This document shows positions 1-64,000 of a stretch of DNA of 64,000 nucleotides, piece by piece. Origin of the DNA: Glaucostegus cemiculus. Taxonomy: Eukaryota. Numbering within the stretch: position 1 is the stretch's first letter; the number at the start of each line of letters is the position of its first letter. Below the pieces are notes generated by a model. The model was not told the DNA's origin, did not search any database, and saw nothing but the letters and a program-made list of their open reading frames with translations. Location: NCBI GenBank assembly GCA_976551045.1, contig CDPCPM010000026.1:21948001-22012000 (forward strand). Reading direction: 5' to 3'. Both the position numbers and the translations under genes were made by a program.

Positions 1-650
1 TTACTCCTGTGCTTTATGACTTCATCTAAATCTCTCAACAAGATTACTTTCTTACTATCATTGGTATCCAATATTCTCTGCATGATGCTTAATGACTTCC
101 ATTTTCCAGTGATAAACTCTGGATTATCACTCTATAAACTTCTTTACTGTGAATATAAGCACGTCTTAACCATGTGAATGATTACCAAAATGTTCAGTTT
201 TTTAGTGTTTGTGGCTCTTGTGAAATGTGGGTGACTTTGAAGTTCCTTCCTGAATACCTTGGCTTAGGTTCTGGTACGTGAATGTTGCAGTGGGAAGCCC
301 TTGAAGAACTATGAGTCTTGTCAGCAACACATGATGATCCATTACAAGTCAACCAAACTAAATCTCTGAGAAAAAGAAAATCAGGATTCAACTTAATGCT
401 GGAGCAAAATTGAAGAGGATCCCTCAACTCACTTTGAAGTCAGTTTAGGCCACATTGCCGAGTTTATAACAAAAGTTTAGTGCTGATGCAGACCCAAGCT
501 TGAACTGTTATCTTTGATGCTATACACACAGGGCAATTTAATTGCCTTGCTCTATTGATGCAGAGCCTTGTTCATTGGTAAATTTAGGGAATAATGTCCA
601 TGATCAGTGAATGAGGCTTTCTCATGTTTATATTTCTGATTTTGTCTTAT

Positions 651-847
651 AACATAGAAGAAGGCCATTCAGCTCATCGAGTCCATGCTGACTCTCAGAG
701 AAATCCTATCAATCTTACTCCTCCAGCTTATTCCCTGTAACCTATTCTCTCTCCCATATGTCCATCACTTCAGTCTTGATTTTCTTACCACCTTCACTAG
801 GAGTTAATTTACATAACCAATCATCCTGCCAATCAGCAAGTCTTTTT
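651..847 (-). mobile_element. 3' part of an HE1/V-SINE-like SINE (CR1-type tail), head missing
   Basis: Plus strand reads catagaagaaggccattcagctcatcgagtccatgctg...ttccctgtaacctattctctctc...aatttacataaccaat, the reverse complement of the SINE tail seen at 1020-1192. Confidence 0.7.
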
Positions 848-851
848 GAGG

Positions 852-1192
852 TCAGCACAGTGATATAGAGAGTAGAGCCACTGCCTCACAGCTCCAGTGA
901 ACCAGGTTCAATCGTGACGATCGGTGTTGTCTGTGTTGAGTTTACACGTTCTCCCTGTGACTGTGTGGGTTTCCTCCTGGTACTCTAGTATCCTTCCACA
1001 TCCCAAGTATGCGCAGGCTAGTGGGTTAGATGGCCACTTTAAATTTCCCCATGTGTCTAAGTAAGTGTGGAACATGAGATAACTTAATGGGAATATGCAA
1101 AGAATAAAAATGGGATTAATTTAGTATTGGTATGATAGTTGGCATGGAGTCAATGGGCTGAAGGAAGAGAATCAGTACTTTATGACTCTGTG
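852..1192 (+). mobile_element. HE1/V-SINE-like tRNA-derived SINE, near full length
   Basis: tRNA-like head (gcacagtg...gtagagccactgcctcacagctccag, B-box-like ggttcaatc at ~905), V-SINE core (gtctgtgttgagtttacacgttctccctgtgactgtgtgggtttcctc), CR1-like tail (ggcatggagtcaatgggctgaagg...tatgactctg). Confidence 0.85.
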
Positions 1193-2024
1193 GCTTTAAG
1201 GCACAGCTATGGTTTGACAGCACATAGATGCAAATTGCTGTTGTAGTATAAATGCATATACCAAAGTAACATATCTGTACCTTTATGATAATAATCTGTG
1301 ATAGTGCAATCTTTTGACAGTTCAAATTAAAAATCTCAAGGTCCCTAGTCATCAATATCTGGGACCTCTTCTCAATCCTGCCAACCCTCACCTCTCCTAG
1401 TGTTTTACCAGTGCACCATGCAAATAGTGCCAGGCAACATATTTGTTTCAGGTCCCAGAACACTGGCCTTCTCTGTTAATCTACTTTCACCCCTTAGTGA
1501 GATTACTTAGTGCAATGACATTTTGCTTGAATGAAACAGCAATCCTCAACTGAAACAGAGTGAATATGCCTTTTATACTTCAGAGAGAGGCAGGCTTGCT
1601 ATATACTCTTTGAACAAACTGTCCCCTTCTGTGCTAATGTTATTGTTAGGAGACCAATGGGAGTTCTCTAGGTTCTATAAGCAATAGAGCTGAAAATAGA
1701 GCAAACCCCGAAAATGCTGCAAGGACTTGGCTCAAAGTTACAAAATTACAGAAGGCCACATTCATAATGACTTCCATAAGAGGCAGTGTCACAATTTGCT
1801 ATTTAAATCCACAGATACAGGGGTCAGGGACTTAGAGTCTGTGCAAGTGATGGAATGGTTGAATCGAAGAGGAATCTCAGCACGGTACATTTTCAAGTTT
1901 GAAGCAACTGAATAGAGACTCAGCAATTTCATGGATCTTTTTCAATGAGAAACCTGAATTTAAATTTAGTTTACACCATTTGTGTTTATGTAAGTTAGCA
2001 ATGCCGAGTGAAGAAAAAAATAAT

Positions 2025-2465
2025 GTGCATTCATATGGCATTTTTCACACCTCTTTCAGCATGTCTCAGAGCACTTTGTATGCATTAAGTACTTTTTAAA
2101 GTGAGGTCACTCTTGTAGTGTAGGAGTCGTAGCAATTTGCTCAGCAAAGTCCCACAAACAACAATGAAATAATGATTAGATAATCTGCTCCTGGAAATAT
2201 TAATTGAGGAATAAATAGCAGACACTGAGGAAAACTACCTGCTCTTCTTTGGAACAGAGTCATAGAGCAATACAGCATGCAAACAGGCCCCTCAGCTTCA
2301 CTAGACCATGTCAACCAAGATGCCTGTCTAAGCTAGTCCCATTTGCCAGCGTTTGGCCTGTGTCTCTCCAAACTTTTCCTATCCGTGAGTAGTTCCAAGG
2401 GATCTGTTAAGTCTACCTGAGAGATCAGACAGGGATTTGGTTTTATGTCTCATTTGAAAGGCTCC
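2025..2465 (-). mobile_element. SacSINE1/DeuSINE-like SINE, interrupted by a CR1 tail
   Basis: gtgcattcatatggcattttt...gcactttg...aagtactttttaaagtgaggtcactcttgtagtgtagg...cccacaaacaacaatg...cctgctcttcttt, resuming as gggatctgttaagtctacctgagagatcagacaggg...gtctcatttgaaag; same family at 11185, 22993 and 61190. Confidence 0.75.
2254..2390 (-). mobile_element. CR1 LINE 3' tail fragment inserted into the DeuSINE
   Basis: agagtcatagagcaatacagcatgcaaacaggcccctcagc...agtcccatttgccagcgtttggcc...aaacttttcctatcc is a reversed CR1 3' end; near-identical architecture at 16401. Confidence 0.8.
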
Positions 2466-4109
2466 TGGTGTAATAGTTCTGGGTAGTGGGAGTTGATTCT
2501 GTGTGATAGGTTTCCTTTTATGAATGTGTCTGAAGATCCTATAGTCAGGTCTAATTAGGACCGGCTGTTTCACCAGTCACACCCCTGGCCTTAAGTTCAA
2601 TAATTATGGAGAGTAGCTTCAGCCATTTTGGTGAGCTGTGCTGAATGATAGAACTAACAAACAGTTTTTTTTTGTTGGATGTGATCCTTATAATGTATGT
2701 GACTTCAACCGAAGAGGAAAATAAACCAAATATGCACAAGAATTTTTTTCCAACTATAAGTCCTATAATATTGTTCCTCAAGTTACAGAAATAACTTCAG
2801 GCTTGGAATAATGCCCACAGTTTCTGGGCTAAAGGTACAGCTACAGAGTTGCTCTCAGTTTCATAAATACTGGAACAATATTTTGATCACAAACTATTAA
2901 TGAGCTATAAATACTTAAGTGTTGAACATAGGTTTTGCCTGTATTAACATCTTATGAAAAGGCATCTATAAATAAAACAATTTCAGATAGTTCAGTGATT
3001 TCAGTATAGATTGCCAGGCTTTTAACTGAGAGGAGCAGATCTCAGATACCATGTTTGCAAATTTATCAGCTCTCAATGGGTAAATTTCACCAGTCCTGGA
3101 CGTATTTGCACAAACCCACCTTCTGCTGGTTTTGATTAGGGATGGCATTAGCAAATCAAATCATTAAATATCGTGGCAAATAGTAGCAGAAAAGGCTTGA
3201 ACACCAAAAGGGGACTTAGGTTAAAGAAAATATTTTCACAGTCGGTGGCTGTTAACGTGCATTCATTTTCCCCAGTGGAAATTTTAAGAAATCGCTTTAA
3301 AATTCACTGAAGTTTTAAAGAATTTCCATGCAGTAAACTTAAGTACACATTAAAAGTTATAACTGTTCTTCCTAAAATCTATTGTTAATGATCATAAAGT
3401 TTTCCAAACATGCTCCTATTTGTACTCAAGATAAATAATAAATGTATAGTGCATTTGATCATAGATTACATAAAACAAATATTGGCTGCATTTGAGGGCA
3501 ATAATTGTAATCTAATGAATAAGGATTACCAAAAAACACAAGGGCTTCAGTAGTTCAGATGTTATTATATGCTCAAGGAGTTGTGAACCTCAAGAGGCTA
3601 TAATTTACCTGATACCCTCAAAATATCAGTCAATATTTATTTTAGGAAGTTTTCTGAGCTGAAACTTTGGGAATTCATCTTGAGAATATATGGGATCCAT
3701 TGAATATGGTCCACAAGCCATCCTTCTCCATGGACTTCAGTCAAGCAAAGCTGTTCTCTGTTAACTAGTTTTCTCTCATTTCATGATCTTTCCTTGGTCG
3801 GCTCCTTCTACCATAAACACGCAGACCTTATTTTTGCCTATGTTTTGGCTAGACACATAAAGATGGAACGTCCTGTAGGATGGGATTGTTTTATTCCATT
3901 GACTTTGAAACCAACATTATTTAAATTGTTTATGGAAAGGTCTGTCCATGCTTTTGTATTTATGGGCCACATATATGTGCAACAAGCCACATGTAAAGAT
4001 TAAAACCACAGTCCCATTAATTGACATCTCTCTAGTTGCTAATACAAATAGATTTTGATGCCTTGTACACCACAAAATCTCATGGAAAGTGGGCACTTGA
4101 CCCAAAACC

Positions 4110-4360
4110 TCTTAATTGGTCTTCTGCGAAAAAACATCCAATACTGATCCTACTGCCCTGCCCATTCTTTATAGCCCTGTAACTTCCTCCCATTTAAAAC
4201 ATTTATCCAATTTTCCCTTAAAAGTTGCAATAATATCTGACTCAGTCACTCCCTTTGGCAGCACATTTCAGATTGCAACAACAATCTAGTTAAGAAGATT
4301 CCTCTGAACTTTTTGTTACGGGCCTCCAATGGAAGTAATATTCCTTCCCATTTACTCTAG
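4110..4360 (-). mobile_element. Degraded CR1 3' fragment
   Basis: catttatccaattttccctt...ccctttggcagcacatttcagattgcaacaac...gttaagaagattcctctg resembles reversed CR1 ORF2 end and 3' UTR. Confidence 0.55.
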
Positions 4361-7300
4361 GCACGGAAAGACTTTTTGATTTGAAATAATGCCTATTGCT
4401 TTTGGGTTACAATTATCAAAATGTTTCATAATTTTTGAAAACTCAGATTTCCTTTCAGATTTCTTTCAGAAAAATCAGATTTTCTTTCTGTCTTTTTATG
4501 ATGTAATGATCCATTATCTCAGGTCTTCTCTCCTAATTATAGTTAACTGTTTTGGACGTTGTCCTGCTGAATCAATGTTGAGTGAGCTTCATGGATTTAA
4601 TGCCCTATCTTTTATTGGGTGTCCAAATGTTGCAAATATTACCATAACCGTGGCATCATTAGTAACTTGTACAAACTTACCATGACCTGTTCATCTCTTG
4701 TACTCAATGCCCTGACTTATAAAACCCAATATGCTTATTGGTCATTTGTACTTAACATTATGAACATCACTGGCCACAGCACAAATGACTTTCAAAATTC
4801 CAATTGATCTGTAACATTCCCTCTGGCAATCCAATTCACTTCTTTGGAAGCTCAATTAGATGTGTAAAAGTAACTTTGCTTTCTGAAATCAACACTGCCT
4901 GCCCTTGATTAAACCTTACATTTCTATATCTTCATTAATTTTACAAGATCATGAACTTTAAGTGTTTGCTCATTGAATCCAAGTATTAGGCAACAAGTCG
5001 AAAGCAACCTTTGCTAAACCAATCTGATTCCACAGATGTCAAGCAGGCCAAGCCACACAGTGTCAAAAGTGTAAAAAAAATGACACTCCAAAGCTTGAAA
5101 GGCTCTATTATCAAAGCTCCAAAACTGCAGAGACCTCAAAGCTTGAAGATCAGACACAGTTGGTTTAGGAAGTCAATAGGACTGATCCTGATTCTAGTTT
5201 CCTTAATGTGAGATGTATCAAAACACATTGACCAAGGGAAGGAGTGGCTAAACCTCAGCTTCAAATTTCATTTCTGTTTTGGGAAATTTAATCGGAACAC
5301 TAATTGCAGTATTCTTCCAGCTGCCACTCTCCTTTTTCAAAAGTTGAAACACCTTTTAACTGTTCATTACAGGGAGAATTTTGACACCCAATGGTAGGCA
5401 GTGACTCTATGGGGGCACTTTAAAAGTCAATTACTTACAGAATTCCCACTCTGTAGAAAATTTAGGACCATTAATTTTGCTTGCAGGGGGTGAGGTGCCC
5501 ACCTAAATCAGGAGGGAGCCTCAGTTGTGCATGAAAATTATGATCCTAGTTCATTAAGAGCTCAATTGCCTCTTAACCATGTTCTGAATGGGGCATTTAC
5601 TTTTCTCAAATAACTTGAAGAGGCAAAAAAATCAAAAGGCAAGTTCATACCTAGGTTAGACATGGAAAATCTTGGCCCCAGTTCCTTTAGGCTGCCCCCA
5701 CCTCCCCACCAACTCCTGCCATTTTCCACCAGGTGTAAACGTTCTGCCTGTACCCTGTAGACTGCACACTGTGAACAAGGTCCATCAAGTAGCTGCCTCT
5801 TTTGCCCACGTTGGGTGAGGCAGCTTGCAGACAGGAGGTAGATAATGCCTAGGAATTAACAGAATGATATTGGGTGAGTTTGCTCAATCCACAGTAACAG
5901 CAACTCCAACCAGCTCCCACCACCACCGTTCCATCTGGTCTCCTAAGACTCATTCCCAGTTAAAATCCTTATAAAACAGCACACAACTCAATACAACTAG
6001 TAAAGAGTTAAAGGAGCAGTAAATTTATGTAATGCAGTTACATGGAAAATGGGAAACTGCATAAATATGGAAAATCTGTCAGACATAGGAATCAAATGCA
6101 ATTATCAAACTTTTTTTTGTATTTGGCAGTGACTGCATATGGAAATATTTAATCCTCGAATTTAAAAAGCTCTTCAGTATTCTCCCATATGTAAAAAATC
6201 TTTTCAATTAATGATAATTTTCTTCAGCCGAATGTCAACCCTGTTTTACTTATTAACAAAGTGGCTGGGGTTTTAGTGTCATTACTAAATGACAGAGCAA
6301 ATGTAACCAGGTGGGATAGTGGTAATGGGTTTCAAGATTTCGTGAGATTCTGAATCTGACTGGGCTCTGCTGAGCCCCTCATGATAATCAAGATTGTACC
6401 ATGTCCAACCACACTGCTTAAAACAACGGTTTGGTGAGAGTGTAGACATACCTTATTATAAATTAATGTATGTTTTCATAACCATTCTTCCATGTTTCAC
6501 TACTTTTTAAACTATCAGTTTTCCTTGTGGTAAAATACTTCAAGACAGTATAATGCACAATATTATTTTGTTTATTTGGTGCTATTTTTGCTTCTAGCAT
6601 TCAACAAGTGTGATTATTAATGGTGTATCTTTTTCAATTGATTAATTTTCATCTCATGGATATCTTTAGATTTCCTGGAGTTGCCTGTTACCTGTATAGC
6701 TTGTCTTATTGCACCCTTTTCTGTTTACGAAGAACAATGTGAGCTGGGTAGCAGGAGCAGGATTCAAGAACACATGGGAAATTTGTCCAGCAGTTCCTTT
6801 GGTGGGTTTTTAAATCAGCCAGTTTGTTAGTATTTTACCCCTGCATTTGCTGTCCGATGTGTGGCAGTGGTCCTGATGAGCACTCACGTGGTGCAATCCC
6901 AGCTGAACATTTACAAAGCCAAAGCAAATGTGGATTTTAGAGGATTTTGGATTTGGTACAATATATTGCAGATGATCAAAAACTGCACTGTGGCTCTATA
7001 ACTTGCTAAATGCAGCATCAGGCTCCCAGCAATAGGAGGAACAAATCTGCTAACACCAAGAATGCATGGAAGGAGATAGTCTAGAAGGTCAGCACTAGGA
7101 CTCTGGCCGAGATGCATTTTGAGAAAAATGATGATCTAAGTGGGTCAGAAAAGGTGAGTAAATTTGCACAGTAACATCTAGCTGTGCACTTCACCTCACT
7201 GCTCACATGGCCTTTAACAGCCTACTTCATCACAATATTCCATGCACTGAATTACCTTGCAAAAACACCCATTCTTCACTTTCTATGCATTTGCTCAAGC

Positions 7301-7932
7301 CATCTGTACATCCAGCACAACCACTCACCCTCACTCTTCTGTATGTTCTTGTTGATAATCATTATCACAAACGTACACCTTCTATCAGTTTAACATTCCA
7401 ACTGAGTAGTTTGGTGTATGTTAATAGGTGTATCTAACAGTCCTGAAGGGATTGTGTACAAGCAGCCCAAAGTACTTGAGTTAAGTGCCAATGCCAGTGG
7501 GGTGGATCTGACCAAATCAAACAGATACTTTTAAAGTGTATCAAGTTGGAGAGGCAAAGAGCTTTGGGATTGCAAGTACAGATCTGAGGAAGCAGACGGC
7601 AAAAGCACTGCTGCTGGTTGTGATTGCATAAGAGAGAAATATAGACTTGTTGAGTGATTGTAGGGCTGAATAAGGCTACAGTGATGAAATAATGGTCAGT
7701 TCATCCAGCAGGCAAATTGGTGCTGGGTAAAGGGATAAAGTTTATCCACACTCTTGGAGAAATGTGAAAGTGTTTAAAGAATAATATTAACTAGGCTGAA
7801 TCTTGAATGAGTTTGAATTACATCTTAAGTAACAGAAGGAACAGTAATATCAAATTCATGAAATACATACAATAATCTTTTAACATCCAGAGAAGCATGT
7901 TGGTTACAGTATATATTCAAATTCTGGACATT

Positions 7933-8255
7933 GTGTGTGTGAAAGAGAGAGAGATTCAGAGAGCGAAAGAGAGAGTAGTGAGAGTGTGAGAGAGAGAAAG
8001 AATGGAGAGAATATGTGTGTGTGAGAGAGTAGAGAAAAAGAGAAGTGAGAGCGAGAGAGAGAAAGAATGGAGAGAGAGAAAAAGAGTGTGTGAGAGAGAG
8101 TGTAAGTGAGTGAGAGTGAAAAAGAGAGAAAGAATGGAGAGTGAGAGCAAGAGAAAGAGAAAGAATGGAGAGAGAGAAGAAGAATGTATGAGAGAGATGT
8201 GTGAGTGAGAGAGTGAGTGAAAGAAAGAGAGAGAGAGAGAGAGTGAGAGAGAGGA
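7933..8255. repeat. (GA)n/(GT)n purine-rich low-complexity tract with recurring gagagaaagaatggaga
   Basis: Directly visible; the 138-aa S/L/H-rich minus-strand ORF is an artefact of it. Confidence 0.95.
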
Positions 8256-10654
8256 AAACAGTAATTGCAAAGGAATTTTAGCCCATGCCAGCATGAGCAT
8301 CAGTACCCGGTTGTTGCATGTATTATGGTAACCAGAACACTGGTTGTCACTCCCAGTTTTCTTTGACCGCATGTCTTTTCCTGTCTGCTCTGATGCATCT
8401 CATGTAGACCACAAAGCACTGCAAAAACACACAGCATTGAAAACAGATGGCAATGGTAGCCAGCTGCTGGTGTCTAAGCAAAGTACTTCATTTATACAAA
8501 CTAGAGTAGCAATCAATGGCTCACATGAGCGTTTCCTCCCACCCTCCACTAACCACCCCAACAACAAAAAATCATTAGCAGTACTGATGGCCACTGTGAA
8601 TACCATGAAAGCTCTTGTAATGTTTATACAAATGCTTTATTAATTAAAAATTCTTTCTAGTTTACTGCACATAATCCTTGGGTCTTTATTGAAGCCAGAT
8701 CCCCCAGAGACTGGTTCATTTGCACGTGAACATTAAGAAGGTCCCACTACACTTCTTACAGAAAGCCAAGATAAGTTGTGTGGGTTATTGACTTTGTTTA
8801 AACCATCTTTGGTTTGGGGAAGTGAAAACATTGTAGCCACTATAACATACTCAGCTTAATGGGAAATCAGTTTCCAATTTACTGAAGAATTCTTGGGATA
8901 TTTTTGGTGGTACTTTTCATTATCCAAAAATAGTTTGCAGTGATAGTTTCACCTACTGGTTGGAAGGAGACACTGCAACTTAATTCATCTGAGTAACTCC
9001 AGCGAAGTCAGAAAGAAAGAAAACAACAGGACACGATGATTTTTCGGATCGTTATATTTAAAATAATTCCCTGGATTTTCCAGAAAACCTTTGTACATTT
9101 GGAACTTTTATGGAAGCAGTTAACAATGTCGAGTTTCAGAAAACGCACACATTATTTATGGCACAATCCAGTTCTCGAGGCTGAGGCAGAAAAGATACAT
9201 GAAATATCTCTGCTGTCTACTTATCTAAATTATTTTTGACTTGCACTAGACAAATTTGTCCATGAGTAAGTGCTGAGGGTGACCTCCTAAATCTTCATTT
9301 TGACCCTCTCAAGTGTAAAGAACATGGGGTCAGAACAACTCTCACTTTTCAATTGTTAATGTAAGTACCGACATTCAGATCAATACTTCTCCTGACACAG
9401 GTAACACTTAGCTACACGTGAAGCAAGTCCTGCGTTCCACTAGGCTCTTGATATTTCGTTACATTTCCAGGAGAGCTACATAGTTGCTAGCTCCAATTGA
9501 ACAAAACAAATGTTAACAGAAAGCAGGACACATGGTTAACCAAAAATCCTCATCAACATGATTTTGGAAGATAGTTATGAAGCAGTCAAAATAACTGTGT
9601 CAAAAAATGCAAATGGAAACGAAGTGACAATGCAGCAAGAAAATAAATACTTCTCTTTTTGCTTGTGCATTAAATTATGAACCACTCATTAATTTCCATT
9701 AAGATTTGGCACTGTGGTCTCAATTTATTAAAGTGACAATTTGTTATATTTGGATGTAAGTCCAGTCAAAGGTACCAAGTTATCAAGGTGAAAATTTAAT
9801 GCTCGTAACTGATTTTACGATATTGTGCATTTTTTTCAACAGCACAGAAATATGACAAAGACTTAATCATGTTTTGCTTATTTAATATTAAATAAAATGT
9901 ATTTCATCATTTAGGTGACAAATTAGTCTCAAGAACAATGGTTACGGTAATAAAATCAAGCACATGAATGTTGCCAGATAAATCAAGCTTCAGACATACC
10001 TGAAAGCCAATAAAAAGTCAATACAGTGAATTTGGTGAAAATCCCCCCACCCCCCCAAAATTCTGATATTATCATTATTGTCACCCTGCTGGTTCCCACC
10101 ATCTCATTTTTAGAAGAAATTGTCTAGTTGATTAGAATGGGGCACTTGTGAAGTACGCTTACAATCTGATAAAGACATGTGCAAGTGATTGAGATGAGTA
10201 GGTTCACAGACTGCTACACAGGCAGACAGACAGACAATGACTTCCAACACTCCAGAGATTTAAAAAAAATCCTGCAGGAATTTGAAATGTTCCTGCAGTA
10301 TCCACAAAGGTCATTGAAAACATGGTAAACTCCTTGGAGTAAATTCTGTTACCTGGTACAAATTTATAAGGCTCGCTGAAGAATTGTGTAAAAAATACCA
10401 TAGGTTTTGATGATATTGATTCAATTAAGAAGCTTCATGGATTTCATTCCATGAACACAAAGTGGACCTTCAAGCAGATCTACCATAATGTTTTCTGAAT
10501 TTTGAACCAAACTAAATCTGCAGCTCTGATCTGAAATGAAGTTCTGTATTAATTCCACGTGTCAGTTTTATACCATGCTAACTCCCAACAGTTTCTTTTG
10601 TGTAGGGATTGACGTGCTGCTGTGGAAGTTAAAGGACTGCTGTAATTTTTAAAA

Positions 10655-11105
10655 GTGTATTTATTTATGGGATGGGGGCATTATTGCCTATCCTTCATTG
10701 GCCTTAGGAAGGTGATGTTGAGCTGGTGCAGCTAATCTGGGCAAGAAGACTCCCACCAAACCATTGAAAAGAATATTTCAGGATTTAGACCCAGTGACGA
10801 TAAATGAGTGCTGATACATTTCCAAATCAGGAGGGTAGGTGACTTGGAGGGGAACCTGCAGATGATGGTGTTCTGTTGCACCTGACGTCTTTGTCCTTCT
10901 TGATGGTAGAGGTCGTGGGTCTGGGAGGTGCTATCAGAGTAGCCTAGGTGAGTAACTGCAGCATATTTTGTAGATGATACATACTCTAGTTACTATGCGC
11001 CAGTTGTGGGGGGAATGAATGTTTAGGTTGGTTTCCAATCAAGTTGACTGCTTTGCCTTTCCTGAGTGCTAGAGCTGCACTCATTCAGGCATCACACTCC
11101 TGATG
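10655..11105 (-). mobile_element. 3' end of a CR1/L2-group LINE, same family as 45720-47370
   Basis: caggatttagacccag...tttccaaatcaggagggtaggtgacttggaggggaacctgcag...tgtccttcttgatggtagaggtcgtgggtctgggaggtgct mirrors 47085-47220 (agcacctcccaaacccatgatctcttccacc...tgacttggaagtatat...ctgggtctaaatcttgg). Confidence 0.75.
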
Positions 11106-11184
11106 TGGGAAGGACTGACAGTCGGTCTTTTCAAACAGAAGCGGATTCACTTTTGTGATGAAGGCTCAATAAAGAAAGACAGAC

Positions 11185-11480
11185 ATGAATATTTATAGCA
11201 CTTTTTACAATTTCAGGGCAGTCCAAACAGTTTTACATCCAATGAAGCAGTTTTCTCCTAGTATAGGTACTGTTGTATGGTCAGGAACAGGGGCAGGGTA
11301 GTCAATTTGTATAAAGTGAGGTTCCTGCAAAGAGATTATGCACAGATAATTCACTTTACTGAATTATGGCCAGTATAACAGGGAAAACTCCACTGATATT
11401 CTTTGAAATAATGTCTTGAGATCTTTTTTATCTCAAGAGAGCAGATGGAGCCTTGGTTCAATACTTCGTCTGAGACGTAG
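11185..11480 (-). mobile_element. SacSINE1/DeuSINE-like SINE
   Basis: atttatagcactttttac...cagggcagtccaaacagttttacatccaatgaag...gggaaaactccactg...gagatcttttt...gagagcagatggagccttggttcaatacttcgtctgag. Confidence 0.7.
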
Positions 11481-13039
11481 ATGACTAATCTTATATAGTC
11501 TACCTACTCTTTTTGATTTGTTCTAACCTATACAGTTCCTTGTCAACTTTTAGAGAATACAGACTGATCTGGTTTGTGATGAACAGACTTCACCTTTGTT
11601 CTTATGTAAATGTGCACATTATACCCAGTGCAACTTTAGAGCAACAGGGCTGAAAACATTCTTGCAATAAAAGTCATACCAGATATCTCGTCCCAGTAAA
11701 GGTGGCCTGCTTTTGGATTTTGTTACAATAATGAGAGGCTGGACTTGCTGTCCATTGTTTTGCCTGCACATTCTATTTGCATTAACATCTGCGAAACCTC
11801 ACCCAGAGTAGGGTTACAGTTTGACACTGCTTTCTATGAAGAGTAACTTGACCATGCTAGACCATACATCCTGACTAATTATTAAACTCTCTGCAGCTTT
11901 ATCATTTTTCACATCAAAGCACCAGTTGTTAATCAGCAGTGCCACTTGAAAGTCTTTTTGTTGCTGTTACTGCTCGTGACATCCCATTTCTCCATTGACT
12001 GAATGAACTGTCAAATTGTGAAGTCCTCCTTTCTGTTGTTGATTTGAATTTCCACAGAAGTTGCCTTTGTTGCTTGTCTGAGACTTGGATCAGCAGGTTA
12101 TCAAAATGTGACTTTCTTTTATCAACTGAAATTCTTGTTCTCAACTGACAAGACTAGTCATGAGTAAAGGCCATTGCAATGATTGCAACTGGCCATTGGG
12201 CTTGGTTTTATTGTACACACAATTCTTTGAACATAGACTGCAGGTATACAGGCCACTTCTGGCGGACAAAACTGTCCAGTATTTTTGCTTGCCTTTTCCA
12301 TCTACACAAAAACTTATGTGGAAGTTTGAATGCCTGGTTTTGCATGCTTAACAGCTTTGACTGAATTCATTCACCCACAGTCCACACACTAACCTATTAA
12401 GAGGCACAAAAATTGCAATGCATGATAAGTTCTCTAAGCAATGTTCTCACCAACTATCTCATCCTGTTTCTTGTTCTTTACCCCAAACATACAGATCTCA
12501 ACCATTTCAAGCAGCTTCAGATTAAAGTGATCCTTTAGTTTTCATATAAAACCTTTAAAAATAGATCTTTAAAATTGAGTGGCAGGGAAAGATTTGTCGG
12601 GCTGACACACATGCTTCCAGTCCTATCTCCATGTCAGAGGTGCTCATAGATCACATCATTCTAGGTTCCCACTATATTGCCTCCCGCTTCATAATATTGT
12701 TCAGTACGTGAGCTGAATGCCTCTTCAACTTGGTCGAAGCACATGCTGAAGCTCCATTTGTGTCAGCCATGTTGTGCCTCTTACTATTGAACAGTGGCAT
12801 CTCTAAATTTGTTCCATGCAATAGTTCAGTGATAGGTGACATTGCTGAACTTCATCACCATAGCTTGCTGTGCTCTGCTCTCCTTAGTACACATGGGAGG
12901 CTTAGGCAAATGAGATTCCCTGTGAGTGGTGGCAGGAAAATACAAAAAAATCAGGTTCTGGGCTCTAACTCGCCTAAGATCAGCCAGACTAGAGTCATCA
13001 GTGTCCTTTAAGAATCCCGAAAGAAACTCCTGATATTCC

Positions 13040-13590
13040 AAAAAAACTACTGATGATGGGAATCTAAAACAAAAAAACCCAGAAAATGCTGGTAATACTC
13101 AGTAGGTCAGATCACATTAATGGGAGGAGAAATAGAGTCTTTGGTATTGGTACTGGTTTATTATTGTCACTTGTACCGAGGTACTGTGAAAAACTGTCTT
13201 GCATACCGGTCGTACAGGCCAATTCATTGCACAGTGCAGTTGCATTGGGTTAGTACAGAGTGCATTGATTTAGTACAGGTAAAAATAATAACAGTACAGA
13301 GTAAAGTGTCACAGCTACAGAGAACGTGCAGTGCAATAAGGTGCAAGGTCACAACAAGGTAGATCATAAGGTCATAGCCCACCTCATTGTATAAGGGAAC
13401 TGTACAATAGTCTCATCACAGTGGGGTAGAAGCTGCCCTTAAGTCGTACCACCAGACTTAAGGATGTTTCAGGTCGGAGACCCTTCATCAAAGTGTCACC
13501 TCTGACCTCACATATTGACTCTGTATCTCTTCCCAGACATGTCCTCTGAGGCTGCTGAGTATTTCCAGCACTTTCTGTTTGTGTTGCCTG
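13040..13590. mobile_element. Fold-back Penelope-derived element with degenerate hammerhead motif, interrupted by a Rex1/Babar tail
   Basis: Left arm cagaaaatgctggtaatactcagtagg (13080) pairs with right arm ctgctgagtatttccagcactttctg (~13552); reversed core atgtttcaggtcggagacccttcatca at ~13464-13490. Confidence 0.7.
13141..13460 (-). mobile_element. Rex1/Babar-type LINE 3' end with (CCAATA)n tail
   Basis: ttggtattggtactggtttattattgtcacttgtaccgaggtactgtgaaaaact...gtggggtagaagctgcccttaagtc; same tail at 29470 (+) and 59221 (-). Confidence 0.75.
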
Positions 13591-13803
13591 ATATTCCATC
13601 CCTATTGTCAAACTGTAATGTTTTAAGGAGTGTTTGAATGCACAGTCTATAAGCATCCAAAGGGATGGTGGTTTATTTGAAAAGCATCTGACCTACCTCT
13701 ACAGATGTCACTTGAAGAAGACTCATGGGAGACAATGAGCTCCACAGTTGATGGACCAAGCACTGAATGAATTAGTGGAAAAATGAGAGATTCCTGTTTC
13801 ACT

Positions 13804-13819
13804 GGGGGGGGGGGGGGGG
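13804..13819. repeat. G16 homopolymer
   Basis: Directly visible. Confidence 0.95.
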
Positions 13820-13949
13820 CAATAACAGCTCCAAATACACACTCAGAAGATAGCATAAAGAGATAGCTCTGCAGATCATTGCCAGAAATGTTCTGTCTCC
13901 AGAAGGTCACTGACCACATTTATGTGGTCAGAGTTGGCAAATATCTCTA

Positions 13950-15150
13950 AATGGCTTATACACCCTGCTCCCATCAGTCCTTTACCAATATGCTCCATCA
14001 GTCAGGATTGCATAGTTACTTGTTCCACTCTATAACTCTATGACTTCTCTCACATATTAAGCATCGATGTAGGTCCCACAGTCACAACTCACGGCTTGTA
14101 CAGAGCTCTTCAAACATGACAGGGACATTATCCACTCAATTTAACACTCTCAGCCATTAGCTCAGATGACACGGTCCCTAATTTAGAAATTAATTTACAA
14201 GTGGCTGAATCAGTGATTATGAGTGGGCTGTAACCAAGGAGGTGGAAAAGGAGCCCGGATCTGACCCTCATATGGGATGGGGTCCTACAAGAATTCTGTG
14301 ACAGGTAACTCAGATGAGGATTTAGTGGGACAGCTGACAGAAGGAGGCTGACAGTTATGACAAAGCTGGTGGTTATGTAGAATACAATGCTTGGTGCATT
14401 GGTTGGCCTGGTAGGAAGTGGGATTGCCTTGTGCAATGTTAAGGAGCATGGAGGTACTCAGCACCAACCTTGCACAACGTTCTCTGTGGAGCTTGAAGCC
14501 TAACCTTTCCAGCATAGAACTGGCGGAAGACTTCATAATCACACATGTAGAGGTGTGTGATGTTGCTGGCTTGTACCTTTGTGGTGTGGGTACTTCCACT
14601 TTGTTATGGTGAATCAATGCAGGGCACGTTTATGGATGTTACACTGTGCTGGTACTATACTAGTGGAAGTGGTCGAGACTGGTAAGGACAGCACGTCTGC
14701 TCCATGTTCTTCCTCCTTTGGGAGAATAGTAATTAAAACATTTGAAAAGCTTGTCTTGATGTGAAGGGATATCCTTTCTTCTGCAATACTACTCTTTGGA
14801 GATTTGGCGCACCATAATGAGATCCAGAAATGTCAAACGATAGTCCATTCCAATTGCCAAAGCAATCAAAGATAACCTGCAGATGATTGACAATACTCAC
14901 AAAGATTGGGGGAGTTGTGGGGCAGGTCCATCATAATCCTAAATATTGGATCCTCCACATTAGTTGAAAAGATGGTATTAGCTGCATTGTTGCTATTCAG
15001 TTTGGCAAAGCTGGAAGCAAATCAGCATTGGATACTGCCATCCCCTACCTAATGTACATTCACCCAGTGCAGGTGCTAACACCCTTCCCAACAGGATGAC
15101 CACAACAGCTTGCATTACAATTGTGTGTGCACATATCCAATGACAAATTG
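13950..15150 (-). mobile_element. Highly decayed non-LTR retrotransposon ORF2 (RT, possibly followed by RNase H)
   Basis: Minus strand of 15051-15101 gives frameshifted G-H-P-x-G...V-L-A-P-A-L-x-N-V (RT PQGSVLAPxLFN motif); further 3' APFPPPW (~14235-14258) and ILTDGA (~13990-14008) resemble the pre-RNase H PPW and YTDGS motifs. Confidence 0.4.
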
Positions 15151-16400
15151 TAAGTAAAACAACACCTTAGCACCCAAACAAAGGATATTTCACTGCTAAA
15201 ATTTGTGGTCAATATCACTTCCTGATTCAGTGGGCTTGGAATTGATCTGAGAGAACTCTAAGTCAGGACATCTTTCAAAATGTTATGCAGTATCTCACAC
15301 CAACCCCTGACATTCTCACCAGACTGAATTGCAGAATGACCCCAAATCAATCTGGGCTTTATTTCAGCATGCCAGTGATGCACTCAGTGGCTGCACTGCA
15401 GGAAATATGTACCTCATTATATTCAACTGGTCTACTGAAATGCTGTTGAGATGCGATATGTTTTGGCTGCAGAGAATGATAATGGTCTCCCAGGAGCCAC
15501 CTTGAGATTTGCCTTGGTCAAATATTCATGGGATGTTGGGCTGCCTTAGTATGAGGTACAGTGAAAGCTGCCATGGAAATAAATCTTGACTTCCATATTG
15601 AAGGTTGCATACAATCCAGCTGTTCAGACACTGAAATTGTTTCCCATTTATATTGGTAGTGCAATTTTAGAAGGAAGCATGAAGGAACCTAGTACCAACT
15701 ATGAGTGAGGAAACAGTACATAGGATTCTACTACTGCTCTTGAGTGCCCATGCAATGGAAGTGAACCACTGGCCCATATGAAACAATGTCTTGCTTCATG
15801 ATTCCAATCACAGCTGATAACCTTTACTCTGAAATGCAATTAGTCTTAGTTAAAAACAATCTGAATTCTCAGCTCCCGAGTGTTAAAGACTTTGGCAGTG
15901 CTGACCCTGTCATCGGGCTTCGTGGGCATGCAGCTGGTGATGTGACCCCCTGATGAATCAATGCCTCTGCAGGAATTCTGTCTGATGGTTGGCAGTGACT
16001 GCTCCATTACCTTGTGGAGTCCAGCCAGGTATGGGTAGGCTGACTACCACAGATTTCTTGGATTAAAACTCCTTTCTGACATGATGATTATAGGAGTTTT
16101 TAAAAGGAAAGGTCACTCAACAGCAACCGCTGCAAAAGTTCTTTGAAGACCTGACAATGTGACTCTTCTTCTTCTGCTCCTGCTGAACTAATTTCCGAAT
16201 GAAACATAGTCCCTAAGCAGCTGAAGAAACAGTGATAAATAGAAAGACATCATCTGCAGTTTTATGTGCCAAATGCATGATGCAGTGATATGTATGCGAT
16301 GTGTTCAGCTTCCAAAATTTAAATGGAATGACCATTAGAACCAAGTTTCAGAAGCAGAGTGCAATGTTTACCTATGGCTACATCACATGGTCAGCACATG

Positions 16401-16535
16401 ACAGAGTCATAGAGTAATAAAGCATGGTAACAGGCCCTTCAACCCAACTCATCCATGCCAACCATGGTGCTCACCAAGTGAGTCCCATTTGCCCACACTT
16501 GGCCCATATCCCTCTAAACCCCTCCTATCCATGTC
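16401..16535 (-). mobile_element. CR1 LINE 3' tail
   Basis: agagtcatagagtaataaagcatggtaacaggcccttcaacccaactcatccatgcc...gtcccatttgccc...ggcccatatccctctaaacc. Confidence 0.85.
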
Positions 16536-19500
16536 TGAACCATAAAATAATTTAAGGTTTTACTTATAATTACTGATTTTGTTTTTAGGTATGCTTATAA
16601 AAATACCCCCAACAATCTATAAGATTGTTAAGATGTCCTATGTGAAAGCCAGAGCAAGAACTTCTTCCTCCATGACTCATTACACATTTATTTCACCGGG
16701 ACTCACCTAGAAACTGGTGGAGGCTCCCTGGAGCCCATCTAAATGAAAAAAAATCAGACCGGGAGAAAGGGAGTGTAAGAGCAATGTTATGGCACTCAGC
16801 TGGATTTTCTGGTCTGGATTAGTCACCTGATGGAACTTGTTTCTTGTTTTCTTTTACAGGGGGCTCAGATTGTGTAACCAACTATAGTCAGTGCTCCGAT
16901 GGACATCATTACAAGTGAAGATCTTGTCACTATTGATGACACCACTTTCTGCAGTGTGTTTAACTTGCCTTGAAAAACAAGTGGTGAGGGACTCAGTGGA
17001 GGCAGATATACACTGATTGGGTAGTGAGCAGACAAATAGTTTGTTATCTTCTGCACTGAGAAAAGCAAGTCAATAATTCTGTGTGGAAAGATACAAGAGC
17101 AGATTCACCAACCCTGCACTATAAGCAGGGAGCCAGCTTCAAAGAGAGTGATAGTCAGAAAATCAGGGCTATACTTTACAGCTACATCCCCAACCAAACT
17201 CTGTTCAGCCACAGCTTCCTGCTGGGGGCTCAGGGCAACTCCAATTCATTAACAGAGTTGAGAATCAACAGAGAAAATGGTTGTGAAAGGTTACAGAGGA
17301 ATGTGAGTTCTAAAAACTACCCTGGGTTGGCAAATTCAGCAATTCAGTGCATTATAAAGCTGCAGATATAATATCATAGTCCCCTTTGGCAGGCTGCAAA
17401 TTAAAAAAAAAACATTCTGCTCCTGAAATCAGCAAGGTATATGGTGTAAAAGCAAGTAGTCATACAGCAATGGATTTTCATTTCTCCAATATTTTAAACA
17501 AATGAAAACACCATAGTCTCTAATGTCCAATTAGGTGAGGTGGCCACCACTTAAGCCAACTCCCTCACCCTCACCGTTAGAACATGACTCCTATTCCCTT
17601 TTTGTTCAATTCATCCTGAGCTCTGAGGTTAGCATTGACTTTGCAACACCATAAACTGAAAGTAGTTTCCGCCTTCAGTGTCAAGAAGCAACTTGAAATA
17701 TTTACAAAAAACAAACCTTATCTTACAAAATGACTTGCGGATCAGTTCAATGCATAATGAACTACTTACAAGACCTTAAAGCTAGAAAAGGAGAGAGTAA
17801 CAGAAGTTCCTTGAAGAAGTGGCAGTTTTAATTCTCCTTCTGTTCATCTTTATTCTTTATACCAGCCTGAAATCACCTGATGGTGCAGGAAAGCAGGATA
17901 TGAAACACAACATTCTCGTTATCATGTGTGATTATTCTCATTTTCCAACTTTCTCCAAAATATGTGTCATTTTAATTTACTTGGATGCAAAATGAGTGAA
18001 CTAAATAGGTACTTGGTGTACCCTTTATCAAATTAACGTGGTATGTTTGTGCCAGTTTTCTGGTTAGATTTAAATAGCAGATTATCAACATTGGATAAAT
18101 GCTGTTTAAGCAAATATAAGATGTACTTTAAATCTGTCACTGTGTCACTGATTGCCCAGGTCCTTCCAAATCTGGACAGAAAATTAAGACTTAAAAAGGA
18201 ATTTTCCACTTCATAAGTAGTTCCTTTGAAGAACTAATCCATGTCTCATAATTGAGACTTGAAGTCATAGGAAAGGGAATTACTAAAAGACATTGCTGTG
18301 GTAAGGAGACGCACTTCATAATGCGTAATCATCATGTGTAAGAATGTTGAGTGAGAATTATGCCTTTGAGAGATGGCCAAATGCATGATAGCATTTTTAG
18401 GTCTTGCATAAGACTTCGATACAAAATAGATCCTACCTCACTAAAATTCCTTCAAAGTACTTAAGTAAACAACTTTCAATTTCATTACTCTGGGCACTGT
18501 TCTGTGGATTTCGTCAAAACATATTTATGAAAAGAAAATCCTTTCAACAGATAATTCTTTTCCCTGAAACTTACGTTTCTGAATTATTTTTAACTTATTA
18601 CAATATTACTGTCAAAACTGTGTCCAAATTTCTTTTAACTTAAACTTTTGTACCTTTGCTACCTTCTACTTAACAGTCTGAATGACTTGTATGTCATCAA
18701 TGATGATCAATGGATCAACTTACCAAAAGTTGCTCTTGGTACCATGGGCATTGTAAACTTCCTGGCTATGGACAGTCTCAGTAGTGAAGGGCAAGTCCTG
18801 AAGGAAACCTGGTGACCTGACACGTCTGCAAGTGTTGGTGAGTTCCAACAGCTGAACACTTACTCGTGAATATGAGTTAACTCCAGGCATGGGCCAATTT
18901 CCCACATGCTAAAAAATTCTCACACATAGGAGGCAAGGTTTACTGCCAGGGATATGCCAGCTTTTGAATATTACTCCAGCTGATTGGAGCAGGAAATGTC
19001 TATAGCAGCTGATTTCATGGACTCTTGGCATTCCCCCTTGCTATTTCTGGAATTTTCCATTCAGCATGACAGAAGAGGGGTGAGATTTTTAACAAGCACA
19101 TAAAGGCAGACCAGACATCCATTATAGAAATGACTGATTTTCATTTCTATTTCCACTTTGGGTGGTTTCTTTAACAGGCGGCTGGCTTACACCCAGGTGG
19201 CAAGTGGAAAATCCATCCAGGGAATAGGCCCACATGGAAGTAATTCTCAACAATTTTTTTCTAGCAACAGTGGACACTAAGAATGCCCGTGCATTTCTGG
19301 CATGCAATGCAACTGGGGTCAGTAGGGCTTTAAAACTTAATGGGATGCCTTATCTATTGCAATCAATTGCTGAGTAATTGACCGCATTGTCTAAAACCAT
19401 TTCATACCTAAAAAACAAAATGTTAAAAAGAATTAAAATAAAAGGCTTTCTGGAGACTTCCTTGAAACATAAGAGCTGCAGGCAATGCTTTTCTGTAACT

Positions 19501-21744
19501 GACCTCCCTGACTAATTATGGTCACTTGCTCTTCCCCCCCTCCCTTTCTCCCCACTCCATCCTATGTTCCCTCTGCCCACGTCATCAACTTCAATCCCTA
19601 TGTCTGTGGCTATCCAAAGCAGGCCTTGCATCTGAGTTCTTGTAACTAACATGCGATATTCCTGAAAAAAGTACTGTGCCCTGGCAAGTTGCTCTGGGAA
19701 TGTGCAGTAAAAGAAAATCCTGACTATAGAAACCACTGCTCCATTGGAGTGAAGCGGATACAGGCTCATTACTTGATTATTTTGATAAAAAGCAAATGAC
19801 AAAAATGCCCGTGATCTACACTTATCTGAAATAACTCTGGGTGTTAAATGCTTTAGGGTGTTCTGGTGTCTAGATATCACTTTCTCTGTCTAACCCTTCT
19901 ATTGTCTGCTACTTTTCTTGACTTCAGTAAACCTCCTCAAAACTGTGTTCTTAAGCAAAACGATTTAAATCTTTGAAGAGCTTGTACAAATTCAAATTGT
20001 TACTGTAATATTTTAAAATATATTTTTCGAGGATGATGGATTTAAAAAGGAGAGTTAACATCTGAAGCCCAGTCACATTGGACATGAGAACAAAGCAATT
20101 ACTGGTGGATTTTTCTTTTCAGTATAATGGAACAAAAGGGTCATTTATTGCAATGACAGGACAAAATCTGACGTGCAGGGGACACGTGTCATCCACTGTC
20201 TAAAATTATCTTGATTGTTCATATATTATGCCATGTGTAAAATATTGCAAAACTGCTTTGGAATTCTTCAATTACAGTAGGAAAAAAATTAACCTTTATT
20301 TATGTTACAGCTACCACCCACTAACATCCCACAATTCCACATGCCCATTATTACCAGGATATGAGTCAATCTTATTAGTGACGTGACATTTGCAAGGGAT
20401 CACGAAATAGCCAAAACAGCCCTTTTTAAATTATTGAATTCTTTTAGGTGGCAGATTTTTTCCCCTTAAAATGTGAACAGCAATTTCTACTGGGATTGAG
20501 AACTGCCAAACATGTGTTCCTAATCAGCCTGAGCCAGCCAATGACCTTCACCAACTAATTTCTTCTGAGAAGTGAACCCAGGTCACAGTACTGAAAGGCT
20601 CTAAGCCATTGATCCCTGGTTTAACTTTCAAATTAAAGACTGTGACAAATTCACAGAACAAGAAAATATTGCTGACACCCCCATAATCTTTTGCAAACGT
20701 CAAGTGTTTTAAGATATTACCGTTATATGATGGCTATCCTATTGCCGCAATTTTTTTGTCTTTCACAGAAAATCTTGAAAAGGGGGCGGCTTTGAGATCC
20801 TCACAGTCCTGGTAAATGAACAGTAGGGTTTGGTGAGTTTGTGGGGTTATCAAAGAAAGTGATGCAAAAGAGGAACTACCCACCTACTGAAACTTCAGAA
20901 GCCAAATTGACATATTTAAGGACACCAGGATTACCCAATGCTTTGTGTTGTAGCCACTTAATAATTAGTATCTGATAAAATACCAAACATTTGTTTGAAA
21001 TATCATTCCGCTACATTGCTTCATAATAATTGTAGATCAATTAAGCTTCACAAAACCCGTTGTTAACACATGATACAGCATCTCCTGGTCATCCTTCACT
21101 CTGGATCAACAGTATTAAAAATTCCTTCACTGCTTCATGGGATGGAACTACAGTAGCTGACAAACAGAAAAAGAACAGACAGCAAGGTGGGTTAAATTAC
21201 TCAAGCTGCAAAGGCAGTGCATTGAGCGAAAGTTACAATTCTTGTGCATGCCATATGCTTGAGTACATTCAAAGTTTTACACAGCTGACTGGCCAATTGT
21301 GAAGCAAGAAAGATTCTTAGAATATCATTCAGCTAGGCAATCATTTAGCAAACATCAAAGTCCAACTATAGGCCAAACCACCTGTGGAATATACACATTC
21401 CCTAAGGACTGAGGGAGTGTATGAAAGTCACGAACAAAGATTTATAGACAACATCTGCAGATCGTAAATAGGTGGCATGCATGTATGGTGAATTGCACTG
21501 CATGAAGTGGAGGGCCATGTTGTCAATGACCAAAGGGTGAGTGAGGTATGAAAGGATAGCTTAGACAAACTTCACATGGGGCCATATACCAGGAATTTGG
21601 AAGCAGGTGTCAGAAATGAAACACCAAGACAAGAAATAAGGACAATGCTAAGCATACAGTCCACTATGTAAAAGATTCACTGTGTGTAGGAAGTTACGTA
21701 TAAAAATAATAAACTAAGGAGATTGCAGGTGTTTGAGGTGTTTG

Positions 21745-22520
21745 CTTCAGTCTAACCTCTGAGACAGTCCTTTAGGATTGAGGATGACATACTTCCACTC
21801 TGTTCTGTAATGTTCTGAGGTGACTGATGAGGCAAGTGTGGGACCTGCAGACACTTCTACTGATGAGGCAGGACTATCTGACAGGACATGTGGGTGGGTA
21901 GTCTGTAAGACAACTGTGCTCCTTCTGCCTGTAATGTTAGCTTTTTTTGGTGCGTTCCTAATGCACAGACTTAAGTTTCCCAGTGCCACCCGGGATTCAC
22001 TGGGAATATTGCATACTTTAAGAGGGTTTTGAAAATATCCTTGAATCTTTGCCTCTGTCACTTGATAATTTCTTCCTGGGACAAATCTTGGAATAGAGCA
22101 CTGGTTTCAGCAGTTTGGTGTAAGCTGGGTGAACGACATGGCTTGCCAGGGAAGTTGACTGTTATTCAGACTTCAGTGCTGTGGATGTTGATCTGGCAGC
22201 AGACACTGATACTGTTTTGCTTATCCTTCCCGTGGATTTGGAGGTGATATCCATCCAGAACATTGGCACCTACTGCGGATATTCCAATTTTCAGAAGCAC
22301 ATAGAAGGGTTGGGATCACAGATGTCCAGTAGACCATGAGTTTTGTGTTAGGTTTGAGGTTTGTTCTTCAAATACTCCTTTCCTCAGTTGGACCAAGGCC
22401 AGGCTGACACACTGAAGGCGATGGTGAATTGCATTGTGGGTGCTTGTCTTTGCTGAGTGGTAGCTCCTGGTAAATGGGAAGTGGTCCACATATTCCACAA
22501 TCTCACCATGAAGCTTTACC
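21745..22520 (-). mobile_element. RTE-clade LINE, 3' ORF2 and UTR (pseudogenised)
   Basis: ORF 22316-22651 contains KLHGEIVEYVDHFPF...IHHRLQCVSLALVQLRKGVFE, typical of the RTE post-RT region; ORF 21747-22061 contains LKVCNIPSES; 3' end similar to 43312-43765. Confidence 0.8.
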
Positions 22521-22587
22521 AATTTGATTAATAAAGGTTTCTTTGAGCACTTTAGAACAGTTAATTTGACCCAGTAACCTGCTACAG

Positions 22588-22800
22588 TGGTAATTGGTTT
22601 ATTATTGTACATATACTGAGATACAATGAAAAACTTTTGTTTGCATGCCATCCAGACAGATCATTCCATACACAAGTATATTGAGGTAGTACAAAAGGGA
22701 AAAAAACACAGAATGCAGAATATAGTGTTGTAGTTCCAGAGGAAGTGCAGTGCAGGTAGACAAATAAAGTGCAATAGTGCAACACAGGAGGAAGTAATGA
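22588..22800 (-). mobile_element. Rex1/Babar-type LINE 3' tail fragment
   Basis: ggtaattggtttattattgtacatatactgagatacaatgaaaaacttttgtttgcatgccatccagacagatc...gaagtgcagtgcaggtagac. Confidence 0.65.
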
Positions 22801-22992
22801 CATTTTGTCTGGTAATTCAGATGCATAACACAGTTATTGTTATTGTTATGACTCCCCTCCAGCCTCACTCCCTGAATGCCACAACCAGTATGACTTTGAA
22901 CTGAGGAGTAGTCACTGGGGTCACTGCTAACCCCACCTAACACATACTTCCACGTGCACTATGATTAAAAAAGAACCTAGAAAGAAAAATAT

Positions 22993-23090
22993 CTTGCATT
23001 TATATAGTGTCTCTTTAAACTTTAGGACATCTTAAGCCCTTTGCACCTAATGAAGCACTTTTGAAGAGCAGTCACTCTTATAATATCTTA
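22993..23090 (-). mobile_element. SacSINE1/DeuSINE-like 3' fragment
   Basis: cttgcatttatatagtg...ggacatcttaagccctttgcacctaatgaagcacttttgaagagcagtcact. Confidence 0.65.
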
Positions 23091-25344
23091 CAAGAACTCT
23101 TGCTATGCTGTAAGCCACTATTGCCTAAAAATTGCATTTCATCTTTTATCAGTGCCCTAAACATGTGCTGCATTTAGTGCTAATGCCTAATTAAATTCCC
23201 CATAATAAAATAAAATTGGACAAAAATACATGAAAAGCTGCCCCAAGGTGGCTTATGCCCAGGATAATGGGCTAAAATAGGGCCTGCGTAGGTCACAATT
23301 GGATCTTTGTGGGAACCTTCAAGCTGCTGAGTCTTGCTGCACTGATCACTGGGAAGGGCATCTGACCTCAAAGGACCTCTTCACATTGTAGTCACAGAAA
23401 AACTCCATGAAATGATGTCTTGGAGGCATGGAGGTGATGGAAAATGTAGGGAGTGGGGAACTCAGCAATTCATGGATGTGGGCAAACCGTCATTGGATCA
23501 TCTGCCTTGATTGAGCCCCATGCTGTGAGTGGCTCCACGTCACAACTAAATGCAGGATGATCAATGAAAGAGTGATCACAGCATGTTGCTGTTATGGGCA
23601 CTAGTATAAAAAAGCTGGAATCATTGATGGAGCAATCAGTGGTGAGGGTTTAGATATTTTGAGCATTGAAAGCTGAGGCTTGCAGATGCTGTGGGCAAGA
23701 ATCAATGTCAGAATGGAAACCTTTTAATTGATGTCTCTCTGGTAATCTCAGTGCTATGTGCTCCTAGGTTTTTTCTGCGTGTTCAGTGAAGGTTATAGTT
23801 GCAAGCTAAAGCTTCAGTATATGTTGGAAAGAGAACAAATGTGTGGGGTACAAGACTTGTAATGTCTTTAAGTGTGCACCAGATGACTGGAAAATAAGCT
23901 AATTTCTCACCGGGCAGGAGTTCATCCAAAGGCAGTTCTAGTACGACCTAACCAGGGTTAAATCTCTTTAAGTGTAATTTGTGCCTGAACATTGAGCATT
24001 AATAGATCCCGTTACTTGCTAAAGATTCAGATAGCATCAATAAAGTGTCTGATTATAAGTGTGGGCTTATTACGTGCCACTTTGACTTTGGAGAAAATAA
24101 GTCTGTCAAACACTTTGCAGAGATACCATTGGAACAAGCAATCTACCTTTAATCATTCGGCTTAAAAAGAGCAGAATACTGACTGGATGGGGTATCTGCT
24201 ATGATCGTTGTAACCAGTTTATCAGTGATTTCAATTTAGCCCAGCCAAATATCAAATGAATAATGCTTTGGGTCACAGGCTATTCAGCTTGTTGTTGTCT
24301 ATGTTGGAAGTGATAGATATACATGTGACTCGTTCAGTACAACAAGGACCTGCAACCTAAAAATAGCCAGAAAGCTGCAAGCTTAATTGAAACAACTCTC
24401 ACAAATTATCCTGCTTTTGTTGCCAAGGGCCTGCTAATGATTGGATAACAGCTTGTTTGAACATACTTAGAGTGTGATTCCAGAGTACTGACAGTGGGAG
24501 TCCTAGAACACACATGGCAGCGCAATAATCTGTTCTTGCAGAGGAATGTGACCAAGGTAAGGACCAAACCTCTAGCAGGTCGACACAGCTAGAAGAATGA
24601 AATTAGTCCTTCAAGTCACTGTGCATCATCTGCCTACAACAACTGAGGAAGCTTCTAAAAATAATCAAGCTCAACAGTTAGAAATTAACCTGAGCATAAA
24701 GTTCCACTGCATTTTGAGGTAAGCACTAGGCTAAGTCACAAGCAGTCTGCAGCCGACCCTGCAGAAAACCTCCACGTAATCCCTCCAGAGGAATAATGTA
24801 ATAGAAATAGCAAAGTGCAGTGGTTGATGTAGCACAAGTCAGCAAAGTGCTACATGATGTTAAAATGGCTCCACATAGATTGTTTATTTTTCAAAATTAA
24901 TGGTTTTCATAAACACCATGGTGGAGAAATAGTTATTTACAGAAAGGAGTGCCCAATAAAACAAAAGGCAGGACTCAAGGAATGGTGATCATCTTCCATA
25001 AATAAGCATGTATTTTTGAAGGCTGTGTTGCGTAGCATATAACCCATTACGGCCATTGTGCCAACTCAGCTAAAGTCAAACATTGGAAACTAAATGTCTG
25101 TGTGACAAGTGAAGCTTCACATTTGAAATTTTCCACTGCCTGCTTGTTTTTTATGGGGCTCTAAGGGTTTTGAGATAGTCAAATTCTTTTTATATGTACC
25201 TACCTGCGTATCAGAAAGCTCACATAAATAAATAAGAGTGGAAAAAATATGTTCCTTAAAGGAAAATCAACTATCTTCCAGATAGGAAGACCTGTATGTA
25301 TATGTGCTATAAAGCAGACACCACAAGGTAAATTAAAAAAAAAA

Positions 25345-25547
25345 TTTATTTACAGCGTGCTAACAGGCCCTTTCAGCCCAACGAGTCCGTGTCGCCCATT
25401 TTAAACACCCGATTTAACCTACCTGTACGTCTTTAGAATGTGGGAGGAAACCGGAGCACCCGGAGGAAACCCACGCAGACACGGGAGAACGTACAAACTC
25501 CTTACAGTCAGCGATGGGAATCAAACCCCGATCGCTGGTGCTGTAAC
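25345..25547 (-). mobile_element. Young short V-SINE (CpG-rich) with short CR1-type tail
   Basis: tgtacgtctttagaatgtgggaggaaaccggagcacccggaggaaacccacgcagacacgggagaacgtacaaactccttacag (core, CpGs intact); tail aacaggccctttcagcccaacgagtcc. Confidence 0.85.
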
Positions 25548-25679
25548 AAGAAACCCATGTCACAAAGATGTCCATTAAAAAAACACAAAAGATGCAAATG
25601 ATAGAAGTTTATAAAATTATGAGAGGTATAGATAGGGTAGGCAGTCAGAATCTTTTTTCCCAGGGTAGAAATGTCAAAT

Positions 25680-25812
25680 GGAGACGAGAGACTGCAGATG
25701 CTGGAATCTGGAACAACACACAAAAAACAGGAGGCACTCTGAGGGTCAGGCAGCATCTCCATGGAGGGAAATGGAGAGTCAACATTTCCGGTCGAGACCC
25801 CTCATCTGGATT
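25680..25812 (-). mobile_element. 133-bp Penelope-derived element starting with a hammerhead motif; 12-bp TSD
   Basis: Flanked by GAAATGTCAAAT at 25668-25679 and 25813-25824; minus strand begins aatccagatgaggggtctcgaccggaaatgttgactc. Confidence 0.8.
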
Positions 25813-25909
25813 GAAATGTCAAATACTAGTGGACTGTCAGGTACCAGAGAGTATTTAAGGTGAGAGTGGGAAAGTTTAAAAGAGGTATGCAGGGCAAATT
25901 TTTTTTACA

Positions 25910-26150
25910 CAGATAAGATATCTTTGTTAGTCACATGTACATCGAAACACACAGTGAAATATGTCTTTTGCATAGAGTGTTCTGGGGGCAGCCTGCAAGT
26001 GTCGCCATGCTTCCAGTGCCCACATAACATGCCCACAACTTCCTAACCCATACGTCTTTGGAATGTGGGACGAAATTGGACCATCCGGAGGAAGCCCACG
26101 CAACCACGGGGAGAACATACAAATTCCTTACAGACAGTGGCCAGAATTGT
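25910..26150 (-). mobile_element. V-SINE with Rex1/Babar-like tail, 5'-truncated, inserted in CR1
   Basis: agataagatatctttgttagtcacatgtacatcgaaacacacagtgaaat...gtctttggaatgtggg...ggggagaacatacaaattccttacagacagtgg; highly similar to 29120-29410. Confidence 0.85.
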
Positions 26151-27414
26151 GCCTGCCCTGAGTGGTAGGTGCCCAGAATGAGCTGCCAGGGGTAGTGGTG
26201 GAAGCAGATATGATAGAGATAGTTAAGAGGCTGTTGGATAGACACATGAATGAATACACAGGGAATGGAGAGTTAAGGATAATGTACAGGCAGAAGTGAT
26301 CTAATTTAATTAGGCATCGGGTTAGGCACAGACATTGTGGGCCAAAGGGCTTGTCCTTGTGTTGTACTGTGCTATGTTCTAATTAATTTCTTTCAGAAAG
26401 CTTCACTGCTGGCCCCCTGGAACAGGAATGGGAATGTGGATGATGGATCAAATTCTCTCAGCAGTGAATAGGAGTTGTTCTTAAACAACGTTCAATGGAC
26501 CTTTGGGTGTAGTTGAAAGAGATAAGGATCAAAGGTAATTAATGAGAGCAAATGCAGTGTAATTAGAGTAACATATACTGGTCAGATTTATGATGGATAG
26601 TCCATGTGCCTATTTCCACAGGCAACATCCTCCCCCACCCATCCCACTACCATAACATCTGACTAGTATATGCTCCATGTTGAGGCGCTTGTGAGAATCT
26701 GAATTAAAGAATCACTTTTTCAGCAAGTATTCTCATCTCTGAGGAGCTAATCACCCAAATGTGGCTTCACCCTGCAAAAGGTGGGGAATCCACAAATACT
26801 GCAGGGAATATGAAGTTCATTGTAACAATGTGTTCTGTTGTGATCTGAACTTTCCTTCAGTTCCAATGGAGCCATGAATGATCCTGAATATCGGTGTTGT
26901 CAACACTACTGCACCTATGTACTTAACTGTTGCCTTTAAAATGGCTTTGTCTATTGTGTTGCGACATATTTAGTACACGTGTCATGGCATAAATTTAGCT
27001 GGGTGAAACTATTCATTTTTTAAATTATCCTTAATTAAATGAATTGAAAAGTGAACATTTGGTATGTCCTGAGCCAAAAATCTGCAAGTTGTCCAACAGG
27101 GTGCCAGTCTGTCTGGTCCACTGATAATACTCTTTGTTTGGCATTTCAGATTGGCTCGATGTGCTAATTGAGGCAGTGAGACCACATATCCAAAGCATAA
27201 TTAACACCTAGTTAGTGAAAATTATGTTCAGTTCACTTTAGAACAAGCACATCAAATAACCACATTAGATAAAACACAGATCCAAATTTCTTTGTCCATA
27301 ATAAATTCAGTATATTCTCTGGACAAGCTACAAAGAAGCAGAATGGGGACCAGCAGGAGAGAGCACAAGAAACCAGAAAGAGGGATGCAGCAATAGCACA
27401 GAAATAAAAGCAAA

Positions 27415-28750
27415 GTTCTGGAGAGAACTGCTGGCTGGATGCAGAGCATGCATTAGTGGTTTCTTCAGGAAACTGCCAGCAGCAAGCACCAGTGTGCATG
27501 TTAGCACTACTGGTTCACTGCAGTGTGCATGTTTGGGAGTTCTTTGCAAAGCTGCCTCCTGGCTGGAGTGCAGCACTACTACATTCCTGAGAGAATCAGT
27601 GACTCACTGCAGTGCTCATGCCAGCCGGTTCGGTAGAGAACTGCCGTGCATGTGCTGTGCATGTGTTAGTACATTCTGTCCAGAACTACTGACTAGCTGC
27701 AGTGTACTCAGTTAGCAGGTACGACAAAGAATTGGCATCTAACTCCTGTGCTCACATGAATGGATTCAGTGAAGATCAGTGGCTAGCTTCGGTGGACCCA
27801 CAAGTGGGTTCCACAGAGAACTGCCAGCTACTTGAAGTGTGCACTTTAGTGCATTGATAGAGAACTGCCGGCCAGCCGTAATGTGAAAGTAAATGGATTC
27901 TGTGCAGAATCACTGGCCAGCTGCAGCTCCTGCTTTAGAGGGTTCTGGAGAGAGTTGCTGGCAAGCTGCAGTGTGCCCATTAACACATTCTATGGAGAAT
28001 TGCAGCTTGCTGCAGTGCACATGAAAATGGGCTCCATTGAGAACCACAGTTATCTGCAGTGTACATGTTGGTGGGTTCTGTAGAGAGGTGTGGCTGGCTG
28101 GAACACACATATAAGTGGGTGCTGCCCAGACTGTTAGCTACCTGCAGATCACGCCTTAGCACTTTTGTACAGAATTGTGAGCAAGCTGCTAAGCACACAG
28201 AAGCAGGCCCCATACAGAACCATTGACTAGCTGCAGCCCATGCGTTAGGACATTCCATAGAGATTCACCAGCCAGCTCAAGTGCACATTTCTGCTCCTTC
28301 TCTCGAGATCCGCTGGTTAACTGTAGCCAGTGTGTTAGTGTATTCCATGGAGAACCACCACCCAGCTGTACTGCACACTTCTGTGCATTTCATGGAGAAT
28401 CACCTGCTGGCTGTAATAAAAAAGTGTTCCTTAGAGAAATTCTGGCTCAATGCAGTGTGCTCATCAGCAAGTTCTTTTGTGAACTGCTAACTAACTAGCT
28501 GCTGTGCATGCACTGGTGCATTCAGCAGACAACAGCTGGCTAGTCTCAGTGCATATGTTAACACATTCCGATAGGAACTGTCAGTTAACTGCAGTGCACA
28601 GGTTAACACATTCTGGAGAGAACCACCAGCTAAATGTAGTGCCTGTGTTTATGGGTTCCATAGAGAACAATTGGCTAGCAACAGTGTGCATGTTGTTGCA
28701 TGTCACAGAGAACTGCAGGTGGGCTGCAGTGTGCATGTCAGCAAGTATCC
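27415..28750. repeat. Ancient degenerate 45-bp tandem array, ~30 units
   Basis: Anchor (g/c)agaa-like motif recurs at 27591, 27636, 27681, 27816, 27860, 27905, 27950, 27995, 28215, 28260, 28305, 28350, 28395, 28618, 28663, 28708; approximate consensus gagaactgctggctagctgcagtgtgcatgttagcacattccata. Confidence 0.9.
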
Positions 28751-28807
28751 CGGAGGTCACCATCTCGACGCAGTATATCTGTTAGGAATTCCAGACTTCC
28801 AGGGATT

Positions 28808-29462
28808 AACACAGTGGCACCACTGGTAGAGCCGATGCCTCACAGCTTCAGTGACACAGGTTAAATCCTGACCTCAGGTGCTGTCTGTGTGGAGTTTGTG
28901 CATTCTCCCTGTGACCATATGCATTTCACCCAGGTGCTCTTCTGGTTTCTTCCCACATTCCAAACCCGTGTGAGTTAGTGGGTTAATTGGCCACTATAAA
29001 TATCCCCCCATATGTAGGTGATTGGTAGATTCTGGACGAGAATTGATAGAAATGTGGGAAGAATAAAAAAGGGACTAGCATAGGATTACTGTAACTGGAT
29101 GCTTGATTTTTCTATGGTTGATAGGATATCTTTATTAGTCACATGTACATCGAAACACACAGTGAAATGCATCCTTTGTGTAGAGTGTTCTGGGGGCAGC
29201 CCACACATGTTGCCATACTTCCGGCGCCAACATAGCATGCCCATAACTTCTTAACCTGTACGTCTTTGGAATGTGGGAGGAAACTGGAGTACCCGGAGGA
29301 AACCCATGCAGACACAGGGAGAATGTACAGACTCCTTACAGACAGTGGCTGGATTTGAACCTGGGTCACTGGCACTGTAATAGCATTACACTAATCGCTA
29401 CACTACGTGATGTGGCCCTGGTGGGCAGAAAGGCATTTATCCATGCTATTTACCTCTATGAT
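28808..29462 (+). mobile_element. HE1/V-SINE-like SINE whose tail is split by an antisense SINE
   Basis: Head acagtggcaccactggtagagccgatgcctcacagc, core gctgtctgtgtggagtttg...ttctccctgtgacc; tail resumes after 29410 as ggtgggcagaaaggcatttatccatgct...ctctatgatt. Confidence 0.8.
29120..29410 (-). mobile_element. V-SINE with tRNA head and Rex1/Babar-like tail, near full length
   Basis: Reversed head ggatttgaacctgggtcactggcactgtaatagcattacactaatcgctacactac; V core; tail tatctttattagtcacatgtacatcgaaacacac. Confidence 0.85.
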
Positions 29463-29469
29463 TTACATG

Positions 29470-29615
29470 CTGGTGCTTAACGTAAGTACTTAATGCACTC
29501 TGTACTAACTCAGTGTAACTGCACTGTGTAATAAATTGATTTGTCCGAACCATATGCAAGACAAGTTTTTCACCGTACCTTGGTACAAGTGACAATAATA
29601 AACCAATACCAATAC
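29470..29615 (+). mobile_element. Rex1/Babar-type LINE 3' tail
   Basis: aatgcactctgtactaactc...gtaccttggtacaagtgacaataataaaccaataccaatac, reverse complement of 13141-13270. Confidence 0.8.
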
Positions 29616-29705
29616 TTCAAATTTGTTTATTCTGATTTTCACTAATCATATGTGATCCCATTCAAGTGAAAAGATTTGTCTATCTTCATTGAAAAGGCCG
29701 GTTTA

Positions 29706-29860
29706 ACCATAGAACAATACAGCACAAAACAGGCCCTTCGGCCCACCAAGTTGTGCCATCCTTCAAACGTCTCACAATCTAACTCTTTCCTCCCACATAT
29801 CCTACTATTCCACATTCTTCCATGTGCCTATCTAACAATCTCTTGAACCTGTCCATCGTA
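29706..29860 (-). mobile_element. CR1 3' tail
   Basis: accatagaacaatacagcacaaaacaggcccttcggcccacc...ccatgtgcctatctaacaatctcttgaa. Confidence 0.8.
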
Positions 29861-30127
29861 TTTATCTTTGATTCAATTTGCATTTCTTTACTCCATTCTG
29901 AATTTATGTCTTGAATTAATTAACAGTGGATTAACGAATGCTGGTGGCCAGGTCTCAGGATGTAATGTCTTGAAGTCAGTGGAGGGCTTGCAGTCTGCAG
30001 CCCCAAAACAGCAAGATTGTAGGGACCTGTGCAGCCAGTGAAGGTTAATGCAGGCACATAGGGATGTGCAAGGCTGGTGGGCCATATCAATCTTTTGCAA
30101 TATCTCAAACCATTAGGATCGTTACAT

Positions 30128-30450
30128 GACACAGTGGTGCAGCAGTTAGTGCTGCTGCCTCACAGCTCCAGGGACCCAGGTTTGACCCTGAACTTGGGTG
30201 CAGACTGTTTGCAGTTTGTGTGCTCCTCCCTTCACTGTGTTGGTTTCCCCCTACATACCAATGACATACCGATCGGTTAATTGCTACTTAAGCTACCCTT
30301 TAGCATTGAAACAAATGGGTATTGATGGGCACGTGAGGGAGAAGAAGTTGCAGGGCCACAGAAGGAAGCTGAGTGGGATTGCTGAGATTGTTATGATGGA
30401 AGCTGGCATGGACCCACTGGGCTGAATAGCCTTTTTCTGTGCTATAATAA
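30128..30450 (+). mobile_element. HE1/V-SINE-like SINE, diverged
   Basis: acagtggtgcagcagttagtgctgctgcctcacagctccagggacccaggtttgaccctg...ggcatggacccactgggctgaatagcctttttctgtgct. Confidence 0.8.
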
Positions 30451-32019
30451 GTAAGCAAGCATAAGAGGCCTTTAGTGCAGTGTTGAAGCCTTGAACCCAA
30501 TTTGTCATGTGGAGCTGCAAATTATTTGTGCGCTACAGGGATTATAGTGGAAGGAAGAATGGAGGTGTGAATTGAAACTGTGGAAGAAAAGTACTGATGG
30601 ATTTACTCACACTGACAAAAAAAAGTATTTGGGCTTTTTGCATGGATGATGCTGGGCTTTGATTGGTTTAAATTAGTTAGACCAGTTAATGCAGATGTTG
30701 TATTGCAGATGTTGTTGGATTGCACTAGTGCAGAATTTACACCATAGTCTGGTTACATTCCAACCAGGTGTCCTCACTGACTGATCTTACTAATGAGAAT
30801 TTGTCTCATGTTTCCTGAGAAAACTTATTTAAAAAATGGTTATCACTATAAACAATTGTGAACTGGATAGAGAACAGATGGAAACCTATGTTCACTAAAT
30901 CTCTCTTGCTGATGATATGAAAATGAAGTTTAAAGATTGCAAACCAGTATTTCTGCACATTACATTCAAGAAAATGCAAATTCTTTCTTCATTTCATACA
31001 ACTGGTCTTAATTCTATTATAATGGAGGTCTCAATAAGAAAAAAATAATTAAAGAATATCTAAAAACTTGTAGCAAAACATTGTCAAAAAAGTTCAGACT
31101 CCATTTTGTATAAAATACGTCAGTCAATTTAACTGTAGCGCAAATTCATAATGAAAGCTCTCATTCATTGGTCTTGTACATCAATGTGGATCTACAGAAA
31201 TTAAGAGATTTCAGTGGATATAGCTTGTATGGTCAATGAAATTCCCATCAACCATCACAGTTGCATAAAACTGGCAAATCAATTGGAGTAAGTTTCATTA
31301 AAAAACTGCAAATGCAACCTTAAACTAAAACCTGCCAAGAAATTCTTTTTAACCTTGCTGCAGTTCCATGCATAAATTGAAGTGTATTTCCATGTATAGG
31401 TTGAATTATATTGGTGAAGTAGGCATGTAGTAATTTTATCTTGCTTACATTAGCATTTCCTTCTCCATCTTGAAGCTTTTGGGACTCCATTTGTAGAGAC
31501 CTTGAGAAATTTACAAATGATCAGAATAAATCACAAAGAAATGCATAGTGACGGATCTAACTATGTCCTATGTTGTCGAAACAAAATAGTATTTAAAAAT
31601 GGAATCTTTCATTCCCAGTACTCTTTGATGGAAGAATATATTTTGTCTTAGCAGATTTCTTTCACTGATATTTTATATTCATATGCAGGAACATATAAAT
31701 TAAGAAATGTGAAGACTGCATCCAAAGCTCATCAGCAAACATGTTTTTTTTTCAGGGATTAATCTCTGTGGTTAATCCTAAACAATGCTAACAGTTTAAC
31801 ATGTGTAGTGTTTAGCATTTTTCATTAGTGTTCTAAAGAGAGGGATGCTGAGGACTGGAACACACTTACCACTCTGGTAGTTATTACAATCAAATGAGAT
31901 AAAGGACAGGGTTGATGCAGTATAAATTTCCATCCCAAATTTAAACTCCAAAGACTGTTCCTATTCCCTGACGCAGACATGACATTTTCCACAGTTCCAC
32001 AGCATTTTTCCCCCAATTG

Positions 32020-32340
32020 CTTTCAGTGGGGGAGGCCAGAATCAAGGTTATAGGTTAAGGATAAGGGGTAAGCCATTTAAAACTGAGATGAGGCAAAATC
32101 TCTTTTTGCAGGGAGTGGTGAACCGGTGGAATTCTCCACCATGGAAAACAGTTGAAGCCAAGTCAATTAAATATATTCACAAAGAAGTTAAATATTGTTC
32201 TTATGGCTGAAGGGATCCAGGGCTAAGAGGAGGAAGTTAAAACTGGTACTGATTTTTAATGATCAGCTATGATCACATTGAATGAAGAAGCAGGATTGAA
32301 GGGTTGAATGACCTACTCCTGCTCCTATTTTCTATATTTT
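32020..32340 (+). mobile_element. CR1 3' end
   Basis: aggataaggggtaagccatttaaaactgagatgaggc...gagtggtgaaccggtggaattctc...gatcagctatgatcacattgaatg...gaatgacctactcctgctcctatttt. Confidence 0.85.
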
Positions 32341-34319
32341 TACTTTGCATCATGGCTCAAGCTGGACTCACACTCACTAACAGCTCCAAACAGTGCACCT
32401 TTGGATTCTTGCAACAGCCAGGCAAGGAAGTCTCACTTTAGACATCTAGATCTGGTTCAAGTCCATGGTCCAACACACCATTCTTGCTTGTCCCAGTGCT
32501 GAGTCTGTGCTGTTGTCAGTCATCCCAAATAACTATCTTTCACATCCTGGTACAACCCTTTGTTGATATTCCCCAAGGCTGTTGCTGTGGACACCACAGG
32601 GTCTGGAGTGCACCACAGGGGCTGGAATGCACCCTGGACACAGAGAAGAGTATTTTAATTTATATCTGTTGTGGTTGATGCATTACTAAAGTTATGTTAA
32701 AACAATAATAACATGCTGTCAACAGAGAAAGTGCATAAAACATCAAGGTATGACAAACCAGTGCTATCAGCTCAGGCCTCATTCAATGCAAAGACAGCAC
32801 TAGTTCTCCAACTGTTTACCTGTTCCCTGAACGCACAATTGAACAGAGTTTGTTGGAGAGATTTGTGATATTTCCTAGTGTTTCTCCACATGGTGAGATC
32901 AAACACTGCTGTCAGATAGAGCCTTGGTGTTTCCTTACAAAAGGCACCGGATAATGGTTCATTGGGAATTTATCCCGAGTTTCTCTTTCTTTCAAAAAAA
33001 ACCCTGAGCTTTGTTTTTTATCAACTACCAAAAATAGTAACAGTGCAATCAGCAAGGCATTAGGAATGCCAGTGATATTTTCCAAAAGCCTTTCCTTCTT
33101 TAACTCTATGATTCGTGCAATGTACATCAAATGGAAAATACACTAAATTCACCAGAATGAACACTACTTTTCAATCCTCTTCCATTCCAGTCAATACCAA
33201 TGTTCTATCTCACTATACACTTGGAAAATACTCTGTGATTTAAACATTCTACGAAGCACAGTGACACAAATAAATATGTAAATATCCCCGTTAGCTTCCT
33301 CCCTCTCTGTAATACCCCTCTCAGTAAATTCAGCAACTAACCATTGACCTAACAGCACTGTGTTGTGAAGGCAGATGCAGTGGTACAGGCAGTAATTATT
33401 AAATTTAAAACTGAATGTGAGTTTATTATTTGGCTTTTGAAATCAATGCAATTTATCATTGCATCAGAAAAGTAAACTAAAATATTTTACTTTCATACCA
33501 GAAAGACTGACTTAATATGCTGTTTAACCAATTCTTTTTAAACCAAGTGAATGATGTTTAACCAGAATCAAACAATCTGTTTAAGAATAATAATAAAAAT
33601 TTGCACCAGTGCAGTGAATTGTTGCTTAGGCAAACATTACAGGTCTTCCTCAGATTACAAATGTCTGACTTATGTATAACCCCTACTTATGAACTACACT
33701 TGGGAGACAGGTGGGGCTGCAGGCATCTTCTGCTCTCTGGGAACTCAGCTTGCAGCTGCATTTTTGATTTGCGAACCCTCTGGGTTACAAATAGTCATAG
33801 GACTGGAACCTTGCTGTAACCTGGGGAGGAGCTGTATTAGATAATAACTTCAGTGCCCCATGACTATTCACACAGCTAGGTATAGATTTTTTATCATGTC
33901 TAGGGGGAAGGAACCATTGCAAATTTCCTCCCATATAAAAAAACTTAAGGACTTAAGGAAAAGGAAGATCCCACTTTGCTTACAGAAAGAGGAAGAATCA
34001 AACATTTTTTCAAACCTCTATTACTAAGGTACCTTTAATGGAGCATGATTGCCTCTGTGCATAATATGTGCAAAAACATTCCTATATATTTGTTGTCATT
34101 TTGGTACACTTGATACAGAGGAAATCCCTAAGTATCTCCTGCATATAAGCACTATTTTTCTCTAATTTTCCCTCTGTTTACTGACATTTCAAATAGTTTC
34201 CTCTATGGTCACTATTTCTTGAACTTCAAAGAACAGAATCATCACGTTCTTCACACTAACCTTGTGCCAACCCTTTCATCCCCTACAACTACAATTTTCA
34301 TCCTCAAGGCTTTGTCCCA

Positions 34320-34560
34320 TTTTAGAGACAAGGAAGAATTTCTTCTCTCAGAGGGTCACACATCCGGAATTCTCTGTCCTAGAGAGGAGGGAAGGTGAGT
34401 CATTGAATATCTTCAAGGTTGAGTTGGACAGAGTTCTGATCCAACATAGAAGTTAAGGTTTATGAGAAGAGGAAGAAAAATGCAGTTGTAGCCAAGAGAA
34501 AATCAACCTTGACCTTACGGAGAAGATTTGCCACACTTATGTCTGGTATTCTTACATCTT
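34320..34560 (+). mobile_element. CR1 3' fragment
   Basis: aggaagaatttcttctctcagaggg...gagtcattgaatatcttcaaggttgagttggacag. Confidence 0.7.
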
Positions 34561-36729
34561 AAGTATATCATCATCACACAACATTGTGGTTCCTCCAAGC
34601 TTCAAATTCTTTCAACCTAACTTTCGCCTTGTCCACAGAACTGACTCTCCTCCACGTGACATGCCCTGGCACATAACCCATCTGGTCTTCCATGATGTTT
34701 GCAATCTGTTGGACACAACTGTCTAATGGGACATAACTGTCTAATGGTTCACCTCTGGTGGGGTGGGGGGGGGGCTGCCCTAGCATGGTTATACTTCCAC
34801 CTCTCTCTAGTAATGGCTCAGCACACTCTATAGATACCTTTGGTTTTTCACAGTGTTTTCCTTGAAATCCAGTTTTTCCTTTGTTTTGATAATGCAGGCC
34901 CACAACACAACTCCAACCCTTTTCTCTGCTAATGGATCCCAAAGAACTGCATGGACATCAGTGACAAGGTATAAGGTTAAGGATCCTTCCCTTGATCTGA
35001 GCATGACTAAAAATATCTGAACCATTGTCTCCAAGCCTGAGTTGCATTCCCATTTATACTGATACAATTTCATTTTTCCATTTTACTGCCATTCCTTATT
35101 TCTCTGAGCTAAATAGCAAACCCCTATGCCATCCAAAAGGAGAATTGTCAACCTCATGCTTATCATATTAACCTTTACTTAATGTTTAACTTTGTCAATG
35201 TCCTGCACTGGGCCACCTAGCCCCATCCTCACATAATCTCCAACTGATGTGAAACTTTGGCACTCACACCCTGTCTGTAATAAAGTCTCCTGTGTCATTA
35301 CAGACCATTGGACTGAATTCAAAATTCTTTTCCTTCTCAATGGATAATTTTCCAGGCTCTTCCTGCCACTCCTGTTCAAGCTCTTGCAAACCTGTATGAA
35401 CCTGTGCCTTTATCTCATTTATGCCTCATTTTCTCACAGCTCTTCTTTTACCTGCAGTTCAATCAGCTGTCTCAATCTTATTCTCTGGAATGCTTTCTCC
35501 AAACGTGTACTGTCTGTTCTCTTCCCCCCACCCCACCCCCCATCTCTTGTCTTTAAAAGCAAGCTCCCTTTCTGAAATTTACCAATTTCTTTTATTTTTT
35601 CTGTTCCTATCATCTGTCCATAATCACCTGCATAAATTGCTTTAGAACTATTTATTGACTCAGTAACGCTACATAAATGTAAATTGTTATACAAAGGAAA
35701 CAATGGAATGAGCTACAAACATTAGTATGCCACTGACATCACTGTAACAGCAGCAACAAAACCTAATGGAAGAACCCAACAAAGTAGGAAAATGCTTCAA
35801 ACATTATTGCATAAATATGCATAATACTTGAAATTGATGTATAAGTGGCTGAGTACAAATCATGCATTTTTAAAATGCAGTATTTCTAAGACATTCCAGT
35901 TCATTGATTTCAACATTTCATTTTAAATACAAAAATACCTAATTTATACCACAGCTGCCAATGGCAAATAAACATAAATATTCCACATCATATATTAAAC
36001 TACAAAGTTAAAAATTCTGTCAAAGGCATCTGGTAAACCAAAATACTAGGTAATTTCAATATTTCTAGCTGTAAGCTTTCATGTTATTTATGCATAATAA
36101 TTGCTTCAGCTTTTTGAAAAATTCCTGTTAGAAATTGCTAGCATTTTACACATATTGGAATTTTCATCTTTCTGTATTAAGCTCAATCTTCAACATTTTT
36201 ATATACAGTCTGCAGCTGCAATTAATCTTCCCCAGTGGAAAGATTCACTGTCTTCAGGATTTATGACTAGGTGCTGGACACTGCAACAATATTGTGGAGC
36301 TGGGTCTCTGATAGAAGTGTGCTGCTAATTGGATCTCGGCAGCTAATCAGTACTCTGTGAAAAAAAATCATCCCACTGGTTCTGTCTGATAAAATGGATG
36401 GCTCTGCTTCCATACCGAATCAGAGAATTGAATCCCGAAATCAAATCCAGCTCCCGATTAATATCATAAAGGTTACTAATGCTCCTGTCACAAACCCAAT
36501 CTAGGTGCTATGTGTTGAGTTGATCTTGTATTCAAGCATGATTGCTCAACTGAAAAAAGGTGATAGCCTGGTTTAAGAGTGCCAGATCTGGTTGAGAGTA
36601 TACTATAAATGCAGCCAAGTCAGCTGCTTTCATTGTAGGCCATGAGCTGGATCACAATTGTAAAGGAAAGTTAATTCAGCCTGCTTAATGCACAGCATAT
36701 CAAATAATTTCTTTGTTTCCCCTCACACA

Positions 36730-37760
36730 GCTTCCGTAGAGTCAAATGTTGTAGAGGCACACTAGTTTTCCAGAACGAATGGACTAGACGGACCAATGAG
36801 CTTTCCCCTTTGAGTTCCCGCGAGTATCCGTGCTTTTCTTTTCTTCCTTCAGGAATTTACAAACATTCACAACAAATCAATAAGGCTATTGATTATTCAT
36901 TGTACAGTGCGTTGTTGGTGCGAAGCTGGCACAGAAAGCAAATGCAGCTTCTGCAAGCCAGCCGCATCCCATCTGGTGGCTGGTGGCACAGAGAAAGGAG
37001 AAAAAAGGCAGGGAGAAAGAACGTGAGAGAAAGCCAGATGAGTGAGAGAGGTGGCAGGGCATCTCCGCAGGCATGGGAAGTACGCATTTATGCTACGTAA
37101 GGGTATGGCAACGTGTAAAAAGAACTGACTCACAGGGAACAGGAGATAGCTACTACGTAACAGAGGTTTCCTTGGCTCTGTGACAAGAAGAGCGGTAAGG
37201 TAATACATGATTGCTGCTCTAATGCTGTGACTATGCAAACGTCTGTGATGCATCCACTTATTTTGCAGTCGTGTAGCGACTGGAACGTGAAGGAGGGGGG
37301 AAAACATTGTGTCGCCTTCTTGTAAGTAAATGTAACTGCATGCAGAAAGGATCGTGAGCTTGAAACCTGCTAAGAGAATTTTTGAAAAGGAAGGGGAGCA
37401 GGAAGCGTTATGCATTAAGGAGCTGTGGCATGCCAAATGTTTTATGAAAATAAAATCGGAAGAGGGAGCGAGAAAAGAGAAGAGAAAGCACAGCTTGGCC
37501 CAGTGCCAACACCAGTGAAATGAATTATAGTGTAGAATAATGGTACACCATTGATCCAGCCACTTGTTTGAGAGCGGTGATTGTCCCCGAGCCCTGACAG
37601 GAATTTCTGTGCGTGCGTACTCTGGGGCTGCATGAGAAAACCAATAAGTCACAACTGCTGACGACACTGTGAGGGAGGAGTGGGTTGCCAAGTGAGCATG
37701 CCCATGTTCAAGTGGTATTCTACTGTATAAATACAAGCGTTCAGTCTTCTCAATGGGAAC
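36730..37760. promoter_or_regulatory. Repeat-free, CpG-retaining candidate conserved element (alternative-exon cluster and/or promoter)
   Basis: Many intact CpGs versus depleted flanks; several minus-strand polypyrimidine-YAG sites; TGCATG motifs; X-box-like ggtatggcaac at 37102; CCAAT at 37641; TATAAATA at 37726. Confidence 0.45.
37134..37177 (-). other. Candidate 44-nt exon
   Basis: Minus strand ccttaccgctcttcttgtcacag|AGCCAAGGAAACCTCTGTTACGTAGTAGCTATCTCCTGTTCCCT|gtgagt, with consensus acceptor and donor; host gene not recognised. Confidence 0.35.
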
Positions 37761-38072
37761 TTCTCATGCACCATTTCCTATTTTATTAACAAAAGGTTTA
37801 CATTCTCCCTAGTCTATCAAAGTTTGCATGAAAGAGGGGCCAGAATGTTCATGCTTTATTCTTAGCAAAATAATTACCAGCTGAAGCAATCTGTTGCAAA
37901 GATCAAAGTACAAAAATCAGCATTTTGCTTACAGGAAATTACTTAATAAAGGCTGGCACCGTGGAAAGACATCCACCAATCACTGTAATAGCAGAACTAC
38001 TCACCTTTACAAATTCTGGGTTAAGCATGGAGCACTGTCCTATCTTGTCGAGGGATGGTAAAGACTGTGTGG

Positions 38073-38074
<2 letters not shown>

Positions 38075-38103
<29 letters not shown>

Positions 38104-38152
38104 CTTTGTCTGTGTGTATGTGTGTTTCTATGTATGCATGTGCCCACGTGTA
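38075..38152. repeat. (TG)n microsatellite with imperfect extension
   Basis: Directly visible. Confidence 0.95.
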
Positions 38153-40369
38153 TAATGCAAGCAAGAAATTTGCAATTAAACATAGAAACTGCTGCTATAA
38201 TACAAGGCTCCAGGAGAGAAAAGCTGATCTGAATTTATAATGCAAGTACTGAATTAGCATACTAACGGGGTTGTGTCACCGAAAGTATTCAACAGACACT
38301 CGCCTGCCACCAGCCTTTGTTTTACTGGATGCAGGGGAAGTGAGAGACGACTGACTGTGCAGTAGCATCTGTCGAGCCTCTGTGTACAGACGAAGATTCA
38401 TTAGACTTTTGCTGAGATTAGAAGGACACACTTCACAAGTAACCCTGCAAATGCAATGAGATTGCAAGGATTGCCTTATTCCACCACAATTAAAATATTT
38501 TATGTGACAATAGTCTTTTACAATGGTTAAATGTGATTCAAATGATTCTCTTTGAATTTAAATTGTGCAATGGAGCTCATTTGATGTTTCCAAGCCTAAC
38601 CAGACCACTATAGATTGAGTTATGTCACAATTTTTGAAATTATCTTCCTGCTCATCAATTTGTCAAATTTTAATTTATTTAAGAAAAGATGAAAAATGAA
38701 GGTTTTTGGTAGAAATATTTTACAGTTAGCAATTTTTAATCAGTAAATCGCTATGAATTAAGATGACCAAATACAACAGCAGTCTCGTGTTAGATTTAAA
38801 AGAACCTAAAGGCAAATGGAATTTATTGCACTCTGTGACCTGACCTGATTACCCATAGACTTGTGAGTTATTTCGACGCAGTAAATCCCTGCAAATCTGG
38901 AAGCCGGAAATTTCCTGCCTGTCCCACAGTTCATTCTCTGGTAACTGTCCATGCATGTCGAGCCTCCTCTTGGTTAGAAGAGCTAATACCAAATTTGGAA
39001 AATAGCATTTGGAGAAATCTTGTAGATAGGAAAGAGCAAACATTTTTCTGTGATGTTTAATATGAAATCTGTATGCATTACTGAGTGCTGAGCATCTCTG
39101 GGCAGCAAGTAGTTACATCCTTATGACTTAGCACGAGCTTTTATGATTAAAACTTAATTTTCATCTTCGGCTTCGTAGCTTTTTAAGCCTCCACTTTCTG
39201 GGTCATGGAATAAATTACCTTCTTTTATTGGTTTTAATAGAGATTTCTGCCCATCCATGGGCCAGAATCAATTGTCTCACATCCTGACTTCATGTTTCGA
39301 CATGAAGAATTGCGGAGCGAGAGCAAAGCAACTCTGACCATCGCCCCCTGTCTTAGTTCAGGTCATTCTCTCTCCCGATGTGATCGGGCCGTAAATTGAT
39401 CACAAGCACTCCTGAATTCTTTTAAATGATTTGCCACTTCCACTCCATGCAGCAATAGCAATGGGCTGATCTATTGTCATTTTGTAGGAAGGTTACTGAA
39501 TTTATATTCCATCCTACAATGACAAGCCTCCTGGCCACTTTGAGAGAAAAGAAGTCAATCTTGGGTGATGCATTGACCCCAGCATTTGTAATTTGGGATT
39601 CAAACACACAGAGATTCCTAGCTGTTAGCTCATTCCAGAAGTATTTGCTGTTGGAAAAATCCCTTTATTTATGCAGTAGTGAAGCCTTTTCCCACCTAAT
39701 TCCAACCATTTCCAGCAAAAGTTTGTAAATCAAGTGCAACAGTGGTTTTCAGTTGCCCAAAAGCAAGAAAATGTCATCTGGCAGGGTAGAAATCCATAAG
39801 GTAGGAACGCAAGCACAATCAGTACAAAAATAACAAGGTGGTCCACCACGTATGAAGGTCACCATAGCATGGGTTTGTGCCACTGGCACCAACACTTGCA
39901 ATCTGGAAATATGTGCCAGGAATTTGGCATCTGGGGTCAGCAGGGCCACAGAAGTTTGTGTCCATTCAGTTAATGGACAGTAAATCCTGTGGAGCACAAT
40001 CACCTTCAGCCCTGAACATGTAATATACCCACTTGACAGAAACAGCAGCGGAACATTGTGTATGGAAACTCTATTTCAGATTCTTAAAGGTACAGTCCAT
40101 CCAAATACAATTTATGGGTTAAACTCAGCATTTATTCACATTTCAAACTTCAAATTATTGGCTGGCAGATGATTAAAGCTTAAGGGGGTGGGGGTGGGGG
40201 GGAACCATTCAGTTCCATCTGAAAGTTTTAAATACAACACTGAAAGATCCAACTGCACAGTTACCCAGAGTAAACTGAAGTCCCCAGTTGTAAGTTGGAG
40301 CAGTAGTTGGGTGGGTATAGGCCAGGGTGAGCATGGTGGTATGAAAGCCCAGGGTACCAGAGAATTGTA

Positions 40370-40590
40370 GAGTTTTTATGGCATGCAAGGAGGCCATTCA
40401 GTCCACTAACCCACATTGGCTTCAGCAAGACATAAATCAATCCCATTCTCTTTTCCTAAGCCTTACAATTTTCTTCACCCTCAAGTACCTATCCAATTCC
40501 CTTCTGAAGGCCAGGATTGAATGTTCTTTCACCATCTGTTCAGACAAATCAATGGCTACTCACTCGGTGAAAGTTATTTTCCTCCTGTAG
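40370..40590 (-). mobile_element. CR1 3' fragment
   Basis: ggaggccattcagtccact...ctcaagtacctatccaattcccttctgaagg...cactcggtgaaag. Confidence 0.7.
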
Positions 40591-40864
40591 CCCCAGGTTC
40601 ATTTATGAACAGGGTTTTTGGCAAAGAACAATTGGTCCTAATTCAGGAAAGAACAGAGAATTTGGTTATCGATCCTGATGCACAGAATGGAGAGACTGAA
40701 AATAATAGTGACCCTTTGAAAACAGTTGGGGTGACAGAACTTCCAGGCAGAGATTATCAGTTGGCCATTCAATTGCCTAATTAAGCAATCTTTGTCTGAT
40801 AACCGGGTTGATAAATCAAAAGCAGAATAATCATCAGAAATCTATGAAATAGCCCTGAGACAGG

Positions 40865-41795
40865 ATCAGAATCAGAATCAGGTTTATTATTACTGACTTG
40901 TATGATGTGAAATTTGTTGTTTTGTGGCAGCAGTACAGTGGAGGCATAAAACTGTTCAGAAATCTGACAGTGGAGTGGAAAAAGCTGTTCCTGAAATGTT
41001 AAGTGTGGGTCTTCAGGCTCCTGTACCTCCTTCCAGATGGTAGTAATGTGAAGAGGGCAGTCCCAGATGGTGAGGGTCCTCAATGATGGATGCTGCCTTC
41101 TTGAGGCACTGCCTCTTGAAGATGTCCTCGATGAAACAGAGGGTTGTGCCTGTGATGGAGCTGGCTGACTCTATAATCCCCTGCAGCCTCTTGCAATCCT
41201 GTGCATTGGAGTCTCCATACCAGGCTGTAATGCAACCAGTCAGAATGCTCTCCACCATACATCTATAGAAATTTGCAAGAGTCTTAGGTGATATACCAAA
41301 TTTCCTCAAACTCCTAATGAAGTAGAGCCACTAGCATGCCTTCTTCGTGGTTGCATCAATGTGTTGAGCACAGGATAGATACTCAGAGAAATTGACACCC
41401 AGGAACTTGAAGCTGCTCACCCTTTCCACTGCTGACCCCTCAATGAGGACTGGTGTGTGCTCTCCCGACTTCCCATTCCTGAAGTCCACAGGAAAGGTCT
41501 TGCTGATGTTGAGTGTGAGGTTGTTGTTGTGATACCTCTCAAACAGCAGATCTATCTCATGTCTGTACGCCTCCTCATCACCATCTCAGATTCTGCCAAC
41601 AATAGTGGTGTCATTAGCAAATTTATAGATGGCATTTGAGCTGTGCCTAGCCACACAGTCATGAGTGTAGAGAGAGTAGAGCAGTGGGCTTAGCATGCAT
41701 CCTTGAGGTGCACTTGTGTTGATTGTCAGTGAGGGGGAGATGTTATTACCAATCTACGCTGACTGTGGCCTCCTGAAAAGGAAGTTGAGGATCCT
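40865..41795 (-). mobile_element. Rex1/Babar LINE, 5'-truncated (RT C-terminus, DUF1891-like region, (GATTCT)n tail)
   Basis: ORF 41013-41309 RKFGISPKTLANFYRCMVESILTGCITAWYG...CLKKAASIIEDPHH; RT catalytic motif decayed to IYKFANDTTIVGRI at ~41590-41632; tail atcagaatcagaatcaggtttatt. Confidence 0.9.
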
Positions 41796-42111
41796 ATATT
41801 AGATCTTTAGAACTTCTGTTTTCAGCACTTCCTCTCATTGAACCCACTTTCCACATGAGAGACAATCTCCGATCTGTTAGACAAAGGATTGTATCTTAGC
41901 TGATTATTGTTGAACTTTGTTAGTGTTAAGGATCATCGTATGGAGGGAGTCTCTTTGTCTGGATTGATGACTATGATTTAACAGGGTCCTTGTGAAAGAT
42001 GTCCCTCTGTCAAGGATTTACTTATTACCCTTGCAGTCGATTCCTCCCTCCTTCATCTGCTGGGAGATGAGGCTGGTGGTTTTCTGCTGGGACTTCCCCC
42101 GGTTACCTTCC

Positions 42112-42170
42112 TCGTCCACAGATGCTGCTTGACTGGTTGAGTTCTTCCAGTGCTTCTGTTTTTGTTTCAG
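42112..42170 (+). mobile_element. Penelope-derived element 3' fragment
   Basis: tccacagatgctgcttgactggttgagttcttccagtgcttctgtttttg. Confidence 0.6.
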
Positions 42171-42400
42171 CCTTCCTTGTCCTCCCACTTCTGTTGTTCT
42201 TCTACCTGTATATTGTGACCTTCAGGCTCTGGACTGCTGCTCTTCTTCCAGTACTGCCATCTCTTTTTGCATTGCTAGGTTGTGCAGCCTGCAGCACACA
42301 ATGAAGTCCGCACGTCTGCTGAGTGTTTACCACAGGGCATCCCCTGACTGACACAGACACCAGAATCTCATTTTCAGAAAACCATAGGTCTTCCACAGTG

Positions 42401-42532
42401 AAACAAAGGACTGTGGATGCTGGGATCTAGGGGAAAAACACTATGATGCTGGAGGAGCTCAGCAGACCAGGCAGCGTCTGTGGAGAAAAGCAGGCAATCA
42501 ACATTTCGGGTCAGGACCCTTCTTTAGGACTG
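42401..42532 (-). mobile_element. Penelope-derived short element starting with a hammerhead motif
   Basis: Minus strand cagtcctaaagaagggtcctgacccgaaatgttgattgcctgcttttctccacagacgctgcctggtctgctgagctcctccagcatc...; same subfamily as 51502-51572. Confidence 0.8.
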
Positions 42533-43311
42533 ACAATAGTGTTTTTTATCTCAGTTTTCCACAGTGATGCTGTTACTAGTGTGACTCTCATTGTAGCAAT
42601 GCTTACGGCTATGGTAGGATTGCATGTTGGTATGAGGAGCCAGCGAAGCTGATGTTAGCCCCTGCCTCCAGGATCCATTCTTCTGTACAGTGTTGGCTGT
42701 GGAAGATGTCCATAGTGCCATCTCACTGAAGGCAAAATGTCAAGTGTCCTTGCGGGACACATCACATTCATCTTCAAGAAATTCTAACGTTACGCTGTAA
42801 CTTCATTGCATCTGGCATTGATCAGGAACTGAGGTTATGTGCAACTACCCAAAGATGAAAAGAATGGAAACTTTTCCACCAGGAAAATGTCTTGGCGATT
42901 CCAGGGAGTTCAGTCAATAGATGCCTTCACTCATGTTAAGACAGCAATGCTGGCCAGTCTCAAACAGGTTTCCCAATGAATGCAGAATGTCCCTTAATTA
43001 GACATAAGTACAACAAAGTTAACATGAAAAGCTTCTGGTTGTAACTGTGAGTGTTCAACAAAGGTTGTATGTTCAGTCTAAATGCTCCAATCTATGCCAT
43101 TATGGGAAGAATCTCTGATGCCTTTAGATGTCACAAAAACATGACATGCTAATGTGAATTGTACACAGAAATGCTCAGAGCATTTGCCTAATGGTTGCAA
43201 CTTTTCCTGGAAATGATCACTAGCCTGGTCTAACTTAGGTTAAGTTACTTTTATGTGCGATTTTTCCCTAGAAACAAGGGAATCCAATTTTCAGGCTGAA
43301 GTATTGTAATC

Positions 43312-43765
43312 TTCTTCTTCTTAAGCAGTCCTTTGGGATCCAGGATGACCCAGGTCCATGCTAGTTCTGTGGTTTCTGAGGTGACTGACGAGGCTGGTGT
43401 GGACAGTTTGGGGCAGATGATCAGGAGGTGCCTGAAGGGACAGGTGGGATGGTAGTTTGGGAGCTGGTGTGCTTCTTCCACCATTTAGAGTAGGCTTCTG
43501 TGTGCTACTGACACCAGGACCTGAGGCCCTCAGTGGCATTTGGAATGCATCTTCTTCACAGTCATGGGCCAGCGATTTCCAGGAGTTAATGGGGGCGTTG
43601 CATTTCTGCAAGAACATCTTTGAATCTTTTCCTCTGTCTATCTGACAATCTCTTCTTGTGCCAGACCTTGGATGAGTGTGCCTGTTTAGGGAGACTGATG
43701 GCAGGGACTAGAGTGATGTGTTCTGCCCAATGGAACCGGCTGAATGTAATTAGGATCTCAAGATG
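43312..43765 (-). mobile_element. RTE-clade LINE 3' end
   Basis: cttcttcttcttaagcagtcctttgggatccaggatgac...tctgaggtgactgacgaggc; ORF fragment LQKCNAPINSWKSLAHD; homologous to 21745-22100. Confidence 0.8.
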
Positions 43766-44014
43766 ACTCTTCTGACCTTTCTAAAGCCCTTGGCTCTGTC
43801 AGTCATAACGGACTGTGGAGCATGTTGCTCAATCCAGTGCCACTGAAATATGTCTCTGTCTTGCAAAGTATTATAATACTATAACAGGAGGCAGTAAAGA
43901 AATGCAGCAGGACTCTACTGAAAACAAGATAAACAATTAAGTTTTTGGGCAGAGCTCTGTTTTCAATTGGGTATTCTGAGTTAAAGAACTATTTTATGTG
44001 AACAATATAGATTG

Positions 44015-44570
44015 ACTGAACCTCACTTGGAGTATTGTGTATCGTTCTGGTCACCACACTACAGAAAGTATGTGGTAGCATTAGAAAGAGATTCACAAAC
44101 ATGTGTCCTGGAATGGAGAGCTTTACTTTTAAGGAGTAATTTGACATGCTGGGTTTATACTCACTGGAACATTGGAAGCTGACGGATGACCTTACTGAAG
44201 TTTATAAAATAATGAGGGGTAAAATAGGGTAGATAGTCAGAGTCTTTTTCCCAGTGTAGGGGAGTCTAAAACTAGAGGACAGAGGTTTAAGGTGAGAAGG
44301 GAGAAATTTAAAGGAGAGCTGAGGTGTATGTTTTTCATCCAGAAGGTCATGGTTAAATGGAATGAGCTGCCAAGGGAAGTGGTAGAGGCAGATAAAATTA
44401 CAGCACTTAACAGGCATTTGGGCAGGTACTTGAATAGGAAAGGATTAGAGAGATAAGGACTACATGTGGCAAATGGGATTAGTATTAATAGGCATCACAG
44501 TTGGCATGGGCAAGTTGAGCCGAAGAGCTCGTTTCTGTGCTGTACAATTCTATGACTTTATGAGTCATAA
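44015..44570 (+). mobile_element. CR1 ORF2 C-terminus and 3' UTR
   Basis: cctcacttggagtattgtgtatcgttctggtcaccacactacagaaag translates PHLEYCVSFWSPHYRK; EVYKIMRG; tail gtttctgtgctgtacaattctatgactttatga. Confidence 0.9.
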
Positions 44571-45719
44571 ATGGAATATTGTAAGCTGGAGCACGAACAC
44601 AGCTGACATTGGGAGCGAATCTTGAAGATTTTGCGAATTTAATTGCGAGTTTAATTTTCAGATAGAGCTCTTTGTTCAGGATTGAAATTGCTGAAATGGA
44701 TCAGATGTCTTCTTCAAGTCTTCTTCTTTTGTTTCAGACTGACCACAGTGGTCATGCTGCCGGCTCGTCTGAATGGCTGTCCGGAGCAGTGGCAGCCTCT
44801 TGCAGAATCCAATAATGGGAACATTCCTTGTCCTTAGGACAACTAGAATTTGCTTTGTCCAAAGAAAATACTTATTTCTTCTTACAATAGGAAAATGAAG
44901 AGGGAGCAACACTGGAATTGGCAAGCAACACAAAGGATACTGAATTATTCCAATAATTAGTGCAGAGTATGTAATGGAAATAAGTTGTTATGCCACGTAC
45001 ATAAACACTGGGAATTTCTTTCTCAGTTGCCTCAAGGATGGCGTCAATAATTCTTACAAACTGAAATCAAAACCCTTAATGTTGAGAGCAACTGTGTTGA
45101 GAGTCTGACTGCTGCTTGAATCTTAAGAAAATAAACAAGTATATAATATCAAAGCTATTTTTCAGAGAGAGTATGTTTGAGAGTCCTTAGCAGTTACACT
45201 CTTCCAGAAGATTTTCTTCATGTAGAGTCAAGTATTTTTATTGTATTCTTTTGAAGAACATCTGATTAAAGCCATGATTCAAAGTGGCTGCACTGATGAC
45301 AGACATGGCTAAAAAATGCTGAATTAATATGGGCAAAGAAAAATTTGCATGTCTAAAGCAGAGAACTGCAAGGCTGCTGATGATTGCATTTCCTTCGATG
45401 AGGGTACTGCAGACGAGGAAGGTGGCGGTGGTGAGGGGAGCCGGGAGGAAGGAGGAGATGAGGTATCTAATCATGATTCTCTAGGTGTCAGGAATATGGT
45501 GGAAGCCCTGTGTGCTCCCTGGTTATATACTTTTGGTTGAATAGTTTGGAAGAACAAACAGACTCTGAGGTGGAAACTAATGTTCACGATTGGTGCTAAC
45601 TTGAAAGGAATCATCATCAAACACAAGTAAAGAGCATGTAGATGGAATAGTGACACTATGGTAGGTTGAAGCCCTGGATTCTTACCATATCTAGTCACAA
45701 ATGGTGGTGGAAAATTAAA

Positions 45720-47370
45720 CAACTAAGAAGTGGAGGAGGTTCCAAGAAAACCACCATCCTGACTGTTGGCAGGACCTAGCACAGGAGTAATAACATGCAA
45801 ACGGATCCATTCATAACATGATCCACTAGAAGTACCATGTAAATGATTCACCGTGGCTTCTGCCTGAGACCCCACCATGGGAAAAGCCAGGCTTCAGCGT
45901 GATATCGAGAAACATTTGAAAGTGTTGGAAATAGGAAATACAATGGAACCAGACAATTTTCCATCTGTGGTACTGAAGACCTGTACTTCAGAACGAGCTT
46001 TACACCTAGCCAAGCTGTTTCAATGCAGTTGTGACACTGGCATCTATCTGACAATATTTAAAATTTCACAGGTGTTTCTTGTTCATAAACAGAAGGACAA
46101 ATTCAATCAGATTACCGATTGCCCAATCAATCGATTTTCAATTGGTAGCAAAGTGATGGACTGTGTCATCAAAAATGCTATCAAGAGGTACCTACTCTCC
46201 AATAACCCTACTCATTGATACCCAGTTTGGATTTCACCAGGGCCACTAGGATCCAGACTGCATCCCAGCCTTGGTCCAATCATGGACAAAAGAGATGATG
46301 TGAGACTGGTGGCCCTTGACATCAAAGAAACATTTGACTAAGTATGGTATCAAGGAGCTCTGGTAAAAATGGTCAATGGACATCATGGAAAATTCTCTAG
46401 TATTGGAGACATACCTTGCACAAAGTAAGATGATAGTTGGAAATTAATCATTCCCATCTCAGAACATCACTACAGGAGTTTCTTTGGGCAATGTTCTGGG
46501 ACAGCAACTTCAACTGCTTCATCATTTGTTTGCTGATGATCATACAATGTTCAATTCCATTCTTAACTCCTTAGTAAATGAAGATGTTTACAAAATGCAG
46601 CAAGATCTTGACAACATTCAGACATGGGCTGATAACTAGCAAGTAATAATTATGCCACAATGGTGCCAGGCAATGAGAGAGTCTAATGAGGTAATTTCAA
46701 TATTCAATGGCATTACCACTGCTGAATCACTCACCATTGACACCCTGAAGGTAAGGATTTTATAGAAACTCAACTGAATCAGCCACATAAATACCATGGC
46801 TAAAACAAGCAGGTCAAAGGCCTACTTTTCTTATCTCCCAAGTTCTACAAGTATCTAGTCAGCAGCATGGAGGAATACTCTTTGCTTACTTAGAACAACA
46901 TTGATCCAACAACACTCAAAAGACTCAACACTGTTTTAGACAAAGCAGTTTGATTGATATATACACATCCACCATCCCGACAGTCATTCCCTTCATCACT
47001 GACAGACAGTGGCTGCAGTGTATACCACCTGCTGCAGGGTATACCACCTGTAAAATTCACTGCATTTTCTCTCTGGTCTTTGCCAATAGCACCTCCCAAA
47101 CCCATGATCTCTTCCACCAAAGGACAGACAGCAAGCACATGGAGTTTCTGCTTCAAGATTCTCACTATCTTGACTTGGAAGTATATATCCATTGCTTGAT
47201 CCTGGGTCTAAATCTTGGACCTCCCTACGCAATAGCTTTGTGGGAGCATCTTCACTGAAAGGAGATCAGCAGTTCAAGAAAGCATTTCACTGCTACCTTC
47301 TCTAGGGCAATGAGGGATGGCAGTAAATACTGGCAAAACCAGACACACCCACAACCTGAAAAAGGTATAA
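45720..47370 (+). mobile_element. CR1/L2-group LINE ORF2 reverse transcriptase pseudogene with 3' UTR
   Basis: ORF 45877-46218 (EPDNFPSVVLK...LAKLFQCSCDTGIY...VHK...PI...SKVMD), followed by QFGFHQGH (~46223), VALDIKETFD (~46309) and FADD (~46529); multiple stops and frameshifts. Confidence 0.85.
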
Positions 47371-47884
47371 GTAAAAGAAAAGAGTAAAAGGAAATCCTTC
47401 ATCACCCAGTAATCTTTTAGTGGGAAGATGACATCCAGCTGGAGAAAACCATTATTACTGTATTCACAGGGAATGCATACCTACCTAAGGTACTGTAGAA
47501 TAACAGCAGCTGAGTTAGATATGCCTGTCTCTTGCAGTAGCTGCAACATGGCAAAGGACTACACAGAGTTTACAGAACATTAATTATGTTTATGATGGGC
47601 CTTCTCCCACCTCCCTGAACATCATGTTTCTCTATTTTCTTCTCCATCATGTACTGACTGATTTTCAGCTTCAATCTTCAGCTTGAACACCCCACCCAGC
47701 TTTCAAGTGTAGATTAGTAATGATTGTGGGCTGAAAGGCCTGTACTGTGCTGTAGTGTTCTATGTAGAGTTTACAGTCTGAAATAATCATTTCAGATCAT
47801 TAATCTATACTTGAAGTAGTCATAATCAGGTAGCTCGGACCAATGGAGTTGTGTAATGGATCAGATTGGGACACAGAAAATAAA

Positions 47885-48380
47885 AGAATATAAGATCTAG
47901 GAGCAAGTATAGGCCTTGCATATGCCCCACGTCAATAAAATCATGACTGATCTTTTACCTGAATACTGTTTTCCTGTCTGATCCTCAGACCCCTTGATTT
48001 CTCTAATATCTCAGTTTTGAATGCAATGTCACAGCAGAGAGAATGAAGGAAGAATCACCACTCTCTGAGTGAAGGAATTTGTTCTAAATGGCAATCCTTT
48101 TCTTTAGACTATCATCTTTAATTCTAGATTCTTCAGCCTGGGGGAATACCCTCTCCATATCTACCCCATTAAGTCCTTTTGTGGGTCGATGAGATCACCT
48201 TTCATTCTTCTAAACTCTGAAGTACAAAGGTCTAGCCTGCTCTTCATATAACTGACCCACCATCTCATGATCCAGTCTGGTGAATCTTCAATGCATTGCT
48301 CTCTAACAAATACATCTTTCCATACATAAGGAGACCAATATTGTACTCTATTCTCCAGCTGTGGTGTCACCAAAGCCATG
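47885..48380 (-). mobile_element. CR1 ORF2 C-terminus and 3' UTR
   Basis: ORF 48161-48379 ALVTPQLENRVQYWSPYVWKD...EFRRMKGDLI. Confidence 0.85.
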
Positions 48381-48429
48381 TATTAATGATCTTAATGAAT
48401 TTGTTGTTAGCAAGACTTTTGATTTGCAA

Positions 48430-49130
48430 GTCATTTCCTGTCTGTAAGAAAGCAAGATACTTTGATAAGGATATTCAGCAAAGAGGTTTGAGGACATTAA
48501 GCAATTGGCAAATGAAAAACATAGTGTTTAATAATGAAAAAGGTATATCGACAATAAAGGAAATAGTAAACAACATTATGACATGAAGGGTATGCTGTGA
48601 AATGAATTAGACCATGAAAGGGATTTATGTATCCTTATTGAGATGACAACTGCCAAGGCCATGGTTGTATATTGCAATGCAAAAAGATGACAGTGATATT
48701 TTGTAAGCCTTGGGCAGATGGTACTTGAAGAACTTGACCAAATTTGGCAACCGCATTTGCAAAAAAAAGACAGGCAAGAAAGAGGGATCAAAGAACAGCT
48801 ACAAGGATGGTACAATGTCTTAAATCAGTGAACTGTGAAAAGAGGCTACGACAGTTAAATCTGTTCTCACTGGAGAAGATGGAATCAGTGGGGTGGATGT
48901 GGCAATGCTTTTTATGTTGAACCAGGAAATGAGAGCTAGAGGATATTATTATTAACTAAGGAAACCACATGCTAAATGTAATTGCAACCTGGCGTGGTTA
49001 AAGATGATTCAACCAAAGCTTTCAAAAGAAAATAATTTCTCATTCAATGGACATCTAGGGATTGAAGTCTGTTGCTGAGGCAGGAGAAAAATTAAAACGA
49101 TGGTTGGGAGAAACAAAACTGAGCATTTTT
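48430..49130 (+). mobile_element. Strongly decayed CR1 ORF2 fragment
   Basis: WQM...FN.EK-like (aattggcaaatg...tttaataatgaaaaagg), HERDL-like (catgaaagggattta), gaaaagaggctacgacagttaaatctgttctcactggagaag (EKRLRQLNLFSLEK). Confidence 0.6.
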
Positions 49131-51224
49131 GATAGGTTAAATTGTAGTTCTCAACCTTCCATTTTATATTTTTTATTCAGAACAATAATCCATTTTTCCC
49201 AATATTGTGCTTGATAACATTGTCAACTTTTTGTTACCCCTCTTGTTTTATTTTCAATTTAATAGGAATGCTGTTCACCATAAAATCATTTTTAATTAAT
49301 TCATTAAAAAGAGAGCTGGAAATAATATTAATAATGATGAATGAGGCAATTTAGCTACCTATAATTCTTGCAAGTAAAGCTATATCTTTACCAAATTAAA
49401 ATGAAAAAAAAAGTCTAAACTGAACTGGGAGTAGAGGAAACCTGATAGTTGATTTCCTCTATTTCCAGTGAAATGTGATTTTAGAATTCTGTCTGCATTT
49501 GGTATTTTAAAATGCTCAGGTTTGCTTTTCAAACTTGACTGCATTTCAAATTAGATCAGGAAGTGGGATAGAGCTTAAATGGCAGAATCATTTTACAGTT
49601 TCTATGGGGATAATGGCAATGTGTGAAAAGAAAAGCAGAAAGGTCTTTGTCCAAACTAATTCTTTATGTAACTGCTAAAGCTTTTCAGATTTAATTTGAC
49701 TATTAATACCCTTGCTACTTCCTCCATCATTAATAATGCTCTACAAAAGCTATTTTGTTGATCAGTATTTTTTTCTATGATATTCTCTGCGGTTAAAGTC
49801 TGCTGATGTTGTCTCCCATTGTTTGGTGATTTTTTAATATTTGCAGGCAGTTATTAATGTGATACCTTTCAGTTGTATGGCTTGTTTATCAGTATAGCTA
49901 ATTAATTTTGGTACCTTAATGCAGCATTTCGATGGCTATTTATTTCAGTGCATTAGAAGTAAAGAGGGAATCCAATTTACACCTACAAAGAAGTGGCAGC
50001 CTGAAATTACACAGAGCTGAAGCACTAAATTGACACAAAAGCCCCATTCATGTGAAGCAAAATGGAGTCACTCCACATGACTTCAGTTTGCTTCACTTAA
50101 CATAAGGTCTGCATTTTTCCACATTCGCAGAGCAATAGAAAAGGATTGGCCCACACAGGTACTTTGGACAGATGCCAGTGGGGTGACCACATCACCACAC
50201 CAGCATTCCTCTTTTGCTTGGAACTGCTTAACGTGCAAGGAGGGACTTTAGAGAGAATCAGGGCCAATTTTAAGTATCCTTCACAGTGAATTCATCTCAG
50301 TAATTTCATTCTGGTGTAAAGCTAGGTTGATTGTTTTTTCTTATACTAGAGCTGAAATCACTCCAGATTAACTTTTTGAAAGTTTCAAAAACTGGAATGC
50401 AAAAGATAAATGATTTGGAAGGAAGAAAGACATGCAGATTTGGATTCCTGAAACCAAACCCCTCTCAAAATAAATTCAAATTCAACATTGGTACTACAGT
50501 AAAATATTAAGCTGCAATTTGTAATCAGACAACTGCAGTTAACTATATTTTTATCTTAAACAGCTGCCCAAATGCATGTTTTGATTGATGTTCGATTGAC
50601 AATCATCACTGCCAACTCTTTTATGGAAGCATAGGAGAGGATAAGCCTTATGTTCAACATCCATAAGACAGAAGCCCCCTATCAATTTGCCCTGCACTGA
50701 TTAACTCTGCCCTCTGACAATCAAGGTTCATGGGAGACCTGAGAAAACATGGCTCAATTCTCTTATCTCTGGACTACATCTCAAAACAGACATCAACGAT
50801 AAAGTTCACTGCTTCCTGCACAAAGATGATTTTGACAAACCTGGCACAAAATTCATAGTCTATTTGGAAGCAGGGATCCTTGCCCTCCTGTGTACTTCTG
50901 GTTTATCTCCAGTTTTTGCCTCAGAGCACGGGAGAGAAACCACCAACAACTCCAGAGCCACTGGAAGGATGTGAATTAATGTCTACATCCTCTTTAAGAC
51001 CAACACCTCCAGCACTGAGACCCAAATTGCACCTGTTGTTTCCAATGGGGAGGTAGGTCATTAGTATGCTTGACTCCAGAGTCCCAAAACAGTCACTCAG
51101 AATAGAACCGATTGCTAGGTGGGCAGAGCAAAATATCCATAGGTGCTCTCAAAGCCTCTTTAAGATAATGTAACATCTGTACTGACTTTGTGAATTGCTG
51201 GCCCATGAAGACTCAAAATGAATG

Positions 51225-51572
51225 AATCCCCCCCTTCCCCACAACTCCCCCCCCACCATGCTTCTTCTCTTCTTCCCTTTCCTAGCCTCCTTTTTTCTAC
51301 CCTTTATTTCCTTTCTCTTCTTACCTTTGACCTATCCCCCAGTGGATCTGCTCTCCCTTCCTCCCCTGCACCTGCCTATCACTATCTCTTATCCGCATCT
51401 TCCTAACACTACCCAGTGCCCACCCCACCTCCCCTCTTTTGTCCACCTATCACTGCTCTGCTTTTCCCTCCTATATATTGGGCTTCCCCTTTTCCTATCT
51501 TCGGTCCTGAAGAAGGGTCCTGACCTGAAACATTGAACGCCTACTTTTCTCCAGCATCATTGTGTTTTTCAT
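51225..51572 (+). mobile_element. Penelope-like element 3' UTR/pLTR fragment (pyrimidine-rich) with hammerhead motif
   Basis: C/T-rich run ending ctatcttcggtcctgaagaagggtcctgacctgaaacattgaacgcctacttttctccagcatc; lacks an internal segment present in the 42401-42532 copy, between two CTCCA microhomologies. Confidence 0.75.
51502..51539 (+). ncRNA. Minimal type I hammerhead ribozyme motif (Penelope-associated)
   Basis: CGGUC-CUGAAGA-AGGGUC CU GACCU-GAAA-CA-UU-GAACG: intact CUGANGA and GAAA core, stem II, stem I CGGUC/GAACG with one mismatch; the loop-3 CG is CA here. Confidence 0.55.
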
Positions 51573-52709
51573 GAAGAAGGAGTGTTTGGGATAAACAGAA
51601 TCCCAGTGTAAATGACAGAAGGACCATTCCACTACCCATTTCTTGTCCCCTGGCCCATCTATAAAAGAGTCTGCTGTTCCCTCATCAGTTTTACCGGTCA
51701 CCTCAGAACACACAGAACTGGCTGAAAGCAATTCATTCTTGATCCTGAGAGACTGCCTAAAAATAAGCAAAGCAAGGTCCAACAATAACCAATGTCTCAC
51801 CACTGGACCTCCTTCATCTGCATCGAGCTGCCCAATGTTCTAGTGGTCTGGAGTAAGTGAGTGAACCCAGGGCATTAGTTTACTTCCTGGGAGTCAAGAC
51901 AACAAAGTTTATGTTTTGTAAGCATGAATCTGCAGACAGCTAGAACAAGCCAGAGATAACAGTCAGAGGATTAAAATTTAGCTCACATCACTTTCTAAAT
52001 GGTTAAGATAAATTATTTAAGACAGAAATTGAAAGCATTTACAAACAGATAGTTTAATCAAGGGCAGTCTGTATGGATTTGCTAAGAATCAAGTCATCTT
52101 TGACAAATTTAATGGAGTTTTTTTTGAAGAAATGACTGATTGAAATAATTAAGCGAATGTGGTAGATGTAGTTTACATTTTCAGAAGGCAATCAAAAGGC
52201 TCGGTGGAAGAATTCATCTGGTTGGAATTAAAGGAAAGTTGCATTTGCAGAGACAAATATTAGACTGACAAATGAGAAACTAAATAATTGCTGCATGAAA
52301 CTTTGTACCTTTTCTTTTCAGTATAAGGGCTTGATTGAGAGATCTCAATTTCAGTATATACTGGCAACAAATGCAACAATTTTGGTAGGAAGGAAGGGAG
52401 ATATAAAACCTTCAATAAGACACAGGTTAAAAGGCACACAGGGTAAAAGTTAATGTGGATGAGTGTGAGTTTCTTGAACAGAAACAAGGAAAGTTTTTTT
52501 CCCAAATTTGCTGACAATACAAAGACAAGGGGGAAATTAAGTTGTGTAGAGGACATAAAATGTAAGGGAAGCGATATCCTTAGGTGAAGCGAGAGGGGAG
52601 AAAAGATGGCCAGATGGAACGTAGTGAGGGGAAATGTGAGGTTATTGACTTTGATAGGAATAGAAAAGCAGAGCTTTATTTCATTGACAAAAAACTATTA
52701 AAATGTGGT

Positions 52710-53057
52710 GAAAAAGCTGTGAATGCTGGAAATCTGAAATTAAAAAAAAAATCAGATGCTGGATAGATTCAGCAGGTGAAACAACATTTGTGGAAAGAGA
52801 AATAGAGTTAATGTTTCTGGAGACACAGGAGACAGTAGATGTTGGAACCTGGAAAAATAAACAAACTGCTGGAGGAACTCAACAGGTTGAGCAGCATCTT
52901 TGGAGGGGAAGGGAATTGTTGATGTTTTGGGTCGAGACCCTGTACCAGCCCTGGAGCAGAGTTTTGACCCGAAACTTCAACAACTCCTTTCCCCCCGCAG
53001 GTACTGATTGACCCACTGAGTTCCTGCAGTAGTTTGTTGTTTAATGTTTCAGGTCTC
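52710..53057 (-). mobile_element. Penelope-derived element, interrupted inside its hammerhead by a second copy
   Basis: aatgctggaaatctgaaat...cagatgctggatagattcagcagg...gagaaatagagttaatgtttc, then insert, then ttaatgtttcaggtc. Confidence 0.7.
52818..53040. mobile_element. Fold-back (palindromic) Penelope-derived insert with 10-bp TSD
   Basis: TTAATGTTTC at 52808-52817 and 53041-53050; arms aaacaaactgctggaggaactca...gggtcgagaccctgtaccag and ctggagcagagttttgacccgaaac...tgagttcctgcagtagtttgtt. Confidence 0.8.
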
Positions 53058-53824
53058 GGATGTATAAATCAATATTAAATGTTGGTATTTGGAGTCATTT
53101 GAGTGTTTTTATTCTGGAGAATCAAGTAGTATTCAGGTAGAATAAGTAATTAAGAAGATACATTAAGGTTGTTCTTCATAGCAAGAGCAATGATACCTTG
53201 AAATAACTGAACAAAACTCCATGAGACCATGCCTGCAGTAGACGTTGCAGTTAAGTGAAGAAGGATAAACTTGTTTATTGAGACAATCCAACAGAGGTTT
53301 TAATAGATTGATTACTGGGATAAGAATGTTGTGTTATGGGGAAGCTTTGAACAGACTAGGCCTATTTATGGAGTCCAGAAGAGTGAGAGATGATCTCATT
53401 TGAACATATAAAATAAAATGATGGCTTGTCAGAAGATGTTTATCATGTTGGGGTGGCATAGTTTCAGTATATGTTGCTAACCACACATGGCCATGATGAG
53501 GTGGAATTTCTGCTCTCAGAAAATCTTTCTAATTACTTTCCCCAGAATGCTGTGGATATTGAGACGTTATGCAATGTTGAGATAGATTATTGGACCATAG
53601 AGGAGGCAGAGGGGAAAGTAGAGTTGAAGCTGAAGATCTGATCAGCCATCACCTTGCTGATTGGAGGGGTAGGCCACAACGGCCATATAGCTTACCCCTC
53701 CTCCTCCTTCTAGTGCTCTGATATGTAAATGGAGTATATCTCCAAATGGAAAATGGTGAAGGTATTGGTGAGGTAAAATAAACCATTCATTTGAAGTCTA
53801 AGTGCGGTCAGATAAAATCTGATA

Positions 53825-53946
53825 AAAGGTTTAGAGGGATATGGCCAAACACAGGCAAATGGGACTATCTCAGGTAGGCAACTGGGTCAGCATGGCTGAG
53901 TTGGACTAAAGGACCTTTTTTCCATGCTGTATGACTCCATGACTAT
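53825..53946 (+). mobile_element. CR1 3' tail
   Basis: ggtttagagggatatggccaaacacaggcaaatgggact...ccatgctgtatgactccatgact. Confidence 0.85.
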
Positions 53947-54049
53947 AAAAGGTTAAACTCGTAAAGCCTCTTAACCGAGAGTTTTGTCTCCAGTTATGAA
54001 CAGTTTTGATTGAGCGAATCTGCAGAGATTACTTGCTCTGGTTAGAGAG

Positions 54050-54310
54050 TCAATGATGAAGTATCATGTATAACCCAGTGGAAGTGAGGAGAGAAATTTC
54101 CTTGTTGAGAGAGAGGATTATAGAAACATTGAATATTTTGCCACAAGGGGCAGTTGAGGAAAACATTGTTATTTGAAGAAGATCTGGAAATATTTGGAGG
54201 AGTGAAAAGTAAAAGGCAATGGGGAGAAAACAGGCAATAGGATTAAACTTGGATTGTTTTAGTATAGAACTGACATGGGCACATGTCAAACAGCCTTCTC
54301 CTGTGCAGTT
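54050..54310 (+). mobile_element. CR1 3' fragment
   Basis: gaagtgaggagagaaatttcc...ttgccacaaggggcagttgagg...ggcaatggggagaaaacagg...cagccttctcctgtgc. Confidence 0.6.
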
Positions 54311-55294
54311 AAGTTGTAAACAAAAGTAACACTGGTATTTTTGAACTATTTAATGTAATCCATTAAGAGAATATGAATTAGTAGCTGAAAACATTAACTG
54401 CTTCTTTAAGGACAATTTAAAAAAAGGCAAGTTAATATTAATTTAATGAAATACATGTATCAATAATATTCATATAGACTATATTCTTTTGGATAATACA
54501 CAGCATAGAGTGGATCTTGATTCAATAATTCTAACTCCACCTTGCAGAACAAAATGATGTCTCCTGAACACACTTTCATGATACCTTGCACCATATCACT
54601 ATAACTAGTTTATAGTTAATTTACAAATCTGACCACTACTGTTCCTGTTTAACTTGAAAAGTTTTATGAGTTCAAAAGGGTCCTTTAGCTCATTTTACAA
54701 CTGCTCTAAAGACATACTTACTATGGATGAACTAATTATTACATTGACTATGCAATAATATTGTTTGTTACACCCTTGGGCAAGAAACCTGTGACGTGAC
54801 TGGCTAAAATAATAACAGTTAAATGGCATAAAACAGCTTCACCTGCTAATTTGCTTCAAGCAGGCAGTATCTTGTGTAGTATCAAACAACAATGCAGCAG
54901 AGGGTTGGTGCTATCTGACACTATTCATCTCAAGTTCTGTAAATATGGTATATTATATTTGGAAATGAATCTGGAGCTGATTTTAGCCCTGAAAAAACAT
55001 TGTGAAAATAGTACTGAAGTCTGCACCCCGTTATAAATTTTCACCTTGATTAACAGTCCTTGGCAAAGACAGGCCTTTTAAAGACAGGCAAACTTTTAAA
55101 GCACAGAATGAGTTTTGATGGCGTACATCAACATAACCGGGATAAATAATAAATAAACAAGCCAGATAACCATCAACTAATTAAACATTCAAATAAACCA
55201 AGAACAAAAACTGTGCAAAAATTTGGGTCTAGGATTGACAAGCTACACAAGATAGGTCTCCTAAAGTTTTATTCAAAGATACAATGTCACAGAT

Positions 55295-55530
55295 AAGTTT
55301 TTTTTTCCAACATGGAGATTCTTCACTCAAAAAGTTGCAAACATTTAGAATCTTTAGAATGCTTTTCCTGATAGCTGTGATTGCTCAGTGGTTGAGTATG
55401 TTTAACTTTTCTTAGATACAAAGGGAATCATGGGAAAGGGAACATAGCATGAGATGGAGTTGAGGTTTAAGATCAGCAAAGATCTTATTGACTCCAAGGG
55501 CTGCATGGTCTACTCTTCCTTTCATTTCTA
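55295..55530 (+). mobile_element. CR1 3' fragment
   Basis: ttcttcactcaaaaagttgc...gatggagttgagg...agatcagcaaagatcttattga...gggctgcatggtctactcttcct. Confidence 0.65.
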
Positions 55531-57854
55531 ACGTACATACATGAAAGGATAAGTAGTATGACAAGCTCAGAACAGTTATCAAAATGCACCCTAAGCTAGC
55601 AATAGTATCAATGGTAAAACAGCTCACTGTTGTGATTTACTTTGCTGGCTAGCTGATTGCTCTCAGACTGGCCAGTTGGATTGCAAAAGTCTTTTACAGT
55701 TCAATGGGCTGAGAGACCTGTTTCTGTGCTGTACAGCTCTATGACTCTCTGACAAGTGGGTGAAAGGTTCCAGGGATAATTGGTGATGCCAGACTGAGGT
55801 TATAGTTAGCCCAGCCTTGATCTTATTGACTTGTGGTGCAGGCTTTATAGGGTGAGTGGCCTACTGCTGGTTTTGTTGGTATCCACGGGTCAAGTTCTTA
55901 ACAGACTACTTCTTCTTTAATAGTGGAAAACGTTAAAGTTGAGCTTTTTTTGTGTCCCAGTTTAATTTTAAAACCCTCTCTGAAAGTCCTCAGACAGGCA
56001 CAATCAGTGGGAACTTGCCAGTGATGATTAACTTGATGCAAGATGTGGCCAGTTTGATGGGCAAGGCAATCTTCTGATAAAATGCTTTTTAACTCATCTC
56101 AAAGGATCATTGAAATTCAGTTTGGTCTCAATGAAACTTGTGTTTGAAAATTCAGTCTTTAATAGTGATTTGGCCGTTTTGTGGCTAATGGTCCTAAAAT
56201 AGTTAAACAGCACAAACCAACAGAAATTAAAGACCTGTGATTTTAAATGGGTCTCCACACATTCTGCAGAAACTTAGAAGAATATAATTTGGCAGTTAAA
56301 CTGCATTTGGTACAAAACAGACGGAAACAACTTGGATGGACAGGAGGTATTTTAGTAAATGGAGTATAAAAATTTGGCATTACCTTGTTTTTTCAGATAT
56401 GCAAGGAAATACACTGCAATTTTCCATTCTTATGCACTCAAAACCACTTTGCATTATTGCTGAAATGACAGTATAATTGTACCCTAAGTGATGGAAGAGA
56501 AATGTGTGTTCTACAGATGTCATTCTAATTCAGTATTAAAAGAGTTAACTTTCACTAGCATAGACACATGTTTAGGTTTGGACAAAATGCCTCCAGGATG
56601 GCATTAACCTCTATTTAGGTTTTGCACTGCACTATTTTCATTTTATTGCAATCAATAAAGCATTACAGCTGTGTGACATTCTCTGAGCAAAGAACACATG
56701 AAACAAATGCTGTTCAGTGAAAGGCTTAAATAGAAATATTTTTAAAATCTTGTCAAGCAACACGTAAAAGTGAGCCTCTGGAATAACTTCAAGTCAGCTG
56801 GAACTCAGGCCTGTGCTGAAAGATTTTCAATGGACACGAGTCCCCGAAGAAGTAACTGTTGTAAGTGGGGGAACTTGCAATGCTGAACCTAATAAATCAG
56901 ACAGAGTTGTGCCATCTGTAGACAGCAGACTGTATCCCAGAGAAACACGCTCTCCAGAGTTAATCAAAGCCTTGCAGAAGTTTCTTTTCAAGTTAGTTTT
57001 AGCAATCTTGAAAAGTGGTTAGCACCTATATTGTAATTTATTGGAGTCATTTACCATGACAAAATATGTTTTTATTATAAAGGTAAACAGATCGATTCAG
57101 CAGTAAGAAAGGCTCTGGCGAATATGAGCGCAGATATATTTTATTCTTGTAAAAACACTTTTGTGTGGACTTCCTATCACCAGTGAAAAGATTTGATTTG
57201 GTATTATTATTTAATTTGGCTTTGGTCCAAAGAGGAGAGGATAGATTTAAAATTGTAGTCTCCAGAAAGCATGTAGCCAAAACTAACACAATGTTGGTGG
57301 ACTGATGACCTGGCAGGGTTGCCTGCTGTCTTATGCCTCGGAGGTGTTATGATTCAATAATTTTATTCATTTAAAGGACTTAGAGAGGGCCATTAAGAAC
57401 AAAGGTGGAATCTCATGTAAAATGAGTTTGTGGTAGCTCAAGGGAAAGAAATTCCTTTCACCACAGGACTAGGCGCTACTGGTAGGCTCTTGAGCTACAC
57501 TGAAACCTTTATGAACAGTGGAAAAGCAAATATTGCTCATTGTAATTGAGCTGCTTCCTTCTTAGCCCGAGAAAGTGAAAACATGGAGGCTGAGATGCTA
57601 TTGTCCAAATCCAAATTTAAACGTTTGTTTAAAGATAATTACAAAAATGTCAAGCTAAATAAAAAAGCATTTAGCAATAATATACAGTAACCTTTACTGA
57701 CTTCTAAAACACTTTCAGTCGGAGTCCAGAGGAGGTAGTGACATGAAAGATTTAGATTTCTGCTGCACTCCATTTTACATTTAGCTGCTGACTGTACTTT
57801 CCACCCTCTTTGCAGTCACATCAGCTTTGTTGAGTCAGACACTCATATAGAATG

Positions 57855-58210
57855 CAGTACAGTGGAGCAGCTAGAAGAGCCGCTGCCTCACACAGTGCCA
57901 GGGACCTGGATTTATCCTGATTTCAGTTGCTGTCTGTGTGGAGTTTGCTGGATTCCCAGCTGTGACTGCATGCGTTTGCTCCAGCTACTACAGTTTCCTC
58001 CCACATCCTAAAGACATATGGGATGGTAGAATAATTGGCCATTGTAAATTGTCTCTGGTATGTAGATGAATGGTAGAATCTGGGAAGGAGATGGTAAGAA
58101 GGTAGGAAGAATAAACAATGGGATTTACATCATGTGAATGATTGGTTGAGGGTGGATGCGGATTCAATGGGCTAAAGGACCTTTTTCCATGCTGTTTCTC
58201 TATATGACCC
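57855..58210 (+). mobile_element. HE1/V-SINE-like SINE, full length
   Basis: acagtggagcagctagaagagccgctgcctcacac...gctgtctgtgtggagtttgc...cagtttcctcccacatcc...ttggccattgtaaattg...aatgggctaaaggacctttttccatgctgtttctctatatgac. Confidence 0.85.
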
Positions 58211-58559
58211 CATGGACACTTCCTAGTGGGATAATTTTCTTGATTTATTAGGTCTATTTTTGCAGCAATTAGATGATGCAGAGCTATTCTCCTCAGCATT
58301 GTCTATTCCACTAAGTTTTTCCCTCAAACTCTATAGTTGGAACAACCTTGGCCACAGAGTTTAACAGTTGCTTACCAAGATTTTAAGATCTTATGAACTG
58401 ACTCTGAATAAGTCTTCAAGCAATAATCAGCCAAACATAACATGTTTGTTATTGGAGAAAAAAAATCCAAAAAGTTATTAGGAAAAGTTGACAGAACAGA
58501 TATTTTGATAGAAATATTATGAAGACTTTCATATTTTTATATTTCCATATTTCCTGATG

Positions 58560-58675
58560 ACATAGAAGGAGGCACTTCACTCATTGGGTCTATGCAGGCT
58601 CGCAGAGCAACTGCAGTTCGCCACTAATTTTCCCTGCGACATATACTCCTTACATTCCCATCAATTCCCCCAAAC
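58560..58675 (-). mobile_element. SINE/CR1-type tail fragment
   Basis: catagaaggaggcacttcactcattgggtctatgcaggctcgcagagcaa...ctaattttccctgc; similar to 651-760. Confidence 0.6.
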
Positions 58676-59220
58676 TAAAATGAAGCACAACTTTGTATTA
58701 AGTGTTTTTCTGTTGATGTTTATTCAACTTACATTGTATCAACAGACATGTGATCTATTTGTTGTCCAGAACTCATCTGACTTCCATTGCTTAGTTGCAG
58801 TAATCGACGTTTACATTGAAAACACATGTTGTCCTGGATCTGGCCAACTGCCCAGATCTCCAGCTGGTGGTCCCTGCCCATTCATGCTCACTTGTTCCAG
58901 GTGCAGGGGGCCGATTGTGGTGACACTCCATACTGAACATGTGTCCAGTGATGTGAAACAGCTCTGAGCAGTACTGCTGTGTTCCTGACACCAGAATCTC
59001 TCAACTCTCTTTCATACCTTTCCAGTTATCAAAGGCTTTTAATGATTTTTATGTCTCTGATAGTTAAGGATACTTAAAAGACTTTTCAATAGATTTAAAT
59101 AATTAAAGAATAAGAATAATTGAAAAGCTGAAAATAAATAAAGTTAATTATGAACCAACTAAATATAAAAAAAATTAAAACATTAAAATAGGTCAAGCTC
59201 CTGCCTTTTTTCAAATGAAT

Positions 59221-59295
59221 GGGTTTGGTATTGGTATTGGTATTGGTTTATTATTGTCACTTGTACTGAGGTACAGTGAAAAGCTTGTCTTACAA
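59221..59295 (-). mobile_element. Rex1/Babar-type 3' tail, extremely truncated
   Basis: ttggtattggtattggtattggtttattattgtcacttgtactgaggtacagtgaaaagcttgtcttac. Confidence 0.8.
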
Positions 59296-61189
59296 AGCTT
59301 GTACTGCTCAAACCCCAGCCCTCTCTGGTGTAAAGATGATGGCCAGGTTCCAACCCTCTCTCAGAATATCATTGCTCCATCCTGGGCTCAATGGCAAGTC
59401 CTGTGGCAAAGCAGAATATATATCAAGTGTTGTCGCATATGTCCTCCAACTTCTCCCAAATGTCTGCCTTCCAACGCATATGGAAATGTAAAACACGCTG
59501 AGCTGCGAGTGGCCCTAGAACCAGCAAAATACCTCAGAGGGCAAGGTAGCACTGGGCCACTGTCATGCATACTTACGCTTCCTTTTGGTGAAATCTTTAT
59601 GACAGCACTGCCCACAAATGTGCAGCAAATTGAGGATAAATCCATCTGACATTAATATCTAAAAAATACCTTGAAGACCATCTCAATATGAGTAATGCTG
59701 CTCAATAATGCAGTTACGGTGGGTCATATTGGAATGTGCATATTATCTGTAATCACAGACATATAATTCAATAATATTCTTGATACACTGATTGTGTTTC
59801 AGGAACAAAAAGTGAAATCCCCCCATAGTGGTTCTGAATTTGAAAGAAATGACATGAAAATAAAAATCAAGTTATAAAAATCCAGTTGGCTTTTTCATGT
59901 GTTTTAAAGAGTAAAACCCTCCATCCTTCCCTTGTCTGGCCTATTTGTGACTCGAGTTCTTCAAAATTCTGGTCGTCTCTCAACAATGTTAACAATACCT
60001 ACTTAGAGTTGATTTGCAAAAAGGCTAAAATGTTTGAAGTGTAGTCAGTGAGAAATAACATCCTTTCAGTTCTGGAGTTTGACTGTAAACATGGCTAAAC
60101 TCTCTTCTATAATGAACTGTGATTGGTCAAACCTAAGTCAATTGGAAATGGATGAAAGCAGTCCCAGCCAAATTCTCAGGTACCGAAATGGCAATAAAAT
60201 GGGTGATGTAGGAGTTAAAAATGTCATTATGGGAAATGTTCCTTAAAGCCATACATTGCCTTTTGTTTCATGTAGACTAGAGTAGAAAACATTCTCAAGG
60301 TTAGTCTGTGACTCATTTTTATAAGACATTAGTTTCCTCACATTGTAAATTATTGGCCTGTCCCCATATCCTCAAATTATGTGGAAAAGTGTTAGATGTC
60401 CACTTCTGCCAATATTTTGATTTTTTTTTCTGTAACTGATCATGTTTAACATCCTTACAAGAGTAACTGAGACTTCATCATGTGACTTATGGATACAATC
60501 TGATTGAGCACTATCCTCAGGAACACTTGGCATAGATTCTATTGATTTGATATAATGGATAGAGTGTCACATTCAGCAGTGGAAGAGAAAGGGAGAGAGA
60601 TATAATGAGAATGGAGCACATCCCCAAACAATTACCTCTTACATCCCATCCATAGGAATGTAAATGTTTAAAGACAGGAAGTACATAGATGATTACTGAC
60701 TGAACTGCCAATTAGAATGCAAAAGTCATTCAGAATATTTAATGGGTGTGAAGTTTTTATACAGTTAATTTTGTTGGAAAAATTGGGGTAAACTTAAGAT
60801 GGTAAATTTAAATATGCAAATACAGCTGATGTTATTTCTTGTTCATTATGAACCACATCTATGACTTTTTTAAAATAATGGCCTAATTTTACAACTATTC
60901 CTATCTATAGACATCCACTGTGAAGACTGCAGAGTGAAAAGGTATCCAGAGTGAATAACGTGAAGTCTCCAGAGAGACCAATTCTACTCCAGAATTGTAC
61001 AACATGGAGCAGACTGCCTCTCTGCAAATCCTGCTGGCTCACCTCACTCCTGTGCAACATTTGAATGCTGAGATGAAATGGAAGGAGGAAAGAAAGTATT
61101 GTTATAGTACATTAACATGCCCCCAAATGCTTCAGAAATCATGTATCACTTGGCAAAGCAATTATTTTTGTTCTGGAAGATAGGTGGCG

Positions 61190-61500
61190 AACAATAAGGA
61201 GATCTTTACAAGATGAAGATATGATCATTGTAACCCCAAAGTTCTTCATAGCCACCATGAATTTTTTGAAAAGCCTTCAATATGTGCTCAGCAACATCCA
61301 AGCCATGACATTAGTAACCATTTAATCTGAGTGATGATGGTTGGTGGACTAATGTTAGCAATGAGCACTGAGACAACTCTTCTTCAGATGGCAGACTGGT
61401 AAATGTCTCATTAAAAAAGAAAGCAATGTTTTGGATTCTCTCAGTGCCACAGTAAACCATTGCCCTAGATTATCTGCCCGGAATGAAGCTTGAAACTTTC
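61190..61500 (-). mobile_element. Degraded SacSINE1/DeuSINE-like SINE
   Basis: ccccaaagttcttcatagcc...aatatgtgctcagcaacatcc...gtgatgatggttggtgg...gcactgagacaactcttcttcag...ggtaaatgtctcatt...ctctcagtgccacag...ccctagattatctgc. Confidence 0.5.
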
Positions 61501-61589
61501 ACTGTAATGACTCCAAAATTTGATTGCTAGCATTGAGTAAAGGCTGACTTATTTCTGGAGGGGTAAAACTGAAAAGCAAAGAAGCCGTG

Positions 61590-62050
61590 TTAAACTTGGC
61601 CAGAGTACACTTTGAGCACTGGTCTTCATTCAATAAAAAGATTATTGAGATGCTGAGGAGGGACAGAAAAGGATGATAGGATGATACCAGCACTGATATG
61701 CTATAACTCCCAGGAATGAATGAATCAGCTGGATCACTGTTCTCTAGAAAAATGGTGAATGAATGGTGACTCAAGAGAAATCTTTGAGATTACAGAAGGG
61801 TTAGATAGGATAGACTTTGAGGAGATATTTCTATCTACTGGGAAGATCAGAAATGAGGAAAATGATGATAAAATATCTATCGCTAATTCAATATAAATTT
61901 CAGCATCAGGTGCTTTACCCAGTTTGCTGGAAGTTTGAACACACCACCACAAGGAGTACTTGAGTTGAAGAGAGTTGATGCAATAAAAGAGAAGATGGAG
62001 AAAGGAAGAAGAGGACTGGGTTGTTGAAGAAGAATGGGAAGCAGCTTAAT
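61590..62050 (+). mobile_element. Decayed CR1 fragment
   Basis: ggccagagtacactttgagcactggtc...ctggaggag-like gctgaggagggacagaaaagg...ctggatcactgttctctagaa...ggtgactcaagagaaatctttgagattacagaagggttagataggatagac. Confidence 0.6.
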
Positions 62051-62701
62051 CGAAATGCAGACACGTTGGACTGGATTTTCCTGGACCTGGCTTGTCACCG
62101 AGATCAAAGCCCACAGCACCAGCTGCCTGCACTCCCCACAGCTGGATGTGGTTGGCTGAGTGAGGTGTGGGGCTTTGCCTTCAGTTAAAGCTATGAAACA
62201 CATTAACAGTTCTCAAATATCTCTGACACTCAAAGAGCTTAAAAGCTCTTAAAAGCTGAAGCAAATAATTGAACATAATAAAAATTACTTAAGAAGAATA
62301 TAATGTTAAGGCTCATTAAGAGCACACTAAAGCACAAAGATTAAAACTTACTACGATTATACAGTGGATGGGAGTTGCCTGTGAGTGGTTTCTTTTCACA
62401 AGGGATAGTTGTTGCACACCCAGCTACCACACCAGCTTCACAGGACAGGGTCTTCATCCAGTGGCAAGGAGGACCAAGGTGACTGGAGATCCAGCTCTGC
62501 TGTATGGGCATTAATGCTTCAGCATAAAGCTGGTCACATTTGGAGATGCTGTGTAGCATCTTCATGTATGTTTGCTTGCACACACATGTGGGCGTGTTGG
62601 CTCAGGCACAGGAACCCTTGCCTAGTGCCTCTGTCCTGGCTTATCAACCCCTTCTTGTCCATGGCAGCCTCCAGTTCCCAAGCCTGTTTGTGTGCTGACT
62701 C

Positions 62702-63350
62702 CTATTCCCAGGCACTGGGTCTATGCACACACCCGAACGAATTGGCGAATCCCGGTTCCGGTCACACGTAACAACATTCCCAGTCCAAGGGTCCAGCTAC
62801 ACACCGAACGGCATTCACAGTCCATGTGTCCAGCCACACACCAAACAGCATTCCCAGTCCACGAGTCCAACCATACACCAAACAGCATTCCCAGTCCATG
62901 GGTCCAGCCACACGCCAAACAGCATTCCCAGTCCATGGGTCCAGCCACACACCAAACAGCATTCCCAGTCCACGAGTCCAACCATACACCAAACAGCATT
63001 CCCAGTCCATGGGTCCAGCCACACACCAAACAGCATTCCCAGTCCATGGGTCCAGCCACACACCAAACAGCATTCCCAGTCCATGGGTCCAGCCACACAC
63101 CAAACAGCATTCCCAGTCCATGGGTCCAGCCACACACCAAACAGCATTCCCAGTCCATGGGTTGAGTCACACACTTAATGGCACTCCCAGTCCACAGGTC
63201 CAGCCAACACACCAAACAGCACTCCCATTCTACGGGTCCAGCCACACACCTAACGTCATTCCCAATCCCTGGGCTCCATTTACAAACCCAAACGCATACC
63301 CACGAATGGCTCCAGCTATACACCTGATCACACTCCCAGTCCCAGGCCAT
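62702..63350. repeat. 37-bp minisatellite (cattcccagtccatgggtccagccacacaccaaacag), roughly 17 units including degenerate edges
   Basis: Unit starts e.g. 63071 and 63108; near-identical core ~62850-63160; the overlapping ORFs on both strands are artefacts of it. Confidence 0.95.
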
Positions 63351-63499
63351 GGTTCACACGATGGTAAGACAATATCTGAGTATTTTGTACAGTTTACTCT
63401 CCATACATAAAGAGGAACATACTTGCTGTTGTGGGAGCGCAGTGAAAATTCACCAGACTGATTCCTGGAATGGTGTGTCTGCCAAGGGTGAAGAGATTG

Positions 63500-63920
63500 A
63501 GTGGAAGGTGTGTCACATAAGATTCTTGGAAGTATCAGTAGGGTAGATACCCGAAGGATGTTTTCTAGGCTTATGAATCTAGAACCTGTGGTCACAGCAT
63601 TTAGGGCTGAAATGAGGAGTAACATCTTCACTCAGAAGGTGGTGAAGCTTTGAAATCATCTACGCCAGAGGACTGTGGAGGCTCAGACACCTAAATCAAT
63701 AGTTTCTGGATATAAGGATGGGCAGGAAAAAGTTTGAAGTAGAAGATCAGTCATGATCTTTTTGAAAGACAAAGAGGCTCAAAGGGTAAAATGGACCTGC
63801 TCCAATTGCTTATGTTGATAATCCCTTTCAAATGAAGGAGATTAGGGTTGAGAGGGAATAATAAATCAGCCATGATCAAATGGCAGAGCAGACTTGATGG
63901 TCTTCTATCCTGCAGCAGGT
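63500..63920 (+). mobile_element. CR1 3' fragments
   Basis: ggatgttttc...gaatctagaacctgtggtcacag...gggctgaaatgaggag...ttcactcagaaggtggtgaa...gatcagtcatgatc; second tail atcagccatgatcaaatggcagagcagacttgatgg. Confidence 0.8.
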
Positions 63921-64000
63921 CTGTCCCAGCAATTCTTGGTGTAATATCAGGGAATTGCAGCAAAACCATGGCCTTCTTGGTTCCAGATAGGGTCTAGCAA

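What the first reader, a model, noticed from the sequence alone, without database searches (positions are those of the whole stretch)
25668..25824. 133-bp hammerhead-headed insertion with a perfect 12-bp TSD: a possible ribozyme-defined non-autonomous retroelement
Seen: a CR1 copy is interrupted by a 133-bp insert flanked by GAAATGTCAAAT on both sides. The insert's 5' end (minus strand) falls in the 5' strand of hammerhead stem I, and it has no tRNA head, poly-A tail or ORF. The independent 132-bp copy at 42401-42532 stops at essentially the same point (…ggactg). Inference: this may be a discrete ~130-nt mobile unit whose boundary is set by the ribozyme fold (an RT stall or template end), mobilised in trans by Penelope RT/GIY-YIG, rather than random 5' truncation. 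It would be SINE- or retrozyme-like.
Basis: partly seen in the sequence, partly recalled or inferred. Interest (0 to 1): 0.7.

Follow-up and report, generated by a model that had tools for sequence, protein, structure and literature searches.

The report
Short Penelope copy starting at hammerhead
This 133-base insertion is real and looks like the short, decayed end piece of a Penelope-type jumping gene; it and three similar copies nearby stop just before a ribozyme motif, likely because the copied RNA begins there, so it is mostly a known kind of element with one unexplained regularity.

Summary
Confirmed: a 133-bp insert (25680-25812, minus strand) with an exact 12-bp TSD interrupts the 3' end of a CR1-like LINE; paralogous LINE copies carry the 12-mer once. 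The insert is a degenerate minimal hammerhead plus about 100 nt, ending in the 30-40-nt 'tail' typical of Penelope-like elements (PLEs). The window holds seven insertion events of this group. Three are head-to-head, with the tail on one arm only (a published PLE layout), and one runs about 280 nt further upstream, so the unit is the end of a longer element. All four tailed arms with a significant TSD stop 0-12 nt before the hammerhead core, about 30 nt from the cut site, so self-cleavage did not set the boundary. The 42.4-kb 'independent copy' is the long arm of a 155-bp two-armed insert. It is not a tandem retrozyme and has no tRNA head. Best reading: run-off copy from internal priming to the RNA 5' end; rival: joining by short matches at the stem I palindrome. 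A genome-wide breakpoint test was not achieved. The scan noted this pattern before in other genomes (five notes).

The parts
25668..25679 (+). Left copy of the 12-bp target-site duplication; native LINE sequence
   Evidence: single copy in LINE paralogs
25680..25812 (-). Event A: 133-bp PLE end module (minimal hammerhead, spacer, tail), single arm
25776..25812 (-). Degenerate minimal type I hammerhead: stem I 5' strand 25812-25809, core 25808-25802, extra base 25801, stem II 25800-25789, GAAA 25788-25785, cleavage triplet 25783-25781 (cut would fall after 25781), stem I 3' strand 25780-25776
   Evidence: read from the sequence against the motif in PMC4209133; alignment; family majority letters; no Rfam hit
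25680..25717 (-). Tail: last ~38 nt, absent from the short arm of event C; ends at the family's defined 3' end
   Evidence: loose ends before 25687 in all four runs
25813..25824 (+). Right copy of the TSD; its first base also fits the element's stem I (at least 1 nt of microhomology)
25598..25910 (+). Host: 3' part of a CR1-like LINE ORF2, interrupted by event A; continues at 26162-26380 after another repeat
   Evidence: name CR1 recalled
25835..25851 (+). About 14 extra bases in the LINE, 10 nt past the TSD, absent from paralogs; origin unexplained
   Evidence: joints and letters between; contig 16 of run X2 spans them
42391..42567 (.). Event B: 11-bp TSD (42391, 42557); tailed long arm on minus (42402 to 42532, perhaps 42539) plus a ~21-nt inverted tail-less arm
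   Evidence: (11-nt match of the short arm, null 0.0006)
52808..53053 (.). Event C: 13-bp TSD with one mismatch (52808, 53041); tailed arm on minus and 95-nt tail-less arm on plus, joined across the CAG-NN-CTG palindrome at 52946-52953
13029..13598 (.). Event D: 12-bp TSD (13029, 13587); tailed arm on minus split by a later ~320-bp insertion, ending at the core edge near 13491-13495; tail-less arm on plus starting in stem II
51225..51569 (+). Event E: long copy with 279 nt of 81% pyrimidine sequence upstream of the hammerhead and an internal deletion; TSD not significant
42106..42182 (+). Event F: 53-bp tail-less copy that starts ~45-50 nt downstream of the core; 12-bp TSD with one mismatch
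   Evidence: null 2 of 1488
52712..53070 (-). Event G: older tailed copy into which event C inserted; 5' end unresolved, TSD not significant

Best explanation
The insert is a short, decayed copy of what is very likely the end module of a Penelope-like retroelement (minimal hammerhead, spacer, tail), likely made when the element's RT primed internally about 120 nt downstream of hammerhead stem II and ran off the 5' end of an RNA that would begin just before the hammerhead. Shown: the TSD, the boundaries, the tail on one arm only, the longer relative, and the clustering of tailed 5' ends in this window. Inferred from the anole Poseidon work (PMC11167929): a GIY-YIG staggered cut of 11-13 bp, both strands extended, and two RT start sites 30-40 nt apart, which give tailed and tail-less arms. 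My own inference: tailed arms are copied from the 5' copy of the module on the RNA and so have a fixed end, while tail-less arms are ordinary, variably truncated products. The ribozyme marks the position but its cleavage does not make the end.
For: 4 of 4 tailed arms with a significant TSD (A, B, C, D) end 0-12 nt upstream of core C3. Tail-less arms end at scattered places: about -280 (E), at the edge (C), in stem II (D), about +45 (F), and a 21-nt stub (B). Stem II start to 3' end is 121 nt in A, against RT starts at 111-118 nt in the anole element. The short arm of C lacks 37-38 nt, matching the 30-40-nt tail on one end only. The 3' end is sharply defined with A-rich flanks in all four runs, and A is followed by ATT, the motif the anole enzyme prefers. 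The cut site is 32 nt inside the unit. About half of the RNA reads at 25807 (193 of 401, first mate +) share the changed core base, so copies spread with a variant core; the anole enzyme inserts RNA without hammerhead cleavage.
Against: No transcription start or RNA end was seen: one search lists no place where many molecules begin or end (one RNA run, another species, 18% read). The 5' loose ends were not among the 24 rows shown (1304 hidden), and read depth falls from about 2350 on the tail to about 615 near the 5' end, which is no plateau, though the divergence of this copy confounds it. B probably reaches -12 and joins its short arm through a 4-nt match, and C joins across a natural palindrome, so short matches may pick the stop. 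n is 4, the split into tailed and tail-less arms was made after looking, and G is unresolved. In D. virilis Penelope the start lies 46 nt plus a 75-nt intron upstream of helix I, not at it. Only A of the four has ATT at its 3' junction. No Penelope ORF was found among 30 of the 65 ORFs scanned.
Confidence: 0.55

Rival explanations
1. Same PLE end module, but copied from a longer RNA. The stop is chosen at the joining step: the cDNA end anneals through the CAG-NN-CTG palindrome at the stem I/core border, or through a few matching bases, to the second cDNA or to the target.
For: C pivots exactly on the palindrome. B overlaps its short arm by 4 nt near -12. The first 1-3 TSD bases of A fit the upstream sequence of the long relative E. 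Palindromes at inverted junctions and microhomology 5' joins are published for rotifer PLEs. E shows that longer templates exist.
Against: A has no second arm, and D and B join partners at other positions, yet all long arms stop at the same place. Matches of 1-4 nt are available everywhere and would not by themselves give one peak.
Confidence: 0.25
2. A separate non-autonomous master element of about 130 nt (SINE- or retrozyme-like), transcribed as its own RNA and moved in trans by PLE proteins.
For: The family is very abundant (8124 of 11,053,536 RNA reads and 9230-33152 contigs per run laid, LINE flanks included). Whole-unit paralogs exist (X17 records 1, 2, 7). A core variant is shared by many copies. 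pLTR sequence alone can support movement in trans, and animal retrozymes derive from pLTRs.
Against: At least three diverged subfamilies (65-70% alike) share the layout, as expected from a property of the PLE mechanism. E extends upstream. No tandem array, no tRNA head, no stable fold (z -0.36), and no RNA end pile-up.
Confidence: 0.12
3. Ordinary random 5' truncation of a longer PLE, with the clustering due to small numbers and to searching with a 133-bp seed.
For: Heavy 5' truncation is typical of PLEs. E, F and the short arms end elsewhere. RNA depth declines towards the 5' end.
Against: Longer copies were detectable (E was found), yet 4 of 4 tailed arms stop within about 12 nt; rough p of 1e-3 or less for the two unselected copies.
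Confidence: 0.08

Closest known systems
Short or solo pLTR insertions of endonuclease-positive Penelope-like elements (PMC3846280, PMC8557442; passages read)
   Same: Inverted 5' arm, 30-40-nt tail on one end only, TSD of similar size (8-10 bp in rotifer, 11-13 bp here), palindrome at the inverted junction, hammerhead in the repeat.
   Different: Units here are reduced to hammerhead plus tail with no ORF. The passages I read describe variable 5' truncation, not a preferred stop at stem I.
Poseidon element of Anolis carolinensis (PMC11167929; parts 1-2 of 4 read, supplementary PDFs gave almost no text)
   Same: RT starts 111-118 nt past the start of stem II (121 nt to the end here); two start sites define the tail; both strands extended; AT-rich, ATT target; hammerhead cleavage not needed.
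   Different: There the ORF starts in the hammerhead; no such frame was tested here and the clade of this family is not determined. The text read does not map genomic 5' ends; Fig. S2, which I could not see, may bear on this.
Minimal hammerheads of metazoan PLEs (PMC4209133; parts 1-2 of 4 read)
   Same: Short helix I, extra base between positions 9 and 10.1, no real helix III with palindromic 15.2-16.2, thousands of single dispersed copies thought to be truncated PLEs.
   Different: This copy has four changes at conserved positions, one of them (position 4) shared by a large part of the family.
Animal non-LTR retrozymes (PMC7229834 passages; bioRxiv 10.64898/2026.07.22.740005 parts 1-3 of 5)
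   Same: Non-coding, type I hammerhead, related to pLTRs, dispersed monomers exist.
   Different: Retrozymes are defined as tandem repeats with a hammerhead in each unit, expressed as circles; here there are single or head-to-head units whose ends are not at the cut site.

Membership tests
Penelope-like element terminal (pLTR/tail) insertion | Minimal type I hammerhead in the repeat | tested here: met
   Motif read by hand; family majority letters restore it; stem II 91% paired in 9 rows, but no covariation above shuffles; copy B folds in that shape; Rfam gives no hit
Penelope-like element terminal (pLTR/tail) insertion | Optional 30-40-nt tail, on one end only | tested here: met
   Short arm of C lacks 37-38 nt; short arms of D and B lack about 25 nt
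Penelope-like element terminal (pLTR/tail) insertion | Adjacent inverted 5'-truncated copy | tested here: met
   Events B, C, D (3 of 7); absent from event A itself
Penelope-like element terminal (pLTR/tail) insertion | Target-site duplication | tested here: met
   Significant in 5 of 7 events (A, B, C, D, F), not in E or G
Penelope-like element terminal (pLTR/tail) insertion | Link to an RT plus GIY-YIG ORF | tested here: inconclusive
   No RT or GIY-YIG hit in 30 of 65 ORFs; no full six-frame scan, no genome held; E gives only 279 nt of non-coding upstream sequence
Non-LTR retrozyme | Head-to-tail tandem units, each with a hammerhead | tested here: not met
   None of 14 tandem arrays overlaps a copy's hammerhead; copies are single or head-to-head
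Non-LTR retrozyme | RNA ends set by self-cleavage; circular RNA | tested here: inconclusive
   DNA ends lie 32 nt from the cut site; no RNA start or end pile-up in one run of another species; circles not testable
SINE | Pol III head derived from tRNA, 5S or 7SL | tested here: not met
   ARAGORN 0 genes; no such Rfam match; a decayed head could be missed, but the 5' end is the hammerhead itself
SINE | A-rich or simple-repeat 3' tail | tested here: not met
   Sequence; defined complex 3' end
Active hammerhead ribozyme (this copy) | Intact core, G10.1-C11.1 pair, cleavable triplet | tested here: not met
   Changes at positions 4, 11.1, 15.2 and 17; does not fold as a hammerhead; cleavage not assayed

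The most novel reading that the evidence does not exclude
Penelope RT routinely primes on the 5' end of its own RNA and runs off at hammerhead stem I, making a discrete ~130-nt product in huge numbers. These copies would be a genome-wide record of the PLE RNA 5' end, and the hammerhead would act as a boundary or protein-binding fold, not as a catalyst, since a subfamily with a changed core base amplified. In the boldest form the unit has become its own minimal master element.
Probability: 0.25. Interest if true: 0.6.

Novelty: new member of a known kind. Interest (0 to 1): 0.3.

Why it matters
How PLEs form their ends and what their hammerhead does are open questions (PMC8557442, PMC11167929). 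A sharp 5' stop at the upstream edge of the ribozyme, confined to tailed arms, would be a cheap genomic test of where the template RNA begins and would exclude self-cleavage as the cause. The single locus is an old, decayed copy of an abundant repeat and has no evident function.

Tried and rejected
No whole genome is held, so the genome-wide BLAST was not possible. Rfam: 0 matches at gathering score in the window; none of 7 matches at E up to 10 was a hammerhead. Pattern scans: 3 loci in metagenome contigs hold hammerheads of an unrelated family with a different helix III; 0 in viral contigs; 3 tail-pattern hits were chance matches. No RNA holder listed. Laying 4 of 24 runs did not show the 5' loose ends. 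No empty orthologous site was seen; one contig of organism B appears to carry the insert. Covariation test on 9 rows: not above shuffles (one search had stem I one column out of register). The ESM Atlas gave only unnamed clusters for the LINE piece. A read-through six-frame Pfam scan was not completed, so decayed PLE ORF remnants in the window remain possible. Supplementary PDFs of PMC11167929 gave almost no text; bioRxiv supplements were not seen. Rejected: chance TSD; self-cleavage as the boundary; RT stall at the fold; 3' splice site as the exact boundary (B and C keep the CAG; not excluded for A). TSDs for E and G are not significant and were left out of the 4-of-4 count. Five paper searches listed no paper whose title or abstract start describes a 5' peak at stem I; subscription papers are not covered.

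Full report
Observation. The 12-mer at 25668-25679 is repeated exactly at 25813-25824, cannot be extended, and is found nowhere else in the window; the insert between is 133 bp. Random zone pairs never gave such a match (0 of about 2000 exact; 0 of 1493 with one mismatch). The host is the 3' part of a LINE ORF2. A paralog at 44223-44453 finds one protein, P0001 (388 aa, PF00078, 61% identical), and P0001 matches 25598-25660 and 26162-26251. The name CR1, and the guess that the host is a shark or ray, are recalled and come from no call. In three contig runs, LINE paralogs pass through the 12-mer once, so the duplication is of target sequence. One 134-nt contig of organism B spans 25767-25901 with 10 differences and is likely the filled ortholog; no empty ortholog was seen.

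The ribozyme motif. On the minus strand the insert begins 4 nt before core position C3 (25808). It has the layout of the minimal PLE hammerhead described in PMC4209133: short stem I, an extra base after position 9, stem II, and no real helix III. The cut site would lie after 25781, 32 nt inside the unit. This copy departs from the motif at positions 4, 11.1, 15.2 and 17. It is not found by Rfam and does not fold as a hammerhead; the whole unit folds no better than shuffles (z -0.36, 63 of 200). Most laid RNA reads carry the expected letters at three of these places (493 of 721, 500 of 748, 513 of 766, first mate +). At position 4 only 208 of 401 carry the canonical base, and most contig depth shares the variant, although bias to the reference near alignment ends inflates this. 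The position-4 change is thus likely a subfamily trait. Across 9 aligned rows stem II is 91% paired and stem I 40%, with no covariation above shuffles. The 39-nt motif of the 42.5-kb copy folds in the hammerhead shape but with z -1.35 only.

Relatives in the window. Profile searches gave ten pieces with E below 1e-5, against a best E of 0.53 on the reversed window. They resolve into seven events. A is the finding. C (TSD 13 bp, one mismatch) is head-to-head; its short arm lacks the last 37-38 nt and the arms overlap on the CAG-NN-CTG palindrome at the stem I/core border. D (TSD 12 bp) is head-to-head, its long arm split by a later insertion. F is a 53-bp copy with a 12-bp TSD that never reaches the hammerhead. 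E continues 279 nt upstream in 81% pyrimidine sequence; G is an older copy that C interrupts. The TSDs of E and G are not significant (565 of 1495, 160 of 1496).

What it is. Inverted arm, tail on one end only, TSD and junction palindrome are the published anatomy of endonuclease-positive PLE insertions. In the anole Poseidon element RT starts internally 111-118 nt past the start of stem II, two start sites bound the tail, both strands are extended, ATT is the preferred target, and hammerhead mutants still insert. In A the distance from stem II to the end is 121 nt and ATT follows; B, C and D lack ATT. All four runs show a defined 3' end with A-rich flanks. E shows that the module ends a longer element. 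I put the identity as a PLE end module at about 0.9; a link to an RT/GIY-YIG ORF was not shown (0 such hits in 30 of 65 ORFs).

The 5' boundary. The four tailed arms with a significant TSD end at -4 (A), -5 to -12 (B), 0 to -5 (C) and about -1 to -4 (D) relative to C3. Tail-less arms end at scattered places. Self-cleavage would put the end 32 nt inside. A stall at the fold would be expected at the 3' side. So the template end, or the joining step, is left. I favour run-off at the RNA 5' end, because single-arm A and the long arms of B and D stop at the same place with different partners. Against it: B may reach -12 with a 4-nt overlap, C pivots on the palindrome, the D. virilis start site lies well upstream, with an intron ending at helix I, and no RNA start was seen.

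Reads. Four of 24 listed runs were laid at 80% likeness; none is from this species by word share (0.30 at best). The family is abundant (8124 of 11,053,536 RNA reads; 29167, 33152 and 9230 contigs; LINE flanks included). No place had many molecule starts or ends. Depth falls from the tail to the 5' end, but differences in the middle of this copy split the alignments, and the 5' loose ends were among the 1304 rows not shown. The genome-wide test is therefore open. First mates on + exceed those on - about 2.3-fold over the 5' half against 1.2-fold on the LINE flank; the library's strand rule is not on record and this may reflect host transcripts.

Comparison. It is not a retrozyme as defined (tandem units with a hammerhead each): no copy is in a tandem array. 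It is not a SINE (no tRNA head; no simple tail). It works like a non-autonomous passenger only in that the copy is non-coding. Single dispersed minimal hammerheads were already ascribed to truncated PLEs in 2014. Five paper searches listed no paper describing the 5' peak by title or abstract start; unseen supplements may bear on this. Five notes of this scan report the same pattern in other genomes; my reading was written before that, and those notes are leads, not support.

Verdict. Real, and ordinary in kind: a short PLE end-module insertion. The non-random 5' stop is the one point of interest and can be tested directly on any assembly. Interest 0.3.

Noticed in passing
window 25835-25851: About 14 extra bases in the LINE, 10 nt past the right TSD, absent from paralogs and apparently present in organism B; perhaps a second small event at the same cut.
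   Followed up: partly
window 52712-53070: Event C inserted into the hammerhead region of an older relative (G): one PLE end module nested in another.
   Followed up: partly
window 51490-51508: The long copy has a pyrimidine tract ending at stem I, like a 3' splice site; the D. virilis Penelope intron ends at helix I.
   Followed up: no
window 25687-25692 (run X21): A second class of RNA loose ends (944 reads, agreement 0.72) shares one flank: a highly expressed host transcript or a subfamily with another 3' end.
   Followed up: no
L001 663-708, L002 1-42, L003 696-742: Hammerheads of another family with a longer palindromic helix III; L003 loses similarity to L001 and L002 about 10 nt upstream of the core, a similar 5' stop in a different animal.
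   Followed up: partly
window 62763-63278: 37-bp minisatellite, 13.9 copies, overlapping open frames of about 210 codons on both strands.
   Followed up: no
window 36897-37763: 288-codon open frame on the minus strand with no Pfam match.
   Followed up: partly
window 41097-41792: Decayed RT of a second LINE family (26% to P0001, E 3e-13), beside a weak ALKBH8_N match typical of such LINE ends (typicality recalled).
   Followed up: no
P0001: A LINE RT 61% identical to this animal repeat is labelled Proteus mirabilis in its source, likely host contamination.
   Followed up: no

Follow-up and report, generated by a model that had tools for sequence, protein, structure and literature searches.

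The DNA analysed here, called the window below, is a stretch of 64,000 nucleotides from Glaucostegus cemiculus, and the feature of interest in it is a decayed tandem array of about 1.4 kb, in which 45-base units follow each other head-to-tail (Table 1). No gene was recognised in the window by Pfam searches of long frames and short pieces: 150 of the 177 stop-free frames of at least 68 residues gave two matches, both below the curated cut-off, and 60 short pieces (59 of the 169 exon candidates and the stretch upstream of the array) gave none, nor did PDB sequence searches with two candidate exons. The match to Herpes_UL55 (27913-28137, minus strand, E 2e-4) was taken as chance, and the one to ALKBH8_N (41016-41330, minus strand) we take to be a LINE fragment; decayed LINE-like coding fragments are seen at 41016-41500 and 44197-44557, presumably RTE-like and CR1-like. 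A terminal exon with a poly(A) site just before the array was considered and rejected, as no homolog of it was found and there is a 1-base insertion nearby, and as the AATAAA at 27403 is broken in two relatives (organisms B and C below). Elsewhere in the window we observed a much younger 37-base tandem array (62704-63342; 14-17 copies, 87% core matches, frayed edges), which is a natural comparator, a decayed AG microsatellite of ~310 bases (7944-8253), and a repeat-free, less CpG-depleted segment (36700-37760; observed/expected 0.33-0.49) carrying a 288-codon minus-strand open frame without Pfam match. The best-scoring exon-like segment (36853-37022) lies within the last of these, and this whole stretch could represent a conserved element or else an exon without coding function.

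Table 1. Features of the array and of its immediate surroundings (positions within the window; columns are those of the 45-base unit)
Feature	Position	Strand	Remarks
Low-divergence block, possibly a constrained non-coding element	27065..27312	.	110 bases upstream of array
Incomplete unit leading into array (its final 8 columns), at left edge	27415..27422	.	profile alignment
Decayed tandem array	27423..28795	.	31 head-to-tail 45-base units
Unit starts	27423, 27468, 27506, 27547, 27591 ... 28663, 28708, 28753		
Former CpG pairs	columns 7-8, 10-11, 25-26, 27-28, 29-30, 35-36, 42-43		
Stretch near family profile	27804..27885	.	85th-97th percentile; draws four unit-length matches on other contigs
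Second stretch drawing matches on other contigs	28581..28743	.	73rd-91st percentile
Dispersed SINE-like repeat directly after last unit	28809..29077	+	5 self-BLAST matches in window
Second SINE-like repeat, apparently inserted in tail of first	29120..29380	-	opposite orientation; pair spans 28801-29440

The block upstream of the array differs from organism B by at least three listed, and at most six, substitutions in 248 bases, compared with 14 expected (post-hoc p 0.0003-0.01). Its divergence from organism C is low as well, and it contains several TAAT and TTGGC motifs, which we take to be homeodomain and NFI sites; it is possibly an enhancer. A weak, purine-rich 35-base repeat of 2.5 copies (27321-27404; TRF with relaxed weights, score 79) was also noticed just upstream of the array. 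On the other side the first SINE-like repeat, presumably akin to the HE1 V-SINE of sharks and rays, adjoins the last unit and thus hides the original right flank of the array. HE1 V-SINEs are assigned to sharks and rays in the available text of one study (PMC4824008).

The tandem array is real. Units were delimited by iterated wrap-around profile alignment, and the autocorrelation at lag 45 is 0.398, compared with a best value of 0.299 at lags 20-119 in 100 Markov-resampled copies. An earlier note on this DNA had proposed about 30 length-conserved 45-bp units at mostly exact spacing, which agrees with the 31 units found and with 16 of the 30 spacings being exactly 45 bases; the others are 44 (seven), 46 (two) and 38, 39, 41, 43 and 49 (one each). 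The three units that it quoted lie where they had been placed (27860, 28305 and 28618), and of the span that it gave, 27415..28750, the start stands, given the 8-base lead-in, and the end has to be moved, the last unit reaching ~45 bases further. Head-to-tail units of 45 bases in this number fall within the unit size of minisatellites or VNTRs (~10-100 bases). With standard weights TRF detected only 28547-28642 (two units), and with relaxed weights, in line with the low-stringency search proposed earlier, it recovered 27518-28735 (27.3 copies); most of such an array escapes TRF at standard settings. Pairwise identity of the units averages 0.546 (range 0.33-0.75) and stays at 0.53-0.57 at each lag from 1 to 15, distance along the array being without effect. 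A profile scan of the rest of the 64-kb window disclosed no further units (best E 0.63).

The differences between units carry a clear signature. Within the unit, TG and CA alternate at Fisher p<0.01 in 7 of the 44 adjacent column pairs (p 6e-5 to 3e-3), compared with a mean of 0.017 such pairs and a maximum of 1 in 1000 column shuffles, and the excess of TG and CA at common columns which a unit alignment had been expected to reveal is thus present. Over these seven pairs (n=210) there are 76 TG, 69 CA, 12 TA and 7 CG; the strand symmetry of TG and CA (p=0.62) fits methylation of both strands. The loss of CpG amounts to 97%, or at least 1.7 per site, compared with a transition fraction of 0.13 at other sites, and the GC content of the unit with CpGs restored is ~64%, compared with 49% now. 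Since CpG is depleted throughout the window (observed/expected mostly 0.1-0.3), ordinary global methylation is enough to account for this. About half of the differences between units is due to CpG decay, the rest being ordinary substitution (23% at other columns). The ancestral sequence proposed in the earlier note is supported in being CpG-rich and fails at two places: columns 23-24 (TG in 22, CA in 1 and CG in none of 31 units) have no CpG signature, and columns 37-38 are no decayed CpG either.

Of 28 units, 10 have CA at columns 37-38, 9 have GG and none has TG, and no other column tracks the two states, which form 18 runs compared with 14.4 expected and are thus interspersed without clustering. 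These columns are an old dimorphism of two variants, corresponding to the two interspersed subtypes that had been recognised before; variant units are a known concept for minisatellites, and their interspersed occurrence is what is found here. At the 29 other columns, 201 of 882 positions depart from the majority (22.8%; corrected, 0.27 substitutions per site). The units are alike in their non-CpG divergence (chi2 24.4, df 30) and pairs of units have no more derived states in common than column shuffles do (P 0.57 for variance), so that they behave as a star. Column rates looked heterogeneous at first (p=0.006), which is due to TpA context: after modelling of base and TpA context no heterogeneity is left (chi2 27.8, df 26, p=0.37), TpA columns having changed at 60 of 183 positions (33%) and other A/T columns at 39 of 271 (14%). 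Changes at the TpA columns 14-15, 32-33 and 44-45 lead mostly to CA and TG, as a context effect or as old variant sites. Part of the 23% divergence may consist of old variant units and not of decay, in which case age is overstated. The unit alignment contains 18 indel events, 17 of them not multiples of three.

Public sequence from relatives allows the same locus to be followed between species. Ten public runs from three organisms contain part of the stretch, no RNA run being among those listed, and four of them were compared with 26380-28800 at 80%. Run X1 gave four pieces with zero differences, and organisms B and C are each represented by a single contig across the stretch, with 140 and 139 substitutions and 42 gap letters, and without any unit-sized gap or joint. 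Substitutions are more frequent in the array (~94/1386, about 6.8%) than in the upstream flank (~46/1029, about 4.5%; p=0.017), with a split between the two that is approximate, being reconstructed from pieces and from 40 of 159 substitution rows and 12 of 16 indel rows; the array pieces of run X2 alone show 91 differences in 1376 bases. Each unit is ~93% like its own ortholog, compared with 55% like its neighbours. An array that evolves faster than its flank is neither conserved nor still homogenising, and copy number is fixed across the three species. The ongoing change of copy number and the homogenisation of an active minisatellite are thus missing, B and C having no unit-sized gap and identity being flat, and satellite DNA under concerted evolution is not what we see in a 1.4-kb array of units that are not homogenised. 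The column signature, its strand symmetry, the star-like divergence and the lack of whole-unit gain or loss between species support the central proposal of the earlier note, namely that a CpG-rich ancestor was diversified by methyl-CpG deamination without homogenisation. With the per-lineage distance to B and C (0.03) as the yardstick, the array (0.27) is ~8-9 times as old. An absolute date was rejected: the rate given for the epaulette shark in the available text of PMC10587355, 7x10^-10 per generation, leads to ~4x10^8 generations, which is too large if taken literally, and age is used here only in the relative sense.

Two other explanations, developed from the alternatives in the earlier note, have to be weighed against this neutral picture, and the tests support neither. 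One is that the array has a function, as a series of protein-binding sites or as a structured RNA, and that selection keeps its 45-base spacing, perhaps in concert with the upstream block of low divergence. It can point to that block, to columns 2-4 and 39, which are the least variable (0-10%), and to the indels, which stand to substitutions at ~1:19 in the array, anciently as well as between species, and at ~1:9 in the flank, about half as many in the array, with about 5 events each; this ratio is too little for arguing selection on length. The rate of 6.8%, where a conserved element or structured RNA should stay below the 4.5% of its flank, the disappearance of column differences under the context model, and the 3-7 bases that units gain or lose between species by small internal indels (27477, 27646/27649, 28418, 28483) all argue against it. 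Nor is a conserved fold apparent: Rfam has 0 matches in the window, folding of the restored units does not exceed that of shuffled sequences (z -0.2 to +1.4), and only 1 of 6 present units falls below z -2. We consider this explanation very unlikely, and the puzzle that 'length conservation' seemed to pose dissolves, since with 18 visible indels and unit lengths still changing between species selection is unneeded. The other explanation, in which the units are the decayed remains of a repeat exon of 15 codons, from an extinct multigene family or from the ORF of a mobile element, we likewise hold to be very unlikely. Four of the six frames of the CpG-restored unit are indeed stop-free, but 64% GC alone gives four open frames of six, and stops in the open frames (10, 4, 12 and 11) are close to those in neutral simulation (8.9, 6.9, 10.0 and 9.3), without avoidance. 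Retained residues agree with the simulation too, the best case being one plus frame with 198 compared with 183 simulated (P=0.05, uncorrected for the four frames). In another plus frame a single codon takes in the CA/GG dimorphism; against a reading frame, 17 of 18 indels are frame-shifting where indels in threes would be looked for. A profile of one frame retrieved a single match from 1.84 billion proteins, the frog hemicentin-like P0001, rejected as an artefact, its score being the sum of eight weak matches (4.8 bits each) to identical Ig repeats, and another plus frame had none among 9 candidates, with only sub-0.9 Atlas matches; a homologous repeat protein was thus found neither for these two plus frames in large protein libraries nor for the minus-strand frames, which were searched in Pfam only. 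The array most likely does nothing today.

A feature that is absent from the earlier note concerns other places in the genome: judged from sequence matches, the array appears to belong to a dispersed family of roughly tens of arrays. Other contigs (0.7-5.2 kb) match array pieces of 37-45 bases, at least six in run X5, at least five in X8 and at least two in X2; one record present in all three runs has two parts which, with three intervening letters, make up one in-register unit, and at least seven other contigs of a relative (run X5) have unit-length matches, all as counted among 28 listed pieces, besides which there were 15 more. The binomial chance expectation is below 0.04 for five of six X5 matches and below 0.07 for four of five X8 matches, with fixed lengths and no length optimisation, which understates chance, and one match, of 38 bases with 7 differences, is no more than chance would give (E 2.5-3). 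In closeness to the family profile, all seven target windows tested rank above the 73rd percentile, as expected if the sisters share the same ancestor, and most matches cross a unit junction. Organisms B and C apparently have the same sister contigs (lengths 2640/2637, 1057/1066 and 1250/1259), so that the sisters would be old too. Of the 30-base loose ends displayed for the sister contigs, three look unit-like by eye and several do not. Among the listed matches there are one flank piece and one edge piece, the sister contigs being mostly without a match to the upstream flank. Simulated 30-unit sister arrays yield such a match in 9-25% of cases, from which the seven matches give, as a rough floor, a family of ~30-80 arrays. 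Dispersed copies, such as a transposon-internal repeat should have, are seen, indirectly, in at least seven other X5 contigs, most of them beyond chance. A motif scan for an intact relative found 0 in viral contigs and 0 in metagenomes; the sole match to a looser motif, L001, is a single unit-like stretch without neighbours in gene-dense, prokaryote-like DNA and was rejected as chance.

We think it probable that the array is a fossil minisatellite, made of CpG-decayed and independently drifting units, with sisters elsewhere and likely spread to tens of places by an old mobile element. A nearly uniform, GC-rich array (~64% GC as restored) with two interspersed variant units would have existed first, as star-like divergence and column signature suggest, and a transposon that bore an internal or subterminal repeat would likely have delivered it here, as its dispersal suggests; the transposon carrier is the weakest step of the proposal. 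Germline methylation of both strands would then have turned 97% of CpGs into TG, CA or other pairs, leaving the signature that we observe. By itself this decay would bring the units down to ~84% identity and leave CpG-free runs of at most 13 bases, much less than the 200-400 identical bases that the available part of PMC8918686 cites for recombination in eukaryotes, so that slippage, unequal exchange and with them homogenisation would stop and the array would freeze at its copy number. Each unit would thereafter have drifted neutrally to the observed distance of ~0.27 substitutions per non-CpG site. Precedents, as far as the accessible text of each source goes, are minisatellites derived from transposable elements (PMC3389668), the GC-rich VNTR of 30-50 bp with variant units inside SVA (PMC4432496) and CpG decay as a recombination barrier (PMC8918686). 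The same fossil and the same CpG decay can also be had without a transposon, if a free minisatellite or small satellite family was dispersed by segmental or subtelomeric duplication or by reinsertion of circles and then frozen, which we regard as rather unlikely. This is favoured by the small estimated family, by the scarcity of flank matches among those listed, and by the surroundings of the array, where neither element ORFs (Pfam on stop-free frames) nor terminal inverted repeats or target-site duplications (best E 0.32) were found, with the right flank overwritten by the SINEs and short ends of a kind that age would erase. Segmental duplication, however, should also copy the flanks, and at 80% hardly any matches to the 1-kb upstream flank were seen (a weak point after 0.27 substitutions per site); the window also has no sign of a chromosome end. 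A more far-reaching version of the carrier proposal, in which the array would be the last readable trace of a hitherto undescribed VNTR-bearing mobile element that was active hundreds of Myr ago, at about the origin of sharks and rays or before it, and survives as tens of orthologous CpG-decayed arrays missed by repeat masks, with the constrained upstream block as an exapted regulatory arm, seems to us unlikely.

The process described here is an ordinary, textbook one; the ancient repeat family on which it acts may be unannotated. No description of the 45-base repeat was found in the papers searched; subscription journals and the repeat databases Repbase and Dfam lay outside that scope, and the repeat may already be catalogued there. 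Tandem repeats in an advanced state of decay are known as a nuisance class, according to the available text of PMC11580682. The 31 units are independent replicates of one start sequence, and in a lineage of slow evolution they offer a clean natural experiment on how sequence context shapes mutation over long times. Should the family prove to be unannotated, a profile built from it would bring to light tens of old orthologous loci that could serve as dating markers, and an extinct transposon might be named in this way.

Several known systems invite comparison, in each case with the cited source taken as far as its accessible text goes. The model in which repeat methylation acts as a barrier to recombination (Kricker et al., 1992, cited in PMC8918686) shares with our array the CpG deficit, the matching excess of TpG and CpA and a divergence that would block further exchange, and differs in that there is no sign here of homology-targeted methylation. 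The UCON, Eulor and MER classes (PMC5753468), compared by description only, are likewise old, low-copy, fragmentary, orthologous between species and hard to classify, whereas they were found by conservation and the array is unconstrained. The 30-50 bp VNTR of SVA and LAVA (PMC4432496) and minisatellites derived from transposable elements (PMC3389668) resemble it in unit size, GC-richness, variant units and dispersal over many loci, a likeness of description that implies no sequence kinship; our array is far older and fully decayed, and its carrier is putative. The GC-rich minisatellites (VNTRs) have in common with it head-to-tail units of minisatellite size, a GC- and CpG-rich ancestry and two mixed variant units. 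Unlike them, the array shows neither copy-number change in three species nor local homogenisation, and its units are 55% alike; it is, in this comparison, a dead VNTR.

Follow-up and report, generated by a model that had tools for sequence, protein, structure and literature searches.

Introduction

The closest described relatives of the motif studied here are the minimal hammerhead ribozymes of metazoan Penelope-like elements (PLEs), as described by Cervera and de la Pena (2014, PMC4209133). These are of type I with no helix III, and combine the core strings CUGANGA and GAAA with a short helix I and an extra base before helix II. Fish, coelacanth and Xenopus carry them in the thousands. A genome can hold thousands of the minimal motifs, mostly as solo copies derived from truncated elements, and pairs on opposite strands are also found. 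Cleavage was undetectable for a single motif and low for dimers (PMC4209133).

PLE insertions leave a number of marks. They are 5′-truncated, may lie adjacent to an inverted copy and have an optional tail of 30–40 bp (PMC8557442), and they can enter earlier copies (PMC6765202). The Penelope pseudo-LTRs of Adineta vaga (Arkhipova et al. 2013, PMC3846280) have a TATA box with an initiator-like sequence, target-site duplications of 8–10 bp and an optional 31-bp tail, and occur both as solo pseudo-LTRs and as inverted copies joined head-to-head at a palindrome. In Poseidon of Anolis carolinensis (PAc; Frangieh et al. 2024, PMC11167929) the pseudo-LTR hammerhead lies about 100–130 nt before the 3′ ends, two of which are set apart by the tail; the targets are AT-rich, and uncut RNA is the main substrate for insertion. 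Animal non-LTR retrozymes (PMC7229834; bioRxiv 10.64898/2026.07.22.740005) are non-coding, contain a type I hammerhead and are likely PLE-derived. The role of PLE hammerheads is still open according to PMC8557442 and PMC11167929.

We have analyzed a repeat family in a window of Glaucostegus cemiculus DNA, by which we mean the whole stretch of 64,000 nt. The family has the type I architecture, core strings, extra base and short helix I of the metazoan motifs, and the same solo copies and opposite-strand pairs. Its helix II is only 4 bp long, in contrast to the 7–8 bp of the Schistosoma motifs, and the copy that retains both core strings has lost the 10.1–11.1 G–C pair and the palindrome of PMC4209133. 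It shares with PAc the position of the hammerhead, the two 3′ ends, insertions made from uncleaved RNA and AT-rich targets, whereas the PAc ORF starts at helix II and its pseudo-LTR reaches well upstream, while most window copies start at helix I. The pseudo-LTR features of A. vaga recur here too, although in the parts of that account drawn on here the initiator is not assigned to the hammerhead; its head-to-head forms are ascribed to self-priming on an antisense template, where in the present family a fold-back of first-strand cDNA would suffice. Lastly, the retrozymes form tandem arrays with mostly canonical hammerheads, while the window family has no such array. Taken together, the locus is very probably a 358-nt insertion of an abundant repeat, itself likely to be the pseudo-LTR end of a PLE, and the minimal type I hammerhead within it has decayed and likely can no longer cleave.

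Results

The motif and its defects

The hammerhead-like motif at 51502–51539 (forward strand) is not a chance occurrence. Its letters were verified, and it is the single match on either strand of the window to the strict core descriptor CUGANGA..GAAA-NN-UH. Shuffling of mononucleotides, done 200 times, gives 0.77 occurrences per window of the core by itself and 0.005 of the core together with at least three pairs in helix II and at least two in helix I. The 5′ strand of helix I is formed by 51502–51506, followed by the intact core C3–A9, CUGAAGA, at 51507–51513. An extra A at 51514 precedes helix II (51515–51526; four base pairs and a 4-nt loop, the segment as a whole being 51514–51526). GAAA follows at 51527–51530, then C15.2, A16.2, U16.1 and U17 at 51531–51534, and the predicted scissile bond is 3′ of 51534. 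The 3′ strand of helix I is 51535–51539. All 11 positions of the core (CUGANGA, GAAA, U16.1 and H17) are as required in this copy, compared with 57 of 66 across the six motifs of the window.

The helices have fared less well. Helix I has four of its five pairs; A51537, which is C in the family by contig comparison, is mispaired with G51504 just beyond the two closing pairs. Helix II is closed by a G10.1•U11.1 pair in place of the G–C pair conserved in the class, while copies D, E1 and E2 have C11.1. The 15.1–16.1 sequence is ACAU, which is not palindromic, so that the four-pair helix III needed by a dimer would contain two mismatches and is in effect lost. The first-pass annotation had described an intact core flanked by intact stems I and II; the core stands as described, but the stems are those of a damaged copy.

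Folding calculations point the same way. The hammerhead-shaped fold has a probability of 0.0025 for the isolated 38-mer, and the pairing probability of its helices is at most 0.03, either alone or with 121 nt of context. Copy D, which carries G5>A, forms helices I and II at 0.65 alone, with helix I at 0.001 in context. The programs leave the catalytic core unmodelled, and these figures are therefore supporting and not decisive. An Rfam scan of the window, a covariance-model search of the kind the annotation had proposed, yields 10 matches at E ≤ 10, and none of them is a hammerhead; motifs of the minimal kind are without helix III. Matches to MIR904 at 52897–53001 (34 bits; gathering score 80) reflect a hairpin formed by copies E1 and E2, and were rejected. 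This copy is a mutated and probably inactive hammerhead, a real though decayed member of the published motif class within an abundant, probably PLE-derived repeat.

Seven insertions of one family

Self-comparison and a profile built from six copies resolve seven insertions in the 64 kb, denoted A, B/H, C, D, E, F and G. The density of about one per 10 kb given by the first-pass annotation is thus borne out. Its homologous motifs are also present, at 13464–13492 (reverse strand, UUGAUGA), 25776–25813 (reverse, CAGAUGA) and 42495–42532 (reverse, CUAAAGA), with two within 52818–53040, and it was right that only the motif at 51502–51539, one of six, keeps both core strings. The two inside 52818–53040 are on opposite strands, arranged head-to-head and not in tandem.

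Insertion A comprises 358 nt (51212–51569, forward strand). It is bounded by an exact 8-bp target-site duplication at 51204–51211 and 51570–51577, for which the null rate is 2.75% of 400 random zone pairs. The tract 51227–51501 is the pyrimidine-rich upstream part, 5′-truncated and likely to be 3′ UTR or upstream pseudo-LTR; it is present once in the window and matches thousands of repeat contigs in all four sequencing runs described below. Beyond the hammerhead the 3′ remainder (51540–51569) has no tail, and comparison with copy D reveals a deletion of 31 nt between CTCCA repeats after 51553. The deletion is corroborated by loose contig ends behind 51553 in all four runs (agreement 0.77–0.86). 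At the 5′ junction, between the duplication and the family-aligned tract, there are 15 nt of filler (51212–51226, forward).

Two further copies are simple. Copy C (25680–25812, reverse) is 133 nt long with a tail, has the core change U4>A, and its first base is the second base of helix I; it lies between 12-bp duplications (25668/25813). Copy D (42402–42556, reverse) has a 131-nt body with a tail, the core change G5>A giving CUAAAGA, and 21 nt of inverted filler at its 5′ end, with an 11-bp duplication (42391/42557). The third, E, is a head-to-head pair, E1 (reverse) and E2 (forward), at 52818–53040, centred on CAG-CC-CTG at 52946–52953, and its arms form a hairpin of −63.7 kcal/mol (z = −10.8). 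It has a 10-bp duplication (52808/53041) and is nested within an older copy G, whose 3′ part is 52712–52817 (reverse) and whose 5′ remnant lies beyond 53041. Unit B (13040–13586) is also head-to-head. Its forward arm is 13502–13586, its reverse arm consists of a hammerhead part (13463–13496) and the 3′ part H (13040–13139) split by 323 nt of a LINE 3′ end (13140–13462), and the duplication is 11 bp (13029/13587). Copy F is decayed and retains the 3′ part only (approximately 42105–42170, forward).

Exact duplications thus flank five of the seven insertions (A 8 bp, B/H 11, C 12, D 11 and E 10), with null rates of 2.75% for A, 0 of 400 for C and for E, and 0.5% for D taken as 13 bp with one mismatch; no duplication is convincing for F or G. 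Two of the seven (E and B) are head-to-head pairs, and D has a short filler in inverted orientation. The 3′ ends of A, C, D and E fall into two classes about 35 nt apart: they lie 131–136 nt from the first base of helix I in C, D and E1, and 95–99 nt in E2 and in A when its 31-nt deletion is counted. The optional tail is 32–41 nt. The E duplication (52808–52817 and 53041–53050) covers the GAAA-to-N17 stretch of G itself. The LINE in unit B has the end of an ORF, a TACCAA-type tail and a short 5′ inversion, without a duplication, and it splits the reverse-strand copy between N17 and the next base, the predicted scissile bond (with an ambiguity of 2 nt). Both nested insertions in the window have struck the same part of the hammerhead motif. 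The 5′ inversion of this LINE, with microhomology, fits twin-priming, a route of insertion at the DNA level. We considered whether locus B could be a fossil of RNA cleavage and judged a DNA-level LINE insertion, placed at the scissile bond by chance, the likelier.

No tandem array of the family is found: none of the 14 tandem-repeat entries for the window overlaps it, and same-strand motifs are spaced by 1,444, 10,421, 12,317 and 16,719 nt. The window also contains a minisatellite at 62763–63278 (period 37 nt, 13.9 copies, 87% matches), and further dispersed repeats at 872–1118, 25421–26376, 28809–30252 and 57859–58121.

Is the family of Penelope origin? The PLE assignment is drawn from anatomy, because neither a reverse transcriptase nor a GIY-YIG sequence turned up beside any copy. 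Pfam was run on 296 of 577 stop-to-stop frames of at least 45 aa (128 of 131 of 75 aa or more, 168 of 175 of 58–74 aa and none of the 271 shorter, so that short exons would escape), and found no reverse transcriptase, GIY-YIG endonuclease or host exon; five sub-threshold matches were neither exon nor reverse transcriptase. The ORF encoding these activities is expected to be missing from 5′-truncated copies. A protein search in which the copy D frame was compared with longer proteins gave one candidate and nothing significant. At the level of the family the motif has three of the four unbiased features of PMC4209133, i.e. the extra base after A9, G10.1–C11.1 (three of six copies) and a probable ancestral CG at 15.2–16.2. 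Thus for the proposal of a Penelope-derived minimal hammerhead family, the motif is of PLE type and the family very abundant, while the link to a Penelope ORF was not found. The longest stop-free frame (36900–37763, reverse, 288 codons) has no Pfam match and is unlike known proteins, and a weak match to PF09004 at 41016–41330 (reverse; 20.2 bits against a cut-off of 21) is likely the end of a LINE ORF.

Decay of the core

The core is no better preserved than the remainder of the element. The six motifs, a small sample that mixes at least two subfamilies, carry nine changes among their 66 core positions. For the four long copies the counts are 8 changes in 44 core positions and 68 in 336 downstream (Fisher p = 0.84), the downstream count being somewhat inflated by subfamily differences. 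Copy A retains both core strings probably because it is young, 4–6% diverged; at that divergence an 11-site core would be intact with an expected probability of 0.51–0.64 in the absence of selection. Selection on its core was thus considered and rejected.

No motif in the window is intact in all features together. An unpaired base between A9 and 10.1 is present in all six, but the 10.1–11.1 pair is G–C in three (and G•U in A), and helix I has four of five pairs in A (with the inner mismatch), five in D, three in C and one in each of the others. Covariation of stems I and II across copies, by which the first-pass annotation would have judged its self-cleaving motif, is not found in the five gap-free window copies, a small sample (B was left out for a one-base insertion): one of nine pairs has a two-sided change, a value reached in 189 of 500 shuffles.

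Two CpG sites appear to be weak points. That at 11.1–12 is intact in two of six motifs, being otherwise TG twice, CA once and GG once. The palindromic CG at 15.2–16.2 is present in none, where there are three CA, two TG and one CT; the CA/TG mixture nevertheless suggests an ancestral CG, and hence an ACGU palindrome. The observed/expected ratio of CpG in the window is 0.19. G12 is the general base of the hammerhead (PMC6155905). Since both CpGs, the second by inference, lie on needed positions, decay of methylated CpG would strike C11.1, G12 and the palindrome first, disabling new copies early.

The family outside the window

Contigs from four of the 15 DNA runs listed, of four organisms, were aligned to 51200–51700 at 80% likeness. 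The numbers of matching contigs are 10,714, 22,577, 46,734 and 11,145, almost all on 51230–51556, and the repeat family is very abundant. Summed depth is not copy number; division by single-copy depth and by 31 gives a rough floor of 1,900–6,100. Loose contig ends before 51247–51249 show that the family continues upstream of the start of copy A.

Among the 40 of 45 variant entries listed, 12 positions in about 304 nt have a different letter that reaches at least 85% in each of the four runs. These private changes, with six intermediate sites, place copy A 4–6% from its subfamily. They include 51503, where the family has A in 98–99% of contig depth in all four runs, and 51537, where it has C. 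Among the same 40 there is no variant in the core strings or in 51472–51478, and neither 51526 nor 51532 appears; an A>G change at 51532 with a share of 8% or above is incompatible with the tallies of the runs. Contig depth drops to 0.40–0.45 of the previous bin over 51523–51539 in all four runs, and two long contig pieces end at 51525, one letter short of their own end. The missing variants may reflect clipping bias against contigs that differ at 51526 and 51532, or the nearest subfamily of A may already have spread with U11.1 and A16.2. On either account nothing in the aligned contigs points to a dimer palindrome that is still intact.

A single-copy contig from organism B enters the 3′ end of A (window 51549–51700) with its first three letters unaligned, which suggests that this organism shares insertion A and lacks the 31-nt deletion.

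A putative start site on helix I

In four of the five hammerhead-bearing insertions (B, C, D and E) the 5′ end lies no more than about 6 nt from where helix I starts. An RNA that begins at helix I is the simplest reading of this shared 5′ boundary. Initiators follow the pattern YYANWYY, with a TATA box at a set distance before the start. The family A at 51503 makes 51501–51507 (forward) fit this pattern, overlapping helix I, although G51503 breaks it in copy A; according to the contigs the family sequence here can also be read as a polypyrimidine tract and CAG, a possible 3′ splice site. Upstream there is a TATA-like box, TATATATT, at 51472–51479 (forward), a putative promoter element whose first T is 31 nt before 51503. 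The window has 63 TATAWAW sites over both strands and 1,499 initiator-like words, and in no case does such a word have a TATAWAW at −30/−31, so that the spacing is rare by chance; it was noticed post hoc, in one window copy and the contigs. The predicted +1 is also the first base of copy C, whose duplication is clean, with a junction ambiguity of up to 3 nt. Among the 24 of 1,511 rows listed, loose contig ends before 51504 with long unrelated flanks are seen in three of four runs (19, 47 and 37 contigs; agreement 0.36–0.38).

Discussion

How might such copies arise? In the source element, two motif copies on one tandem transcript would pair their ACGU palindromes (as drawn from PMC4209133 and PMC11167929), or alternatively the element's protein would chaperone the hammerhead fold, and the RNA would be cut after N17. 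The hammerhead-bearing copies span the cut site and therefore derive from uncut RNA. They would be made by endonuclease-primed reverse transcription starting at either of two 3′ sites about 35 nt apart, most stopping at the 5′ strand of helix I, likely the beginning of the RNA. Some cDNAs would fold back at CAG-NN-CTG, generating head-to-head pairs. After insertion the solo copies would decay like the remainder of the element.

A more specific scheme is possible, though less likely than not, and we advance it tentatively. The TATA box and initiator would start the RNA at the second base of helix I, the ribozyme would be its first 37 nt, and the cut would remove a capped piece of 32 nt. The thousands of solo copies of 95–135 nt would then be complete cDNAs of uncut RNA running from priming site to cap, the head-to-head units fold-backs at that end, and the two CpGs would switch off new copies. 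If this is true the hammerhead is a cap-removing switch and not a tool for processing multimers, and the usual model, in which monomers are released from tandem RNA, needs a second reading as control of a capped 5′ end. A pseudo-LTR with TATA and initiator is already known in the rotifer PLE (PMC3846280), whereas Drosophila Penelope has a TATA-less internal promoter (PMC2377424). Neither a start site on the hammerhead nor this repeat family was found in the literature searched, which excludes subscription papers, Repbase and Dfam; the supplements of bioRxiv 10.64898/2026.07.22.740005 may list the family for the one chondrichthyan genome treated there.

The same boundary could instead be a 3′ splice site, as in Drosophila virilis Penelope, where the 5′ end of helix I marks the end of the intron (PMC4209133). 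The composition suits this, pyrimidines occupying 18 of the 20 bases before 51502, with the family CAG next. Yet D, E1 and E2 retain that CAG and C starts at its A, which are the very bases that splicing would remove, and the flanks joined before 51504 have no common exon, with the agreement of 0.36–0.38 given above. We therefore consider a splice site in place of a transcription start unlikely, though acceptor and start could coexist. A different challenge is that the youngest subfamily multiplied with a broken hammerhead, the motif being kept as a promoter or protein-binding sequence and cleavage being irrelevant to its spread. In all four runs 51526 and 51532 are without other letters among the variants listed, while the upstream CpGs at 51340/41, 51367/68 and 51426/27 show both alleles; hammerhead mutants left insertion in vitro unchanged (PMC11167929), and PLEs without hammerheads thrive (PMC8557442). 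But copy D, which has the loop and 3′ sequence of A, has C11.1 and TG at 15.2–16.2, and the collapse of depth over 51523–51539 is what hidden mismatches would give, so this too we regard as improbable. It is rather more doubtful still that the repeat stands by itself as a non-autonomous element, resembling a SINE, MITE or retrozyme, and is not the end of a PLE. Most copies are indeed 95–136 nt long with defined ends and duplications, the palindromic form resembles a MITE, and no link to an ORF was found. Against this, copy A has a further 290 nt on its upstream side, past which the family still continues, there is no tRNA gene in the window, no A-tail and no tandem array, and the inverted arms are head-to-head and unequal in length.

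The first-pass annotation went further, proposing that, with about one copy of the self-cleaving motif every 10 kb here, such sites may be abundant in chondrichthyan pre-mRNAs. The density is right and the family very large, the core strings of copy A agree with the majority of aligned contigs, and other parts of the genome may contain young copies that are intact. Nonetheless we think it highly improbable that the dispersed copies are working sites, and that part of the annotation is not supported. The window motifs are all defective, their cores are no better preserved than their surroundings and the helices of the five gap-free copies show no covariation. The nearest same-strand motif to copy A, 1.4 kb away, is itself decayed and held within the −63.7 kcal/mol hairpin, there is no tandem partner, and no exon was found in the 296 of 577 open frames scanned. 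The published activities agree: single minimal motifs are inactive and dimers poor (PMC4209133), the lizard PLE hammerhead is described as cutting only with the element's protein, with no RNA-seq ends at the site in that study (PMC11167929), and one of nine natural Xenopus dimers was cleaved (bioRxiv 10.64898/2026.07.22.740005). As a site of host-RNA cleavage copy A is thus most likely unimportant: its motif class is published, and it is a decayed copy among many. The interest of the family lies elsewhere, in that thousands of sharp-ended copies make the RNA start, the priming sites and the share of cut and uncut templates mappable from genome sequence alone.

Related motifs were sought more widely. 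The downstream-motif pattern has no match in viral and metagenome contigs. The hammerhead pattern has none in viral and prokaryote genomes and four in metagenome contigs, at L001 339–363, L002 667–691, L003 14–38 and L004 1276–1300. These have the same helix II string, but another helix I and a 4-nt loop III, and apart from one weak match around the motif they do not resemble the window; we rejected them as members of the family. They appear as a separate animal-like repeat family with a G–C-rich helix I and a helix III of one pair, the 4-nt loop being palindromic in three of the four; L003 contains two inverted copies about 1 kb apart.
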